DNA of 64,000 bases from Squalus acanthias (Eukaryota). The position numbers and the translations under genes were made by a program. The stretch spans positions 5,580,001-5,644,000 of the forward strand of contig CM059432.1 in NCBI GenBank assembly GCA_030390025.1, written 5' to 3'. The notes beneath the pieces are model-generated. The model was not told the DNA's origin. It saw only the letters and a program-made list of their open reading frames with translations, and made no database searches. How positions within the stretch are numbered: position 1 is the first letter of the stretch; every line of letters starts with the position of its first letter. Below, piece by piece: positions 1 through 64,000 of this stretch.

Positions 1-275
1 GCTGGTATCAGTAATGGTGACCATGAAGCTCCCGGACTGTCGTAAAAACCCACCTGGTTCACTAATGTCCTTTAGGGAAGGAAATCTGCCGTCCTTACCG
101 GGTCTGGCCTGTGTGTGACTCCAGACCCACAGCAATGTGATTGACTCTTAACTGCCCCTCTGAAATGGCCTAGCAAGCCACTCAGCCCACCTGCTCAAGG
201 GCAATTATGGATGGGCAATAAATGCTGGCCTTGCCAGTGATGCCCACATCCCAGGAACGAATACATTTTTAAAAA
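1..275 (+). mobile_element. 3' part of tRNA-derived SINE (same family as 56730-57190), in RPL30 intron
   Basis: Close match to 56868-57190, ending in the AAGGGCAATTA..GATGGGCAATAAATGCTGGCC tail. Confidence 0.85.
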
Positions 276-479
276 GCAAGATTTTTTTGCCAGTTCTATT
301 AAATCTGTGTCCTCTGGTGACCGACCCTCCTACTAGTGGAAATGATTTCTTCATTCAATCAATAACCCGTATAATTTTGAACACTTCGATTAAAGTTCCC
401 CTTAACCTTGCCTGCTCTAAAGGCGAGCAATGGCAGCTTCTCCAGACACAAGTCTCTGCTCTGCACCCTTAAACCCCCG

Positions 480-1260
480 CCGGATCCCGGTCTCCAAGGG
501 CCTCGACACCAGTGCGCTTCACTCCCGAAATAAAACGATGGCAACTGAGGCGGGCAAACACTCCACACTCGGCCTCTCCTTTCCCCCCCCGAGTGTGGGG
601 CTCGGTGCGGAGGCGCCCAAATCATTCGGGAAAAGCGGCAACCCACCCCCTACTACCTCAGCGCTGGAGCCAGGCCGCAACCTCGAGGCCCGGCTGGAAG
701 CAGCCCGGCGCGGACCGCAAACCCCAACCGGCGGCGAAGCCAAAGCTGAGCGGAGAGCCGCCGATCCGCACAACCTCGGGTGGGTTAGAAGAAACCAAAC
801 ACGGGCCCCCCGTTGCCCCCCCACACACCACCCAGGCCCCGGCCTGCTTCCACTCCACGTGAAGGCCTCCTCCCCAGGCCTCCCCACACCACCGCAGGCC
901 TCACCGTCTTCTTCGCCGCCACCATCCTGCCCGGCCGCTTTGTTTCTTCCTCTCTTCTACTGAAAAAAGTCAAGTGAGAGCGGGAGTGAGCCGCCGCGGA
1001 GGGCCGGGGTGCGAGTGCGTGTGTGAGGGAGGGAGCGCCGCGAATCCGCCAGCCGACTCCAAGATGGCCGCGGACACCAAAGGAAGGGGCGGCCGCCCCG
1101 CCGCCCGCTTTACAGCGCCCAGCCCTCGCGAGAGCTGGCTGAGCTCACGTCCTCGGCCCCGCCCCCCCGCGGAGAGCAAGGGAGGACACGTGACACACAC
1201 CGCCCGGTTCAATTATACCACGTGACCCCCCCCCTCAAGCTCCATGGCAACGCTGACAGC
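480..1260 (-). promoter_or_regulatory. CpG-island promoter/5' region of RPL30: 5'TOP pyrimidine tract, YY1 site, GC boxes, E-boxes, X-box-like motif
   Basis: Very GC/CpG-rich. Minus-strand CCCCTTCCTTT at 1089-1079 (TOP/TCT-type start); GCCATCTTG YY1 motif at about 1060-1068; CCCCGCCCC at about 1157-1165; CACGTGAC at 1187 and 1219; CCATGGCAAC at 1241. Confidence 0.85.
905..925 (-). CDS. RPL30: 60S ribosomal protein L30, first coding exon (MVAAKKT); the rest of the gene lies left of the window
   Basis: Minus strand reads ATGGTGGCGGCGAAGAAGACG followed by the donor GTGAGG (904-899). MVAAKKT is the vertebrate eL30 N-terminus. An upstream acceptor TTTTTTCAG (968-960) defines a 55-nt exon, 959-905. 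Adjacent 5'TOP tract and ERICH5 synteny support the call. Confidence 0.92.
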
Positions 1261-1383
1261 AGCTCCCCAGACTCCAGCCTCAGAGAATTCCATTGGGAAA
1301 TGTTGATTTTGATCATTTTCCTTTTGTTTTTCATTTGCATTTTATTGTTTGTGCCCCTTTAAAAGGCGGCACTATTCTTAAAT

Positions 1384-2200
1384 TGCGGAGCTGCTGGTGT
1401 TGGACTGGGGTGGACTAACGAACGACCTCATGGGGTAGTGGTCGAACGAACGATTCGAGCGAACGCAAGCATGCACATTGGAACTTACACTCGATCGAAC
1501 GAATGATCGCGTGGGGAACGATCAGACGAACGATTCGAGCGAACGCACGCAGGCGCGCACTTAGATAACTGATACGCACGCACGCATTCAGACATAATGG
1601 AACTTACGCTCGAGCGAACGAACGAACGCTTGAATGAACGAACGAACAATTGAATGAATGATCGAATGATCGAACGAATAATGCCAGTAGGACTGGCGTA
1701 AAACGGGTTTTTTCTTGGTTTATTGGAATAAATGTTATTTGTAGCATTAATTGGATTATGATGGTGCTATGTGTTTGTACACTGGTGTTGAAATGGGTTT
1801 TGTTTTACGTGGAGTTAACTTTGAGATTTATTATTTTAAATCTAAAAAGTTGTGTGTATTTAAGGGTATTTGTACTGTAAACATTATTGATTATTTGTAA
1901 AAGTAATCATTGCATTTATATTAACTAAGGCTGTTTTTAAGGCTTTATTTTTTACTGTGATGGATGAATGTAATGGATTTACTATGTAATGGATTTACTA
2001 TGTAATTGATGAGTTGTACAGGTATTATTGTTTTTGAATAAAAGAGTTGGACTGGGGTGGACAAAAGTGAGAAGTCGCACAACACCAGGTTATAGTCCAA
2101 CAGTTTTATTTGAAATCACAAGCTTTCGGAGCGGCTGCTCCTTCGTCGGGTGAAGTGAAGAAATACAAATCGGCACAGCATATATAGACAGAGAACAATG
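1384..2200 (-). mobile_element. Penelope-like 3' terminal repeat fragment (1384-1415 and 2046-2200) interrupted by a 630-bp insert
   Basis: Matches the reverse complement of about 6690-6809 (hammerhead-like core, GTTGGACTATAACCTGGTG, CCCCAGTCCAAC tail). 17-bp duplication at 1399-1415 and 2046-2062. Confidence 0.75.
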
Positions 2201-2229
2201 CCTGTGCAGAGTACAATGTCAGACGACTA

Positions 2230-2298
2230 CAGTTAATCTTTCTTATCTGATTGTTTCTCTGCCGAGGTGTGATAAAAGGCAGTCAGAAAGATTAACTG
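2230..2298. mobile_element. 69-bp mini-MITE, Tc1/mariner-like
   Basis: 14-bp terminal inverted repeats CAGTTAATCTTTCT/AGAAAGATTAACTG, flanked by TA on both sides. Confidence 0.65.
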
Positions 2299-2335
2299 TA
2301 ATTTATTGCCCATCCCTAATTTCCCTTGAGAAGGT

Positions 2336-2990
2336 CCTCTTTTTATTGAACCAAATTAACTGTAAATTAACTGAAAATTAACAAAACTTTAAATAAAACT
2401 TATCAAATTAAATTACATTACATTACCGGGGGTGACGATGCACTCCAGTCCCCACGGCGCCCATCGGTCTCGAAAGGCGTCAAGCGTGCCGGAGGACACC
2501 GCGTGCTCCATCTGCAGGGCCACTTAAATATATATATATATATATATATATTAGTCTTAAATATTGAACTTTATTAAATACCTTTGGAGTTTAGAATTTT
2601 TAATTAATTCATTCTCGGGATCTGGGCGTCGCTGGCAAGGCCAGTATTTATTGCCCATCCCTAATTGCCCCTCGAGAAGGTGGTGGTGAGCCGCCTTCTT
2701 GAACCGCTGCAGTCGTGTGGTGAAGGTGCTCCCACAGCGCTGTTAGGGAGGGAGTTCCAGGATTTTGACCCAGCGACAATGAAGGAACGGCCGATATATT
2801 TCCAAGTCAGGATGGTGTGCTCTTTTGGTGCGATCAATAAACAAAAACTGTAACTTAACAAAAATACATCAAATGAAACTTAACAAATTAAATTAAAATT
2901 CAGTTTCCGGGGGTGATGATGCACTCCAGTCCCTGCGGTGCCCACCAGTCGCGGAAGGCCTCGAGCGTGCCGTCAGACACCGTGTGCTCC
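2336..2990 (-). mobile_element. Two Tx1-like non-LTR retrotransposon 3' ends (about 2336-2523 and 2820-2990) interleaved with LINE/SINE tail fragments
   Basis: Minus strand encodes ...MEHAVSSGTLDAFRDRWAPWGLECIVTPG and a second similar copy, resembling the Tx1 ORF2 C-terminus. Each is followed by an AT-rich 3' UTR ending in AAAAGAG. Confidence 0.6.
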
Positions 2991-3098
2991 ACATTACAAC
3001 AGTGACTCCACTTCAAAAACAGTACTTCATTGACTGTAAAGCACTTTGAGACGTCCAGTGGTCGTGAAAGGCGCTACATAAATGCAAGTCTTTCTTTC

Positions 3099-4740
3099 TT
3101 ATATATAACAATCCATTGGGTGATGGGCCATTATATATAACAATCCATTGGGTGAAGGACCATTATATATAACAATCCACTGGGTGATGGGCCATTATAT
3201 ATAACAATCCACTGGGTGATGGGCCATTATATATAACAATCCACTGGGTGATGGGCCATTATATATAACAATCCATTGGGTGATGGACCATTATATATAA
3301 CAATCCACTGGGTGATGGGCCATTATATATAACAATCCACTGGGTGATGGGCCATTATAGATAACAATCCACTGGGTGATGGGCCATTATATATAACAAT
3401 CCATTGGGTGATGGACCATTATATATAACAATCCATTGGGTGATGGACCATTATATATAACAATCCACTGGGTGATGGGCCATTATACATAACAATCCAC
3501 TGGGTGAAGGACCATTATATATAACAATCCATTGGGTGATGGGCCATTATATATAACAATCCATTGGGTGATGGGCCATTATATATAACAATCCACTGGG
3601 TGATGGGCCATTATATATAACAATCCACTGGGTGATGGGCCATTATATATAACAATCCATTGGGTGATGGACCATTATATATAACAATCCACTGGGTGAT
3701 GGGCCATTATATATAACAATCCACTGGGTGATGGGCCATTATATATAACAATCCACTGGGTGATGGGCCATTATATATAACAATCCATTGGGTGATGGAC
3801 CATTATATATAACAATCCATTGGGTGATGGGCCATTATACATAACAATCCACTGGGTGAAGGACCATTATATATAACAATCCATTGGGTGATGGGCCATT
3901 ATATATAACAATCCACTGGGTGATGGACCATTATATATAACAATCCACTGGGTGATGGGCCATTATATATAACAATCCACTGGGTGAAGGGCCATTATAT
4001 ATAACAATCCATTGGGTGATGGGCCATTATATATAACAATCCACTGGGTGATGGACCATTATATATAACAATCCACTGGGTGATGGGCCATTATATATAA
4101 CAATCCACTGGGTGAAGGGCCATTATATATAACAATCCATTGGGTGATGGGCCATTATATATAACAATCCATTGGGTGATGGACCATTATATATAACAAT
4201 CCACTGGGTGATGGGCCATTATATATAACAATCCACTGGGTGATGGGCCATTATATATAAAAATCCATTGGGTGATGGGCCATTATATATAACAATCCAT
4301 TGGGTGAAGGACCATTATATATAAAAATCCATTGGGTGATGGGCCATTATAGAAAACAATCCACTGGGTGATGGGCCATTATAGAAAACAATCCACTGGG
4401 TGATGGGCCATTATATATAAAAATCCATTGGGTGATGGGCCATTATATATAACAATCCATTGGGTGAAGGACCATTATATATAACAATCCACTGGGTGAT
4501 GGGCCATTATAGAAAACAATCCACTGGGTGATGGGCCATTATAGAAAACAATCCACTGGGTGATGGACCATTATACATAACAATCCACTGGGTGATGGGC
4601 CATTATAGAAAAAAATTCACTGGGTGATGGACCATTATACATAACAATCCACTGGGTGATGGGCCATTATACATAACAATCCACTGGGTGATGGGCCATT
4701 ATATATAACAATCCACTGGGTGATGGACCATTATACATAA
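3099..4740. repeat. 32-bp minisatellite, about 51 copies (ATATATAACAATCCAYTGGGTGAWGGRCCATT)
   Basis: Direct tandem periodicity of 32 nt with a few variant positions. Confidence 0.97.
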
Positions 4741-5170
4741 GGGCAACACGGTGGCATAGTGGTTAGCACTGGTGCCTCACAGCGCCAGAGACCCGGGTTC
4801 GAATCTGACCTCGGGTGACTGTCTGTGTGGAGTTTGCACATTCTCCCCGTGTCTGCGTGGGTTTCCTCCGGGTGCTCCGGTTTCCTCCCACAGTCCAAAA
4901 ATGTGTGGGTTAGGTTGATTTGGCTATGATAAATTGACCCTTAGTGTTAGGGGGGATTAAATATGTGGGGTTATGGGGATAGGATGGGATATGTTAGGGG
5001 GAATTAAATACAGGGGTAGGGTGGGATATGTGTACTGTGGGGATTAAAGCAGGGACAGGGTACTGGATGATCAGCCATGATCGTATTGAATGGCGGAGCA
5101 GGCTCGACGGGCCGAATGGCCTACTCCTGCTCCTAGATTCTATGTTTCTATGTTTCTATTTCTATGTTTC
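4741..5170 (+). mobile_element. HE1-like V-SINE, full length; further fragments at about 27235-27445 (+) and 53971-54270 (-)
   Basis: tRNA-like head (GTGGCATAGTGG A box, GGTTCGAATC B box); V-domain GTGTGGAGTTTGCACATTCTCCCCGTGTCTGCGTGGGTTTCCTCCGG; CR1/HER1 tail with TTCTATGT repeats. Confidence 0.88.
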
Positions 5171-6118
5171 TCCATCTCCCAGGTCACCCGGGCGCGAACA
5201 TGGCCGCGGAAGAGAGACAGGCAGTCGGACCCGAACGACCCCCTCGACCGCCCGCTGCCTGGACCAGTTAATGACCACTTTGGCCAGGCCCAGGAGCAAT
5301 CCTACGAGGAGGTCCCCCGACCTGCCCACTCCCCTCCGCACCGGGTGACCAAAGATCAGGAGCGTGGGACTGAAGTGCAGCCAAAAATCGAGGATCAGCC
5401 CCTTCAAATAATGGAAGAGGGGCTGCAAGAACATAAGAACATAAGAAATAGGAGCAGGAATAGGCCACTTGGTCCCTCGAGCCTGCTCCGCCATTCAATA
5501 AGATCATGGCTGATCTAGGGCTCAAAGCCACTTCCCAGCCTGCTCCCCATAACCCTTCACTCCCTTATCTTGAAAAAATTTGTCTATCTCCACTTTAAAT
5601 GTATTTAATGACCCAGCCTCCACAGCTCTCTGGGGCAGAGATTTCCACAAATTTATGACCCTCTGAGAGAAGAAGTTCCTCCTCATCTCAGTTCTAAAAG
5701 TGCGACCCTTTATTCTGAGACTGTGCCCCCGAGTTCTAGATTTCCCCACGAGGGGATACATCGGGCCAGAAATTAGGCACTTGCCGGGTGAGTACGCGCT
5801 GTGTACTCACCCGTAAGGCCTCCTGAAGTGGCGGTTTCCTGCATGCACTGCATATGCGCGGGAAACCGGAACTTCCGGTTTCGTGAAGGGAGTGGTTCAG
5901 AGGTGAACCGCGTGCGCGGGAGAGGCTGCGCGCACGCAGCGAACTTAGGTTTTTTTTCAGGTTTCTCCGGGAAGGTAAGTATTGAAGAAGCTGTGCTTTT
6001 AAAAAGCAGGCGCAAGACCCGTTTTTAACAAGGTAAGTGGTTAATTAATTACAATTTAAACATTTTTTCAACAGGTTTATCTTTTTTACATACTTTAAAG
6101 ACAGGTAAGTTTATTTTT

Positions 6119-6809
6119 GAGAAGTCGCACAACACCAGGTTATAGTCCAACAGATTTATTTAAAATTACAAGCTTTCGGAGCTGTCGCCCCTTCGTCAGG
6201 CAAAGTTACTGTGAGAGAATCTATCAGAATTCACAGAATATAAAAACACAGAGAAAATGCATAGATTAAATCTTTCCCTACATCAAAGACACACTAAGAG
6301 CACAGCCAAGACAATGAGATGTGTCCCAGGGGGTCCAACGCGTCAGAACACCTGCTGGCTGCATATCCTCTCCATTTTTTGTGTTTGTTTCTTGTGTTTT
6401 TTTTTTAAACTGGAAAGACCGGCAACGATGTCAAGTCACGTTTAGAACGTGACTTGACATCGTTGCCGGTCTTTCCAGTTTTAAAAAAAAACACAAGAAA
6501 CAAACACAAAAAATGGAGAGGATATGCAGCCAGCAGGTGTTCTGACGCGTTGGACCCCCTGGGACACATCTCATTGTCTTGGCTGTGCTCTTAGCGTGTC
6601 TTTGATGTAGGGAAAGATTTAATCTATGCATTTTCTCTGTGTTTTTATATTCTGTGAATTCTGATAGATTCTCTCACAGTAACTTTGCCTGACGAAGGGG
6701 CGACAGCTCCGAAAGCTTGTAATTTTAAATAAATCTGTTGGACTATAACCTGGTGTTGTGCGACTTCTCATTTTTGTCCACCCCAGTCCAACGCCGGCAT
6801 CTCCGCATC
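6119..6809 (+). mobile_element. Penelope-like element insertion: inverted pseudo-LTR pair plus 39-nt tail, 12-bp TSD
   Basis: Arms 6118-6442 and 6446-6770 are reverse complements with about 2 mismatches. AAGTTTATTTTT at 6107-6118 and 6810-6821. Hammerhead-like core in each arm. Confidence 0.85.
6685..6722 (+). ncRNA. Minimal type-I hammerhead ribozyme-like motif of a Penelope-like element (mirror copy on minus strand about 6166-6203)
   Basis: CUGACGA-A-GGGGC-GACA-GCUCC-GAAA-GC-UU, with a short stem I (UUGC/GUAA) and palindromic stem III. Confidence 0.65.
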
Positions 6810-8812
6810 AAGTTTATTTTTAGCATTGTTAAAAAGTATTTTAATTTTGTCAAAAATTTAAATTTTTGTTTAAAGTAGTTAATTTATTTAACTTATAGTT
6901 ATTTTAAAAATGTGATGGTTTTTTAAAAAATTTATTTGAAGTTTAGGTGTTGTTTTGGGGCCGATTTCAATTCATAGATTTGACAGGTCTTCCTGTCAAA
7001 TCTATGAATGAAAGATGGTCTGCTGCCATTGGCTCTCCATGGCCCACGTGATCCCAGGGGACGCATCGTACTAACTACGCCCCTGGGATACACAAGCACT
7101 GCGCGCCGGCAGCTGCAGGAGGCCCAGGAGCTGAAGTCCCCGTGGGCCCAGAGGTCAACGGCAGGCGTGGTAGGTAGGTGCGCACGCGATCATTGCACCC
7201 ACGGGAAGCCAGGGAGCCTAATTTCTGGGCCATTCTCTCTGCATCTACCCTGTCGCGCCCCCTCAGTATCGATATATGTTTCGATAAGATCACCTCTCAT
7301 TCTTCTAAATTCCAATGAGTATAGGCCCAGCCTGCTCAACCTTTCCTCATAAGTCAAACCCCTCATCTCAGGAATCAACCGAGTGAATCGTCTCTGAACT
7401 GCCTCTAATGCAAGTATATCCTTCCTTAAATAAGGAGACCAAAACTGTACGCAGTACTCAAGGTGTGGTCTCATCAATACCTTGTACAGTTGTAGCAGGA
7501 CTTCCCTGCTTTTATACTCCAACCCCCTTGAAATAAAGGCCAACATTCCATTTGCCTTTTTTATTACTTGCTGTACCTGCATGCTAACTTTTTGTGTTTC
7601 ATGCACAAGGACCCCCAGGTCCCGCTGAAGTGTAGCATTTTGTAATCTCTCTCCATTTAAATAATAGTTTGCTTTTTTATTTTTCCTGCCAAAGTGGATA
7701 ACCTCGCACTTTCCCACATTATACTCCATCTGCCAAATGTTTGTCCACTCACCTAGCCTGTCTATATCCCTTTGCAGATTCTTTGAGTCCTCTGCACAAC
7801 TTGCTTTCCCACCCATCCGCAAACTTGGCTACATTACACTCAATCCCTTCACCCAAGTCATTAATGTAGATTGTAAATAGTTGGGGCCCCAGCACCGATC
7901 CTTGTGGCACCCCACTAGTTACCGTTTGCCAACCAGAAAATGACCCATTTATCCTGACTCTCTGCTTTCTGTTAGTTAGCCAATTCTCTAGCCATGCTAA
8001 TATATTACCCCCAACTCCGTGAGCTCTTATCTTATGCAGTAACCTTTTATGTGGCACCTTATCGAATGCCTTCTGGAAATCCAAATACACCACATCCACT
8101 GGCTCACCCTTGTCCACCCTGCTTGTTACATCCTCAAAGACCTCCAGCAAATTTGTTAAACATGATTTCCCTTTCCTAAAACCATGCTGACTCTGTTTGA
8201 CTGCAGTATGTTTTTCTAAATGCCCTGCTACTGCTTCCTTAATGAAGGACTCCAGCATTTTCCCAATGACAGATGTTAGGCTAACTGGTCTATAGTTTCC
8301 TGCTTTCTGTCTCCCTCCTTTCTTAAATAGGGGTGTTACATTAGCGGTTTTCCAATCCGCTGGGACCTCTCCAGAGTCCAGGGAATTTTGGTATATTGCA
8401 ACCATTGCATCCACTATCTCTGCAGCCACTTCTTTTAAGACCCTGGGATGCAGGCCATCTTGTCCAAGGGACTTGTCGTCTTTTAGTCCCATTATTTTAC
8501 CGAGTACTATTTCCTTAGTGATAGTGATTGTCTTTAGTTCCCCACTCCCTGTGGCCCCTTGATTATCCATTATTGGGATGTTGTTAGTGCCTTCTACAGT
8601 GAAGGCAGATGCAACCTCTCACACTCCGTATAAACATGGAACACGGACTCCTCCAGGCCGCAGAAAAGGCTGGCGGCCTGGGAGTCCGTGAACCGACTTA
8701 AAAATTTATTGCACGGGACTGCCCCGTGCAACACTCTCCAGACCAAGCCCCCAATAGATAAAGGGAGGACATCCGCGTAGAGAGCCCTCCACTGGGACCC
8801 CCGCCTCCTCCG

Positions 8813-10510
8813 TCAGGATGGTGTGTGACTTGGAAGGGAACTTGGAGGTGGTGGTGTTCCCATGTGCCTGCTGCCCATGTCCTTCAGCTCCTTTGTCCAT
8901 GTTTGGACCAAGGCTGTAATGAGGTCGGGAGCCGAGTGGTCTTGGTGGAACCCAAACTGGGCATCAGTGAGCAGGTTATTGGTGAGTAAGTGCCACTTGA
9001 TAGCACTGTCGATGACACCATCCATCACTTTGCTGATGATTGAGAGTAGACTGATGTTGGCAGTAATTGGCCGGGTTGGATTTGTCCTGCTTTTTGTGGA
9101 CAGGACATACCTGGGCAATTTTCCACATTGTCGGATAGATGCCAGTGTTGTAGCTGTACTGGAACAGCTTGGCTAGAGGCGCGGCTAGTTCTGGAGCACA
9201 AGTCTTCAGCACGACAGCCGGGATGTTGTCGGAGCCCACAGCCTTTGCTGTATCCAATGCGCTCAGCTGTTTCTTGATATCACGTGGAGTGAATCGAATT
9301 GGCTGAAGACTGGCTTCTGTGATGGTGGGGACCTCAGGAGGAGGCCGATATGGATCATCCACTCGGCACTTCTGGCTGAAGATGGTTGCAAACGTTTCAG
9401 CCTTGTCTTTTGCACTCACGTGCTGGGCTCTGCCATCATTGAGGATCAGAATATTCATGGAGCCTCCTCCTCCCGTTAGTTGTTTAATGGTCCACCACCA
9501 TTCACGACTGGATGTGGCAGGACTGCAGAGCTTTGATCTGATCCGTTGATTGTGGGATCGCTTAGCCCTGTCTATAGCATGCTGCTTCCGCTGTTTAGCA
9601 TGCATGTAGTCCTGTGTTGCAGCTTCCCCAGGTTGACACCTCATTTTTAGGTACGCCTGGTGCTGCTCCTGGCATGCTCTTCTACACTCCTTATTGATCC
9701 AGGGTTGGTCCCCTGGCTTGATGGTAATGGTAGAGTGAGGGATATGCTGGGCCATGAGGTTACAGATTGTGGTGGAATACAATTCTGCTGCTGCTGATGG
9801 CCCACAGCGCCTCATGGATGCCCAGTTTTGAGCTGCTAGATCTGTTCTGAATCTATCCCATTTAGCACGGTGGTCATGCCATACAACATGACGGAGGGTG
9901 TCCTCATTGTGAAGATGGGACTTTGTCTCCACAATTACTGTGCGATGGTCACTGCTACCAATACTATCATGGACAGATGCATCTGCGACAGGTAGATTGG
10001 TGAGGACAGGGTCAAGTAGGTTTTTCCTCGTGTTGGTTCTCTCACCACCTGTTGCAGGCCCAGACTGGCAGTTATGTCCTTCAGGACTCGGCCAGTAGTG
10101 GTGCTATCAAGCCACTCTTGGTGATGGACATTGAAGTTCCCCACCCAGAGTATATTCTGTGCCCTTGCTACTCTCAGTGCTTCTTGGTGTTCAACATGGT
10201 GGAGTACTGATTCATCAGCTGAGGGTGGTAGGTGGTAATCAGCAGGAGGTTTCATTGCCATGCTTGACCTGAAGCCATGAGACTTCATGGGGTCCGGAGT
10301 CAATGTTGAGGACTCCCAGGGCCACTCCCTCCCGACTGTATGCCACTGCGCCACCACCCCTGGTGAGTCTGTCCTGCCGGTGAGACAGGACATACCCAGG
10401 GATGGTGATGGAGGAGTTTGGGACATTGGCCTGAATGGTATGATTCTGTGAGTATGACTTTGTCAGGCTCTCCCAATTTTGGCACAAGTCCCCAGATGTT
10501 GGTGAGGAGG
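8813..10510 (-). mobile_element. APE-endonuclease/RT LINE (family 2, CR1 group), degenerate and internally deleted
   Basis: Frameshifted ORFs: VILTESY, LNIDSGPHEVSW, WVGNFNVHH, PTMWKIAQVCPVHKKQDKSNPANY, QFGF. Confidence 0.85.
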
Positions 10511-10564
10511 AAAGAGAGAGCTGTTCCGTTGGGACAGACTACACCTGAACCATGCTGGGACCAG

Positions 10565-11500
10565 TGTAAGGGGTTTTCTCCGATACCGGTCCCCCGTTAC
10601 ACACAGTCCTTGGACGTCAGGATTTATAAGAACAAAATACACACGGCACAGGGTTTTGGCTCAACCTTTGATTCGTTCGTTTATTGAACACACACACACA
10701 CACAATTACTTCCCTAGTATAAATCCCTACGATTTATATCAGGCTAACAACCCCAAAATACAAACCCCTACGCAAGGGTCATTTGCATCGACACAATGTG
10801 ACACAGTTAAACCCTTCCACGATTTGACTGTTACATATAAAGTTACCCAGACTCAATCACAAAACTCTTATTGTGATCTGACTGAAACTCGCAAACTTAC
10901 TCAGACTCAATCATAAAAGGCCCCTCTATGATTTGACAGAAACATACAATCACCACTCCCAATCGGCTGTCTCTTGGAGTTGATTGTAGGCCCGAATCTT
11001 TCTGTTCGCTGTTCTGCCGTCGGCTTCCCACACCACTGTCTTCGAAGTGATCTTACTTTAAACCAAAACCAACTTGCAGTATTTCCTGGCCCCCTTCTGA
11101 GCGTACGATTCATTTCAAAATGTGTGAATTGTCCATTGATTTGAGATATCTTTCTGACAATGCAACCCTCCCAAAGTGACTGCATATGCGAGGTTGTTGG
11201 TTTCTGTTAGCATTTGTATTTAAAAGGTTCGAGGCCCGTCCCATTGTCTAGGCCTACACTGAAACTAGTTATTCAGGGGCCATGGTCTAAGGTGGACAAT
11301 GAAACCCCTTAAGGTAAATTAATATGCGAATGTTCTTGTTCAGAAGCATTCGTATTTTAGATTGTGATCCAGTCATAGTTTTGGCTGCAATGTTTGAATT
11401 AACCCTCTATTACCGAGTCCTTTTTGCTGGCTCTGCAGTTCTGGGTTTTTATATTTCATAGTCCAATTTTTACCGTTGGGGGAGAGGAACGGATCCTACA
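10565..11500 (-). mobile_element. 936-bp solo LTR (ERV- or Gypsy-type), 4-bp TSD CCAG
   Basis: TGTAAGG...CCTACA termini; CCAG at 10561-10564 and 11501-11504; minus-strand AATAAA at 10685-10680; cleanly interrupts CR1 ORF1. Confidence 0.85.
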
Positions 11501-12128
11501 CCAGAGTTCTAGCGAATCGAATAACTAGGGAGGTAGATAGGACTTTAAACTAAATAAGGTGGGGGGAGGGTCCCGGTGGAGAGAACTCTAGAATGCTAAA
11601 GAGAAAAGACAAGGAAGCAGTGCAGGAAAGTGATTGGGGTAAGGATAACCAGATTGTGTCAGGAGGGGACAGAGCGTATAATCAAAAGAGTGCACTAACA
11701 AATAGGGTCAGGGTAAGAAAAAATGGTAAGACAAATAGGGCCATAGTATAAAAAAATGTTAAGATGTCTAAAAATGTTAAAAAGACAAATCTAAAGGCAC
11801 TGTATCTGAATGCACGAAGCATTCGTAATAAGGTAGATGAATTAACAGCACAAATAGATGTAAACGGATACTGTCGTAAGAATGAGCCTTATGCGTGGTG
11901 AACTTAAAGTAAGCTTTAATCAACTAAAAAGGTGCTACATACAAAAGAGGTCTTACTCTATGCCTCTCCAGGATCCAACTGATCAGTCCAGTATTTATCC
12001 TGGACTAATCACAGGAAGTGATGCAATAAAGTTCGAGTCACAGGAAGCTGTATTGTGTTACCACATTCTCCCCCCCCAAAAGATTAGGAGGCCGGGATGA
12101 AGTTCGAGTCACAGGAAGCTGTATTGTG

Positions 12129-13636
12129 TTACCACATTCTCCCTCCATTTCGTAGCCGCTGGACGAGGGAGAGCCGCACCCGTTTGGGTTCTCGTAGCGG
12201 TAGAGGGCCCCTAGCCCGTTTACCCGCCGCGGGCCGTGGACCAGAGTCCGAGTGATCCAGCCCGCTCTGTGAGGGGTCAGGACGATCCTGACTGTGTACT
12301 GGTGCCCGAACGGGTGTCGGGCAGGGCTGTGGCAGATCCGTTTCCGAGCGTACGGTACAGGGTGGATCGTGGCTGCGCGTGCGAGCCCCGACGGGCTCAT
12401 AGTCAGTCTGCCCCAGGTCGGCACGCTGGAGTGAGGTACCAGCCGGCGTCAGATCCAGATCGTGATGAGAGGCACCTGGCGAGCCCAGAGATGTGCCTGG
12501 TACAATATCATCCCCTGGTGTCCCTCTATGTTTCGGCGGGCAGGGAGCCAGATCCCGCAATGACACGGTAGATTCCCGACCGTCAGGATACCGAATATAG
12601 GCGTAGGTAGGGTTGACGTCAGTGAGCTCAACCTCATCTACCAGGGGGTCATTCTTAGACGCCCGGACATATCTTCGGAGTAGCACTGGTCCCGGTGCAG
12701 TCAGCCACGACGGGAGAGATATCCCATAGGATGAGCGACGCTGAAATCGGAAGAACCGTTCATGAGGCGTCGTATTTGTGGCGGTCGAAAGTGTAATGCG
12801 TCTGGAAGTACTGCTTCCCATTGCTGGTTGGGTAGGCCCCGAGATCTCAAAGCCAGATGTACCGCATTCCAGATGATAGCGTTAAAACGCTCGACTTGCC
12901 CATTCCCAACCGGATGATAAGGCGTCGTTTTGCTGGCAGCAATACCCCGTTCCGAGAGATAGGCCTTGAGTTCTCCTGACATAAAAGAAGGGCCCCGATC
13001 CGAATGAACATAGGATGCCGTACCACAGAAAGCAAATACCTGCTCAAGGCAGCTGATAACCGTGGTCGTCAGCATATTGGGGCAGGGAAAGGCAAACGGA
13101 AAACGGGAATACTCATCGACCATGGTCAATAGATAAGTGTTGCGAGTTGAAGAGGGCAACGGCCCCTTAAAATCGATGCTAAGCCGTTGCATTGGCTGGG
13201 TCGCATGTATGAGTATACCACCCGAGGGGCGGAAAAACCGAGGTTTCAATTCCGCACAGACTCTGCAGTCCGAGCACATCTTCTTTACATCCCCGGTAGA
13301 GAATGGGAGATTTCGGGACCGCACGAAGTGTAGCATGCGAGTAACGCCCGGATGACACAACCCATCATGGATGTCTACGAGCGTAGAGGGTGCCATGGCG
13401 GAGCAGAATGCTCGTGTGAGGGTATCCGGAGCCACATTCTCCTTGCCAGGTCGATAGTGGATGGTGTAACCAAAAGAGGCCAATTCCAGCCGCCAAAGCT
13501 GGATTTTATTATTTTTAATTTTGGTCCGTTTTCGATTATCGAGCATGAAGGCGACCGATCGCTGGTCCGTGATTAAGGTAAAGTGCTGGCGAGCTAGGAG
13601 ATGACTCCACTTCCGTACTGCCTCTATGATGGCTGT
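12129..13636 (-). pseudogene. Gypsy RNase H C-terminal half plus integrase, frameshifted near 12790
   Basis: EATAIIEAVRKW..TDQRS; HHCC (HDGLCHPG..CSDCRVC); DDE core (SIDFKGP, HSDRG, NGQVERFN). The C-terminus continues in another frame (STATNTTPHERFF). Confidence 0.88.
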
Positions 13637-14904
13637 AGCTTCTTATGCTGCTTTTGAAAATCCAGCCCTAAGATAAGATCACTACATAAGTCCTTGAGCA
13701 CCGAAAGCCGGGTGGAGGGATACCTGCGACCATTAAGTGTTATTTCAACCATACAAAAGCCAGAAATTCTGGTATTAAGTGATGACTGAGCCATCGCAAC
13801 TGCCTGGTCCGATGGGAAAACATGTAGCTTTAACTCTGCAACAATCTGTTCCCTAATGAAACTATCAGTGCTACCTGAGTCAATTAAGGCATCTAAAGTA
13901 TGTCCATTAATTGATGCTTTTGTAGCTGCATGGAATAGGTTCTGAGGACAAGCAGCTGTAATTGGTGTCGTTGCACAAAGAGTGGCTGAAACTCTAGGTG
14001 TGTTTCTTCGAGAGGAAGCACGATAGATTTTAGCCGGAACATCTTGATAGGCCCTTACCGGGGCAGTTCGGTAGGACTTAGCTTGATAAGCCCTCGTAGA
14101 GGCTCTTGATAGGCAAACCTTTGCAAAATGACCCTTTTTGTTGCAATGACTGCAAAACGCATTGCGAGCAGGGCAGAATTTCCGAGGGTGGAACTCATCA
14201 CCACAAAAGAAGCATTTCTTAGATTGCCAAGAGGCTGCCACAGTGGGGTCATCATCCTCTTCATCAGTGAAGTCATCAGATTGATCGTCAGGGATAAAGA
14301 CCTCCCTAATAGAGTTCACCTGTGGCCTCTTAAATTGCCTGACTGTAGTTAAGGCAGTAGACCGAGGTCTGGGCACTGTATAAAGGTCTGCATTTCTTTT
14401 TGCCAGATCTAGAGAGCAAGCCATGTCATAAGCTTTCTGAAGCTCAAGTATCTTACTTTCCAGTAGACGCTGGCGTATAAATGGGGAGGCAAGCCCGCAG
14501 ATGAAAGCATCACGGATCATTTCTTCACGGTACAGCTCAGCTGAGGCCGCCCGAAAGTTACAGTCCATACTAAGTCTGCGAAGATCTTGGAGGAATTTAT
14601 CAATGGATTCCTCCGGCCCTTGTTGGGCTGTTGCTAGTAGATGTCTGGCATAGACCTCATTCGGTGTCTTAGTATATAGTCTCTTAAGCGTCCGAATTGC
14701 CTCCTTGTAACTGTCCCATTTCTCCACATACTGAAATACATTCGGGGTGACACAGTTGATGAGTATCCGCAACTTTGAGTTATCATCAGCCTTACAATAT
14801 TCAAGAAAATTGTCAAACGTGCAATACCAGTGTTTCCACACCTTACCGGCTGCTGGGGTGTTTGGGTCCAAGTCAAGACGCGATGGTTTAAGGATGTTTT
14901 CCAT
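13624..14904 (-). CDS. Gypsy gag-protease ORF (zinc knuckles, aspartic protease), truncated by internal deletion
   Basis: CFFCGDEFHPRKFC and CSHCNKKGHFAKVC knuckles; LIDSGS protease motif; ILGLDF. Confidence 0.85.
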   Translation of the reverse strand: MENILKPSRLDLDPNTPAAGKVWKHWYCTFDNFLEYCKADDNSKLRILINCVTPNVFQYVEKWDSYKEAIRTLKRLYTKTPNEVYARHLLATAQQGPEESIDKFLQDLRRLSMDCNFRAASAELYREEMIRDAFICGLASPFIRQRLLESKILELQKAYDMACSLDLAKRNADLYTVPRPRSTALTTVRQFKRPQVNSIREVFIPDDQSDDFTDEEDDDPTVAASWQSKKCFFCGDEFHPRKFCPARNAFCSHCNKKGHFAKVCLSRASTRAYQAKSYRTAPVRAYQDVPAKIYRASSRRNTPRVSATLCATTPITAACPQNLFHAATKASINGHTLDALIDSGSTDSFIREQIVAELKLHVFPSDQAVAMAQSSLNTRISGFCMVEITLNGRRYPSTRLSVLKDLCSDLILGLDFQKQHKKLQPS

Positions 14905-17631
14905 GATGGGTGATTCCCTGGATCCTTAGTTCCGAGTTCGTCCAAAAAGTTTGAGTGCGAAGTTTTCCAAAGTTGATTAAATTGTCGTAAGAATGAGCCT
15001 TACGCGTGGTGAACTTAAAGTAAGCTTTAATCAACTAAAAAGGTGCTACATACAAAAGAGGTCTTACTCTATGCCTCTCCAGGATCCAACTGATCAGTCC
15101 AGTATTTATCCTGGACTAATCACAGGAAGTGATGCAATAAAGTTCGAGTCACAGGAAGCTGTATTGTGTTACCACAGATACGATATAATTGCAATTACAG
15201 AGACATGGCTGCAGGGTGACCAAGACTGGGAGCTGAATATCCAAGGATATTCGATATTTAGGAAGGACAGGCAAAAAGGAAAAGGAGGTGGGGTGCCGTT
15301 ATTAGTAAAGGATGAAATCAGAGCAATAGTGAGAAAGGATATTGGCTCAGAAAATCAAGATGTAGAATCAGTCTGGGTGGAGCTAAGAAGAACCAAGGGG
15401 CAGAAAACATTGGTGGGAGTTGTATATAGGCCTCCAAACAGTAGTGGTAATATAGGGGATGGCATCAAACAGGAAATTAGAGATGCATGTAACAAGGGTA
15501 CTACAGTAATCATGGGTGACTTTAATCTACATATAGACTGGCCAAACCAAATTAGCAGTAATACTGTGGAGGATGAATTCCTGGAGTGTGTACGAGATGG
15601 TTTTTTAGACCAGTACGTTGAGGAGCCAACTAGGGAACAGGCTATCCTAGATTGGGTATTGTGCAATGAGAAGGGGTTAATTAATAATCTTGTTGTGCGG
15701 GGTCCTTCAGGGAAGAGTGACCATAACATGATAGAATTCTTCATTAAGATGGAAAGTGAAGTAGTCCAATCTGAAACTAGGGTCCTAAATCTAAACAAAG
15801 GAAACTACGAAGGTATGAGGAGGGAGTTGGCTATGATAGATTGGGGAGCTTCATTAAAAGGCATGACAGTGGATAGGCAATGGCTAACATTTAAGGAACG
15901 AATGCATGAATTGCAACAGTTATACATTCCTTTCTGGCACAAAAACACAAAAGGAAAAGCGGCCCAACCATGGCTAACAAAAGAAATTAAGGATAGTATT
16001 AGATCCAAAGAGGAGTCATATAAAGTTGCCAGAAAAAGTAGCAAGCCTGAGGATTGGGAGCAGTTTAGAGTTCAGCAAAAAAAGACCAAGAGATTGATTA
16101 AGAGGGGAAAAATAGAGTATGAAAGTAAACTTGCAAGGAACATAAAAGCAGACTGTAAAAGCTTCTACAAGTATGTAAAAAGAAAAAGATTAGTGAAGAC
16201 AAATGTAGGTCCCTTACAGTCAGAAACGAGAGAATTTAAAATGGGGAACAATGAGATGGCTGAGCAATTAAACAAATACTTTGGTTCTGTCTTCACGGTA
16301 GAGGACATAAATAACTTCCCAGAAATGCTAAGGAACCAAGGGTCTAGTGAGAAGGAGGAATTAAAGGAAATTAGTATTAGTAAAAAAATAGTGCTGGAGA
16401 AATTCATGGGACTGAAAGCTGATAAATCCCCAGGGCCTGATAATCTGCATCCCAGAGTACTAAAAGAGGTAGCCATGGAAATAGTGGATGCATTGGTTGT
16501 CATCTTCCAAAATTCTATAGATTATGGAACAGTTCCTGCAGATTGGAGGGTGGCAAATGTAACCCCACTATTTAAAAAAGGAGGGAGAGAGAAAACAGGG
16601 AACTACAGACCAGTTAGCCTAACATCAGTAGTAGGGAAAATGCTAGAGTCTATTATAAAGGATGTGATAACAGGACACTTAGAAAATATCAACGGGATTA
16701 GACAAAGTCAACATGGATTTATGAAAGGGAAATCGTGTTTGACAAACCTACTGGAGTTTTTTGAGGATGTAACTGGTAGACTAGATAAGGGAGAACCAGT
16801 GGATGTGGTGTATTTGGATTTTCAGAAGGCCTTTGATAAAGTCCCACATAAGAGGTTAGTGTTCAAAATTAAAGCACATGGGATTGGGGGTAATATACTG
16901 GCATGGATTGAAAATTGGTTAACAGACAGGAAACAGAGAGTAGGAATAAATGGGTCTTTTTCGGGGTGGTAGGCGGTGACTAGTGGGGTACTGCAGGGAT
17001 CAGTGCTTGCGCCCCAGCTATTCACAATATATATCAATGATTTGGATGAGGGAACCAAATGTAATATTTCCAAGTTTGCTGACGACACAAAACTAGGTGG
17101 GATTGTGAGTTGTGAGGAGGATGCAAAGAGGCTTCAAGGCGATTTAGACAAGTTGAGTGAGTGGGAAAATACATGGCAGATGCAGTATAACGTGGATAAA
17201 TGTGAAGTTATACACTTCGGTAGGAAAAACAGAAAGGTAGAGTATTATTTAAATGGTGATAGATTGGGAAATGTTGATGTACAAAGGGACCTGGGTGTCC
17301 TTGTACACCAGTCACTGAAAGCAAACATGCAGGTGCAGCAAGCAGTTAGGAGGGAGGGAGAGAGGGAAAGGGGTAGGGAGGTTGGAGGGGGATAGTGCAA
17401 GGCAAAAGGGTGTGGGAATGGGACAAGTATAGAAACAAAAGATGGGTCTAGAGAAGCTGGAAATAGCAACAGCAGAAACATGACCAATAACATTACTCGG
17501 ACTTGGTGCGAGTTAGGGTACGGGCAGCAGAGTTTTGGATGCGTTAACTTTTACGGAGGGTGGAAGATGGGAGGCCAGCCAGGAGAGCATTGGAATAGTG
17601 CAGTCTGGAGGTAACAAATGCATAGGACACT

Positions 17632-18632
17632 AATGTGGTTGACTCTTAACTGCCCTCTGAAATGGCCTAGCAAGTCACTCAGTTGTACCTAACCGCTACA
17701 GAAAACAATAAGAATATTAAAACCAGACAGACCACCCGGCATCGACCTCGGCACCGGCTTCGGACACGACAAAGGCACACCCAGCCCAGTCGACCCTGCA
17801 AAGTCCTCCTCAGCAACATCTGGGGACTTGTGCCAAAATTGGGTGAGCTGTCCCACCGACTAGTCAAGCAACAGCCTGACATAGTCATACTCACAGAATC
17901 ATACCTTTCAGCCAATGTGCCAGACTTCTACATCACCATCCCTGGGTATGTCCTGCCCACCGGCAGGACAGTGGAGGTGGCGGCACAGTGGTATACAGTC
18001 GTGGGGGGAGTGGCCCTGAGTGTTCTCAACATTGACTCTGGACCCCATGAAGTCTCATGGCTTCAGGTCAAGCCTGGGCAAGGAAACCTCTTGCTGATTA
18101 CCACCTACTGCCCTCCCTCAGCTGATGAATCAGTACTCCGCCATGTTGAACACCACTTGGAAGAAGCACTGAGGGTAGCAAGGGCACAGAATGTACTCTG
18201 GGTGGGGGACTTCAATGTCCATCACCCAAGAGTGGCTCGGTAGCACCACTACTGACCGAGCTGGCCGAGTCCTGAAGGACATAGCTGTCAGACTGGGCCT
18301 GCGGCAGGTGGTGAGAGAACCAACATGAGGGAAAAACCTACTTGACCTCATCCTCACCAATCTACCTGTCGCAGAGGCACATGTCCATGACAGCATTGGT
18401 AGCAGTGACCACCGCACAGTCCTTGTGGAGACGAAGTCCCACCTTCCCTCCATCATAAGGTCAGAAGTGGGGATGTTCGCTGATGATTGCACAGTGTTCA
18501 CTTCCATTCGCAACTCCTCAGATAATGAAGCAATCCATGCCCGCATGCAGCAAGACCTGGACGACATTCAGGCCTGGGCTGATAAGTGGCAGGTAACATT
18601 CATGCCACACAAGTGCCAGGCAATGACTATCA
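17632..18632 (+). mobile_element. Family-2 LINE copy with 5' region and endonuclease, internally deleted and joined to RT MFADD segment
   Basis: KVLLSNIWGLVPKLGELSHRLVKQQPDIVILTESYL..WVGDFNVHH; junction at about 18445 to IRSEVGMFADD. Confidence 0.85.
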
Positions 18633-18757
18633 ATGACGATTTGCCCTAATATCTCCTTATGTATCTCGGTGTCAAATCTTGTTTGATAACGCTCCTGTCC
18701 AGTGCCTTGGGGAATTTTACTACATGAAAGGCACTGTATAAATACAAGTCGTTGTTA

Positions 18758-19083
18758 TGATGTAACTAGGACCCCGATTGCCATTGCTGGTCTGAATGGG
18801 AGGAGCGTGAGCCGTATAGGCTCTGACCAGTATCACCTGGCGGGACCCGGCCAAAGAGGATCCCTGACATGAATCTGTCATTCATGACTAATGAAATAAT
18901 ACTGAGTGGCCAGCGGGTGGCGCTGTCCAGGGAGAGTATAAATACTCGGGCACGGGCCCAGCTTGCGCAGGACATTCTTAACAGGAACTAGAAAAGGACA
19001 CAACTAGACCTCCATGTTGTAAAACAGTTGATTAAAGCTTTGTTTAACGCTTAGACCAAGTGCCTCGTAGTTTTCTTACGTCA
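18758..19083 (+). mobile_element. LTR remnant related to the Gypsy LTR at 14983-15176
   Basis: TGATGTAA...TTACGTCA inverted termini, TATAAATA, and the shared motif AGTTGATTAAAGCTT (19026-19040). No TSD found. Confidence 0.6.
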
Positions 19084-19761
19084 ATCCCAAAAGCAAGTTC
19101 CTCTTCGTTTTTATGGAATGCTCCCCTCCGCCCCCAGGTGCCACAAAACAAGCCTGGGCCGCGGCCCCTCTGGATCCAGAGATCGAGGCACCTCCCCTCC
19201 TTACTTGCCATCTTGTGACCCGGTGTCTGGCTGGGCTGCCCGATATTGCGACGCCCTGGGGAAGCGCGACCTCCAGGCGCAGCCCACCCGGCCCGGTGCC
19301 AATGAGGCCCGAACCCTCAAAGCCAACCGGGCCCACCGGGTATTCCGCCAGTCAGTCAGCCACCCAAATCTACTCAGGGGTAGGGGGTGGGTGCAGGAAT
19401 GGGGGTGAAATCCACCCAATGGTCTGCAAGTAGGAACAGGCTTTACGGCTGAATGGTCTTTGCTCCTTCAGTACTTTCTCATGTTCTGATTACATTTTCG
19501 CATGATTATTTTTTAATATATTTGTATTAATTAATTACAACATGAACAACAATAAACTGTAAAATAATGCTATTCTAATTTCTCTAGAGGGTGCTATGCA
19601 CCAAAGCTTTGATCTATGTGCCACAGCTTTTGGTGTTCACTCCATACATAGTGTTGTCCCTACAGAAAATGAACACAATGTCAATCATTAACCCGTGTAA
19701 CTTACCATTTTTCGCTCATTTGTTTACCTGCTGTTATTAATAAGATTAGCTGGGTCTCTCT

Positions 19762-20963
19762 CTTCTCTCTTAGGCAGTCCCTCGGAACCGAGGATGACTT
19801 GCTTCCACACTAAAAATGAGTTCTCAGGTGACTGATGAGTCCAATGCGGGACCTACAGTCTCTGTCACAGGTGGGGCAGACGGTGGTTGAAGGGGCGGGA
19901 GGGTGGGTGGGGTGCTTGGGTTGACGTGCGCACCTTCCGCTGTTTGCGCTTGGCTTCCGCTTTCTCCCGGCGAAGAGACTCGAGGTGTTCGGCGCCTTCC
20001 CGGATGCTGCTCCTCCACTTTGTGTTGTCTTGGGCCAGGGATTCCCAGGTGTCGGTGGGGATGTTGCACTTTTTCAAGGAGGCTTTGAGGGTGACCTTGA
20101 AGCGTTTCCTCTGCCCACCTGGGACTCTCTTGCCGTGTCGGAGCTCCGAGTAGAGCGCTTGCTTTGGGAGTCTCGTATCGAGCATGCAGACAATGTGACC
20201 CGTCCATCGGAGCTGATCGAGCGTGGTCAGAGCTTCGATGCTGGGGATGTTGGCCTGAGCGAGAACACTGACGTTGGTGCGCCTATCCTGCCAATGGATT
20301 TGCAGGATCTTGCGGAGGCAGCGTTGGTGGTACCTCTCCAGTGCTTTGAGGTGCCTGCTGTACATGGTCCATGTCTCTGAAGCATACAGCAGGGCGGGTA
20401 TCACTACTGCTCTGTAGACCATGAGCTTGGTGCCGAGTTTGAGGTCCTGGTCTTCAAACACTCTCTTCCTCAGGTGACCGAAGGCTGCACTGGCACACTG
20501 AAGGTGGTGTTGGACTTCGTCATCGACGTCTGCCCTTGTTGACAGTAGGCTCCCGAGGTATGGAAAGTGGTCTACGTTGTCCAAGGCCTCATCGTGGATT
20601 TTGATAATCGGGGGGCAGTACTGTGTGGCGGGGGCAGGTTGGTAGAGGACCTTTGTCTTACGGATGTTTCGTGTAAGGCCCATACTCTCGTATGCTTCGG
20701 TGAAGGTGTTGACGATGGTTTGGAGTTCGACCTCCGAGTGAGCGCAGACGCAAGCGTCGTCTGCATACTGTAATTCGACGACAGAGGAAGGGACGACCTT
20801 GGATCTAGACTGGAGGCGACGGAGGTTGAACAGTTTCCCGTTTGTTCTGTAGATCAGCTCCACTCCAGTGGGCAGCTTACTGAGGGTGAGATGGAGCATT
20901 GCAGCAAGGAAGATCGAGAAGAGCGTTGGTGCGATGACACAGCCTTGCTTCACCCCATTTTGA
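19762..20963 (-). mobile_element. 5'-truncated RTE-clade LINE with 59-bp flanking duplication
   Basis: GVKQGCVIAPTLF, LQYADD, FPYLGS and LRWTGH motifs; purine-rich short-repeat tail. Confidence 0.92.
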
Positions 20964-21027
20964 TACCATTTTTCACTCATATGTTTACCTGCTGTTATTA
21001 ATAAGATTAGCTGGGTCTCTCTATATC

Positions 21028-21751
21028 AATAAAGAAAGACATGCATTTCTCTAGCGCCTTTCACGACCTTAGGACGTCCCAAAGTGCTTTACAGCCAATA
21101 AAGTACTTTTGAAGTGTAGTCATTGTTGTAATGTGGGCAACGTGGCAGCCAATTTGCGCACAGCAAGATCCCACAAACAGCAATGTAATAATGGCCGGAT
21201 AATCTGTTTTTAGTGATGTTGATTGAAGGATAAATATTGGCCAGGACACCGGGGATAACTCCCCTGCTCTTCTTCGAAATAGTGCCATGGGATCTTTTAC
21301 AGCCACCTGAGAGAGCAGACGGGGCCTCGGTTTAACATCTCATCTGAAAGTACTGCACTGGAGTGTGAGCCTAGATTTTTGTGCTCACGTCTTTAGCGTG
21401 GGACTGGAACCCACAACCTTCTGACTCAGAGGGCTGGATTTTGTCTTGGGGTTGGGTTGGGGTCGTGTCATCCGCATTTCGTGTTGCCCCCCCGACTCCA
21501 GATTAATGTGGATCAATGATGCAATGATGCAATTTTCACTTAATTGGGCAATTGAGTTCCAGCATGTGGGAACCCATGAACTAGTGGTTTAAGTCTGAAA
21601 GTCGCCTCTGATGATGTCATCATTCCTGCTGCATTGCAGGTGAGAGACTGTCTGCCTGGTATCAGAGACTGTCTGGCTGTTGCTGAGAGAGGACCTGCCT
21701 GGCTTTTGAAGTGATTGGACCTGGATGCAAATTTATATATGTATGAGACAC

Positions 21752-21790
<39 letters not shown>

Positions 21791-23027
21791 CAGAGAGAGA
21801 GGGAGAGAGAGAGAGTGAGAGAGAGAGAGAGAGAGAAAGAGAAATATTTTTTGCATCCAAGTCGGAGGGGCAGTACTGAGGGAGCGCTGCACTGTCGGAC
21901 ATGCCATCTTACAGATGGAGACATTAAACCGAGGCCCCGTCTGCCCTCTCAGGTGGAGATAAAAGATCCCATGGTACTATTTCGAAGAAGAGCAGGGGAG
22001 TTCTCCCCGGTGTCCTGGGCCAATATTTATCCGTCAACCAACATCACTAAAAAACAGATTATCTGGTCATTATCACATTGCTGTTTGTGGGAGCTTGCTG
22101 TGCGCAAATTGGCTGCCACGTTTCCTACATTACAACAGTGACTGCACTTCAAAAAGTACTTCATTGGCTGTAAAGCGCTTTGGGACGTCCTGAGGTTGTG
22201 AAAGGCGCTATAGAAATGCAAGTCTTTGGAATTGTTAGGCATTTCTAGTTTTCAAAGGCCAAATATTTCTGTTAACAAATATGCAGTTGAGGTAGTTGGC
22301 TTTGTGCCATTAATTATTCATCCTTGTTAATTCAATCATAATAGTTATGTGTCTCCCTTGTCATAGCACATTAATCATAATCAGTTACAACAGATCTCCA
22401 TTGATTTACACTGACAACTTAGTGTGAAAAACAGGGTGTCTGCCACATTCATCTCTCCTCGGCTGTGATATTAAAAGTGACAACCTTTGTTGGAAGATAA
22501 TGAAAGTGCTCAGAAGTTAATGTGATCAAACCGTTTATCCCACCCCCTGTCATTTTTCTTTAAGGTCTGAAGAACAAAAATAATGGAATGGGCTTGACAA
22601 AATACTTGACATGCAATGTGCTTGCTGCATATTACAAAAAGGAAAATGTCAAACTACTTTTTCATATTATCAAAATTCTTTTGGATATGTTGTTAAACTG
22701 AGGCCCCGTCTACACTTGCAGGTGGATGTAACATATCCCACGGCAATATTCGAAGAAGAGCAAGGGAGTTCTCCCCGGTGTCCTGGCAAATATTTATCCC
22801 TCAATCAACATCATTAAAACAGATTATCTGGTCATTATCACATTGCTGTTTGTGGGACCTTGCTGTATACCAAACTATAATCTGTTTTTAGTGATGTTGG
22901 TTGAGGGATAAATATTAGCCAGGACACCAGAACTCCCCTGCTCTTCTTTGAATAGTGCTATGGGATCTTTTACATACTACCTGACCAGGGTAGACGGGGC
23001 CACAGTTTAATGTCTCACTCCAAAGAC
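21028..23027. mobile_element. Cluster of SacSINE1-like DeuSINE copies (21028-21432 -, 21868-22227 +, 22690-22866 +, 22877-23027 -) with a GA microsatellite at 21746-21843
   Basis: Deu-domain motif TTAAACCGAGGCCCCGTC..AAAAGATCCCATGG..CCCCGGTGTCCTGG; L2-like tail AAAGGCGCTATA.AAATGCAAG. Confidence 0.85.
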
Positions 23028-23030
23028 TGC

Positions 23031-23216
23031 AGGGGTGAAATTCGACTTGGGTGGAGCTACAAAACGAGCGGTATTGCATCGACCACCCGTTAGACTCCCC
23101 GTCTGGTATTGAGTTCCGCTGACCTCGATCGGACTGGATATCAGGTGGAGCGTGTAACAGGCGACTGATGCAATACCGCCCGTTTTGCATTTCAGTCCCA
23201 GTCGAATTTCACCCTC
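23031..23216. mobile_element. Approximately 185-bp MITE inserted in a DeuSINE
   Basis: TIRs GGGTGAAATTCGACT / AGTCGAATTTCACCC; TGC on both flanks. Confidence 0.75.
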
Positions 23217-23248
23217 TGCATGTTTTACAAAGTAACAGTCCGTCACCA

Positions 23249-24210
23249 CTGCCCCTCCGACAGTGCAGCACTCCCTCAGTACTGCCCCACCTGACAGTGT
23301 AGCACTCCCTCAGTACTGCCCCACCTGACAGTGTAGCACTCCCTTAGTACTGCCCCTCCAACAGTGCAGCGCTCCCTCAGTACTGCCCCTCCAACAGTGC
23401 AGCGCTCCCTCAGTACTGCACCTCCAACAGTGTAGTGCTCACTCAGAACTGCCCCTCCAACAGTACAGTGTTCCCTCAGTACTGCCGCTCCAACAATGCT
23501 GCATTCCCTCAGTACTGCCCCTCCGACAGTGCAGCATTCCCTCAGTACTGCCCCTCCGACAGTGCAGCACTCCCTCAGTACTGCCCCTCCGACAGTGCGG
23601 CGCTCCCTCAGTACTGCCCCTCCGACAGTGCAGCGCTCCCTCAGTACTGCCCCTCTGACAGTGCAGCGCTCCCTCAGTACTGCCCCTCCGACAGTGCAGC
23701 GCTCCCTCAGTACTGCCCCTCCGACAGTGCAGCGCTCCCTCAGTACTGCCCCTCTGACAGTGCAGCGCTCCCTCAGTACTGCCCCTCCGACAGTGTAGCA
23801 CTCCCTCAGTACTGCCCCTCCGACAGTGCAGCGCTCCCTCAGTACTGCCCCTCCGACAGTGCAGCGCTCCCTCAGTACTGCCCCTCTGACAGTGCAGCGC
23901 TCCCTCAGTACTGCCCCTCCGACAGTGCAGCACTCCCTCAGTACTGCCCCTCCGACAGTGCGGCGCTCCCTCAGTACTGCCCCTCCAACAGTGCAGCGCT
24001 CCCTCAGTACTGCCCCTCTGACAGTGCAGCGCTCCCTCAGTACTGCCCCTCCGACAGTGCAGCACTCCCTCAGTACTGCCCCTCCGTCAGTGCAGCACTC
24101 CCTCAGTACTCCCCCTCCGACAGTGCAGCGCTCCCTCAGTACTGCCCCTCCGACAGTGCGGCGCTCCCTCAGTACTCCCCCTCCGACAGTGCAGTGTTCC
24201 CTCAGTACTG
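23249..24210. repeat. 33-bp minisatellite (about 29 copies) derived from a DeuSINE segment
   Basis: Unit CAGTACTGCCCCTCCGACAGTGCAGCGCTCCCT is the reverse complement of the SINE segment seen at 24930-24960. Confidence 0.95.
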
Positions 24211-24828
24211 CATGGTCAGTCTCGATTATGTGCTTGTCTTGTGAATAACAAACAATTAAGAAGCACACAGTACTTACATATTATTTACACAGAATTACAC
24301 AGAATTTTAAGGCACTGAAACTGGCCATTCGGCCCGACAGGTCTATGCCGGTGTTTATGCTCCACTCGAGCCTCCTCCCACCCTCCTTCATCTCACTCTA
24401 TCAACATATCCTTCTATTCCTTTCTCCCTCATGTGTTTATCCAGCTTCCTCTTAAATGCATCTGTGCTATTCGCCTCAACCACTCCCTGTGGTAGCGAGT
24501 TCCACATTCTCACCACTTTCTGGGTAAAGAAGTTACTCCTGAATTCCCTATTGGATTTATTAGTGACTATTTCATTAAAATCACGGGGAGGTGGAGGGCG
24601 CGATTTCGCGAAGCTAACGGAGGAGCGGCGCTAATCGTCCAGCGATTTGTGGCGATTCACCATTCACGGGGTATCTCCGCCTCGCCACAAGTTGCTGGCC
24701 GATTTCAGCGCTAATAACGCCGTGCGTCATTCAGATGCTGTTATTGTTTCAGCAAAATTTGACTCCTTATGTTTATGGCCCATAGTTTTGGACACCCTCC
24801 ACAAGTAAAAACATCTTCTCTATCATCC

Positions 24829-25250
24829 ACAGCTGTGGCTCAGTGGGTAGCACTCTGAGTCAGAAGGTTGTGGGTTCAAGTCCCACTCCAGGGACTTAAG
24901 CACAAAAATCCTAGGCTGACACTCCAGTGTAGTACTGAGGGAGTGCTGCACTGTCAGAGGTGCCGTCTTTCCGATGAGACGTTAAACCGAGGCCCCGTCT
25001 GCTCTCTCAGGTGGATGTAAAAGATCCCATGGCCACTATTTTGAAGAAGAGCAGGGGAGTTATCCCCAGTGTCCTGGGCAATATTTATCACTCAATCAAC
25101 ATCACAAAAAAAACCAGATTATCTGGTCATTATCACATTGCTGTTTGTGGGAGCTTGCTGTGCGCAAATTGGCTGCCGAGTTTCCTACATTACAACAGTG
25201 ACTACACTTCAAAAAGTACTTCATTCGCTGTAAAACGCTTTGAGATGTCT
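24829..25250 (+). mobile_element. Full-length SacSINE1-like DeuSINE; others at 26367-26836 (-), 29730-30196 (-), 31645-32045 (+), 44904-46153 (+, interrupted), 56160-56617 (-)
   Basis: tRNA head TGTGGCTCAGTGGGTAGC..GGTTCAAGTCCC, Deu domain, L2-like tail. Confidence 0.88.
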
Positions 25251-25841
25251 GGTCTTCTTTTAATCGTGTCCCCTATGGAACCAAGGAGTAACCGTATGGA
25301 AGGTCTTTGATTCTGACAGAACACAGGATGATGGTTAAAACTAAAGAGGGGACATGGCAGCATCGTAAGTAAAATCCTGACCAGGGACTGGGCTGCCCTC
25401 CTATTCTGCGGCTCTTTCCCTCACGGTCCATTATCACTCAGAGGCAATGTAAATCAATCCATCTTTAGTCAGGCGGATTACACCCTGCTCATATGGCAAC
25501 CGATCACAACACAGTGCACATCGCTGTGTCTTCACTGGAGCGGAAACAAGGTTAATGGGGGATAAAGTTGTCCGGCTTTTAAGAAAACAAGTTAGTTGTT
25601 TCACCGCCTTGCCCCGAGCTGGTGAGCAATTCCCATTTGCTGCTTGCTCTCCCAGGTGCAGTGCAGAGCGAGCGTGCGAGAGAGAGAGAGACAGAGAGAG
25701 ACAGAGAGGGAACACCCGGTGCCTTCTTCTTGAAGTTTAACTTACTTTTTGCTGCCAATCTGAATCCTTCGGACCGATTTTTTTTCCCCCCCTGGTGGAT
25801 TTTTTTTTGCTGTGTTACAGACTGTTTTTGGAGCAGGCTCG

Positions 25842-25932
25842 ATGGGTTGTTCAAGCAGCACACAAACCCAGCTACAGGATAGTAACAGACCGAGCTCCAG
25901 ACTGGAGGAGAGAAATGGAGCCAGCAAATGTG
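25842..25932 (+). CDS. ERICH5: Glutamate-rich protein 5-like, coding exon 1 (MGCSSSTQTQLQDSNRPSSRLEERNGASKC), phase-1 donor
   Basis: ATG at 25842 gives MGCSSS, matching the recalled human ERICH5 N-terminus (myristoylation/palmitoylation-type motif). Donor GTGAGT at 25933. Unique, non-repetitive sequence divergent from RPL30. Confidence 0.85.
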
Positions 25933-28900
25933 GTGAGTGCTGCCCCTCAGATAGACTTACCCGAGCTCAGGGTGACCAATAAACCAAACACTCTGGCTTC
26001 CTATATTAACACCACTTAGATCTTATAGTTACTCTGGCTCCACAATATATATATTTTATGCTTGTGGTGAAATTTTTTTTTTAAATACAACGTTTGCGTA
26101 GTTGTTGAATGTCATGATTTTTCCGCTTTTTGAGTTCTAAAGAAGGCTCTTTTAAAATTTTCTCTTCTGGAGTTTGTTGATCAGTTAAATGAATCTGGTC
26201 CCCTATTCAGAGCCGGGGTTTGGGGTGGGGGAGTACTTTCAGCTGCATCAGAAAGAAGAGATGAACAGATCACTGACAGCTGGGAGAGAAAGAAACAGGC
26301 CGCTGAGTGTAAACAGAAAACCTCGCTGAGCGCAGAGAGAGATCCCATACCACTCGGAGAGAAAGGAAGACTCGCATTTATATCGCGCCTTTCACGACCT
26401 CAGGATGTCCCAAAGCGCTTTACAACCAATGAAGTACTTTTGAAGTGTAGTCATTGTTGTAATGTAGGAAACGTGGCAGCCAATTTGCACACAGAAAGGT
26501 CCCACACACAGCAATGAGATAATGACTAGATAATCTGTTTTAGTGGTGTTGATTGAGGGATAAATATTGGCCAGGACACTGGGGATAACTTCCCCTGCTC
26601 TTCTTCAAAATAGTGGCCCTGGGATCTTTTACGTCCCCCTGAGAGAGCAGAGAGGATGGGGCCTCGGTTTAACATCTCATCCGAAAGACAGCACCTCTGA
26701 CAGTGCAGCACTACCTCAGCCCTGCACAGGGAGTGCCAGCCTGGATTTTTGTGCTCAAGTCTCTGGAGTGGGAATTGAACCGCACAACCTTCTGACTCAG
26801 AGGCAGGCGTGCTACTCACTGAGCCACGGCTGACACCAAGCAAGACAGGAGATCCCTGAAGAGAGAATCAGATCTCCGAGTGCTGAGAAACAGATCCCTG
26901 ATCACAGAGAGGAGCAGACCATTCCGCACAGAGCGAGAGAAAAATTGATCACATTGGGTGCTGTACAAGCAGATTATGGAGGATAGACACATTATTCAGA
27001 GTCTAGAACTAGGGGGCATAGTCTCGGGATAAGGGGTCGGCCATTTCGGACTGAGATGAGAAATTTCTTCACTCAGAGGGTTGTGAATCTTTGGAATTCT
27101 CTATCCTACAGGGCTGTGGATGCTGAGTCGTTGAGTATATTCAAGGCTGAGATTGATAGACTTTTGGACTCTCGGGGAATCAAGGGATATGGAGATCGGG
27201 CGGGAAAGTGGAGTTGAGGTCAAGGATCAGCCATGGGGTTATGGGGATAGGATGGGATATGTTAGGGGGAATTAAATACGTGGGGTTACGGGGGTAGGGT
27301 GGGATATGTGTACTGTGGGGATTAAAGCAGGGACAGGGTACTGGATTTGAATGATCAGCCATGATCGTATTGAATGGTGGAGCAGGCTCGACGGGCCGAA
27401 TGGCCTACTCCTGCTCCTAGATTCTATGTTTCTATGTTTCTATGATCTTATTGAATGGCGGAGCAGGCTCGAGGGTCCGTATGGCCTACTCCTGCTCCTA
27501 ATTCTTATGATTGCTAAATTCATAGATTGATCATTGAGTAAGGAGAGAGAGAGAGAGAGAGGGGGGGGGAAGGAGCGATCAATGACTGATTAAAGAGACT
27601 GCGAGAACAGAGCAAGGTATGGGGGAGACTGATGAATACAAAAATACAACAAATCATAGATTGAAAAGCAATATTCAGTCCTGTGAGCCCATTCTATCCA
27701 CAAGCCACATACAATCCATTTTATCATGGACTGTGTCCGAACCCATTTAATCTTCTGAGGAAAGGTTTTGTAAAGGTTATCCCCTCCAGTAAATCAAACA
27801 GATACTGCAGAATACCTGCCTAACATAACATTAGATATTCTGGACCAGAAGCCCTACTTGACATGACGTTGTCAAGAATAGAGTAGAAGGATATGCTGAT
27901 AGAGTGAGATGAAGAGGGCTGGGAGGAAGCTCGAGTGGAGCTTAAACACCGGCACGGACCTGTTGGGTCGAATAGCAATGAAACTCTTTTGCGCATCCCC
28001 GATTATCACCGCTCCAGCATTGGCAGCCGTGCCTTCAGCTGCTTAGGCCCTAAACCCTGGAATCCCCTCCCTAAATCCCTTCCCACATTACCACAGTGAC
28101 TACACTTCAAAAGTACTTCATTGGCTGTAAAGCACTTTGGGATGTCCTGAGGTCGTGAAAGTCGCTGTAGAAATGCAGGTCTTTATTAAACCTCTCCGTC
28201 TCTCTACTTCTCTTCTTCAGCTGCCAAGGCCCTAAGCTCTGGAATTCCCTCCCTAAACCTCTCTGTCTCTCCACTTCTCTCTCCTCCTTGAAGAGGCTCC
28301 TTAAAATCTACCTCTTTGACGAAGCTTTTGGTTGCCTGTCCTAATATCTCCTTATGTGCCAAATTTTGTTTGATAATCGCTCCTGTGACGATTTTACTAT
28401 GTTAAAGGCGCTATATAAATGCAAGTTGTTGTTGTTGTTATCTCAGTAGCTCAGGATGGAAAGGATAGGGATCAAAGAGAGAGAATATTAAGCATGTTTA
28501 CCTGAGAGGGCAAACAGGGCCTTAGTTTAACGTCTCATCCGCAAGTGGAAACATCTTCTCTACGTCTACCCTGTCAAACCCTATCATAATCTTAAAGACC
28601 TCTGCCAGGCCACCCCCTAGTCTTCTCTTTTATTGTGTGGTGCTTTTAACCACAAGGCCGTCGCTTTCTGAGATTATGGTCATTGTAATGTTGAATTGCG
28701 ATTACTTCAAGGCTGCTAACCATTGACTTGCATCAGCTATTTCTAATGGCAAGTTGGACAGAAATCCCTCTATTTCCCCGATTTCACAGAAATAATACCT
28801 ACAAGGTTGCTGAAAGTGCGAGATGATAATGGCACAACAAGGCATCTGGGACCTGAGTGAACAGGGCAAGCAACTGTGTATCTCCTGAACCAACGAGATT

Positions 28901-30745
28901 GAAGGATTGGGAAGTAAACAGCGGAAGGAACTGAGAAGGAGGGTGAATTAAAGTGGGTGAATTCAATGCCAAATCAGGCACAGAAATAAAGAGAGGGAAA
29001 GACGGAATCAAGAGAGAGGGGAAAAGAGAGACAGAAGGGAAAAAGTAAGAAAATAAAACGTAAAATTTAACATTTTTAAAATCTGCCCGAAAAATTCAAA
29101 AGCTGAAGGAATGAGACTCCACACTTGTAAATAGTTAATTTCCTGTGCTCGAGAGGTTGCTTGGCAGTCAGTAACAATCAACTCGTCGTTAAAAGGGTAC
29201 TTACGGTTGTAATGACAAGACTTATCTTTCTGTAGTGAGTTTAACGGGCATTTAATGGACAAATACAGCAAGCTCCTAAAAAAAAAAACGGTGAGGCTAA
29301 GGGTGAGGTGTCGTTTTCGCGAAGCTAACGGCAACTTGTGGATTTCCACATTTAACCGCGCATCTGAAGTTGCTGTACCATTTACCCTTAAATAACGGCG
29401 AGCGCCATTAGCCTCACTGTTACTTTGACAGCAAAATCGGGCCCAATTTTTCTTCCCATCCCTACGCTCGAATACTCGAAGGGCCTGTGGACATTCGCTG
29501 TCTGGGTTCACCAAGGAGGAGTGACCCCTCAGTTGAGGTACTGGCACTGGCTCTGGTGCTTGCGGAATCATACCCCACAATATGTTATCATCTTCCGGGG
29601 GCGGGGGGGGGGGGGGGGTGGGGGAAGAGAAAACAACAACACCTTGCATATTAGGACAGGGGAGGTAGGTTTTAAGGAGCGTCTTAAAGGAGGAGAGAGA
29701 GGTAGAGACACGAGGAGGTTTAAAAGAAAGAATTCCATTTATATAGCACCTTTCAGGACCACCAGACGTCCCAAAGCACTTTCCAGCCAATGAAGTACTA
29801 TTTTGAAGTGCAGTCACTGTTGTTATGTTGGAAACACAGCAGCCAATTTGCACACAGCAAGCTCCCACAACCAGCAATGTGATAATAACCAGATAATCTG
29901 TTTTTAGTATTGTTGATTGAAAGATAAATATTGGCCAGGACACCAGGGATAACTCCCCTGCTGTTCTTCGAAATAGTGACCGTGGGATCTTTTACGTCCA
30001 CCCGAGAAAGCAGACAGGGGCCTCAGTTTTAATGTCTCATCCGAAACGTAGCACCTCTGACAGTGCAGCATTCCCTCAGTACTAGCACTGGAGTGTCAAC
30101 CTGGATTTTTGTGCTCAAGTCTCTGGGGTGGGATTTGAACCCACAACCTTCTGACCCAGAGGTGATGGGTGCTACCAACTGAGCCACAGCTAACACAACT
30201 TAGGGAGGGAATTCCAGAGTTCAGGGCCTAGGCAGCAGAAGGCACAGCCGCCAATGGTGGAGCGATTGAAATCGTGGATGCGCAAGAGGCCAGGATTGGA
30301 GGAGCACATATATCTCGGGGGGTTGTAGGGCTTGAGGAGGTTACAGAGCTAGGGAGGGGCGAGGCCATGGAGGGATTTTAAAACAAGGATGTGAATTTTA
30401 AAACTGGAAAAAAAAAAATTTGTACACCTGAGCATTTGACAAGAGGTGCAGAATGGTTGAAATTTATAAAATCCAATTCTGAAACCAATTACAACAGTGA
30501 CTACATTTCAAAAGTACTTCATTGCCGGAAAAGTGCTTTGGAATGTTCTGAGGTCTTCTTTAAAGCTCTCCGCCTCGCTACTGAAAATATACTGATACAC
30601 TGAAGAAATAGACGAGAAAATATAATTTTTTAAAAGGTTCCCATGTTTCTGCATCTTCCTGAGTCAAAAAAATTCAAAATGTTGGTGTTCTACAGTGCCA
30701 TTAATTAATAAGGTCACATTTATTGCCTATCCTTAGCTACCCTAC

Positions 30746-31455
30746 TGGGTGTCCTTGTACATGAGTCACTGAAAGTGAATGTGCAGGTGCAGCAAGCCAT
30801 TAGAAAGGCAAATGGTATGCTGGCCTTCATTACAAGAGGATTTGAGTACAGGAGTAAAGAAGTCTTACTCCAATTATATAGGGCCTTGGTGAGACCACAC
30901 CTGGAGTACTGTGTACAATTTTGGTCTCCCTACCTAAGGAAGGATATACTTGCCATAGAGGGAGTGCAACAAAGGTTCACAAGATTGATTCCTGGGATGG
31001 CGGGACTGTCGTATGAGAAGAGATTGAGTAAACTAGGCCTGTATTCTCTTGAATTAAGAAGAATGAGAGGGGATCTCATTGAAGCATACAAAATTATTAC
31101 AGGGCTTGATAGGGTGGATGCTGGGAGAATGTTTCCCTTGGCTGGGGAGTCTAGAACCAGGGGCCACAGCCTCAGGATAAAGGGCTCGGCCATTCAGGAC
31201 TGAGATGATAAAAAATTTCTTCACACAGAGGGTGGTGAATCTTTGGAATTCTCTACCCGAGGGCTGTGGAGGCTCAATCATTGGGTACATTCAAAACAGA
31301 AGTCGATAGATTTCTGACTAGTAAGGGCATCAAGGGATATTGCGATAGGTCCGGTGAATGGAGTTGAGGCAGAAGATCAGCCATGATCTCATTGAATGGC
31401 GGAGCAGGCTCGAAGGGCCGAATGGCCTACTCCTGCTCCTATTTCTTATGTTCTT
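30746..31455 (+). mobile_element. CR1 3' fragment
   Basis: RPHLEYCVQFWSP..RRMRGDLIE and HER1-like tail. Confidence 0.9.
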
Positions 31456-32084
31456 ATTAAGAGTCAGTCATATACTGTGGGACTGCAATCACACATCGGC
31501 CAGAGCAGGTAGGCGCCCGCCCCTAAAAGAATTCAGTGAATCCAGCCTCTTTCATGGTCAACTTTTCTGGTGCTAACCCACAAATTAGAAAGAAAGATAG
31601 AAAGAACGTGTAGTCACTGTTGTAATGTAGAAAACCAGGTTTATTCAGAGACTTGAGCACAAAAATCTAGGCTGACACTCCCAGTGCAGTACTGAGGGAG
31701 TGCTGCACTGTCGAAGGTGCCGTCTTTCGGATGAGACGTTAAACCGAGGTCCCGTCTGCTCTCTCAGGTGGACATAAAAGATCCCACGGCCACTATTTCG
31801 AATAAGAGCAGGGTAGTTCTCTCCGTTGTCCTGGCCAATATTTATCTCTGGATCAGCATCACTAAAACAGATTATCTGGTCATTATCACATTGCTGTTTG
31901 TGGGATCTCGCTGTGCACAAATTGTCTGCCGCGTTTCCTACATTACAACAGTGACTCCACTTAAGTACTTCATTGGCTGTAAAGCGCTTTGGGACGTTCG
32001 GTGGTCGTGAAAGGCGCTGGAGAAATGCAAGACTTTCTTTCTTTCAATTTCACAATTCGCTATGGTAGGGTTTAAAAACATAAT

Positions 32085-32999
32085 GGGCTGGAATTTCCAG
32101 TGGGTGATAACAGCGAACAAACAGCGTTCGCCGTTATTATCCCTTTGAAACTGACCACAACTTCAGGATTTAGCGCTTGCGCATCCTAACGCGGAAATCC
32201 TGAAGTTGCGGTCAGTCATTCACTGGCTGCGCTGTGACCACGACTCCAACCCCCCCCGCACTCCTCCCCCCCACCCCACTCACCGCCCCCCCCATAGCCG
32301 GCAATCAGAGAAATGACTGAAACTGACGAAAACTTGGGCTTTTCCGCGGTAATATCGCTCTTAAATACCCCGTTAAATGTTAAGTCTTGTTGGAATAAGA
32401 AAGAAAGAAAGACTTGCATTTATATGGCGCCTTTCACGACCACCGGACGTCCCAAAGCGTTTTACAACCAATGAAGTACTTTTGAAGTGTAGTCACTGTT
32501 GTAATGTAGGAATAGTGTAACTGGGGGTTTAATAGTGTATTGACTGCTAAACAAAAGCTATGGCCCTGAAAAGCTAATTTTTATATTTGTGGAGTGTCAA
32601 ATTTCTCCATTATGATAAACAATACAATTTTTAAAAACTTAAAACAATTTTTTTTTTTTAAAGTTTGTTCATGATATTTCAGGTTCTGCCTTATCCCCAT
32701 GTAAGAGTCCCAATCTTTGTTCCGCTCCCTGTAACATTTTTAAAAAGTCGGGATAACAGCAGGTTCTCATTTCCTGGTTCCCGGTCTGTGAGAATTCTGC
32801 GTCATGATTGGCTGCTTAGAAAGCTTGTTGACGTCACAGCAGATCGCGCGAGGGAATTCCCACTACAGAGCGCTGAAATCAACTGAACGTCATAAAAGGC
32901 AAACTTCTCGCCACATAGATCGCGAGATCTTTCTGGGCGGCTTTCTTCGGGGCCGGCAGCGAGTGCCTTTGCATTGCCGCTGACCACAAATTGCGGGCC
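32085..32999. mobile_element. MITE family B, 3-bp TSD AAT, with inserted SINE tail
   Basis: GGGCTGGAATT / AATTGCGGGCC ends; AAT on both flanks; homologous in reverse orientation to 48120-49784. Confidence 0.75.
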
Positions 33000-33022
33000 A
33001 ATATCTAGTTACTAATTAAAGA

Positions 33023-33268
33023 AGCATCCGGGAAGGCGCCGAACACCTCGAGTCTCTTTGCCGGGAGCAAGCGGAAGCCAAGCGCAAGCAGCGGAAGGAG
33101 CGCACGTCAACCCAAGCACCCCACCCACGCGCCCCTTCAACCACCGTCTGCACCACCTGTGACAGAGACTGTAGGTCCCGCATTGGACTCATCAGTCACC
33201 TGCAAACTCATTTTTAATGTGGGAGCAAGTCATCCTCGGTTCCGAGGGACTGCCTAAGAAGAGAAGAG
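33023..33268 (+). mobile_element. RTE 3' fragment
   Basis: Matches the reverse complement of about 19770-20007. Confidence 0.88.
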
Positions 33269-33814
33269 ACTAATTCAGTACCATGACCATTATGTACCCA
33301 TTATATTACGATCCCCTTGCCCAATGGAGTATGAGAGGCCTGTAATAAAGCAATGTTTGTCTCAGGAAATCACATATTTGCACACCTACGTATTATTAAA
33401 AGCCTTTTTTGTATGCACGCGCTTCCCGAGCACAAACATTACTACCTATTTCAACAATTTTTAGTAATGTTTGCATGTCAACATTTAGCATTTAAATTTT
33501 CTGTGTAAACAATTATAATGGGGCCTTCCAACGTAAACATTAACTAATCATAGTTTGTTGATGAGCCAATGAAATCACTCAAAATACTTCTTGGAAAAAA
33601 GATCCACCGCCATTTTGTCCAGTGACTGAAATTTATAATCTCGAAAATAAGTTTTTAACAGAATCAAATATTAAAAAAATGACATGTTTCACAATAACAT
33701 GATTAAATTGACCAATTAAGTTGTCTTTTGTGTCTTGACGCCTCGTTTGTATAGGTTGACAGAACCACGTTTTCCTTCCAATGTGCACTTTACACTTGCC
33801 CATATTAAAAAAAC

Positions 33815-34265
33815 AATCCTCCAATTCTGGTCTCTTACGCATCCCCGATTTCCATCGCTCCACCATTAAAATCTCATCCTTGTTTTCAAATCCCTCCGTG
33901 GCCTCGCCCCTCCCTATCTCTGTAACCTTCTCCAGCTCCACAACTCTCAGATCCCCGCGCTCCTCCAATTCTGGTCTCTTGCGCATCCCCCGATTTCCAT
34001 CGCTCCACCATTGGCGGCCGTGCCTTCAGCCGCCTGGGCCCTCAGCTCTAGAATTCCCTCCCTAAACCTCTCCGCCTCTCCACCTCTCTCTCCTCCATTA
34101 AGATGCTCTTAAAACCCACCTCTTTGACCAAGCTTTCGGACCCACCAGTCCTGACATCTCCCTATGTGGCTCGGTGTCAAATTCCTTTCTCTGATAATCG
34201 CTCCTGTGAAGCGCCTCAGGAGGTTTTCGCTACGTTAAAGGCGCTGTATAAATGCAGGCTGTTGG
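33815..34265 (+). mobile_element. L2-like LINE 3' fragments; others at about 27985-28440, 30200-30405, 41205-41828 (-), 55065-55620, 63600-63995
   Basis: SRLDYSNALLAGLP..LHWLPV..GGRAFS..PKLWNSLP motifs in the longer copies; AAAGGCGCTATATAAAT.CAAGTTGTTG tail. Confidence 0.85.
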
Positions 34266-34464
34266 TGTAACACCTTCCTTAAAGTTTTTACTTCAAGATC
34301 TCAAACTGTCTCAAAGGCTTTGATTGGCAATTCTTTCCTCAGGAAAGTTGCACAGAGCCCCTGAGTATGTGCAACATGCCTCCGAGTTAAACCAGAAAGA
34401 TGCTTCCCTTCACCCTGTGACGATGTCTGAGTTTCTAGGGGACAAATTCATTATAACTTTTAAA

Positions 34465-35135
34465 TTTAGAAAATTCGGGGATTTGCGCTCCAGGAAGGGA
34501 GTGGAGGGCTAAAGCAAGCACACCGCTTCCTTCCTGGAGCGCGACAGGCCGCGGGTGGGCGGTAGGTGTGCAGCGCTCCACACTGGGCCGTGCAGCACTG
34601 CCGCGTTGGAAGGCTCCTTCCCTCCCTTAAAGGAAGGGCCATCGCTGCAGGTTCTGCAAGGGCAAAACCTACCTGGTCCCCGACGGCAGCGGCGATCTGG
34701 CCCAATCAGCCCGACGCACTGCAGCAGAGAGCCGGGCTGATCGAGCACTGGTGAAGACAAATGGACAAAAAAAAAGAGAACGAGCATTTCAGAATTTTTT
34801 TTTTCCCCTACCTCGGCCGCCTGGCCTTTAAGTCTCGCCCCCGAAGCGCCCAGCTGCGCCCGATCAGCGCTTCCTGCAGCTGCCGGTGTTGTCGCCCGAT
34901 GATGCTGCGGGGGGGCGGAACCGAAGTTCGGGTCCGGGGCGCTACCAGGGCGATGCCGTCACGATCTCCGGGCGAAGGAGATCGGGGGCGCAACGCCGTA
35001 CCGCCGCCGCAAACCTCCCGCCGAATGTAGCGGGAGTCGATCTTCTCGCCGCGCCCGGGCGGTAAGTGCTCAGCGCCCCGTTAGCGCCCCCCGGAGGCGA
35101 TAACGGGAAGTGCTAAGGAGGCCAATTTCTAGGCC
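34465..35135. mobile_element. GC-rich MITE-like element related to family C (43563-44454)
   Basis: Right end GCGCCCCGTTAGCGCCC..AACGGGA..AATTTCTAGGCC resembles 44395-44454. Left boundary is uncertain. Confidence 0.55.
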
Positions 35136-36057
35136 TCTATGTTTTCCCAAAAGGCTTTCAAACAAACTTGAGATTCATTTCTGAAAGATTTATCTCAGGA
35201 ATGATCTCCTTTAAAATATTAACAACTTTTCGACTGTTAAGTGCTCCGTTAAGCAACCTGTGCGATTAGCAGCAGTGATGATTTCTTTGTTTTCCTTTAT
35301 GTCAACAAAGGTTATTTACTGATGAATGGATTTCTTTTTTCTCGGTTGAAAAGTTAAAAAGATTAGTTACAAAATCTTCCTCGTCTGAATTAACCTGGGG
35401 TTTTCTTGTTAATTAAATACTGGGAAACTGTGAACGATGAGCCTTTGAGCATCTTATGAGGTAATTTTTGTTAACTTTTCATGTTTGTTAAAAACTGTAT
35501 AAGTTGGCAGAACACTTGTTTCCTTCTAATGTGCAGCACTTCACATTAGCCCATATTAAATGTATCTGCCATTGTTCTGGCCGCTTACAGATTTCTGTCC
35601 AAAGCATTTTTGGGTTCCCCCAGCTGTCTCCTCAGAATCAGCTGCCTTTTCCACTAAAGCAAAATACTGCGGATGCTGGAAATCTGAAATATAAACAGAA
35701 AATGCTGGAGACGCTCAGCGGGTCAGGCTGTGGAGAGAGAAACAGAGTCAACGTTTCAGGTCGATGACCCTTCGTCAGAACTCTTCCTTCTCCAGTTTGT
35801 TGTGATCTGCAAATCTGATCAATTTGCATCGAGTTTATGAATCAAAGTCACTCTTTGTGAATTAGAGACAGGATTGAACGGAGATAGTGAACACTGGGGC
35901 TCCATACTCAGCATTTCTCACTCCATCCCGCCATAACCTCTCTGAGAAGTTCCCATTGTTTCCCACCCCTCAGCTAATTTCCAACGCCATCTGTCTTTTG
36001 TTTCAATTTGTGAATGTCAATAATCTTTATTTTTTTAAATATTCTATTACAATTATC

Positions 36058-38690
36058 GAATCATAGAATGGTTACAGCACAGAAGAGGCCATTCAGCCCG
36101 TCGAGCCCGTGCCGGCTCTCTGCAAGAGCACTTCAGCTAGTCCCACTCCCCCACCCTTTCCCCGCAGCCCTGCAACTTTTTTTCCTTCAGGTACTTATCC
36201 AATTCCCTTTTGAAAGCCGTAATTGAGTCTGTCTCCACCACCCTCTCAGGCAGCGCATTCCAGATCCTAACCACTCGCTGCGTAAAAAAGTTTTTCCTCA
36301 TGTCGCCTTTGGTTCTTCTGCCAATCACCTTAAATCTGTGTCCTCTGGTTCTCGACCCTTCCGCCAATGGGAACAGTTGCTCTCCATCTACTCTGTCCAG
36401 ACCCCTCATGATTTTGAACACCTCTATCAAATCTCCTCTCAACCTTCTGTGCTCCAAGGAGAACAACCCCAGCTTCTCCAGTCTATCCACGTAACTGAAG
36501 TCCCTCATTCCTGGAACCATTCTTGTAAATCTTTTCTGCACCCTCTCTGAGGCCTTCACATCCTTCCTAGAATTGGACACAATACTCCAGTTGAGGCCGA
36601 ACCAGTGTTTTATAAAGGTTCATCATAACTTCCTTGCTTTTGTACGCTATGCCTCTATTTATGAAGCCCAGGATCTTGTATGCTTTTTTAACCGCTTTCT
36701 CAACCTGCCCTGCCACCTTCAACGGTTTGTGCACATATACCCCCAGGTCTCTCTGTTCATTCACCACCTTTAGATTGTACCCTTTAGTTTATATTGCCTC
36801 TCCTCATTCTTCCTACCAAAATGTGTCACTTCGCACTTTTCTGCGTTAAATTTCATCTGCCACGTGACCGCCTATTCCACCAGCCTGTCTATGTCCTCTT
36901 GAAATCTATCACTATCCTCCTCACTGTTCACTATACTTCCAAGTTTTGTGTCACCTGCAAATTTTGAAATTGTGCCCTGTACACCCAAGTCTAAGTCATT
37001 GATATATATCAAGAAAAGCAGTGGTCCTAGTACTGACCCCTGGGGAACACCACTGTATACCTTCCTCCAGTCCGAAAAACAACCGTTCACCACTACTCTC
37101 TGTTTCCTGTCACTTAGCCAATTCCATATCCATGCTGCCACTGTCCCTTTTATTCCATGGGCTTCAACTTTGCTGGCAAGGCTATTATGTGGCACTTTGT
37201 CGAACGCCTTTTGGAAATCCATGTACACCACATCAACCACATTGCCCTCATCAACCCCCTCTGTTACCTCATCAAAAAACTCAATCAAGTTAGTTAAACA
37301 TGATTTCCCTTTAAGAAATCTGTGCTGGCTTTCCTTAATTAATCCACACTTGTCCAAGTGATTGTTAATTTTGTCCCGGATTATCGTTTCTAAAAGCTTC
37401 CCCACTACCGAGGTTAAACTGACTGGCCTGTAGTTGCTGGGTTTATCCTTACACCCTTTTTTGAACAATGGTGTAACATTTGCAATTCTCCAGTCCTCTG
37501 GCATCACCCCTGTATCCAAGGAGGATTGGAATATTATGGCCAGTACCTCCATGATTTCCTCCTTAACTTCCCTCAGCATCCTAGGATGCATCCCATCTGC
37601 TCCTGGTGACTTATCTACTTTAAGTACAGCCATCCTTTCTAGTATCTCCTCTTTATTAATTTTTATCTCATCCAGTATCTCAACTACCTCCTCTTTCACC
37701 ATGACTTTGGCAGCATCTTCTTCCTTGGTAAAGACAGATGCAAAGTACTCATTTAGTACCTCAGCCATACCCTCTGCCTCCATGCGTAGGTCTCTATTTT
37801 GGTCCCTAATCGGCCCCACCCCTCTTCTTACTACCCGTTTTCTATTTATATGCCGATAGAAGACTTTTGGATTCCCTTTTATGTTAGCTGCCAATCTATT
37901 CTCATACTCTGTCTTTGCCCCTCTTATTTCCTTTTTCACTTCTCCTCTGAACTTTCTATATTCAGCCTGATTCTCAGATGTATTCTCGACCTGACATCTG
38001 TCGTACGCGCCCTTTTTCTGCTTCATCTTACTCTCTATCTCTTTTGTCATCCAGGGAGCTCTGACTTTGGTTGCCCTTCCTTTCCCCCTTGTGGGAATGT
38101 ACTTCAACTGTACCCGAACCATCTCCTCTTTAAAGCAGCCCATTGTTCGATTACAGTTTTGCCTGCCGACCTTTGATTCCAATTTACCCAGGCCAGATCC
38201 ATTCTCATCCCACTGAAATTGGCCTTCCTCCAATTAAGTATTTTTACTCTAGATTGCTCCCTGTCCTTTTCCATAGCTAATCTAAACCTTATGATACTGT
38301 GATCAGTGTTCCCTAAATGTTCCCCGACTGACACTTGCTCCACTTGACCCACCTCATTCCCCAGAACCAGATCCAGCAATGCCTCCTTCCTCATTGGGCC
38401 GGAAACGTACTGATCAAGAAAGTTCTCCCGAACACACTTCAGAAATTCTTCCCCCTCTCTGTCCTTCACACTATTACGATCCCAGTCTATATTAGGACAG
38501 TTGAAGTTCCCCATTATCACTACTCTATAGTTCTGGCAACTCTCTTTAATTTCCCTGCAAATTTGCTCCTCTATATCCTTCCCACTAGTTGGCAGCCGAT
38601 AGAACACACCTAGTAGTGTAATGGCACCTCTATTATTTCTCAACTCTAACCAAATGGATTCTGTAATTGACCCCTCCAGGGCATCCTGTG
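36058..38690 (-). mobile_element. CR1 LINE ORF2 (endonuclease to 3' tail), frameshifted
   Basis: [47 protein letters not shown]. Confidence 0.93.
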
Positions 38691-39069
38691 AACAAATAAT
38701 ATTTAAAAAAAGATCCCACGGCACTATTCGATAGGATAATTGCAAAGCATTGGTAGAAAGAAAAATCTGTATACTGAAATCTGAGTTAAGACAAAAAATG
38801 CTGAGAATAGACAACTGGTCAGGCAGCATCTGTGGAGAGAGAAACAGAGTGATGTTGGTTGAAGGATAAATATTGGCCAGGACACTGGGGGAACTCCCCA
38901 GCTCTTCATCGAAGTGTGCCGTGGAATTTCTTTTTTATTATTCCTTCACGGGATGTGGGCGTCGCTGGCAAGGCCGGCATTTATTGCCCATCCCTACTTG
39001 TCCTTGAGAAGGTGGTGGTGAGCCGCCTTCTTGAACCGCTGCAGTCCTTATTACTGCCTTATTCTGAGA

Positions 39070-39676
39070 AGTAGGCCATTTGGCCCCTCGAGCCTGCTCC
39101 GCCATTCAATAAGATCATGGCTGATCTTCTACCTCATCTCCACTTTCCTGCACTATCCCCATATCCCTTGATTCCCTTAGAGCCCAAGAATCTATCGATC
39201 TCTGTCTTGAATATACTCAACGACTGAGCCTCCACAACCCTCTGGAGTAGAGAATTCCAAAGATTCACCACCCTCTGAGTGAAGAAATTTCCTCCTCATC
39301 TCAGTCCTAAATGGCCGACCCCTTATTCTGAGACTGTGACCCCTGGTTCTAGACTCCCCAGCCAGGGGAAACATCCTCCCTGCATCTACCCTGTCAAGCC
39401 CTGTAAGAATTTTGTATGTTTCAATGAGATCACCTCTCGTTCTTCTAAACTCTAGAGAATATAGGCCTAGTCTACACATTCTCTCCTCATAGGACAATCT
39501 CCCCATCCCAGGAATCAGTCTGGTGAACCTTCGTTGCACTCCCTCTATGGCAAGTATATCCTTCCTTAGGTAAGGAGACCAAAACTGTACACAATACTCC
39601 AGGTGTGGTCTCACCCTATATAATTGCAGTAAGACGTCTTTACTCTTATACTCAAATCCTCTTATAATAAAGGCCA
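39070..39676 (-). mobile_element. CR1 3' fragment; similar at 26990-27510 (+), 42334-42915, 47265-47605, 57230-57725, 62373-62820
   Basis: RPHLEYCVQFWSP..RGDLIE and tail. Confidence 0.88.
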
Positions 39677-39790
39677 ACTCCCTCCGCAGATGCTGAGTAT
39701 TTCCAGATTTATGTTTTATATTTCAGATTTCCAGCATCTGCAGTATTTTGCCTTTGGTATCAGAAAAAGAAAAATGGGTCAACACGTGAC

Positions 39791-40669
39791 CAATGTTCCC
39801 CCCGAGGTGAGCGGCCGCACACCAATCGCGAGTTCCCGCACAGGCCGCTCACCAGCTCCTGCTGCTGGAAGAGATACCGCACATGCGCGGCCAACACGCA
39901 CCAAAAAAAAAATTCTTCTTCTTAGGCAGTCCCTCGGAACCGAGGATGACTTGCTTCCACACTAAAAATGAGTTCTCAGGTGACGGATGAGTCCAATGCG
40001 GGACCTACAGTCTCTGTCACAGGTGGGGCAGACGGTGGTTGAAGGGGTGGGTGGGTGGGGTGCTTGGGTTGACGTGCGCTCCTTCCGCTGTTTGCGCTTG
40101 GCTTCCGCTTGCTCCCGGCGAAGAGACTCGAGATGTTTGGCACCTTCCCGGATGCTTCTCCTCCACTTTGTGCGGTCTTGGGCCAGGGATTTCCAGGTGT
40201 CGGTGGGGATGTTGCACTTTCTCAAGGAGGCTTTGAGGGTGTCCTTGAAGTGCTTCCTCTGCCCACCTGGGGCTCTCTTGCCGTGTCGGAGCTCCGAGTA
40301 GAGCGCTTGTTTTGGGAGTCTCGTAACGGGCATGCGGATGATGCGGCCCGTCCATCGGAGCTGATCGAGCGTGGTCAAAGCTTCGATGCTGGGGATGTTG
40401 GCCTGAGCGAGAACACTGACGTTGGTGCGCCTATCCTGCCAATGGATTTGCAGGATCTTGCAGAGGCAGCGTTGGTGGTACCTCTCCACTGCTTTGAGGT
40501 GCCTGCTGTACATGGTCCATGTCTCTGAGGCATACAGGAGGGCGGGTATCACTACTGCACTGCAGACCATGAGCTTAGTGCCGGGTTTGAGGTCCTGGTC
40601 TTCAAACACTCTCTTCCTCAGGCGACCGAAGGCTGCACTGGCACACTGAAAAAATTAGAGGGAACATTG
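39791..40669. mobile_element. hAT-like MITE containing a nested RTE fragment (about 39913-40648, minus)
   Basis: TIRs CAATGTTCCC/GGGAACATTG; 8-bp flanks CACGTGAC/CATGCGAC; RTE ORF 39962-40609 ends in a C2H2-like motif. Confidence 0.75.
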
Positions 40670-43234
40670 CATGCGACCCTTCATCAGAACAAGGCTGGAG
40701 AAACCCCTTTATGTTTGGCCTGCAGTTCTAATGAAGGGTCACACACAAAACATTAGCCGAGCTTTCTCTTTCAGATAACCTGCTGCGTATTTCAGGATTT
40801 AAAAAAAAATTATAACTATACCCTCGGTTTAATTATTAGGCATTCGGTCCGTCGGTTGTCTGTCAGCAGAATTAATTTGATCAGCTGTTATTTTTATTTA
40901 CAGGGATGTTTTCGAGCTTATTTTGCAGAATGCATTCACTTTAAAATACATCTTACTTAGAGCATTGCTTGCGGCTAATTTGTGACCTTTAGTGGTCTGT
41001 TAGAACCATAATAGAGAAGATCTGATTCCACTAAGGAGATCTCCAGTTAGATCATGTTACTAGATGAATTATTCACATTTTCTCTCTTATCTCTCAAAGG
41101 ATTATTGTCATCTAATTTGGAACCTCTGACTCCCTGTAAACAAAGCAGACATTCCTTCATCTATTGCCCACAATGGCAGCGGCCTGTGAGCCCCCTGCAG
41201 AACAACAACTATTTGCATTTATATAGCGCATTTAATGTAGTAAAACGTCTCAAGGCGCTTCACAGGAGCGATTATCAAACAAAATTTAACACCCAGCCAC
41301 ATAAGGAGATATCAGGGCAGATGGTCAAGGTGGTAGGTTTTAAGGAGCGTCTTAAAGGAGGAAAGAGAGGTAGAGAGGCGGAGGGGTTTAGGGAGGGAAT
41401 TCCAGAGCTTAGGACCTCGGCCGCCAATGGTGGAGCGATTAAAATTGGGGATGCGCAAGAGACCAGAACTGGAGGGCCGCAGATATCTCGGGGGGGTTGT
41501 GGGGCTGAAGAAGGTTACAGAGATAGGGAGGGGCAAGGCTATGGAGGGATTTGAAAACAAGGATGAGAATTTTAAAATCAAGGCGTTGCTTAACCGGGAG
41601 CCAGTGTAGGTCAGCGAGCACAGTGGTGATGGGTGAGCAGGATTTGGTGCGAGTTATGACACGGGCAGCAGAGTTGTGGGTGAGTTTATGGAGGGTGGAA
41701 GATGGGAGGCCGGCCAGGAGTGCGTTGGAATAGTCAAGTCTAGAGGCAACAGAGGCACGGATGAGGATTTCAGCAGCGGATGAGCTGAGGCAGGGGCGGA
41801 GTCGGGCGATGTTACGGAGGTGGAAACATCCCAAGGCTGTTCATCTGTAGCATCTTCTGGTTCTGAGGAAAGGTTCCACACCTAAATAGCGACTGACTTG
41901 TGTTCTCTCCACAGACGCTGCCTGACCTGCAAAGGGTCTGGCGCATTTTCTGCTTTTGCTTCAGATTTACAGCAAATGCAGATTTTGCTTTTTGATTTAT
42001 TCTGATGGGTTAATCATATTGATATTGCAAACCTGCTTGACTTGGCTGTGCTCGGGCTCTGATTTTCAGTGTGTTTACAATATGGGGCAGAGATTACAGC
42101 AATATTGAGGCCTGGATCATGGTCCAGCAGGAATTGTCACTTTTGTTTCTGGACATCGAACCTTCCCAGATGTCACAGGAAGTCGGGCACAATGTTGTCC
42201 TGCTGAGCCTGCCCATGACCAGGGTAAATTAACGCCTGTTTATGTTTCCCACTGGCAGTGTCTTGTCTCCAGTGACATTGGGAAAAATCGCCTCTTGAGC
42301 TGGAATTTTGTGTCGCCAGAGGCACTAGTGTCACATAAGAACATAACCAATAGGAGCAGGAGTCGGCCATTCGGCCCCTCGAGCCTGCTCCGCCATTCAA
42401 TAAGATCATGCCTGATCTTCGACCTCAACTCCACTTTCCCGCCCGATCTCCACATCCCTCGATTCCCCTAGAGTCCAAAAATCTATCGATCTCAGCCTTA
42501 AATATACTCAACGACTCAGCATCTGCAGCCCTCTGGGGAAGAGAATTCCAAATATTCACAACCCTCTGAGTGAAGAAATTCCTCCTCATCTCGGTCTTAA
42601 ATGGCCGACCCCTTATCCTGAGACTATGCCCCCTAGTTCTAGACTCTCCAGCCAGGAGAAACAACCTCTCAGCATCTACCCTGTCAATTCCCCTCATAAT
42701 CTTATATGTTTCAATGAGATCACCTCTCATTCTTCTAAACTCCAGAGCGTATAGGCCCAATTTACTCAATCTCTCTTCGTAGGACAACCCTCTCATCCCA
42801 GGAATCAATCTAGTGAACCTTAGTTGCACTGCCTCCAAGGCAAGTATATCCTTCCTCAGATAAGGAGACCAAAATTGTGCACAGTACTCCAGGTGTGGTC
42901 TCACCAAAGCCCTGTCACCACATTTAGATGACAGTGCTTTGTTCAGTGACAGTGCTGTAATTTAACAGCAGCTTTCCACGATTTCCAAATTGGCATTTTA
43001 CACATAATTTGCTTTACTACTAGCTTTTTTTTAATAGTTTGCACAGATTTAAAATATAGATCAGCCATGATCTAATTGAATGGCGGAACAGTCGAGGGGC
43101 TGAATGGCCTCCTCCTGTTCCTATTTACGTTCATACTTGTGTGTTGTACAAAGGAATGCAAAAATTCCTGAAAGAGTACCACAGTGAAAAATGGACCATT
43201 AGTGAGCAAACACACGAACCAACTTATACACAGT

Positions 43235-44899
43235 GGCCCTGAATTTGCGGTCGGAGACTTCCCGCGGGGAAATGCCTCCGATCTGCAAATAAAATGCTCA
43301 CGTACCTGGTGGTCCGGGAGGTCCGGAGACTTGCGGTCCTGGGCCTCTCCGGGTACCCGCGGGTTGGAGGCCCACATATTCCGGGGGGGGCGCAGGCAGT
43401 TCGCAAGCACCCCTGGGATCACGTGGGCCGGCCCAACCAATAAAAGAAAGGGATCCCCATTCATGCTGATGGAGATTCCGTATGTACAGAAACCCCATAA
43501 GCATGAATGTGAATACCCCCAAAATATACACCTAGACATCAAATACATTTTTAAAAAATTGCGGGGTAGAAATTAGGTCGCGCCCCATTTGGGGCGCAAA
43601 TATCGTCTGGACGCAAATATTAGCGCCTGGCGCTAATTATCGGCACTGACTGGAAACTTCACTTTTACCGCCCCGGGAGGTGAGTGGAGCGCTAATGCAG
43701 GCGCTGCACACCTGTCTTAAGGCGCAAAGGCCAAGGAGTGAGGCGCTAACTCAGGGCGCTGGCGAAGCTCATGTAATGTCAGTCAGCAATGGAACACACA
43801 CACAATGGAACGGGCCAGTTCTTAAAGGGGATGGTTAATCTTGCTTTCCATCCACATCCTGTTCATTGCAGCCTTGAATCTCGGCCTGGAGAGACTTGCA
43901 CATCAAATGTGCTGGAAAGAACAATGGAGAGTACCAGGCAAAGAGCTCAGAGTGCAGCTCCCACAGTCTCTGCTAAATCGATACAAGGAATGGCAAATCA
44001 AAATGAACCTGCAAAGTGCTGCTCAGTACCCAAAACTCCTTCACACAACATTGAATCTCTCCAGAAGTCTCTTCCTCTCTCTCTCAGAATGCGTAGTTCA
44101 AAAATGCCACAACAATAAAAGACAGGAAGAGGCCCCCTTTAAATAGCGCCCCCGCCAGCCCCACAGCGATTGATAGCGTTCCAGTCTTCTGGTCGTTGGA
44201 AGCGCCAGGCGGTAAGGCAGGGGGCGCCACTCAATTTCCGCTCCGGGGCGCCACAAGGGCGTTGCACCATGGAATGACGTCATAATCTGCGCACGCAGGT
44301 GGTCGCAGCGGTAAGTTTTAGCGCCGCCGCACAATCTCTAGTTAAGTTCCCGAGCGGCGCAAACATCGCTGCGCCCGGGCGTTAGCGGCTTTGCGCCCCA
44401 TTAGCGCCCTCTTAAGGCGCTAACGGGAGGCGCAACCAACTGAATTTTTACCCCTACATATTTAAAATGAATTAAAATGCAATTTAATTAACTATTTAAA
44501 ACAAAAATTTAATATTTTGAAAAATAAATGTAAATGTTTTAAAGGGGGTAAAAATAACCTTACCTTATTTCACAGGTTTTTAAATGTATAAATTGATAAA
44601 ATTTATTTTTATGTTTTTTTAAACTCTTACGCTGGTAAAAACAAACCTTATGTCTGCTTTTACCAGGCATAAGAATTTCACAGGCATTCGCTGGGCAGAA
44701 GTTGGGCAAATAGCGCAACTCTCCGCCCGCGGAGGCCCTTTTCCCGGGGTTGCGGATCATCTGTCAAGAAGATTCTTGACAGATCGCAAGTTCCAGGTTT
44801 TCGCGCATGCGCTTCGCGTGCAAAAATCCGGAACTTGCGCGGCCCCTACGGGCGTGTACGCACCTTGTACCCGCCCGTAGGGGCCGCAAATTACAGGTC
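43235..44899. mobile_element. MITE family A (TSD AGT) with nested family C element 43563-44454
   Basis: GGCCCTGAATTTGCGG / CCGCAAATTACAGGTC ends with AGT flanks. Inner element ends GGGGTAGAAATT / AATTTTTACCCC. Confidence 0.8.
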
Positions 44900-45169
44900 A
44901 GTGTGTCAGCTGTGGCTCTGTTGGTGGCACCCTCGCCTCTGAGTCTGAAGGTTGTGGGTTCAAGTCCCACTCCTGAGATTTGTGCTCAAAAAAAAAATCT
45001 AGGCTGACACTCCAGAGTAGTACTGACGGAGCGCTGCATCTGTCGGAGGTGCTGTGTTTTGGATGAGGTGTTAAACTGAGGCCCTGTCTGCTCTCTCAGG
45101 TGGACGTAAAAGATCCCATGGCACTATTTAGAAGAGATGGGGAGTTCTCCCCGGTGTCCTGGCCAATAT

Positions 45170-45995
45170 TTGAACCGCTGCAGTCTGTGTGGTGAAGGTG
45201 CTCCCACAGTGCTGTTAGGGAGGGAGTTCCAGGATTTTGACCCAGTGACGATGAAGGATCAGTGATATACTTCTCAGTCAGGACGGTGTGTGTGACTTGG
45301 AGGGGAACTTGGAGGTGGTGGTGTTCCCATGCGCCTGCTGCCCTTGTCCTTCTAGGTGGTAGAGGTCGCGGGTTTGGGAGGTGCTGCCGAGGAAGCCTTG
45401 GCGAGTTGCTGCAGTGCATCTTGTGGATGGTACACACTGCAGCCACGGTACGCCGGTGGTGGAGGGAGTGAATGTTTAAGGTGGTGGATGGGTGCCAATC
45501 AAGCGGACTGCTTTGTCCTGGATGGTGTCGAGCTTCTTGAGTGTTGTTGGAGCTGCACTCATCCAGGCAAGTGGAGAATATTCCATCACACACCTTACTT
45601 GTGCCTTGTAGATGGTGGAAAGGCTTTGGGGAGTCAGGAGGTGAGACACTCACCGCAGAATACCGAGCCTCTGACCTGCTCTTGTAGCCACAGTATTTAT
45701 GTGGCTGGTCCAGTTAAGTTTCTGGTCAATGGTGATCCCCAGGATGTTGATGGTGGAGGATTCGGCAATGGTAATGCCATTGAATGTCAAGGGGCGGTGG
45801 TTAGACTCTCACTTGTTGGAGATATTCATTGCCTGGCACTTCTGTGGCGCGAATGTTACCTGCCACTTATCAGCCCAAGCCTGAACGTCGTCCAGTTCTT
45901 GTTGCATGCGGGCATGGACTGCTTCATTATCTGAGGAGTTGTGAATGGCGCTGAACACTGTGCAGTCATCAGCGAACATCCCCATTTCTGACTTT
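45170..45995 (-). mobile_element. Family-2 LINE RT/3' fragment inside a DeuSINE
   Basis: SEMGMFADDCTVF..AWADKWQVTF, continuing to the 3' region shared with the SINE tail. Confidence 0.85.
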
Positions 45996-48119
45996 ACCTC
46001 ATTGCTGTTTGTGGGAGCTTGCTGTGCGCAAATTGGCTGCTGTGTTTCCCGCATTACAACAGTGACTGCACTTCATAAAAGTACTTCATTGGCTGTAAAG
46101 CGCTTTGGGACGTCCTGAGGTTGTGAAAGGTGCTATAGAAATGCAAGTCTTTCTTTATTTCTTTATAGCAGTGAGGTCACAGCTCTAATCTGTGAACTAA
46201 CAGCTCTGATCTCTCCATGTACACAACTGTCAGCAGTGCGGCTTCTAGCAGGCTGAACTAATCAAATAAAGTTTTGTCCGGGGATTAAAAGCTATTATGT
46301 TTCTGATTTTTGGGCAGAAGCATGTCATGTCAGTAAATTTGCAATGATGTGATTCCAATAAGATTGAGCAAGTGTGTATAATAAATTAATACCAGTGGAG
46401 CCAGACTGAGTTTCTGCTAAAGTGTTAAAAAGGGGCTTACAAACCTCGCTGGTATCATTGGCAGTCAGAGATGTTTTATTTTGTTGTCTTTGTGCATCAA
46501 GTTTTAATAACCAGTAAAGCACAAAAAAAAACTACCAGGAAGGAAAATTGAACGTGATTAGGTTGACTTTCTAGTTCCTGTCAGGGTACGAGACTCTCTC
46601 CATAAAAACCAGAAACAAAGGGGTCTGAAATCCCTACGTCCCTGCACCACCGGATGGGGGTTGCCATGGGTGACGACCAATGCTCCCGTTAATTTTTTTT
46701 GGGTGCGCGGCCCCTTTAAGGGGCTGCGCGGGCCAATTAGTTTTGCATTGTAAAGCTGGTGAGCTGGCGAGCTGCATGGCCACGCAGCTTAATGAGGACA
46801 TTGTTGACGATCCCAACCCCAAATCCCAGGGACGCGGACTCATTAGCAGGTTCAGAGCAGGTGCATCAGGCCCGCGAGGGCGCGTTAGCGGTACCGCCCC
46901 AATCCAGTGGTAGGGGGAGCAGCACGCAGTCGGCTGAGATCTTTGTGACCTCAGGAATAGGCCTTTAGGTACAGATGATCCCATTCCACAGAATAATTGC
47001 TGCTTTTATGTGGCAAATTGAAGGGGGACCTTCACAAACCCACAATGGTAGCAAATTCACCCATGGGAGCTAAATCTGAAGATGAGAATCACATCTTAAA
47101 GCATATTCAACCAAATCTTCTGTCCGTTGGCAGTGCTGGGTCTAGGATAAAGGTTCACAGTTCTTGCACTGTACTGAACGGCAAGATGCCAATCATTGTT
47201 GTGTTGTACAAATCATGGGCATCATGAGCAAAATGGAGAAAATGAGGCCAGGAGATCGAACACTAGAACATAGGAGCATAGGAACAGGAGTAGGCCATTC
47301 AGCCCCTCGAGCCTGTTCCGTCATACAATGAGATCATGACTGATCCGCGACCTAACTCCACATACCCGCCTTTGGCCCACACCCCTCAATAACTCTGGTT
47401 AACAAAAATCTATCAATCTCAGATTTAAAATTAACAATTGCTCTAGCATCAATTGCCGTTTGCGGAAGAGAGTTCCAAACTTCTACCACCCTTTGTGTGT
47501 AGAAGTGTTTCCTAACTTCACTCCTGAAAGGTCTGGCTCTAATTTTTAGACTATGCCCCCTAGTCCTAGACTCCCCAACCAGCAGAAATAGTTTATCTCA
47601 ATCTAGAACGGAACCCCTGTGGGGATCTGAAGTGTGACGGTTCCTTTACCACAGGTTGTTGCACTTGTTAATTTCCTCTGGGAGTTCACTGGTTAATGTG
47701 TCAAATTCCTTCATGTTCTATCTCAACACAGCTTTAAACCGAAGGAGCTTCACAAATGAGGCCATTTCAAGTCAAGTTATAGGGTAGCCGGCAACAGCGA
47801 GACTCTCTGAGCTAGTACGTGGGCTCCTGCAGTTTGTTTGATTACGTTCAGGGGTCGGAAAGGAATTTCACCAAATTTTTTCGAAATTGACACAGGATTT
47901 TTTTTTCCTTCCTCTTTGGTTTTTTTTGCCTCTCCCAGGAAATTACCTATTGGAGTGACAGGGTCTGGGTAACACCATGTCCGGATAGGGTCTCACACGT
48001 CTGTTGGTTGACAGAGCATCTCACGCTGAGCAGCCATTTCCTGTAGTTGGGGCTGGAGAGAACATAGGAAAGTGGAAAAAAACATTATTTCGTGTTATTT
48101 GGTTTTTATTTAAAACAAT

Positions 48120-48851
48120 GGCCCGGAATGTGAGGTCAGCAGCGAAGCGACGGCGATCGCCGCTGACCTTAAAGAAAGCTGCCCACAAAGATCTTGCGAT
48201 CTCTGTGGCGACAACTTTAGCTTTCTCGACCTTAATTTGATTGTAACGCTATCAAAAGGGGATCCCCAGCGTATATTAGCAGTGATGTCTAAGCAGACAA
48301 TCACATTGAAGAATTCTCACAGACAGCAAACCAGGAAATAAAAAGCACCGATTATCTGCACGTTTTAAATTTGGTTTTACAGAGGGCAAAATAAAGATTG
48401 GGACATACACATGGGGTTAAGGTAGAAGCTGAAATATCATAAACAAACTTTTAATATAATATATATATTATTTTAAAAATCTAGGGGGAAAAATTCAGTT
48501 GGTTGCGCCTCCCGTTAGCGCCTTAAGAGGGCACTAATGGGGCGCAAAGCAACTAGCGCCCGGGCGCAGCAATGTTTGCGCCGCTCGCGAAATTAACTAG
48601 ACATTTTGCGGCGGCGCTAAACACTACCGCCACAGTCTCCTGCGCTGGCAGATCGTGACATCAGTCGAGTGCGCAACGCCCCAGTTGCGCCCCGTAGCGG
48701 ATATTGAGTGGCGCCCCCTGCCTTACCGCCTGCTGCTAGCAACGACAGGTTGAGGGGAGCGTTTTGCAGTCAGGAAGGGACTGGGGGAGCGCTATTTAAA
48801 GACAACCGCTTCCTGCCTTTTATTGTTGGTGACAGTTTTGAACCATGCATT

Positions 48852-48891
<40 letters not shown>

Positions 48892-49784
48892 CTTCTGGAG
48901 AGATTCAACGCTGTGTGAAGGAGTTTTGGGTACTGAGCAGCACTTTGCAGGTTCATTTTGATTTGCCCTTCCTTGTATCGATTTAGAAGAGACTGTGGGG
49001 GTTGCACTCTGAGCTCTTTCCCTGGTTCTCTCCATTGTTCTTTCCAGCAGATTTGATGTACAGGTCTCTCCAGGCCGAGATTCAAGGCTGCAATGAGCAG
49101 GATGTGGATGGAGAGCAAGATCGACCCTCCCCTTTAAGAACTGGCCGGCGCCATTGTGTCTGTGTTCCATTGCTGACTGACATCACATGAGCTTCACCAG
49201 CGCTCTGAGTTAGCGCCTCGCTCCTCGGCCTTTGCGCCTTAAGACAGATGTGTAGCGCCTGATTTAGCGCTCCAATCACCTCCAGGAGCGATAAAAGTCA
49301 AGTTTGCAGTCGGAGGCGATAATTAGCGCCAGGCGCTAATCTTTGCGCCCGGCTGATAATTGCGCCCCAAACGGGCGATACTGAATTTTTCCCCCCCTAG
49401 TATTTTATCATAATTGAGAAATTTGACATTACACAAATATAAAATTAGTTTTTCAGGGCCAGAACGGTTGTTCAGTAGTCAATACGCTGTTAAAACCCCA
49501 GTTACATCTATTCCAACAAAGCTTAACTTTTTATGGGGTGTTTAACAGCGATATTAGTGCAGAAAAGCTTAAGTTTTTGTCTGTTCAACTGATTTCACTG
49601 ATTGCCGGCTCTGGGGAGTTCCACAGCGCAGCCTGTGGCAGAGCAAGGAATGACTGGCTGCAACTTCAGGATTTCCGTGTTTATCTGCGCATGCGCTAAA
49701 TCCTGAAGTTACGGTCAGTTTCAGAGGGGTAATGACGGCGAACGCTGACAGTTTCGCCGTCATTACCACCGCAAAATCTGGACC
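48120..49784. mobile_element. MITE family B (TSD AAT) with nested family C element about 48484-49397
   Basis: AAT on both flanks. Inner TIRs GGGGGAAAAATTCAGT / ACTGAATTTTTCCCCC with CTA/TAG duplication. Inner element is an inverted homolog of 43563-44454. Confidence 0.8.
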
Positions 49785-49799
49785 AATATGTTTTAGGGC

Positions 49800-52080
49800 A
49801 CAGAAAAGGCTGGAAATACTCAGCAGGTCAGGCAGCATCTGTGGAGAGAGAAACAGAGTTAACGTTTCAGGTCGATGACCTTTCGTCAGAACTGGAAAAA
49901 GTTGGAGATGGAACAGGTTTTTAAGCAGGTGTAGGGGCCGGGAAAGGAGGGGAGGGGAGGAAAGAACAAAAGGGAAGGTCTGTGATAGGATGGAAGGCAG
50001 GAGTGATTAAATAACAAAAGGTATGATGGTGCAAGGCAAAAGGAGATGGCAATGGGACAAGTAAAAAAACAAAAGATGACTCTAGAAGAGGTGTAAACGG
50101 GAATGGCAGAATCATCAACAACTGCCATGTGAAAAAATAGGGACAGAGGTTATGGTCTGAAATTGTTGAACTCTCTGTTGAGTCCAGAAGGTTGTAAAGT
50201 GCCTAATCGAAAGATGAGGTGCTGTTCCTCGAGCTTACGTTGAGCTTCATTGGAACAGTGGAGGAGGCCGAGGACAGAGAGGTTAGAGTGGGAATGGAGC
50301 GGTGAATTAAAGTGACAGGCGACCGGAAGCTCAGGGTGACGCTTACAGAATGAACGGAGGTGTTCCACAAAGCGGTCACCCAATCTGCGTTTGGTCTCCC
50401 CAATGTAGAGGAGACCGCATCGTGTGCAGCGAATACAGTATACTAAATTGCAAGAAGTACAAGTAAATCACTGTTTCACCTGGAAGGAATGTTTGGGGCC
50501 CTGGGCAGTGGGAAGGGAGGAGGTAAAAGGGTAGGTGTTGCATCTCCTGCGCTTGCATGGCAAGGTGCCGTGGGAAGGGGACGGGGTGTTGGAGGTGATT
50601 GAGGAGTGGACCAGGGTGTCGGAGGGAGCGGTCCCTTTGGAATGAGGGGAGGGGAAAATGTGTTTGGTGGTGGGATCACACTGGAGGTGGCAGAAATGGC
50701 GGAGGACGATCCGTTGAATGTGAAGGTTGGTGGGGTGAAAGGTGAGGACAAGGGGAACCCGATCGTGGTTCTGGGAGGGAGGGGAAGGGGTGAGAGCAGA
50801 AGCGTGGTAAATGGAACAGACACAATTGAGGGCCATGTCAACCACGGTGGAGGGGAATCCTCAGTTGAGGAAAAAGGAAGACATATCGGAAGCACTAGTA
50901 TGGAAGGTGGCATCGTCAGAGCAGATGCGACGGAGACGGAGAAACTGGGAGAATGGAATAGAGTCCTTACAGGAAGCGAGGTGGGAGGAAGTGTAGTCCA
51001 GGTAGCTGTGGGAGTCAGTGGGATGTTTGTCGATAGCCTACCCCCAGAAATGGAGACAGAGAAGTCGGGGAAGGGAAGAGCCGGAGAAGGGCCATGTGCA
51101 GGTGAGGGAAGGGTTGAAATTGGAAGCAAAGTGAATCTAGTTCAGGGCGAGAGCAGGAAACAGCACCGATACAGTTATCAATGTACTGGAAAAAGAGGTG
51201 AGGTAGGGGACCTGAGTAGGACTGGAATAAAGAATGTTCCACATATCCCACGAAAAGGCAGGCATAGCTAGGACCCATGCGGGTTCCCATAGCAACACTT
51301 TTAATTTGGAGGGAGTGAGTGGAGTCAAAGGAGAAGTTGTTCAATGTGAGAACAAGTTCAGTCAGGCAGAGGAGAGTGGTGATGGATGGGGACTGGTTGG
51401 GCCTCTGTTCAAGGAATAAGTGGAGTGCCCTCAGGCCATCCTGGTGGGAGATGGAGGTGTAGAGGGTTTGGATGTCCATCGTGAGAAGGAGACGGTTGGG
51501 GCCAGGAAACTGGAAACTGTTAAATTGGCGGATGTAGGCGGGAAGAGAATGGACAAGGAGAGTCGAGATAGGAAGAAATCAATTCTGTGGGGCAAGAACA
51601 GGCTGAAACGATGGGTCTACCAGGGCAGTCCTGTTTGTGGATCTTGGGAAGGAGGTAGAAGTGGGCTGTGCAGGGTTGGGGGACTATGAGGTTGGCGGCC
51701 ATGGAGGGAAGATCTCCAGAGGAGATGAGGTCAATGACAGTCTTGGAAACGATTGCTTGATGTTCGGTAGTGGGTCCAGGGGGAGGTAGGAGGAGGTGTC
51801 AGAGAGTTGACGTTCAGCCTCCGCATGGTAGAGGTCGGTTCGCCAAACAACAACAACGCTACCCTTGTCAGCAGGTTTAATGACAATATTGGGGTTGGAT
51901 CTGAGAGAACGGAGTGCTGCAAGTTCAGAGGGAGGTAGGTTGGAGTGAGTGAAGGGAACAGAGAAATTGAGACGGCCGATGTCACTCTGGCAATTCGCAA
52001 TGGAAAGATCTAGAGAGGGTAAGAGGCCAGAGGGAGGGGTCCAGGTAGAACGAGAATTCTGAAAACGGGAGAAAGGGTCC
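49800..52080 (-). mobile_element. Penelope-like element: degenerate RT plus GIY-YIG endonuclease and terminal repeat
   Basis: IKPADKG, MDIQTLYTSI, AMGTRMGPSYA, QYIDN, GDRFVEH motifs across frameshifts; hammerhead-like core at 49861-49889. Other fragments at 35660-35780, 52685-52860, 61606-62155. Confidence 0.9.
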
Positions 52081-53450
52081 ATTTTAGGGCACACAGTTTA
52101 GAATTCTAAACCCTCTAAAGAACAGAACTCCAGGCCGTGATCATAACTTCCTCACTCAGGTAGATACATGTGTCACTCTTGGTAGAGTTAAGGCCAACTT
52201 TTATTTGCCCTTCATCTTTGCTGTTTCAAAGGGGTTAAAAAAGGCTTCTTCGACAGCAGCCCCCAAAGCCGTGACCTCTACCACCTAGAAGGACAAGGGC
52301 AGCAGGCGCATGGGAACACCACCACCTCCAAGATCCCCTCCAGGTCACACACCATCCCGACGTGGACATATGTCGCCGTTCCTTCGTCGTCCCTGGGTTA
52401 GAATCCCAGACCTGCCCACCTAAACATTGTGGGAGCACCTTCACCACACGAACTCCTGCGGTTCAAGAAGAGGGCTCGCCCCCACCTTCCGAGAATGAAT
52501 GAAAAAGAATTGAGTGGCAGGTCACTAGTATCCCTGCCCCTCACCTTCATCCAGTCTTCTTCCACAGCTTGGAGGGAAGTGAAAATCATAAACCTGGCAT
52601 TGGGGGTGAAAAAATAATTAAAAAAAAAAAATCAAAATGTACCTCCCCACATTTGCTGACATTGAATTCCACCATCATATCAATGTTCTTTCATCCCCTC
52701 CCCCATTTCCCAGCCCCTATACTTGCTTAAAAATCTGTTCCATTTCCTGCTTTTTTCCAGTTCTGACAAAAGGTCATCGACCTGAAACGTTAACTCTGTT
52801 TCTCTCTTCACAGATGCTGCCTGACCTGCTGAGTATCTCCAGCATTTTCTGTTTTTATATCATATCATTAGCCTTCCTTTGGACCTCAGAATTATTTATT
52901 ATTATAAGATACCCTAGTTGTGTATACATACATACGTCGGATTAGGATTTGGTTTAATCTCATGTGATTGAAGTTTTTGGTTTCTTTTTTCTTAATGAAA
53001 TGGTTAAAAGTTGTTCATTCCCACAGTGCTTTAGGGTTTGATTAGTCAGGATACAATTTAGCTGTGGTTTAGGTGTTTGCTGAAACGACAGGATGTATAA
53101 GATTCGTGCCTCTTGGCTTGTTTTCATGGTCACATTGGGAAACAGGTAGCCTAGGCAGTTTTGAGATAAAGAGATGGAACAATGGGTGAAAACAAGTTGG
53201 CATGTCATTTTGGAGGAAATGCATCCTTTCTGGCGGTCTTGTTCACAATAACACTTGTCATGCCATTATTAATTAGCACTGACAGTATTCCGTGAGAAAC
53301 AGACTATAAAGATCTCAAGCTTTTCATAACAAGTTATAGAAAGAGAATCAGGATTGGAAAGGAACAACAACGAAGATTACATCTCTACCCGGGGAAAGAA
53401 CACGCAGTAGTATCGCTTATTTCCCTGTATAGCTACTGCTTAAAGATATT

Positions 53451-54484
53451 GGGCCGTATATTCTGATCCCTACGGGTGTGTACGCGCTGTGTACACGCCT
53501 GTAGGGACATCAGAAATGCCGGTTTCAGGCATGCCAAGCGCATGCGCTGAAAACCGGCATTTCCGATCTGTCAAGAATGCTCTTGACAGATTGGACGCCT
53601 GCCCTGGAGAAGGGCCTCTGCGGGGGGAGAGTTCCGCTTTCTGGAGAACCTCCGCCCGCAGAAAACCCTTAGAAATCTTACACCTGCTTTTACCAGCATA
53701 AGATGTGAAATAAAGTTAAAAAAAAATTTTCACTCATTTATCATTGAAAAATACTTTTTAAAAAGGTAAGTTTATTTTTAGCCCCGTAAAAAACTTTAAT
53801 TATTTTTTTCAAAAAATCAAATTTGTTTAAAATATTTAATTTATTGTAATTTCAACTCATTTTAAAAATGCGATTTAAAAAAAATGTATTTAATGTTTTA
53901 CAGTGTTTTTGGGGTGATTTCCATTCATATATTTGACAGGTCTATCTGTCAAGTGTATGAAGGGCGATTCCATAGAAACATAGAAACATAGAATCTAGGA
54001 GCAGGAGTAGGCCATTCGGCCCGTCGAGCCTGCTCCACCATTCAATACGATCATGGCTGATCATCCAAATCCAATACCCTGTCCCTGCTTTAATCCCCAC
54101 AGTACACACATCCCACCCTACCCCCGTAACCCCACGTATTTAATTCCCCCTAACATATCCCATCCTAGCCCCATAACCCCACATATTTAATCCCCCCCTA
54201 ACACTAAGGGTCAATTTTTTTAATTTTTTTATCATAGCCAAATCAACCTAACCCGCACATTTTTGGACTTCTCCTTCTCCTATTGGCTCCCCATGGCCCA
54301 TGTGATCCCAGGGATGCTTGCGAACCGCATGCGCCTCTGGGATACGTGGGCCCTGCACAGTTCGATTTGGAGAGGCCCAGGAGCGGAAGTATACACACCT
54401 CGGGAGCCCTCAGGTAAGTCGGTAGATTTTTTCCAGATCTGAGGCCTCCACACGCAGGAAGCCTCCGATCGGAAAATACGGCCC
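53451..54484. mobile_element. MITE family A, TSD ATT, with nested HE1 fragment
   Basis: TIRs GGGCCGTATATTCTGATC / GATCGGAAAATACGGCCC; ATT on both flanks. Confidence 0.85.
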
Positions 54485-55728
54485 ATTGTGTGTACCTGGA
54501 CTTGGTCGAATACAAATTGCAAACCATATTTGGTGTCAGAAATCGAACTGTTACACTATGCCTCCTATTCTAGTATCAGCTGGAAATCTGAACACCACAC
54601 CCTCTAGCCCTATATCCAAATCAGTGATGTCAATGAAACAGAAGTGGTCCCAGAACAGAATTCTGTAGGGCACCGCTACCCACTTCCAAACAAGCTGAGA
54701 AACCCAACTCCTACTCTGTTTTCTCCCTTCTAACCAGTTTTTAATCCAATTAGCTACCTATCCCTTAATTCCATATCCTATAATCTTCTCCAAGTCTCTC
54801 CTGTGTGGTACCTTGTCAAAGGCTTTCTGAAAGTCCATGTACACCACATCCACTGCAGTTCCCCATTCACCGTATCTGCCACCTCGTCAAATGAGGTTTG
54901 TCAAGCGCCATCTTCCTTTCTGAGCTTTGAGCACCAGTTGTTATTTGTCCCCCTTTGATGTTATGATTTACAGATTCAGTTAGTGTGGTGTAGACATAGT
55001 GGAGGACATCATAAATGTTTAAGAGGAGAGAAGATGAAAGAACACAGCCTATGAATTGGAGCCTCTAGACGCGACTATTCCAATGCTCTCCTGGCCGGCC
55101 TCCCACCTTGCGCCCTCCGTAAACCGTAAGCTTATCCAAAACTCTGCAGCCTGTGTCCTAACTCGCACCAAGTCCTGTTCATCCGTCACCCCTGTGCTCG
55201 CTGACCTACATTGGCTCCCAGTCCTGCAACGCCTCGATTTTAAAATTCTCATCCTTGTTTTCAAACCCCTCCATGGCCTCACCCCTCCCTATCTCTGTAA
55301 CCTCCTCCAGCCCTACTACCCTCCGAGATCTCGGCACTCATCCAATTCTGGCCTCTTGTGCATCCCCAATTTTCTTCGCTCCACCATTGGCGGCCGTGCC
55401 TTCAGCTGCCTGGGCCCTAAGCTCTGGAATTCCCTCCCTAAACCTCTCTGCCTCTTTACCTTTCTCTTCTCTTTTAAGACGCTCCTTAAAACCTACCACT
55501 TTGTGACTAAGCTTTTGGTCACCTGTCCTAATATCTCAAGTGGCTCGTGTCAAACGCTCCTGTGAAGGGTATCGGGACGTTTTACCACATTAAAGATGTT
55601 ATATCAATGCAACTTGTTGTGTATATGAGATAAAAACGTAAGATTGCTGGAAATATTTTTACCGATCAAAACTTTTTTTTGTCTCTTTCCTTTAATGGGC
55701 GTGATGATCCATGGGGAAAAACCGACAG

Positions 55729-56025
55729 CTCCAGATATAAATGGCCCCATTACCGATGAAAGTGAAACAATTCCAGATCACTCCCAACTACTGGAGCCCA
55801 AAGAGTCCGACACTGTCCCTGACGAGGTCGTCACCAGCGAACCGAGCCCTTCAGAAGTTGGTGGGGTTTTGGAGGTGGCTGCTGAGGACTGCCTCAGTTC
55901 TGTTCCCACAGAGATGATTCTTGAAGAACCAGAGCTACCCGCAGCTCCAATGGAAGAGACCTCCCCTTCTGATGCAGACGCTATCACAGAGGTGCAACCC
56001 TCCGAGGCAGAGGAAGAGACTGAAG
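55729..56025 (+). CDS. ERICH5: ERICH5-like coding exon 2 (acidic, Glu/Pro/Ser-rich, 297 nt, phase 1-1)
   Basis: Open acidic frame (APDINGPITDESETIPD...EAEEETE). First AG after the pyrimidine tract is at 55727-55728 (alternative in-frame AG at 55733-55734). Donor AAG|GTAACG at 56026. Phases match exons 1 and 3. Confidence 0.8.
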
Positions 56026-56729
56026 GTAACGCGGCAGCTGGGATCTGCAATTGTGGTGTTGCGACGAGCTGTGTTTTCCACATGCTGGAAATCAAAAAAG
56101 GACGGTCACCCTCGAAGGCTATTTTACAGGCAGGTTTAGTTCTCGAAACAGGGGAAAAAAAAGAAAAAAGACTTGCATTTCTATAGCGCCTTTCACGACC
56201 ACCGGACGTCTCAAAGCGCTTTACAGCCAATTAAGTATTTTTTGGAGTGTAGTCACTGTTGTAATGTGGGAAACGCTTTACAACCAACAAGCTCCCACAA
56301 ACAGCAATGTGATAATGACCAGATAATCAGTTTTACTGATGTTGATTGAGGTATAAATATTGGCCAGGACACCAGGGATAACACCCCCGCTCTTCTTCGA
56401 AATAGTGCCATGGGATCTTTTACGACCACCTGAGAGAGCAGATGGGACCTCAGTTTAACGTCTCATCTGAAAGACAACACCGCCGACAGTGCAGCACTCC
56501 CTCAGTACTGCACTGGAGTGTCAGCCTAGCTTTGTGTGTTCAAGTCCCTGGAGTGGGACTTGAACCCACAACCTTCTGACTAAGAGGCGAGTGTGCTACC
56601 CACTGAGCCACAGCTGACTGGGAGGAACAGGCTGCACTGTGAGCCTCGGCTAGCTACACCAAAGAACTTCTGAATGTGAGATTTCCAATTAAAAATGGAA
56701 GGCATTCACTCTATACACACCATAGGGTA

Positions 56730-57190
56730 GGGTAGCATAGTGGTTATGTTACTGGACTAGTAATCCAGTCTAAGCCTGGACTAATGATCTGGTGACATGA
56801 GTTCAAATCTCACCATGGCAGCTGGGGAATTAAAAATTTAGTTAATTAATTAAATCTGGAATGAAAAGCTAGTGTCAGTAATGGTGACCATGAAACTCCC
56901 AGATAGTCGTAAAAACCCATCTGGTTCACTAATGTCCTTTAGGGACGGAAATCTGCCGTCCTTACCCGGTCTGGCCTATATGTGACTCCAGATCCACAGC
57001 AATGTGGTTGACTCTTAACTGCCCTCTGAAATGGCCGAGCGAGACACTCAGTTGTAACAAACTGCTACAAAGAAGCATCATGGCGATTCAAGAATGCGGC
57101 TCACCACCACCTTCTCAAGGGCAATTAGGGATGGGCAATAAATGCTGGGCCTTGCCAGCGATACCAACATCTCGTGAACAAATAAAAACA
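56730..57190 (+). mobile_element. Full-length tRNA-derived SINE partnered with family-2 LINE
   Basis: GTAGCATAGTGG A box and GAGTTCAAATC B box; tail matches the LINE 3' end (reverse complement of about 2603-2705). Confidence 0.85.
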
Positions 57191-58413
57191 AACTGTCTGT
57201 GTTTTACATGGGCAATCAGTATTTCAGATTTCATAGAATCATAGAAATTTACGGCACAGAGGGAGGCCATTCGGCCAATCCTGTCTGCCCCGGTAGAAAA
57301 AGAACTATCCAGCCGAATCCCACTTTCCAGCTCTTGGTCCGTAGCCCTGTAGGTTACGACACTTCAAGTGCATATCCAAGTACATTTTAAATGCGATGAG
57401 GGTTTCTGCCTCTACCACCCTTTCAGGCAGCGAGTTCCAGACCCCCACCACCCTCTGGGTGAAAAAAGTTCTCCTCAACTCCCCTCTAATCCTTCTACCA
57501 ATTCCTTTAAATCTCTGCCCCCTGGTTATTGACCCTTCTGCCAAGGGAAATAGGTCCTTCCTATCCCCTCATAATTTTATACACCTCAATTAAATCCCCT
57601 CAGCCTCCTCTGTTCCAAAGAAAACAACCCCAGTCTATCCAATCTTTCCTCGTAGCTAAAATTCTCCAGTCCTGGCAACATCCTCGTAAATCTCCTCTGT
57701 ACCCTCTCCAGTGCAATCACATCTTTATTTATGAATGCATGCTCCCACCATAGACCCTCGCCTACTGGGAATGTGTATCGGGAGATCACGGGCTAAGTCC
57801 CCCACAATTTTCATTAAAAGTAGTGATAAAAATTAAAATGATCTAAAATAAAAGAAACCCTGAAAGCTAAAGAAAATCGCTCATCTGATGAATGAGTAAT
57901 TTAATATATGATGTAAATATATATGATCTCATGGGATCTTGCCATGTGTGAATTGGCTGCCAGTTTGCCTGCAGAACAACTGACTACAGTTCAAGAGGTT
58001 CATTGGTTGGGGATGTGTTAAGCCACTAAATAAATAAAAATTCTCTCTGTCATTTAATTCCCTTTCAACTATTTCTGTTAACAATTCGCAGGCAGGCTAT
58101 GTTCTAAAATACCAAGTTAACCTAAAGATTAACCAGTTCCCTTAAGATCAAGCAATTTTAAAATAGAGCGTCTTTCCATATTTCTGTTACAATTTCCAGC
58201 GATTTGATCACCTGACTGAGGCAGCTGCATCGCCCCCCCCCGCCGTACTTGCCCTATGAATGCGTTGTCGCCTCCCCCATCTTTCCCACAACTCCATGTT
58301 TCAACATCTGCAATCGGGTTTCTAATCAAAGTCACAAATGACATCCTCTGTTACTGTGACCATCCCTCCTCATCTTTCTCGACCTCTCTGCAGCTTTCGA
58401 CACGGTTGAGCTC

Positions 58414-61290
58414 ATAGAAACATCGAAACATAGAAGATAGGAGCAGGAGCAGGCCATTCGACCCCTAAAGCCTGTTCCGCCATTTAATGAGATCATGGCT
58501 GATCATCCAAATTCAGTACCCTGTTCCTGCTTTCTCCCCATATCCCTTGATCCCTTTAGCTTTAAGAAATATATCTAACTCCTTCCTGAATATATTTAAT
58601 GAATTGGCCTCAACTGCCTTCTGTGGCAGAGAATTCCACAGGTTCACCACTCTCTGGGTGAAGAAATTCCTCCTCATCTCTGTCCTAAATGGCTTACCCC
58701 TTATCCTTAGACTGTGACCCCTGGTTCTGGACTCCCCCGCCATCGGGAACATCCTTCCTGCATCTAGTCTGTCTAGTCTTGTTAGAATTTTATAAGTTTC
58801 AATGAGATCCCCTCTCATTCTTCTAAACTCTAGCGAATATAAGCCTAATCGACCCAATCTCTCCTCATACGTCATTCCTGCCATCCCAGGTATCAGTCTG
58901 GTGAATCTTCGCTGCACTCGCTCCATGGCAAGAACATCCTTCCTCAGATAAGGTGACCAAAACTGCACACACTACTCAAGGTGTGGTCTCACCAAGGCCC
59001 TGTACAACTGCAGCAAGACATCCTTGCTCCTGTACTCGAATCCTCTCGCTATGAAGGCCAACATACCATTTGACTTCTTAACCGCCTGCTGCACCTGCAT
59101 GCTTACCTTCAGCGATTGGTGCACAAGGACACCCAGGTCTCATTGCACTTCCCCTTTTCCCAATCTATTGCCGTTCAGATAATGAACTGTCTTCCTGTTT
59201 TTGCCACCAAAGTGGATAACCTCGCATTTATCCACATTATACTGCATTTGCCCAATCACCCAACCTGTCCAAATCATACTGGAGTTTTTCTGTATCCTCC
59301 TCACAGCACACACGCCCACCCAGCTTTGTGTCGTCTGCAAACTTGGAGATATTACATCTAGTTCCCTCGTCTAGATCATTTATATATATTGTGAATAGCT
59401 GGGGTCCTAGCACCGATCCCTGCGGTACCACACTAGTCACTGCCTGCCACTCGGAAAAAGACACATTTATTCCAACTATTTGCTTCCTGTCTGCCAACCA
59501 GTTCGCTATCCAAGACAGTACCTTACCCCCAATCCCGTGTGCTTTAACTTTGCACGCTAATCTCTTATGCGGGACCTTATCGAAAGCCTCTGAAAGTCCA
59601 AATACACCACATCCACTGGTTCTCCCTTATCTATTCTACCAGTTACATCCTCAAAAAATTCCAGTAGATTAGTCAAGCATGATTTGCCTTTTGTAAATCC
59701 ATGTTGACTTTGTCCGATCCTGTCACTGTTTTCCAAGTGCTCTGCTATTACATCTTTTATAATGGACTCTAGCATTTTCCCCACTACCAATGTCAGACTT
59801 ACCGGTCTATAATTCCCCGTTTTCTCTCTACCACCTTTTTTAAATAGTGGGGTTACATTAGCTACCCTCCAATCCATGGGAACTGTTCTAGATTCTATAG
59901 AATTTTGGAAGATGACCAGCAATGCATCTACTATTTCTAGGGCCACTTCCTTAAGTGCCCTAGGATGTAGATTATCAGGCCCTGGGGATTTATCGGCCTT
60001 CAATCCCGTCAATTTCCCTAACACCATTTCCCTACAAATAGTGATTTCATTCAATTCCTCCCTCTCATTAGACCCTATGTTCCCCGACATCTCTGGGAGG
60101 TTATTTGTGTCCTCCTTTGTGAAGACAGAACCAAAGTATGTATTTAATTGGTCTGCCATTTCTTTGTTCCCCATTATAAATTCCCGATTCTGACTGCAAG
60201 GGACCTACGCTTGACTTCACCAATCTTTTTCTCTTCACATATCTATAGAAGCTTTTACAGTCAGTTTTTATGTTCCCTGCAAGCTTACTCTCAATCTATT
60301 TTCCCCCTCTTAATTAATCCTTTGTCCTTCTTTGCTGAATCCTAAACTGCTCCCAATCCTCAGATTTGCTGCTTTTTCTGGCCAAATTATATGTCCTCTC
60401 CTTGGATCTTATGCTATCCCTAATTTCCTTGTTAGCCACGGTTGAGTCACCTTTTTTGTTTTATTTTTATGCCAAACAGGGATGAACAAATTCTGTATTT
60501 CATCCATGCGATCTTTAAATGTTTGCCATTGCCTATCCACCGTCAACCCTTTAAGTAACGTTCCCCAATCCATCCTAGCCAACTCGCGCCTCATACCATC
60601 GTAGTATCCTTTATTTAAATTCAGGACCCTAGTCTGAGTCAACTACTTCACTCTCCATTTTAATGAAGAATTCTATCATATTATGATCGCTCCTCCCCAA
60701 GGGGCCTCGCACAACAAGATTGCTACTAAATCCTTTCTCATTACATAATACCCAGTCTAAGATGGCCTGATCTCTAGTTGGTTCCTCGACATATTGGTCC
60801 AGGAAACCATCCTGTATACACTCTAGGAATTCCTCCTCCACAGTATTGTTACTAATTTGGTTAGCCCAATCTATATGTAGATTAAAGTCACCCATGATAA
60901 CTGCTGTGCCCTTATTGCACGCATCTCTAATTTCCCGTTTAATGTCATCCCCAACCTCAGCATTACTGTTTGGGGGTCTGTATACAACTCCACTAACGTT
61001 TTCTGCCCCTTGGTATTTCTCAGCTCTACTCATACAGATTCCACATCATCAGAGCTAATATCCTTCCTTACTATTGAGTTAATCTCCTCTTTAACCAGCA
61101 ATGCTACCCCACCTCCTTTTTTCTGTCCTTCCTGAATATTGAATATCCCTAGATGTTGAATTCCCAGACTTGGTTACCCTGGAGCCATGTCTCCGTAATC
61201 CCAATTATATCATATCCGTTTACATCTATTTGCGCAGCTAATTCATCCACCTTATTACGAATGCTCCTCGCATTAAGACACAAAGCCTTC
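58414..61290 (-). mobile_element. Near-complete CR1 ORF2 with 3' tail, multiple frameshifts, in ERICH5 intron 2
   Basis: GVVYRPPNS..MGDFN..SDHN; NYRPVSL; KFADD; TTCTATGT tail. Same subfamily as 11764-17350. Confidence 0.93.
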
Positions 61291-62957
61291 AGGCTCACCG
61301 TGTTTTACGTTAAAAGCGCTATATCAATGCAGGTTGTTTTTTTTTTTTAATTCGTTCATGGGATGTGGGTGTCGCTGGCAAGGCCAGCATTTATTGCCCA
61401 TCCCCAGTTGCCCTTGAGATAAGGACAATTAGGGATGGGTTGTTGTAAGATAAGTTTCAATGAGTAAGACGGGTCTTTTTGTATTTCGTTAATTATACCG
61501 GCGCTACCGTGGTGTGATACTGTATTGGTTTCAGAACGCGACAGAAAAAAAAGACTGTGGGCCAGTCGGGGGGATGGGGAAATGGGGAGAGCGAGAGAGA
61601 GCAACTCAGCACTTTAATTCTCCGCCCCACTCCCACTCTGACCTCAGCCTCCTACACTGTTCCAACGAAGCTCAACGTAAGCTCGAGGAACAGCACCTCA
61701 TCTTTCCATTAGGCACTTTACAGCCTTCTGGACTCAACATCGAGTTCAACAATTTCAGATCATAACCTCTGCCCCCACTTTTTCGGACGGCAGCTGCTGA
61801 TGATTCTGCCATTCCCATTTACACCTCTTCTCGACGCATCTTTCATTTCTTTACTTGTCCCATCACCATCTCCTTTCGCCTCACACCATCATCCCTTTTG
61901 TCATTTAATCTCTCCCGTCTGCCACCCTATCACAGACCTTCCCTTTTGTTCTTTCCTCTCCTCCCCTCCCCTTTCCCTGCCTCTGTACTTGCTTAAAACC
62001 CGTTACACCTCTAACTTAATCCAGTTCTGACAAAAGTTCATCGACCTGAAACGTTAACACTGTTTCTCTCTCCACCGACACTATTTGACCTGCCGAGTAT
62101 TTCCAGCATTTTCTGTTTTTATTTCAGATTTCCAGCATCCGCAGTATTTTGCTTTTGTACCAACCTTTTTACTTCTGGCACTGCCAAGTTTAAGCTGCTT
62201 CTTTAATTGCTCTCTGGGTGCGTGCCTCATGTGGATGCTCAGGAGCCATCTAATCAAGTGGCCCCACAAGCACAGAAGATCCACCCCTGCAGAAGAACTT
62301 TGCCCTGCAAATTCTAGGTCGGCCCCGGCATAGCGGGGGATGTTTAAAATTGCGTTGAAAGAGCTCTCCAATTAGTCCCACTCCCCCCTGCTCTTTCTCC
62401 ATAGCCCTGCAAATTTTTCCCCTACAAGTATTTATCCAATTACCTTTTGAAAGTTACTATTGAATCTACTTCAGGCAGTGCCTTCCAGATCAGTAAAAAA
62501 ATAATTATCCTCATCTCGCTTCTGGTTCTTTTGCCAATGACCTTAAATCTGTGTCCTCTGGTTACCAACCCTTCTGCCACTCGAAGCAGTTTCTCCTTAT
62601 TTACTCAATCAAAACCCTTCATGATCTTGAACACCTCTTTCAAATCTCCCCTCAACCTTCTCTGCTCTAAGGAGAACAAGCTCAGCTTCTCCAGTCTCTC
62701 CACGTCACTGAAGTACCGCATCTCTGGTACCATTCTAGTCAATCTCCTCTGCATCCTCTCCAAGGCCTTGACATCCCTTCCTAAAGTGTAGTTCCCAGAA
62801 TTGGACACAATACTCCAGCTAGCTTTGCGTCAGCATTGTTTACTTCTCCATATTTCAGGGATGAACCCATTCGGAAAGGTCAGCCAGCTGCAAGATAAGG
62901 TCATGTCTAGGTAATGCATGAATAACTTGATTCAGATTCCATGGTTACTGTATCCAG

Positions 62958-63091
62958 GTGAGACCGGAGAAAAGGTGGAAAGTGAGATAACTGTCGAAGC
63001 CGGAGTTGAAGAGGCGGAGACAAAAGAAGAGGAAACAGAAGACACGGTGGCTTCTGCAGTGAGAGAGATAAGTACGTTGAAAGTCGAATAA
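62958..63091 (+). CDS. ERICH5: ERICH5-like last coding exon (GETGEKVESEITVEAGVEEAETKEEETEDTVASAVREISTLKVE*)
   Basis: Acceptor TATCCAG ends at 62957. Translation matches the recalled human C-terminus GETGEKVET...AETKEEET. TAA at 63089-63091. Confidence 0.88.
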
Positions 63092-63447
63092 TTACTGTTT
63101 GTACTAATTACTTTCACCAGATTAAGCATTATCCTTGGCAACATCTCATGGCCTGTCTCATGTTTCTCATTGTCTTGATCCCCCACTCACCATGCCCCCC
63201 GCCCCCCCCAACCGCACCCCTTACTCTCTACATCCTCACTTGCGTTGAAATCAATACTCATTGCCCCATCTCCCACTCTAACTCATCCATCCCCAAGTCA
63301 ACAAAACAACAGTACTCCTTCCTTTGATTCATTGATAATGCTTTAAAACCCAAGCTAGTCACCTAACCACTATGTCCTGATCTAGCTCTTCTTTCTTCCT
63401 TGGTGGTGTCCTGGTCTGTGAACTTTAGCCTTTCACCTGGGTGCTTC

Positions 63448-63453
63448 AATAAA
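63448..63453 (+). terminator. Candidate polyadenylation signal of ERICH5-like gene
   Basis: AATAAA about 360 nt after the stop, with T/GT-rich sequence downstream. Confidence 0.45.
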
Positions 63454-64000
63454 ATAACACTCTGCAACTTTTGTTATTCATTAATGGGTAGGCTCAAATC
63501 CCAGACTCTACACTGGTGCCTGGGATGGTAGAAACCCATGTGAGGCTGAAAGCTAGCAATCAATTTAATGCTGGGTAGTAGCTGGATTGAAAATATTCCT
63601 GGATTTTAAAATTCTCATCCTTCTTTTCAAATCCCTCCCTGGCCTCGCCCCCTCCCCCTCCCCCTCCCCCTCCCTATATCTGTATCCTCCTCCAGCCCTA
63701 CAACTCTCCGAGATATCTGCGCTCCTCCAATTCTGGCCTCTTGCAGGTCCCTGATTTTAATCGCTCTACCATTGGTGGCTGTGCCTTCAGCTGCCTGGGC
63801 CCTAAGCTCTGGAATTCCCTCCCTAAACCTCTCCGTCTCTCTTTCCTCCTTTAACACGCTCCTTATAACCTATCTTCATTTGCCCTAATATCTCACGCGG
63901 CTCGGCATCAAATTTTGTTTGCTAACACTCCTGTGGAGCGCCTTGGGACGTTTTACTATGTTAAAGGCGCTATATAAATACAAGTTGTTGTTCTTGTTCT

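Follow-up and report, generated by a model that had tools for sequence, protein, structure and literature searches.

An LTR-leader duplex conserved at the priming position of a Ty3/Gypsy clade, and the case for self-primed reverse transcription

What primes reverse transcription in an LTR retrotransposon whose leader offers no site for a tRNA? The question is raised by an element lying in a 64,000-nucleotide stretch of the Squalus acanthias genome (assembly GCA_030390025.1, contig CM059432.1, positions 5,580,001 to 5,644,000), referred to here as the window. A sequence-only reading of this DNA had noted that the bases following the 5′ LTR carry no TGG-type primer-binding site (PBS) and are complementary to a segment of the element's own LTR, and had proposed tRNA-independent priming from that segment, possibly coupled to suppression of the 5′ poly(A) signal. 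The features on which the argument turns are these:

15176-11872, minus strand: Ty3/Gypsy element with two LTRs, TG...CA ends, target-site duplication (TSD) and polypurine tract (PPT)
14983..15176, minus strand: 5′ LTR, 194 bp, TG...CA, 99.5% pairwise identity to the 3′ LTR
11872..12065, minus strand: 3′ LTR, 194 bp, holding a second copy of the putative primer segment
15177..15181, minus strand: TSD GTATC, with its partner copy at 11871-11867
12066..12077, minus strand: PPT
13624..14904, minus strand: gag (two CCHC knuckles) and protease, in a frame that stops shortly past an internal deletion
13629..13644, minus strand: junction of the internal deletion, with about 1.1 kb gone by comparison with another genomic copy
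12129..13642, minus strand: integrase and what remains of RNase H, in two reading frames; chromodomain absent
12097..12146, minus strand: extra purine tract and the LTR's first 40 bp, a duplicate upstream of the true PPT
14982..14982, minus strand: single spacer base A between LTR end and duplex
14971..14981, minus strand: 11-mer TTTAATCAACT at the PBS position, 3′ arm of duplex P1
15026..15036, minus strand: putative self-primer segment AGTTGATTAAA, 5′ arm of duplex P1
15013..15025, minus strand: hairpin P2 (GCTTA/TAAGT), beginning directly past the putative end of the primer
14986..15004, minus strand: P3, a U5-end hairpin (U5-IR-like) from structure prediction only

The element is a young Ty3/Gypsy retrotransposon inserted into CR1-like LINE sequence; its best PDB match is Ty3 Gag-Pol. 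Through the deletion of about 1.1 kb, the window copy has lost RT and the greater part of RNase H. The domain order PR-RT-RH-IN was established by Pfam searches on ten proteins, from a full-length genomic copy and relatives, and full-length copies carry the RNase H domain. No chromodomain was detected in any of the ten full-length proteins (Pfam, E up to 0.1), nor among the precomputed domains of the 120 homologues listed. The RT active site reads YxDN or FxDN in 76 of the 109 proteins with a detectable motif (121 scanned), those of the young, abundant S. acanthias family (YLDN) among them; a literature search for such motifs brought up only three papers, with a Pao-like element and a nematode endogenous virus named in their titles. 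On the opposite strand, the antisense of the 5′ LTR shares an uninterrupted reading frame with ORF2 of the flanking CR1-like LINE, from the endonuclease onward, giving 663 stop-free codons (14981-16972, plus strand) in what is probably a fortuitous frame. The window also contains minisatellite arrays, one from about 3000 (32-bp unit) and another at about 23220-24345 (33-bp unit).

The window copy belongs to a young and abundant family. The exact 25-nt junction between LTR and leader occurs at 721 places in the genome, and the same 11-mer is found in all 30 of the closest copies. Twelve copies were fetched whole: their TSDs match in every case, their LTRs are 98-100% identical to those of the window element, and six have a single frame of about 1,300 codons. 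That so many near-identical copies share this leader argues that it functions in a transposing family and is not a decayed PBS. All twelve also have the duplicate of purine tract and 40 bp of LTR, some 30 bp 5′ of the true PPT; it is triplicated in one of them (L039), and the gag-pol stop codon falls within it. The clade has another young family in S. acanthias, with a 215-bp LTR and 633 exact copies of its junction. It has the 11-mer in common with the window family and forms a duplex of 13 bp; a clear TATAAATA box lies 103 nt 5′ of the predicted cut.

In the window, the complementarity is exactly as first described. The minus strand reads A-TTTAATCAACT directly after the 5′ LTR, with no TGG at +1 to +6, and the 11-mer (14981-14971) is the exact reverse complement of AGTTGATTAAA (15036-15026). 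This segment begins in an initiator-like TTAGTT context and has at its end the hexamer ATTAAA (15031-15026), a candidate poly(A) signal. An exact complement of an 11-mer would be expected anywhere in the LTR with a probability of about 1e-4, or 6e-4 if five registers are allowed, and pairing ends at 11 bp in all 721 matched copies. The 82-nt region folds into the 11-bp P1 enclosing two hairpins, at -16.0 kcal/mol (z -2.8; 3 of 200 shuffled sequences did as well), compared with -4.8 kcal/mol (z +1.45) for the 3′ LTR and its flank. The earlier idea that the hairpin can form only at the 5′ LTR thus stands for the local structure, but the copy of the segment in the 3′ LTR could still pair with the leader over a long range. 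Fold energy by itself is weak evidence, and the weight of the case rests on relatives. Indeed, the 11-mer is AT-rich and the fold of a 141-nt window is unremarkable (z -0.3), as would be expected if the match were a coincidence of AT-rich sequence. We give that reading practically no credence: it is refuted by the low probability of the match in the window taken together with an identical register, and compensatory changes, in 25 clusters of related elements.

These relatives came from a profile scan that retained 80 out of 564 loci from metagenomes, together with 25 from genome bins. Of the resulting 105, 46 include the gag start and at least 80 nt upstream; adding the two S. acanthias families gives 48 loci, which fall into 34 clusters under an 80% DNA rule. 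The duplex itself was thus examined in the S. acanthias genome and in metagenome and genome-bin contigs, the animal relatives (sea anemone, nematodes, insects, shrimp and fluke among those named) being known as proteins. A scan of viral contigs turned up no relatives of the element. Some loci are animal Gypsy retrotransposons sitting inside prokaryotic genome bins, most likely through contamination with host DNA.

At least 10 of the 11 positions pair, in the register beginning one base past the terminal CA, in 37 of the 48 loci and 25 of the 34 clusters. A search without this anchor, over the 170 nt preceding gag, returned P1 as the longest inverted repeat in most loci, at 10-19 bp as against 5-10 bp in shuffled sequence, and the mean pair probability of P1 exceeds 0.8 in 23 of the 25 families. 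The nine clusters that did not pass include three with a partial duplex (L053, L080, L100), two cut by contig ends (L044, L049), one distant element (L145) and three whose 5′ LTR is not recognizable (L062, L099, L116). Duplexes of 14 bp can be made out by eye in L051 and L126 and were left out of the counts. Where a locus has two LTRs, the CA used for the register agrees with the LTR end as defined by TSD and 3′ LTR. The single base separating LTR end and duplex is A in 22, G in 2 and T in 1 of the 25 families. In a quick-method tree of 50 rows, all carriers of the duplex group in one long-stemmed clade (SH-aLRT 100), apart from 12 distant rows. Some leaders show local oddities: one (L069:94-253) has undergone tandem duplication of the unit comprising LTR end and PBS, and the LTRs of L069 and L084 are only about 80-85 bp long.

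The two sides of the duplex change together. The 25 representatives carry 22 distinct 11-mers, and 272 of 275 cognate positions form Watson-Crick pairs, a score somewhat inflated by choosing each family's register for maximal pairing; the highest value in 100,000 permutations was 218, and non-cognate combinations pair at 7.4 of 11 positions on average. With MAFFT (two rows of the alignment being out of place) and with counts that ignore kinship, changes on both sides were seen in 14 of 16 pairs, amounting to 84 cells against a shuffle mean of 25 (0 of 500 shuffles as high). Sliding the register on the same alignment lowered pairing from 89% to 29-49%. Cognate pairing stays above the non-cognate baseline as far as pair 16 (0.72 against about 0.3) and falls to it from pair 17. 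At finer scale, L071 and L072 differ by a compensated pair. The covariation and the persistence of complementarity in related families that the sequence-only reading had named among its checks are therefore both in evidence. Within the S. acanthias families most variant copies lack compensation. The variants examined in the window family are all uncompensated (4 of 4 in the PBS, 5 of 5 distinct ones in the 5′ LTR), which is the expectation for changes that arose after insertion. In the second family, one of six copies with an altered 5′ segment has the exact compensating change in the PBS. This sole compensated copy (L231) is chimeric: its TSDs do not match and its LTRs diverge, which suggests recombination between two insertions.

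The same data bear on whether a host tRNA, a tRNA half or another small RNA could be the primer, with the LTR match a by-product. Half-tRNA priming has a precedent in some plant Copia lineages (PMC6317226, in extract), and retrieval of tRNA genes covered only Lys(TTT) and Cys(GCA) isotypes (15 of 30 loci scanned). Against this, TGG is absent from +1 to +6 in all 25 duplex families, and every one of the 22 different 11-mers has its match in the LTR of its own family. A scan of the S. acanthias genome for the 11-mer 8-38 nt upstream of a B-box-like motif returned three occurrences (one for the control), none of them in a tRNA gene. Rfam gave no match above threshold, and a chance lncRNA hit lay far below it. 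Covariation leaves the host-tRNA reading largely refuted, and we regard it as very improbable. A TGG PBS does occur in L129, the only distant outgroup element whose LTR pair is clear and whose PBS can be read. Two other candidates were considered for the window and rejected. The TGG at +14 of the leader does not fit an LTR end that, as defined by the 3′ LTR and the TSD, demands priming at +1 to +3; and a primer derived from a splice junction, suggested by an acceptor-like T-tract and AG, is contradicted by pairing of the PBS straight across the AG into the T-tract.

A real, clade-wide and covarying duplex could still serve some purpose other than priming, for instance to mask the poly(A) signal of the 5′ LTR and, in some families, the gag AUG, while another primer is used. 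Some retroviruses do occlude their 5′ poly(A) signal by structure. In our set, 15 of 25 families have A(A/T)TAAA at the end of the segment, the local hairpin is confined to the 5′ LTR, and in L063, L065 and L066 the duplex extends to the AUG. But ten of the 25 families lack A(A/T)TAAA at this place and keep the duplex all the same, masking requires neither a fixed register one base past the CA nor avoidance of G-U pairs, and any other primer would have to complement the same family-specific bases. Masking as the sole function therefore seems improbable to us; it is a secondary role at most, and the proposed coupling of priming to poly(A) suppression is correspondingly weakened. The overlap of hexamer and segment may simply be geometric: if R is counted from the cut, it would be 10-30 nt long whenever the hexamer has its end at that point. 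In four families (L063, L065, L066 and L080) the leader is as short as 16-19 nt, with the duplex reaching the A of the gag AUG; this arrangement hints at a switch between translation and packaging.

Two properties of P1 point to priming. The first is its position. In LTR elements the end of the LTR is fixed by the 3′ end of the primer, and the duplex always lies one base past the LTR end, where that 3′ end must be. The second is the scarcity of G-U pairs: 4 of 373 in P1 as against 16 of 85 in P2 (Fisher p 1.5e-9), P2 having been defined in a way that allowed G-U. A helix maintained for RNA structure alone should tolerate such pairs and a PBS rewritten from its primer should not, so the difference would be a trace of priming. 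P2 is itself a regular companion of the segment. A hairpin of at least 4 bp begins at the first base after it in 18 of 25 families, where 6.3 would be expected and shuffling gave 12 at most; the clade pattern is RCCW...WGGY and the context of the predicted cut, AAA|RCC, is conserved. A U5-end hairpin is predicted in some families only.

We conclude that this clade very probably primes its own reverse transcription, whatever the geometry. An 11-16-base segment of the LTR, paired at the position where RT must start, would be the primer. In the version that we favor, and that we consider reasonably likely on present sequence data, priming resembles that of Tf1: P1 would form within the packaged RNA, and the element's own RNase H is predicted to cut the 5′ RNA copy at the AAA|RCC junction of P1 and P2, or within one base of it, leaving a free 3′-OH. 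RT would then copy U5 and R back to the cut and jump to the 3′ end of the RNA. R would have the cut as its 5′ border and, 10-30 nt past the hexamer, a poly(A) site as its 3′ border, and an R beginning at the cut would explain why the hexamer usually ends there. Plus-strand synthesis would finally rewrite the PBS from the primer; because the PBS would be copied in this way in each cycle, the match would be kept strictly Watson-Crick. Of the original proposal, priming without a tRNA thus gains from covariation, fixed register, lack of TGG and G-U depletion, and the notion that the primer is internal to the transcript meets mixed evidence.

Whether the segment is the capped end of the RNA or lies inside R is in fact about evenly balanced. 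Initiator-like A, G and T at -11, -10 and -9 (in 18, 23 and 20 of 25 families, respectively) fit a start near the segment, as do three short-LTR families with just about 35-44 nt of LTR upstream of it, and the stop of pairing at 11 bp in the window family favors the segment as RNA 5′ end. Pairing out to pair 16, upstream of the initiator-like A, counts against it. Likewise, just 2 of 25 families have a TATA motif at about -30 relative to the segment in our own scan, and the two S. acanthias families have TATA-like boxes at distances of 103 and 85 nt upstream; both observations fit a start further upstream. One could envision another origin of the self-primer, namely the segment's 3′ (U3/R) copy, a separate RNA molecule or a short transcript of the LTR; the duplex would then circularize the genome or form in trans. 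The presence of the segment in both LTRs, the pairing to 16 nt past the initiator-like A and the upstream TATA-like boxes of two families would all be accommodated. Yet the local fold-back is stable, with P2 stacked on the junction, a primer from the 3′ copy could work only after loss of its poly(A) tail, and the variants seen (one copy changed in both LTRs with an unchanged PBS, and one compensated chimera) are not numerous enough to speak for this geometry or to tell a 5′-copy primer from a 3′-copy one. We consider this origin unlikely. A broader synthesis can be offered tentatively: a pan-animal, non-chromoviral Gypsy clade with RTs mostly of YxDN type might have evolved self-priming independently and unlike Tf1, from an internal or 3′-derived LTR primer ending in the hexamer, and a switch between P1 and the free hexamer might couple priming, 3′-end formation and gag translation.

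If self-priming by this clade is true, a widespread group of animal Gypsy elements, whose families can each number hundreds of young copies in a single genome, would represent a further independent escape from tRNA priming, and possibly also from silencing by 3′ tRNA fragments. It would account for annotations of the type “no PBS found”, and the origin of the self-primer would become testable in animals by mapping RNA ends. The signature CA-N-TTTA...; AGY...AAA|RCC can serve to classify members of the clade.

Self-priming is treated as a hallmark of the Tf1/sushi chromoviruses and of a few plant groups in which it is predicted; to our knowledge, proof exists to date for just one element, from fission yeast and of a different lineage. 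We found no report of it for a non-chromoviral Gypsy clade of animals in the full-text literature, Repbase reports and subscription papers being outside the scope of the search, and the available parts of PMC3587641, PMC6934838, PMC5006619 and PMC2582038 describe no such case. Nor did the motifs of the clade give a naming match in published supplements or full-text literature. As to affiliation, the clade has two CCHC knuckles, short LTRs and neither chromodomain nor env, like the Mag lineage (A, B and C clades, MolGy3/11) and the Cigr-1 clade; Cigr-1 and Saci-2 are what we take to be its candidate relatives. Compared through published descriptions (PMC2774666, PMC6238403 and PMC3601003, each in part), its markers fit either the Mag lineage or the Cigr-1 clade. 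A G-x-V motif following the integrase core, read in protein P0121 and relatives, recalls the GxV/I module of SURL (an excerpt of PMC2774666, supplement 3). Unlike this clade, the Mag elements of mosquitoes have PBSs for tRNA-Leu, -Ser or -Arg (PMC3286476, in the portion available).

The closest mechanistic parallel is provided by Tf1, whose first 11 bases pair with the PBS and are cut by RNase H (PMC7175516, in extract). As described in parts of the literature, Tf1 and Tf2 of Schizosaccharomyces pombe, Tj1 of S. japonicus, Tosmo/Tcry1 and the Tf1/sushi group share with our elements the lack of a tRNA PBS and a PBS complementary to about 11 nt of their own LTR-derived RNA, and in Tf1/sushi, as predicted here, flanking helices adjoin the duplex (excerpts of PMC7175516, PMC10085805 and PMC4600332). 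The Tf1/sushi group is marked by a three-duplex structure together with a chromodomain (PMC10085805 and PMC4600332, as far as available). For comparison with the three-duplex “pretzel” of Tf1, our clade shows P1, an enriched P2 (18 of 25 families) and, in some families only, a predicted U5-end hairpin. The differences are equally plain. No chromodomain is present (0 of 10), so the clade is not placed in Tf1/sushi; Gag has two knuckles, and LTRs and leaders are very short. The duplex measures 11-19 bp and usually ends in a poly(A)-type hexamer, and P2 is a local hairpin at the junction. Finally, the primer of Tf1 is the RNA 5′ end, whereas here the sequence clues to the position of the segment in the RNA are mixed. 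A second parallel comes from plants, where complementarity between LTR and PBS has led to the prediction of self-priming for Tcn1 (Gypsy) and for the TAR, Houba and Osr-1 elements (Copia), so that independent origins are already accepted (PMC6317226, excerpted). Unlike the plant self-primers, the elements described here are non-chromoviral Gypsy elements of animals, in other lineages and other kingdoms.
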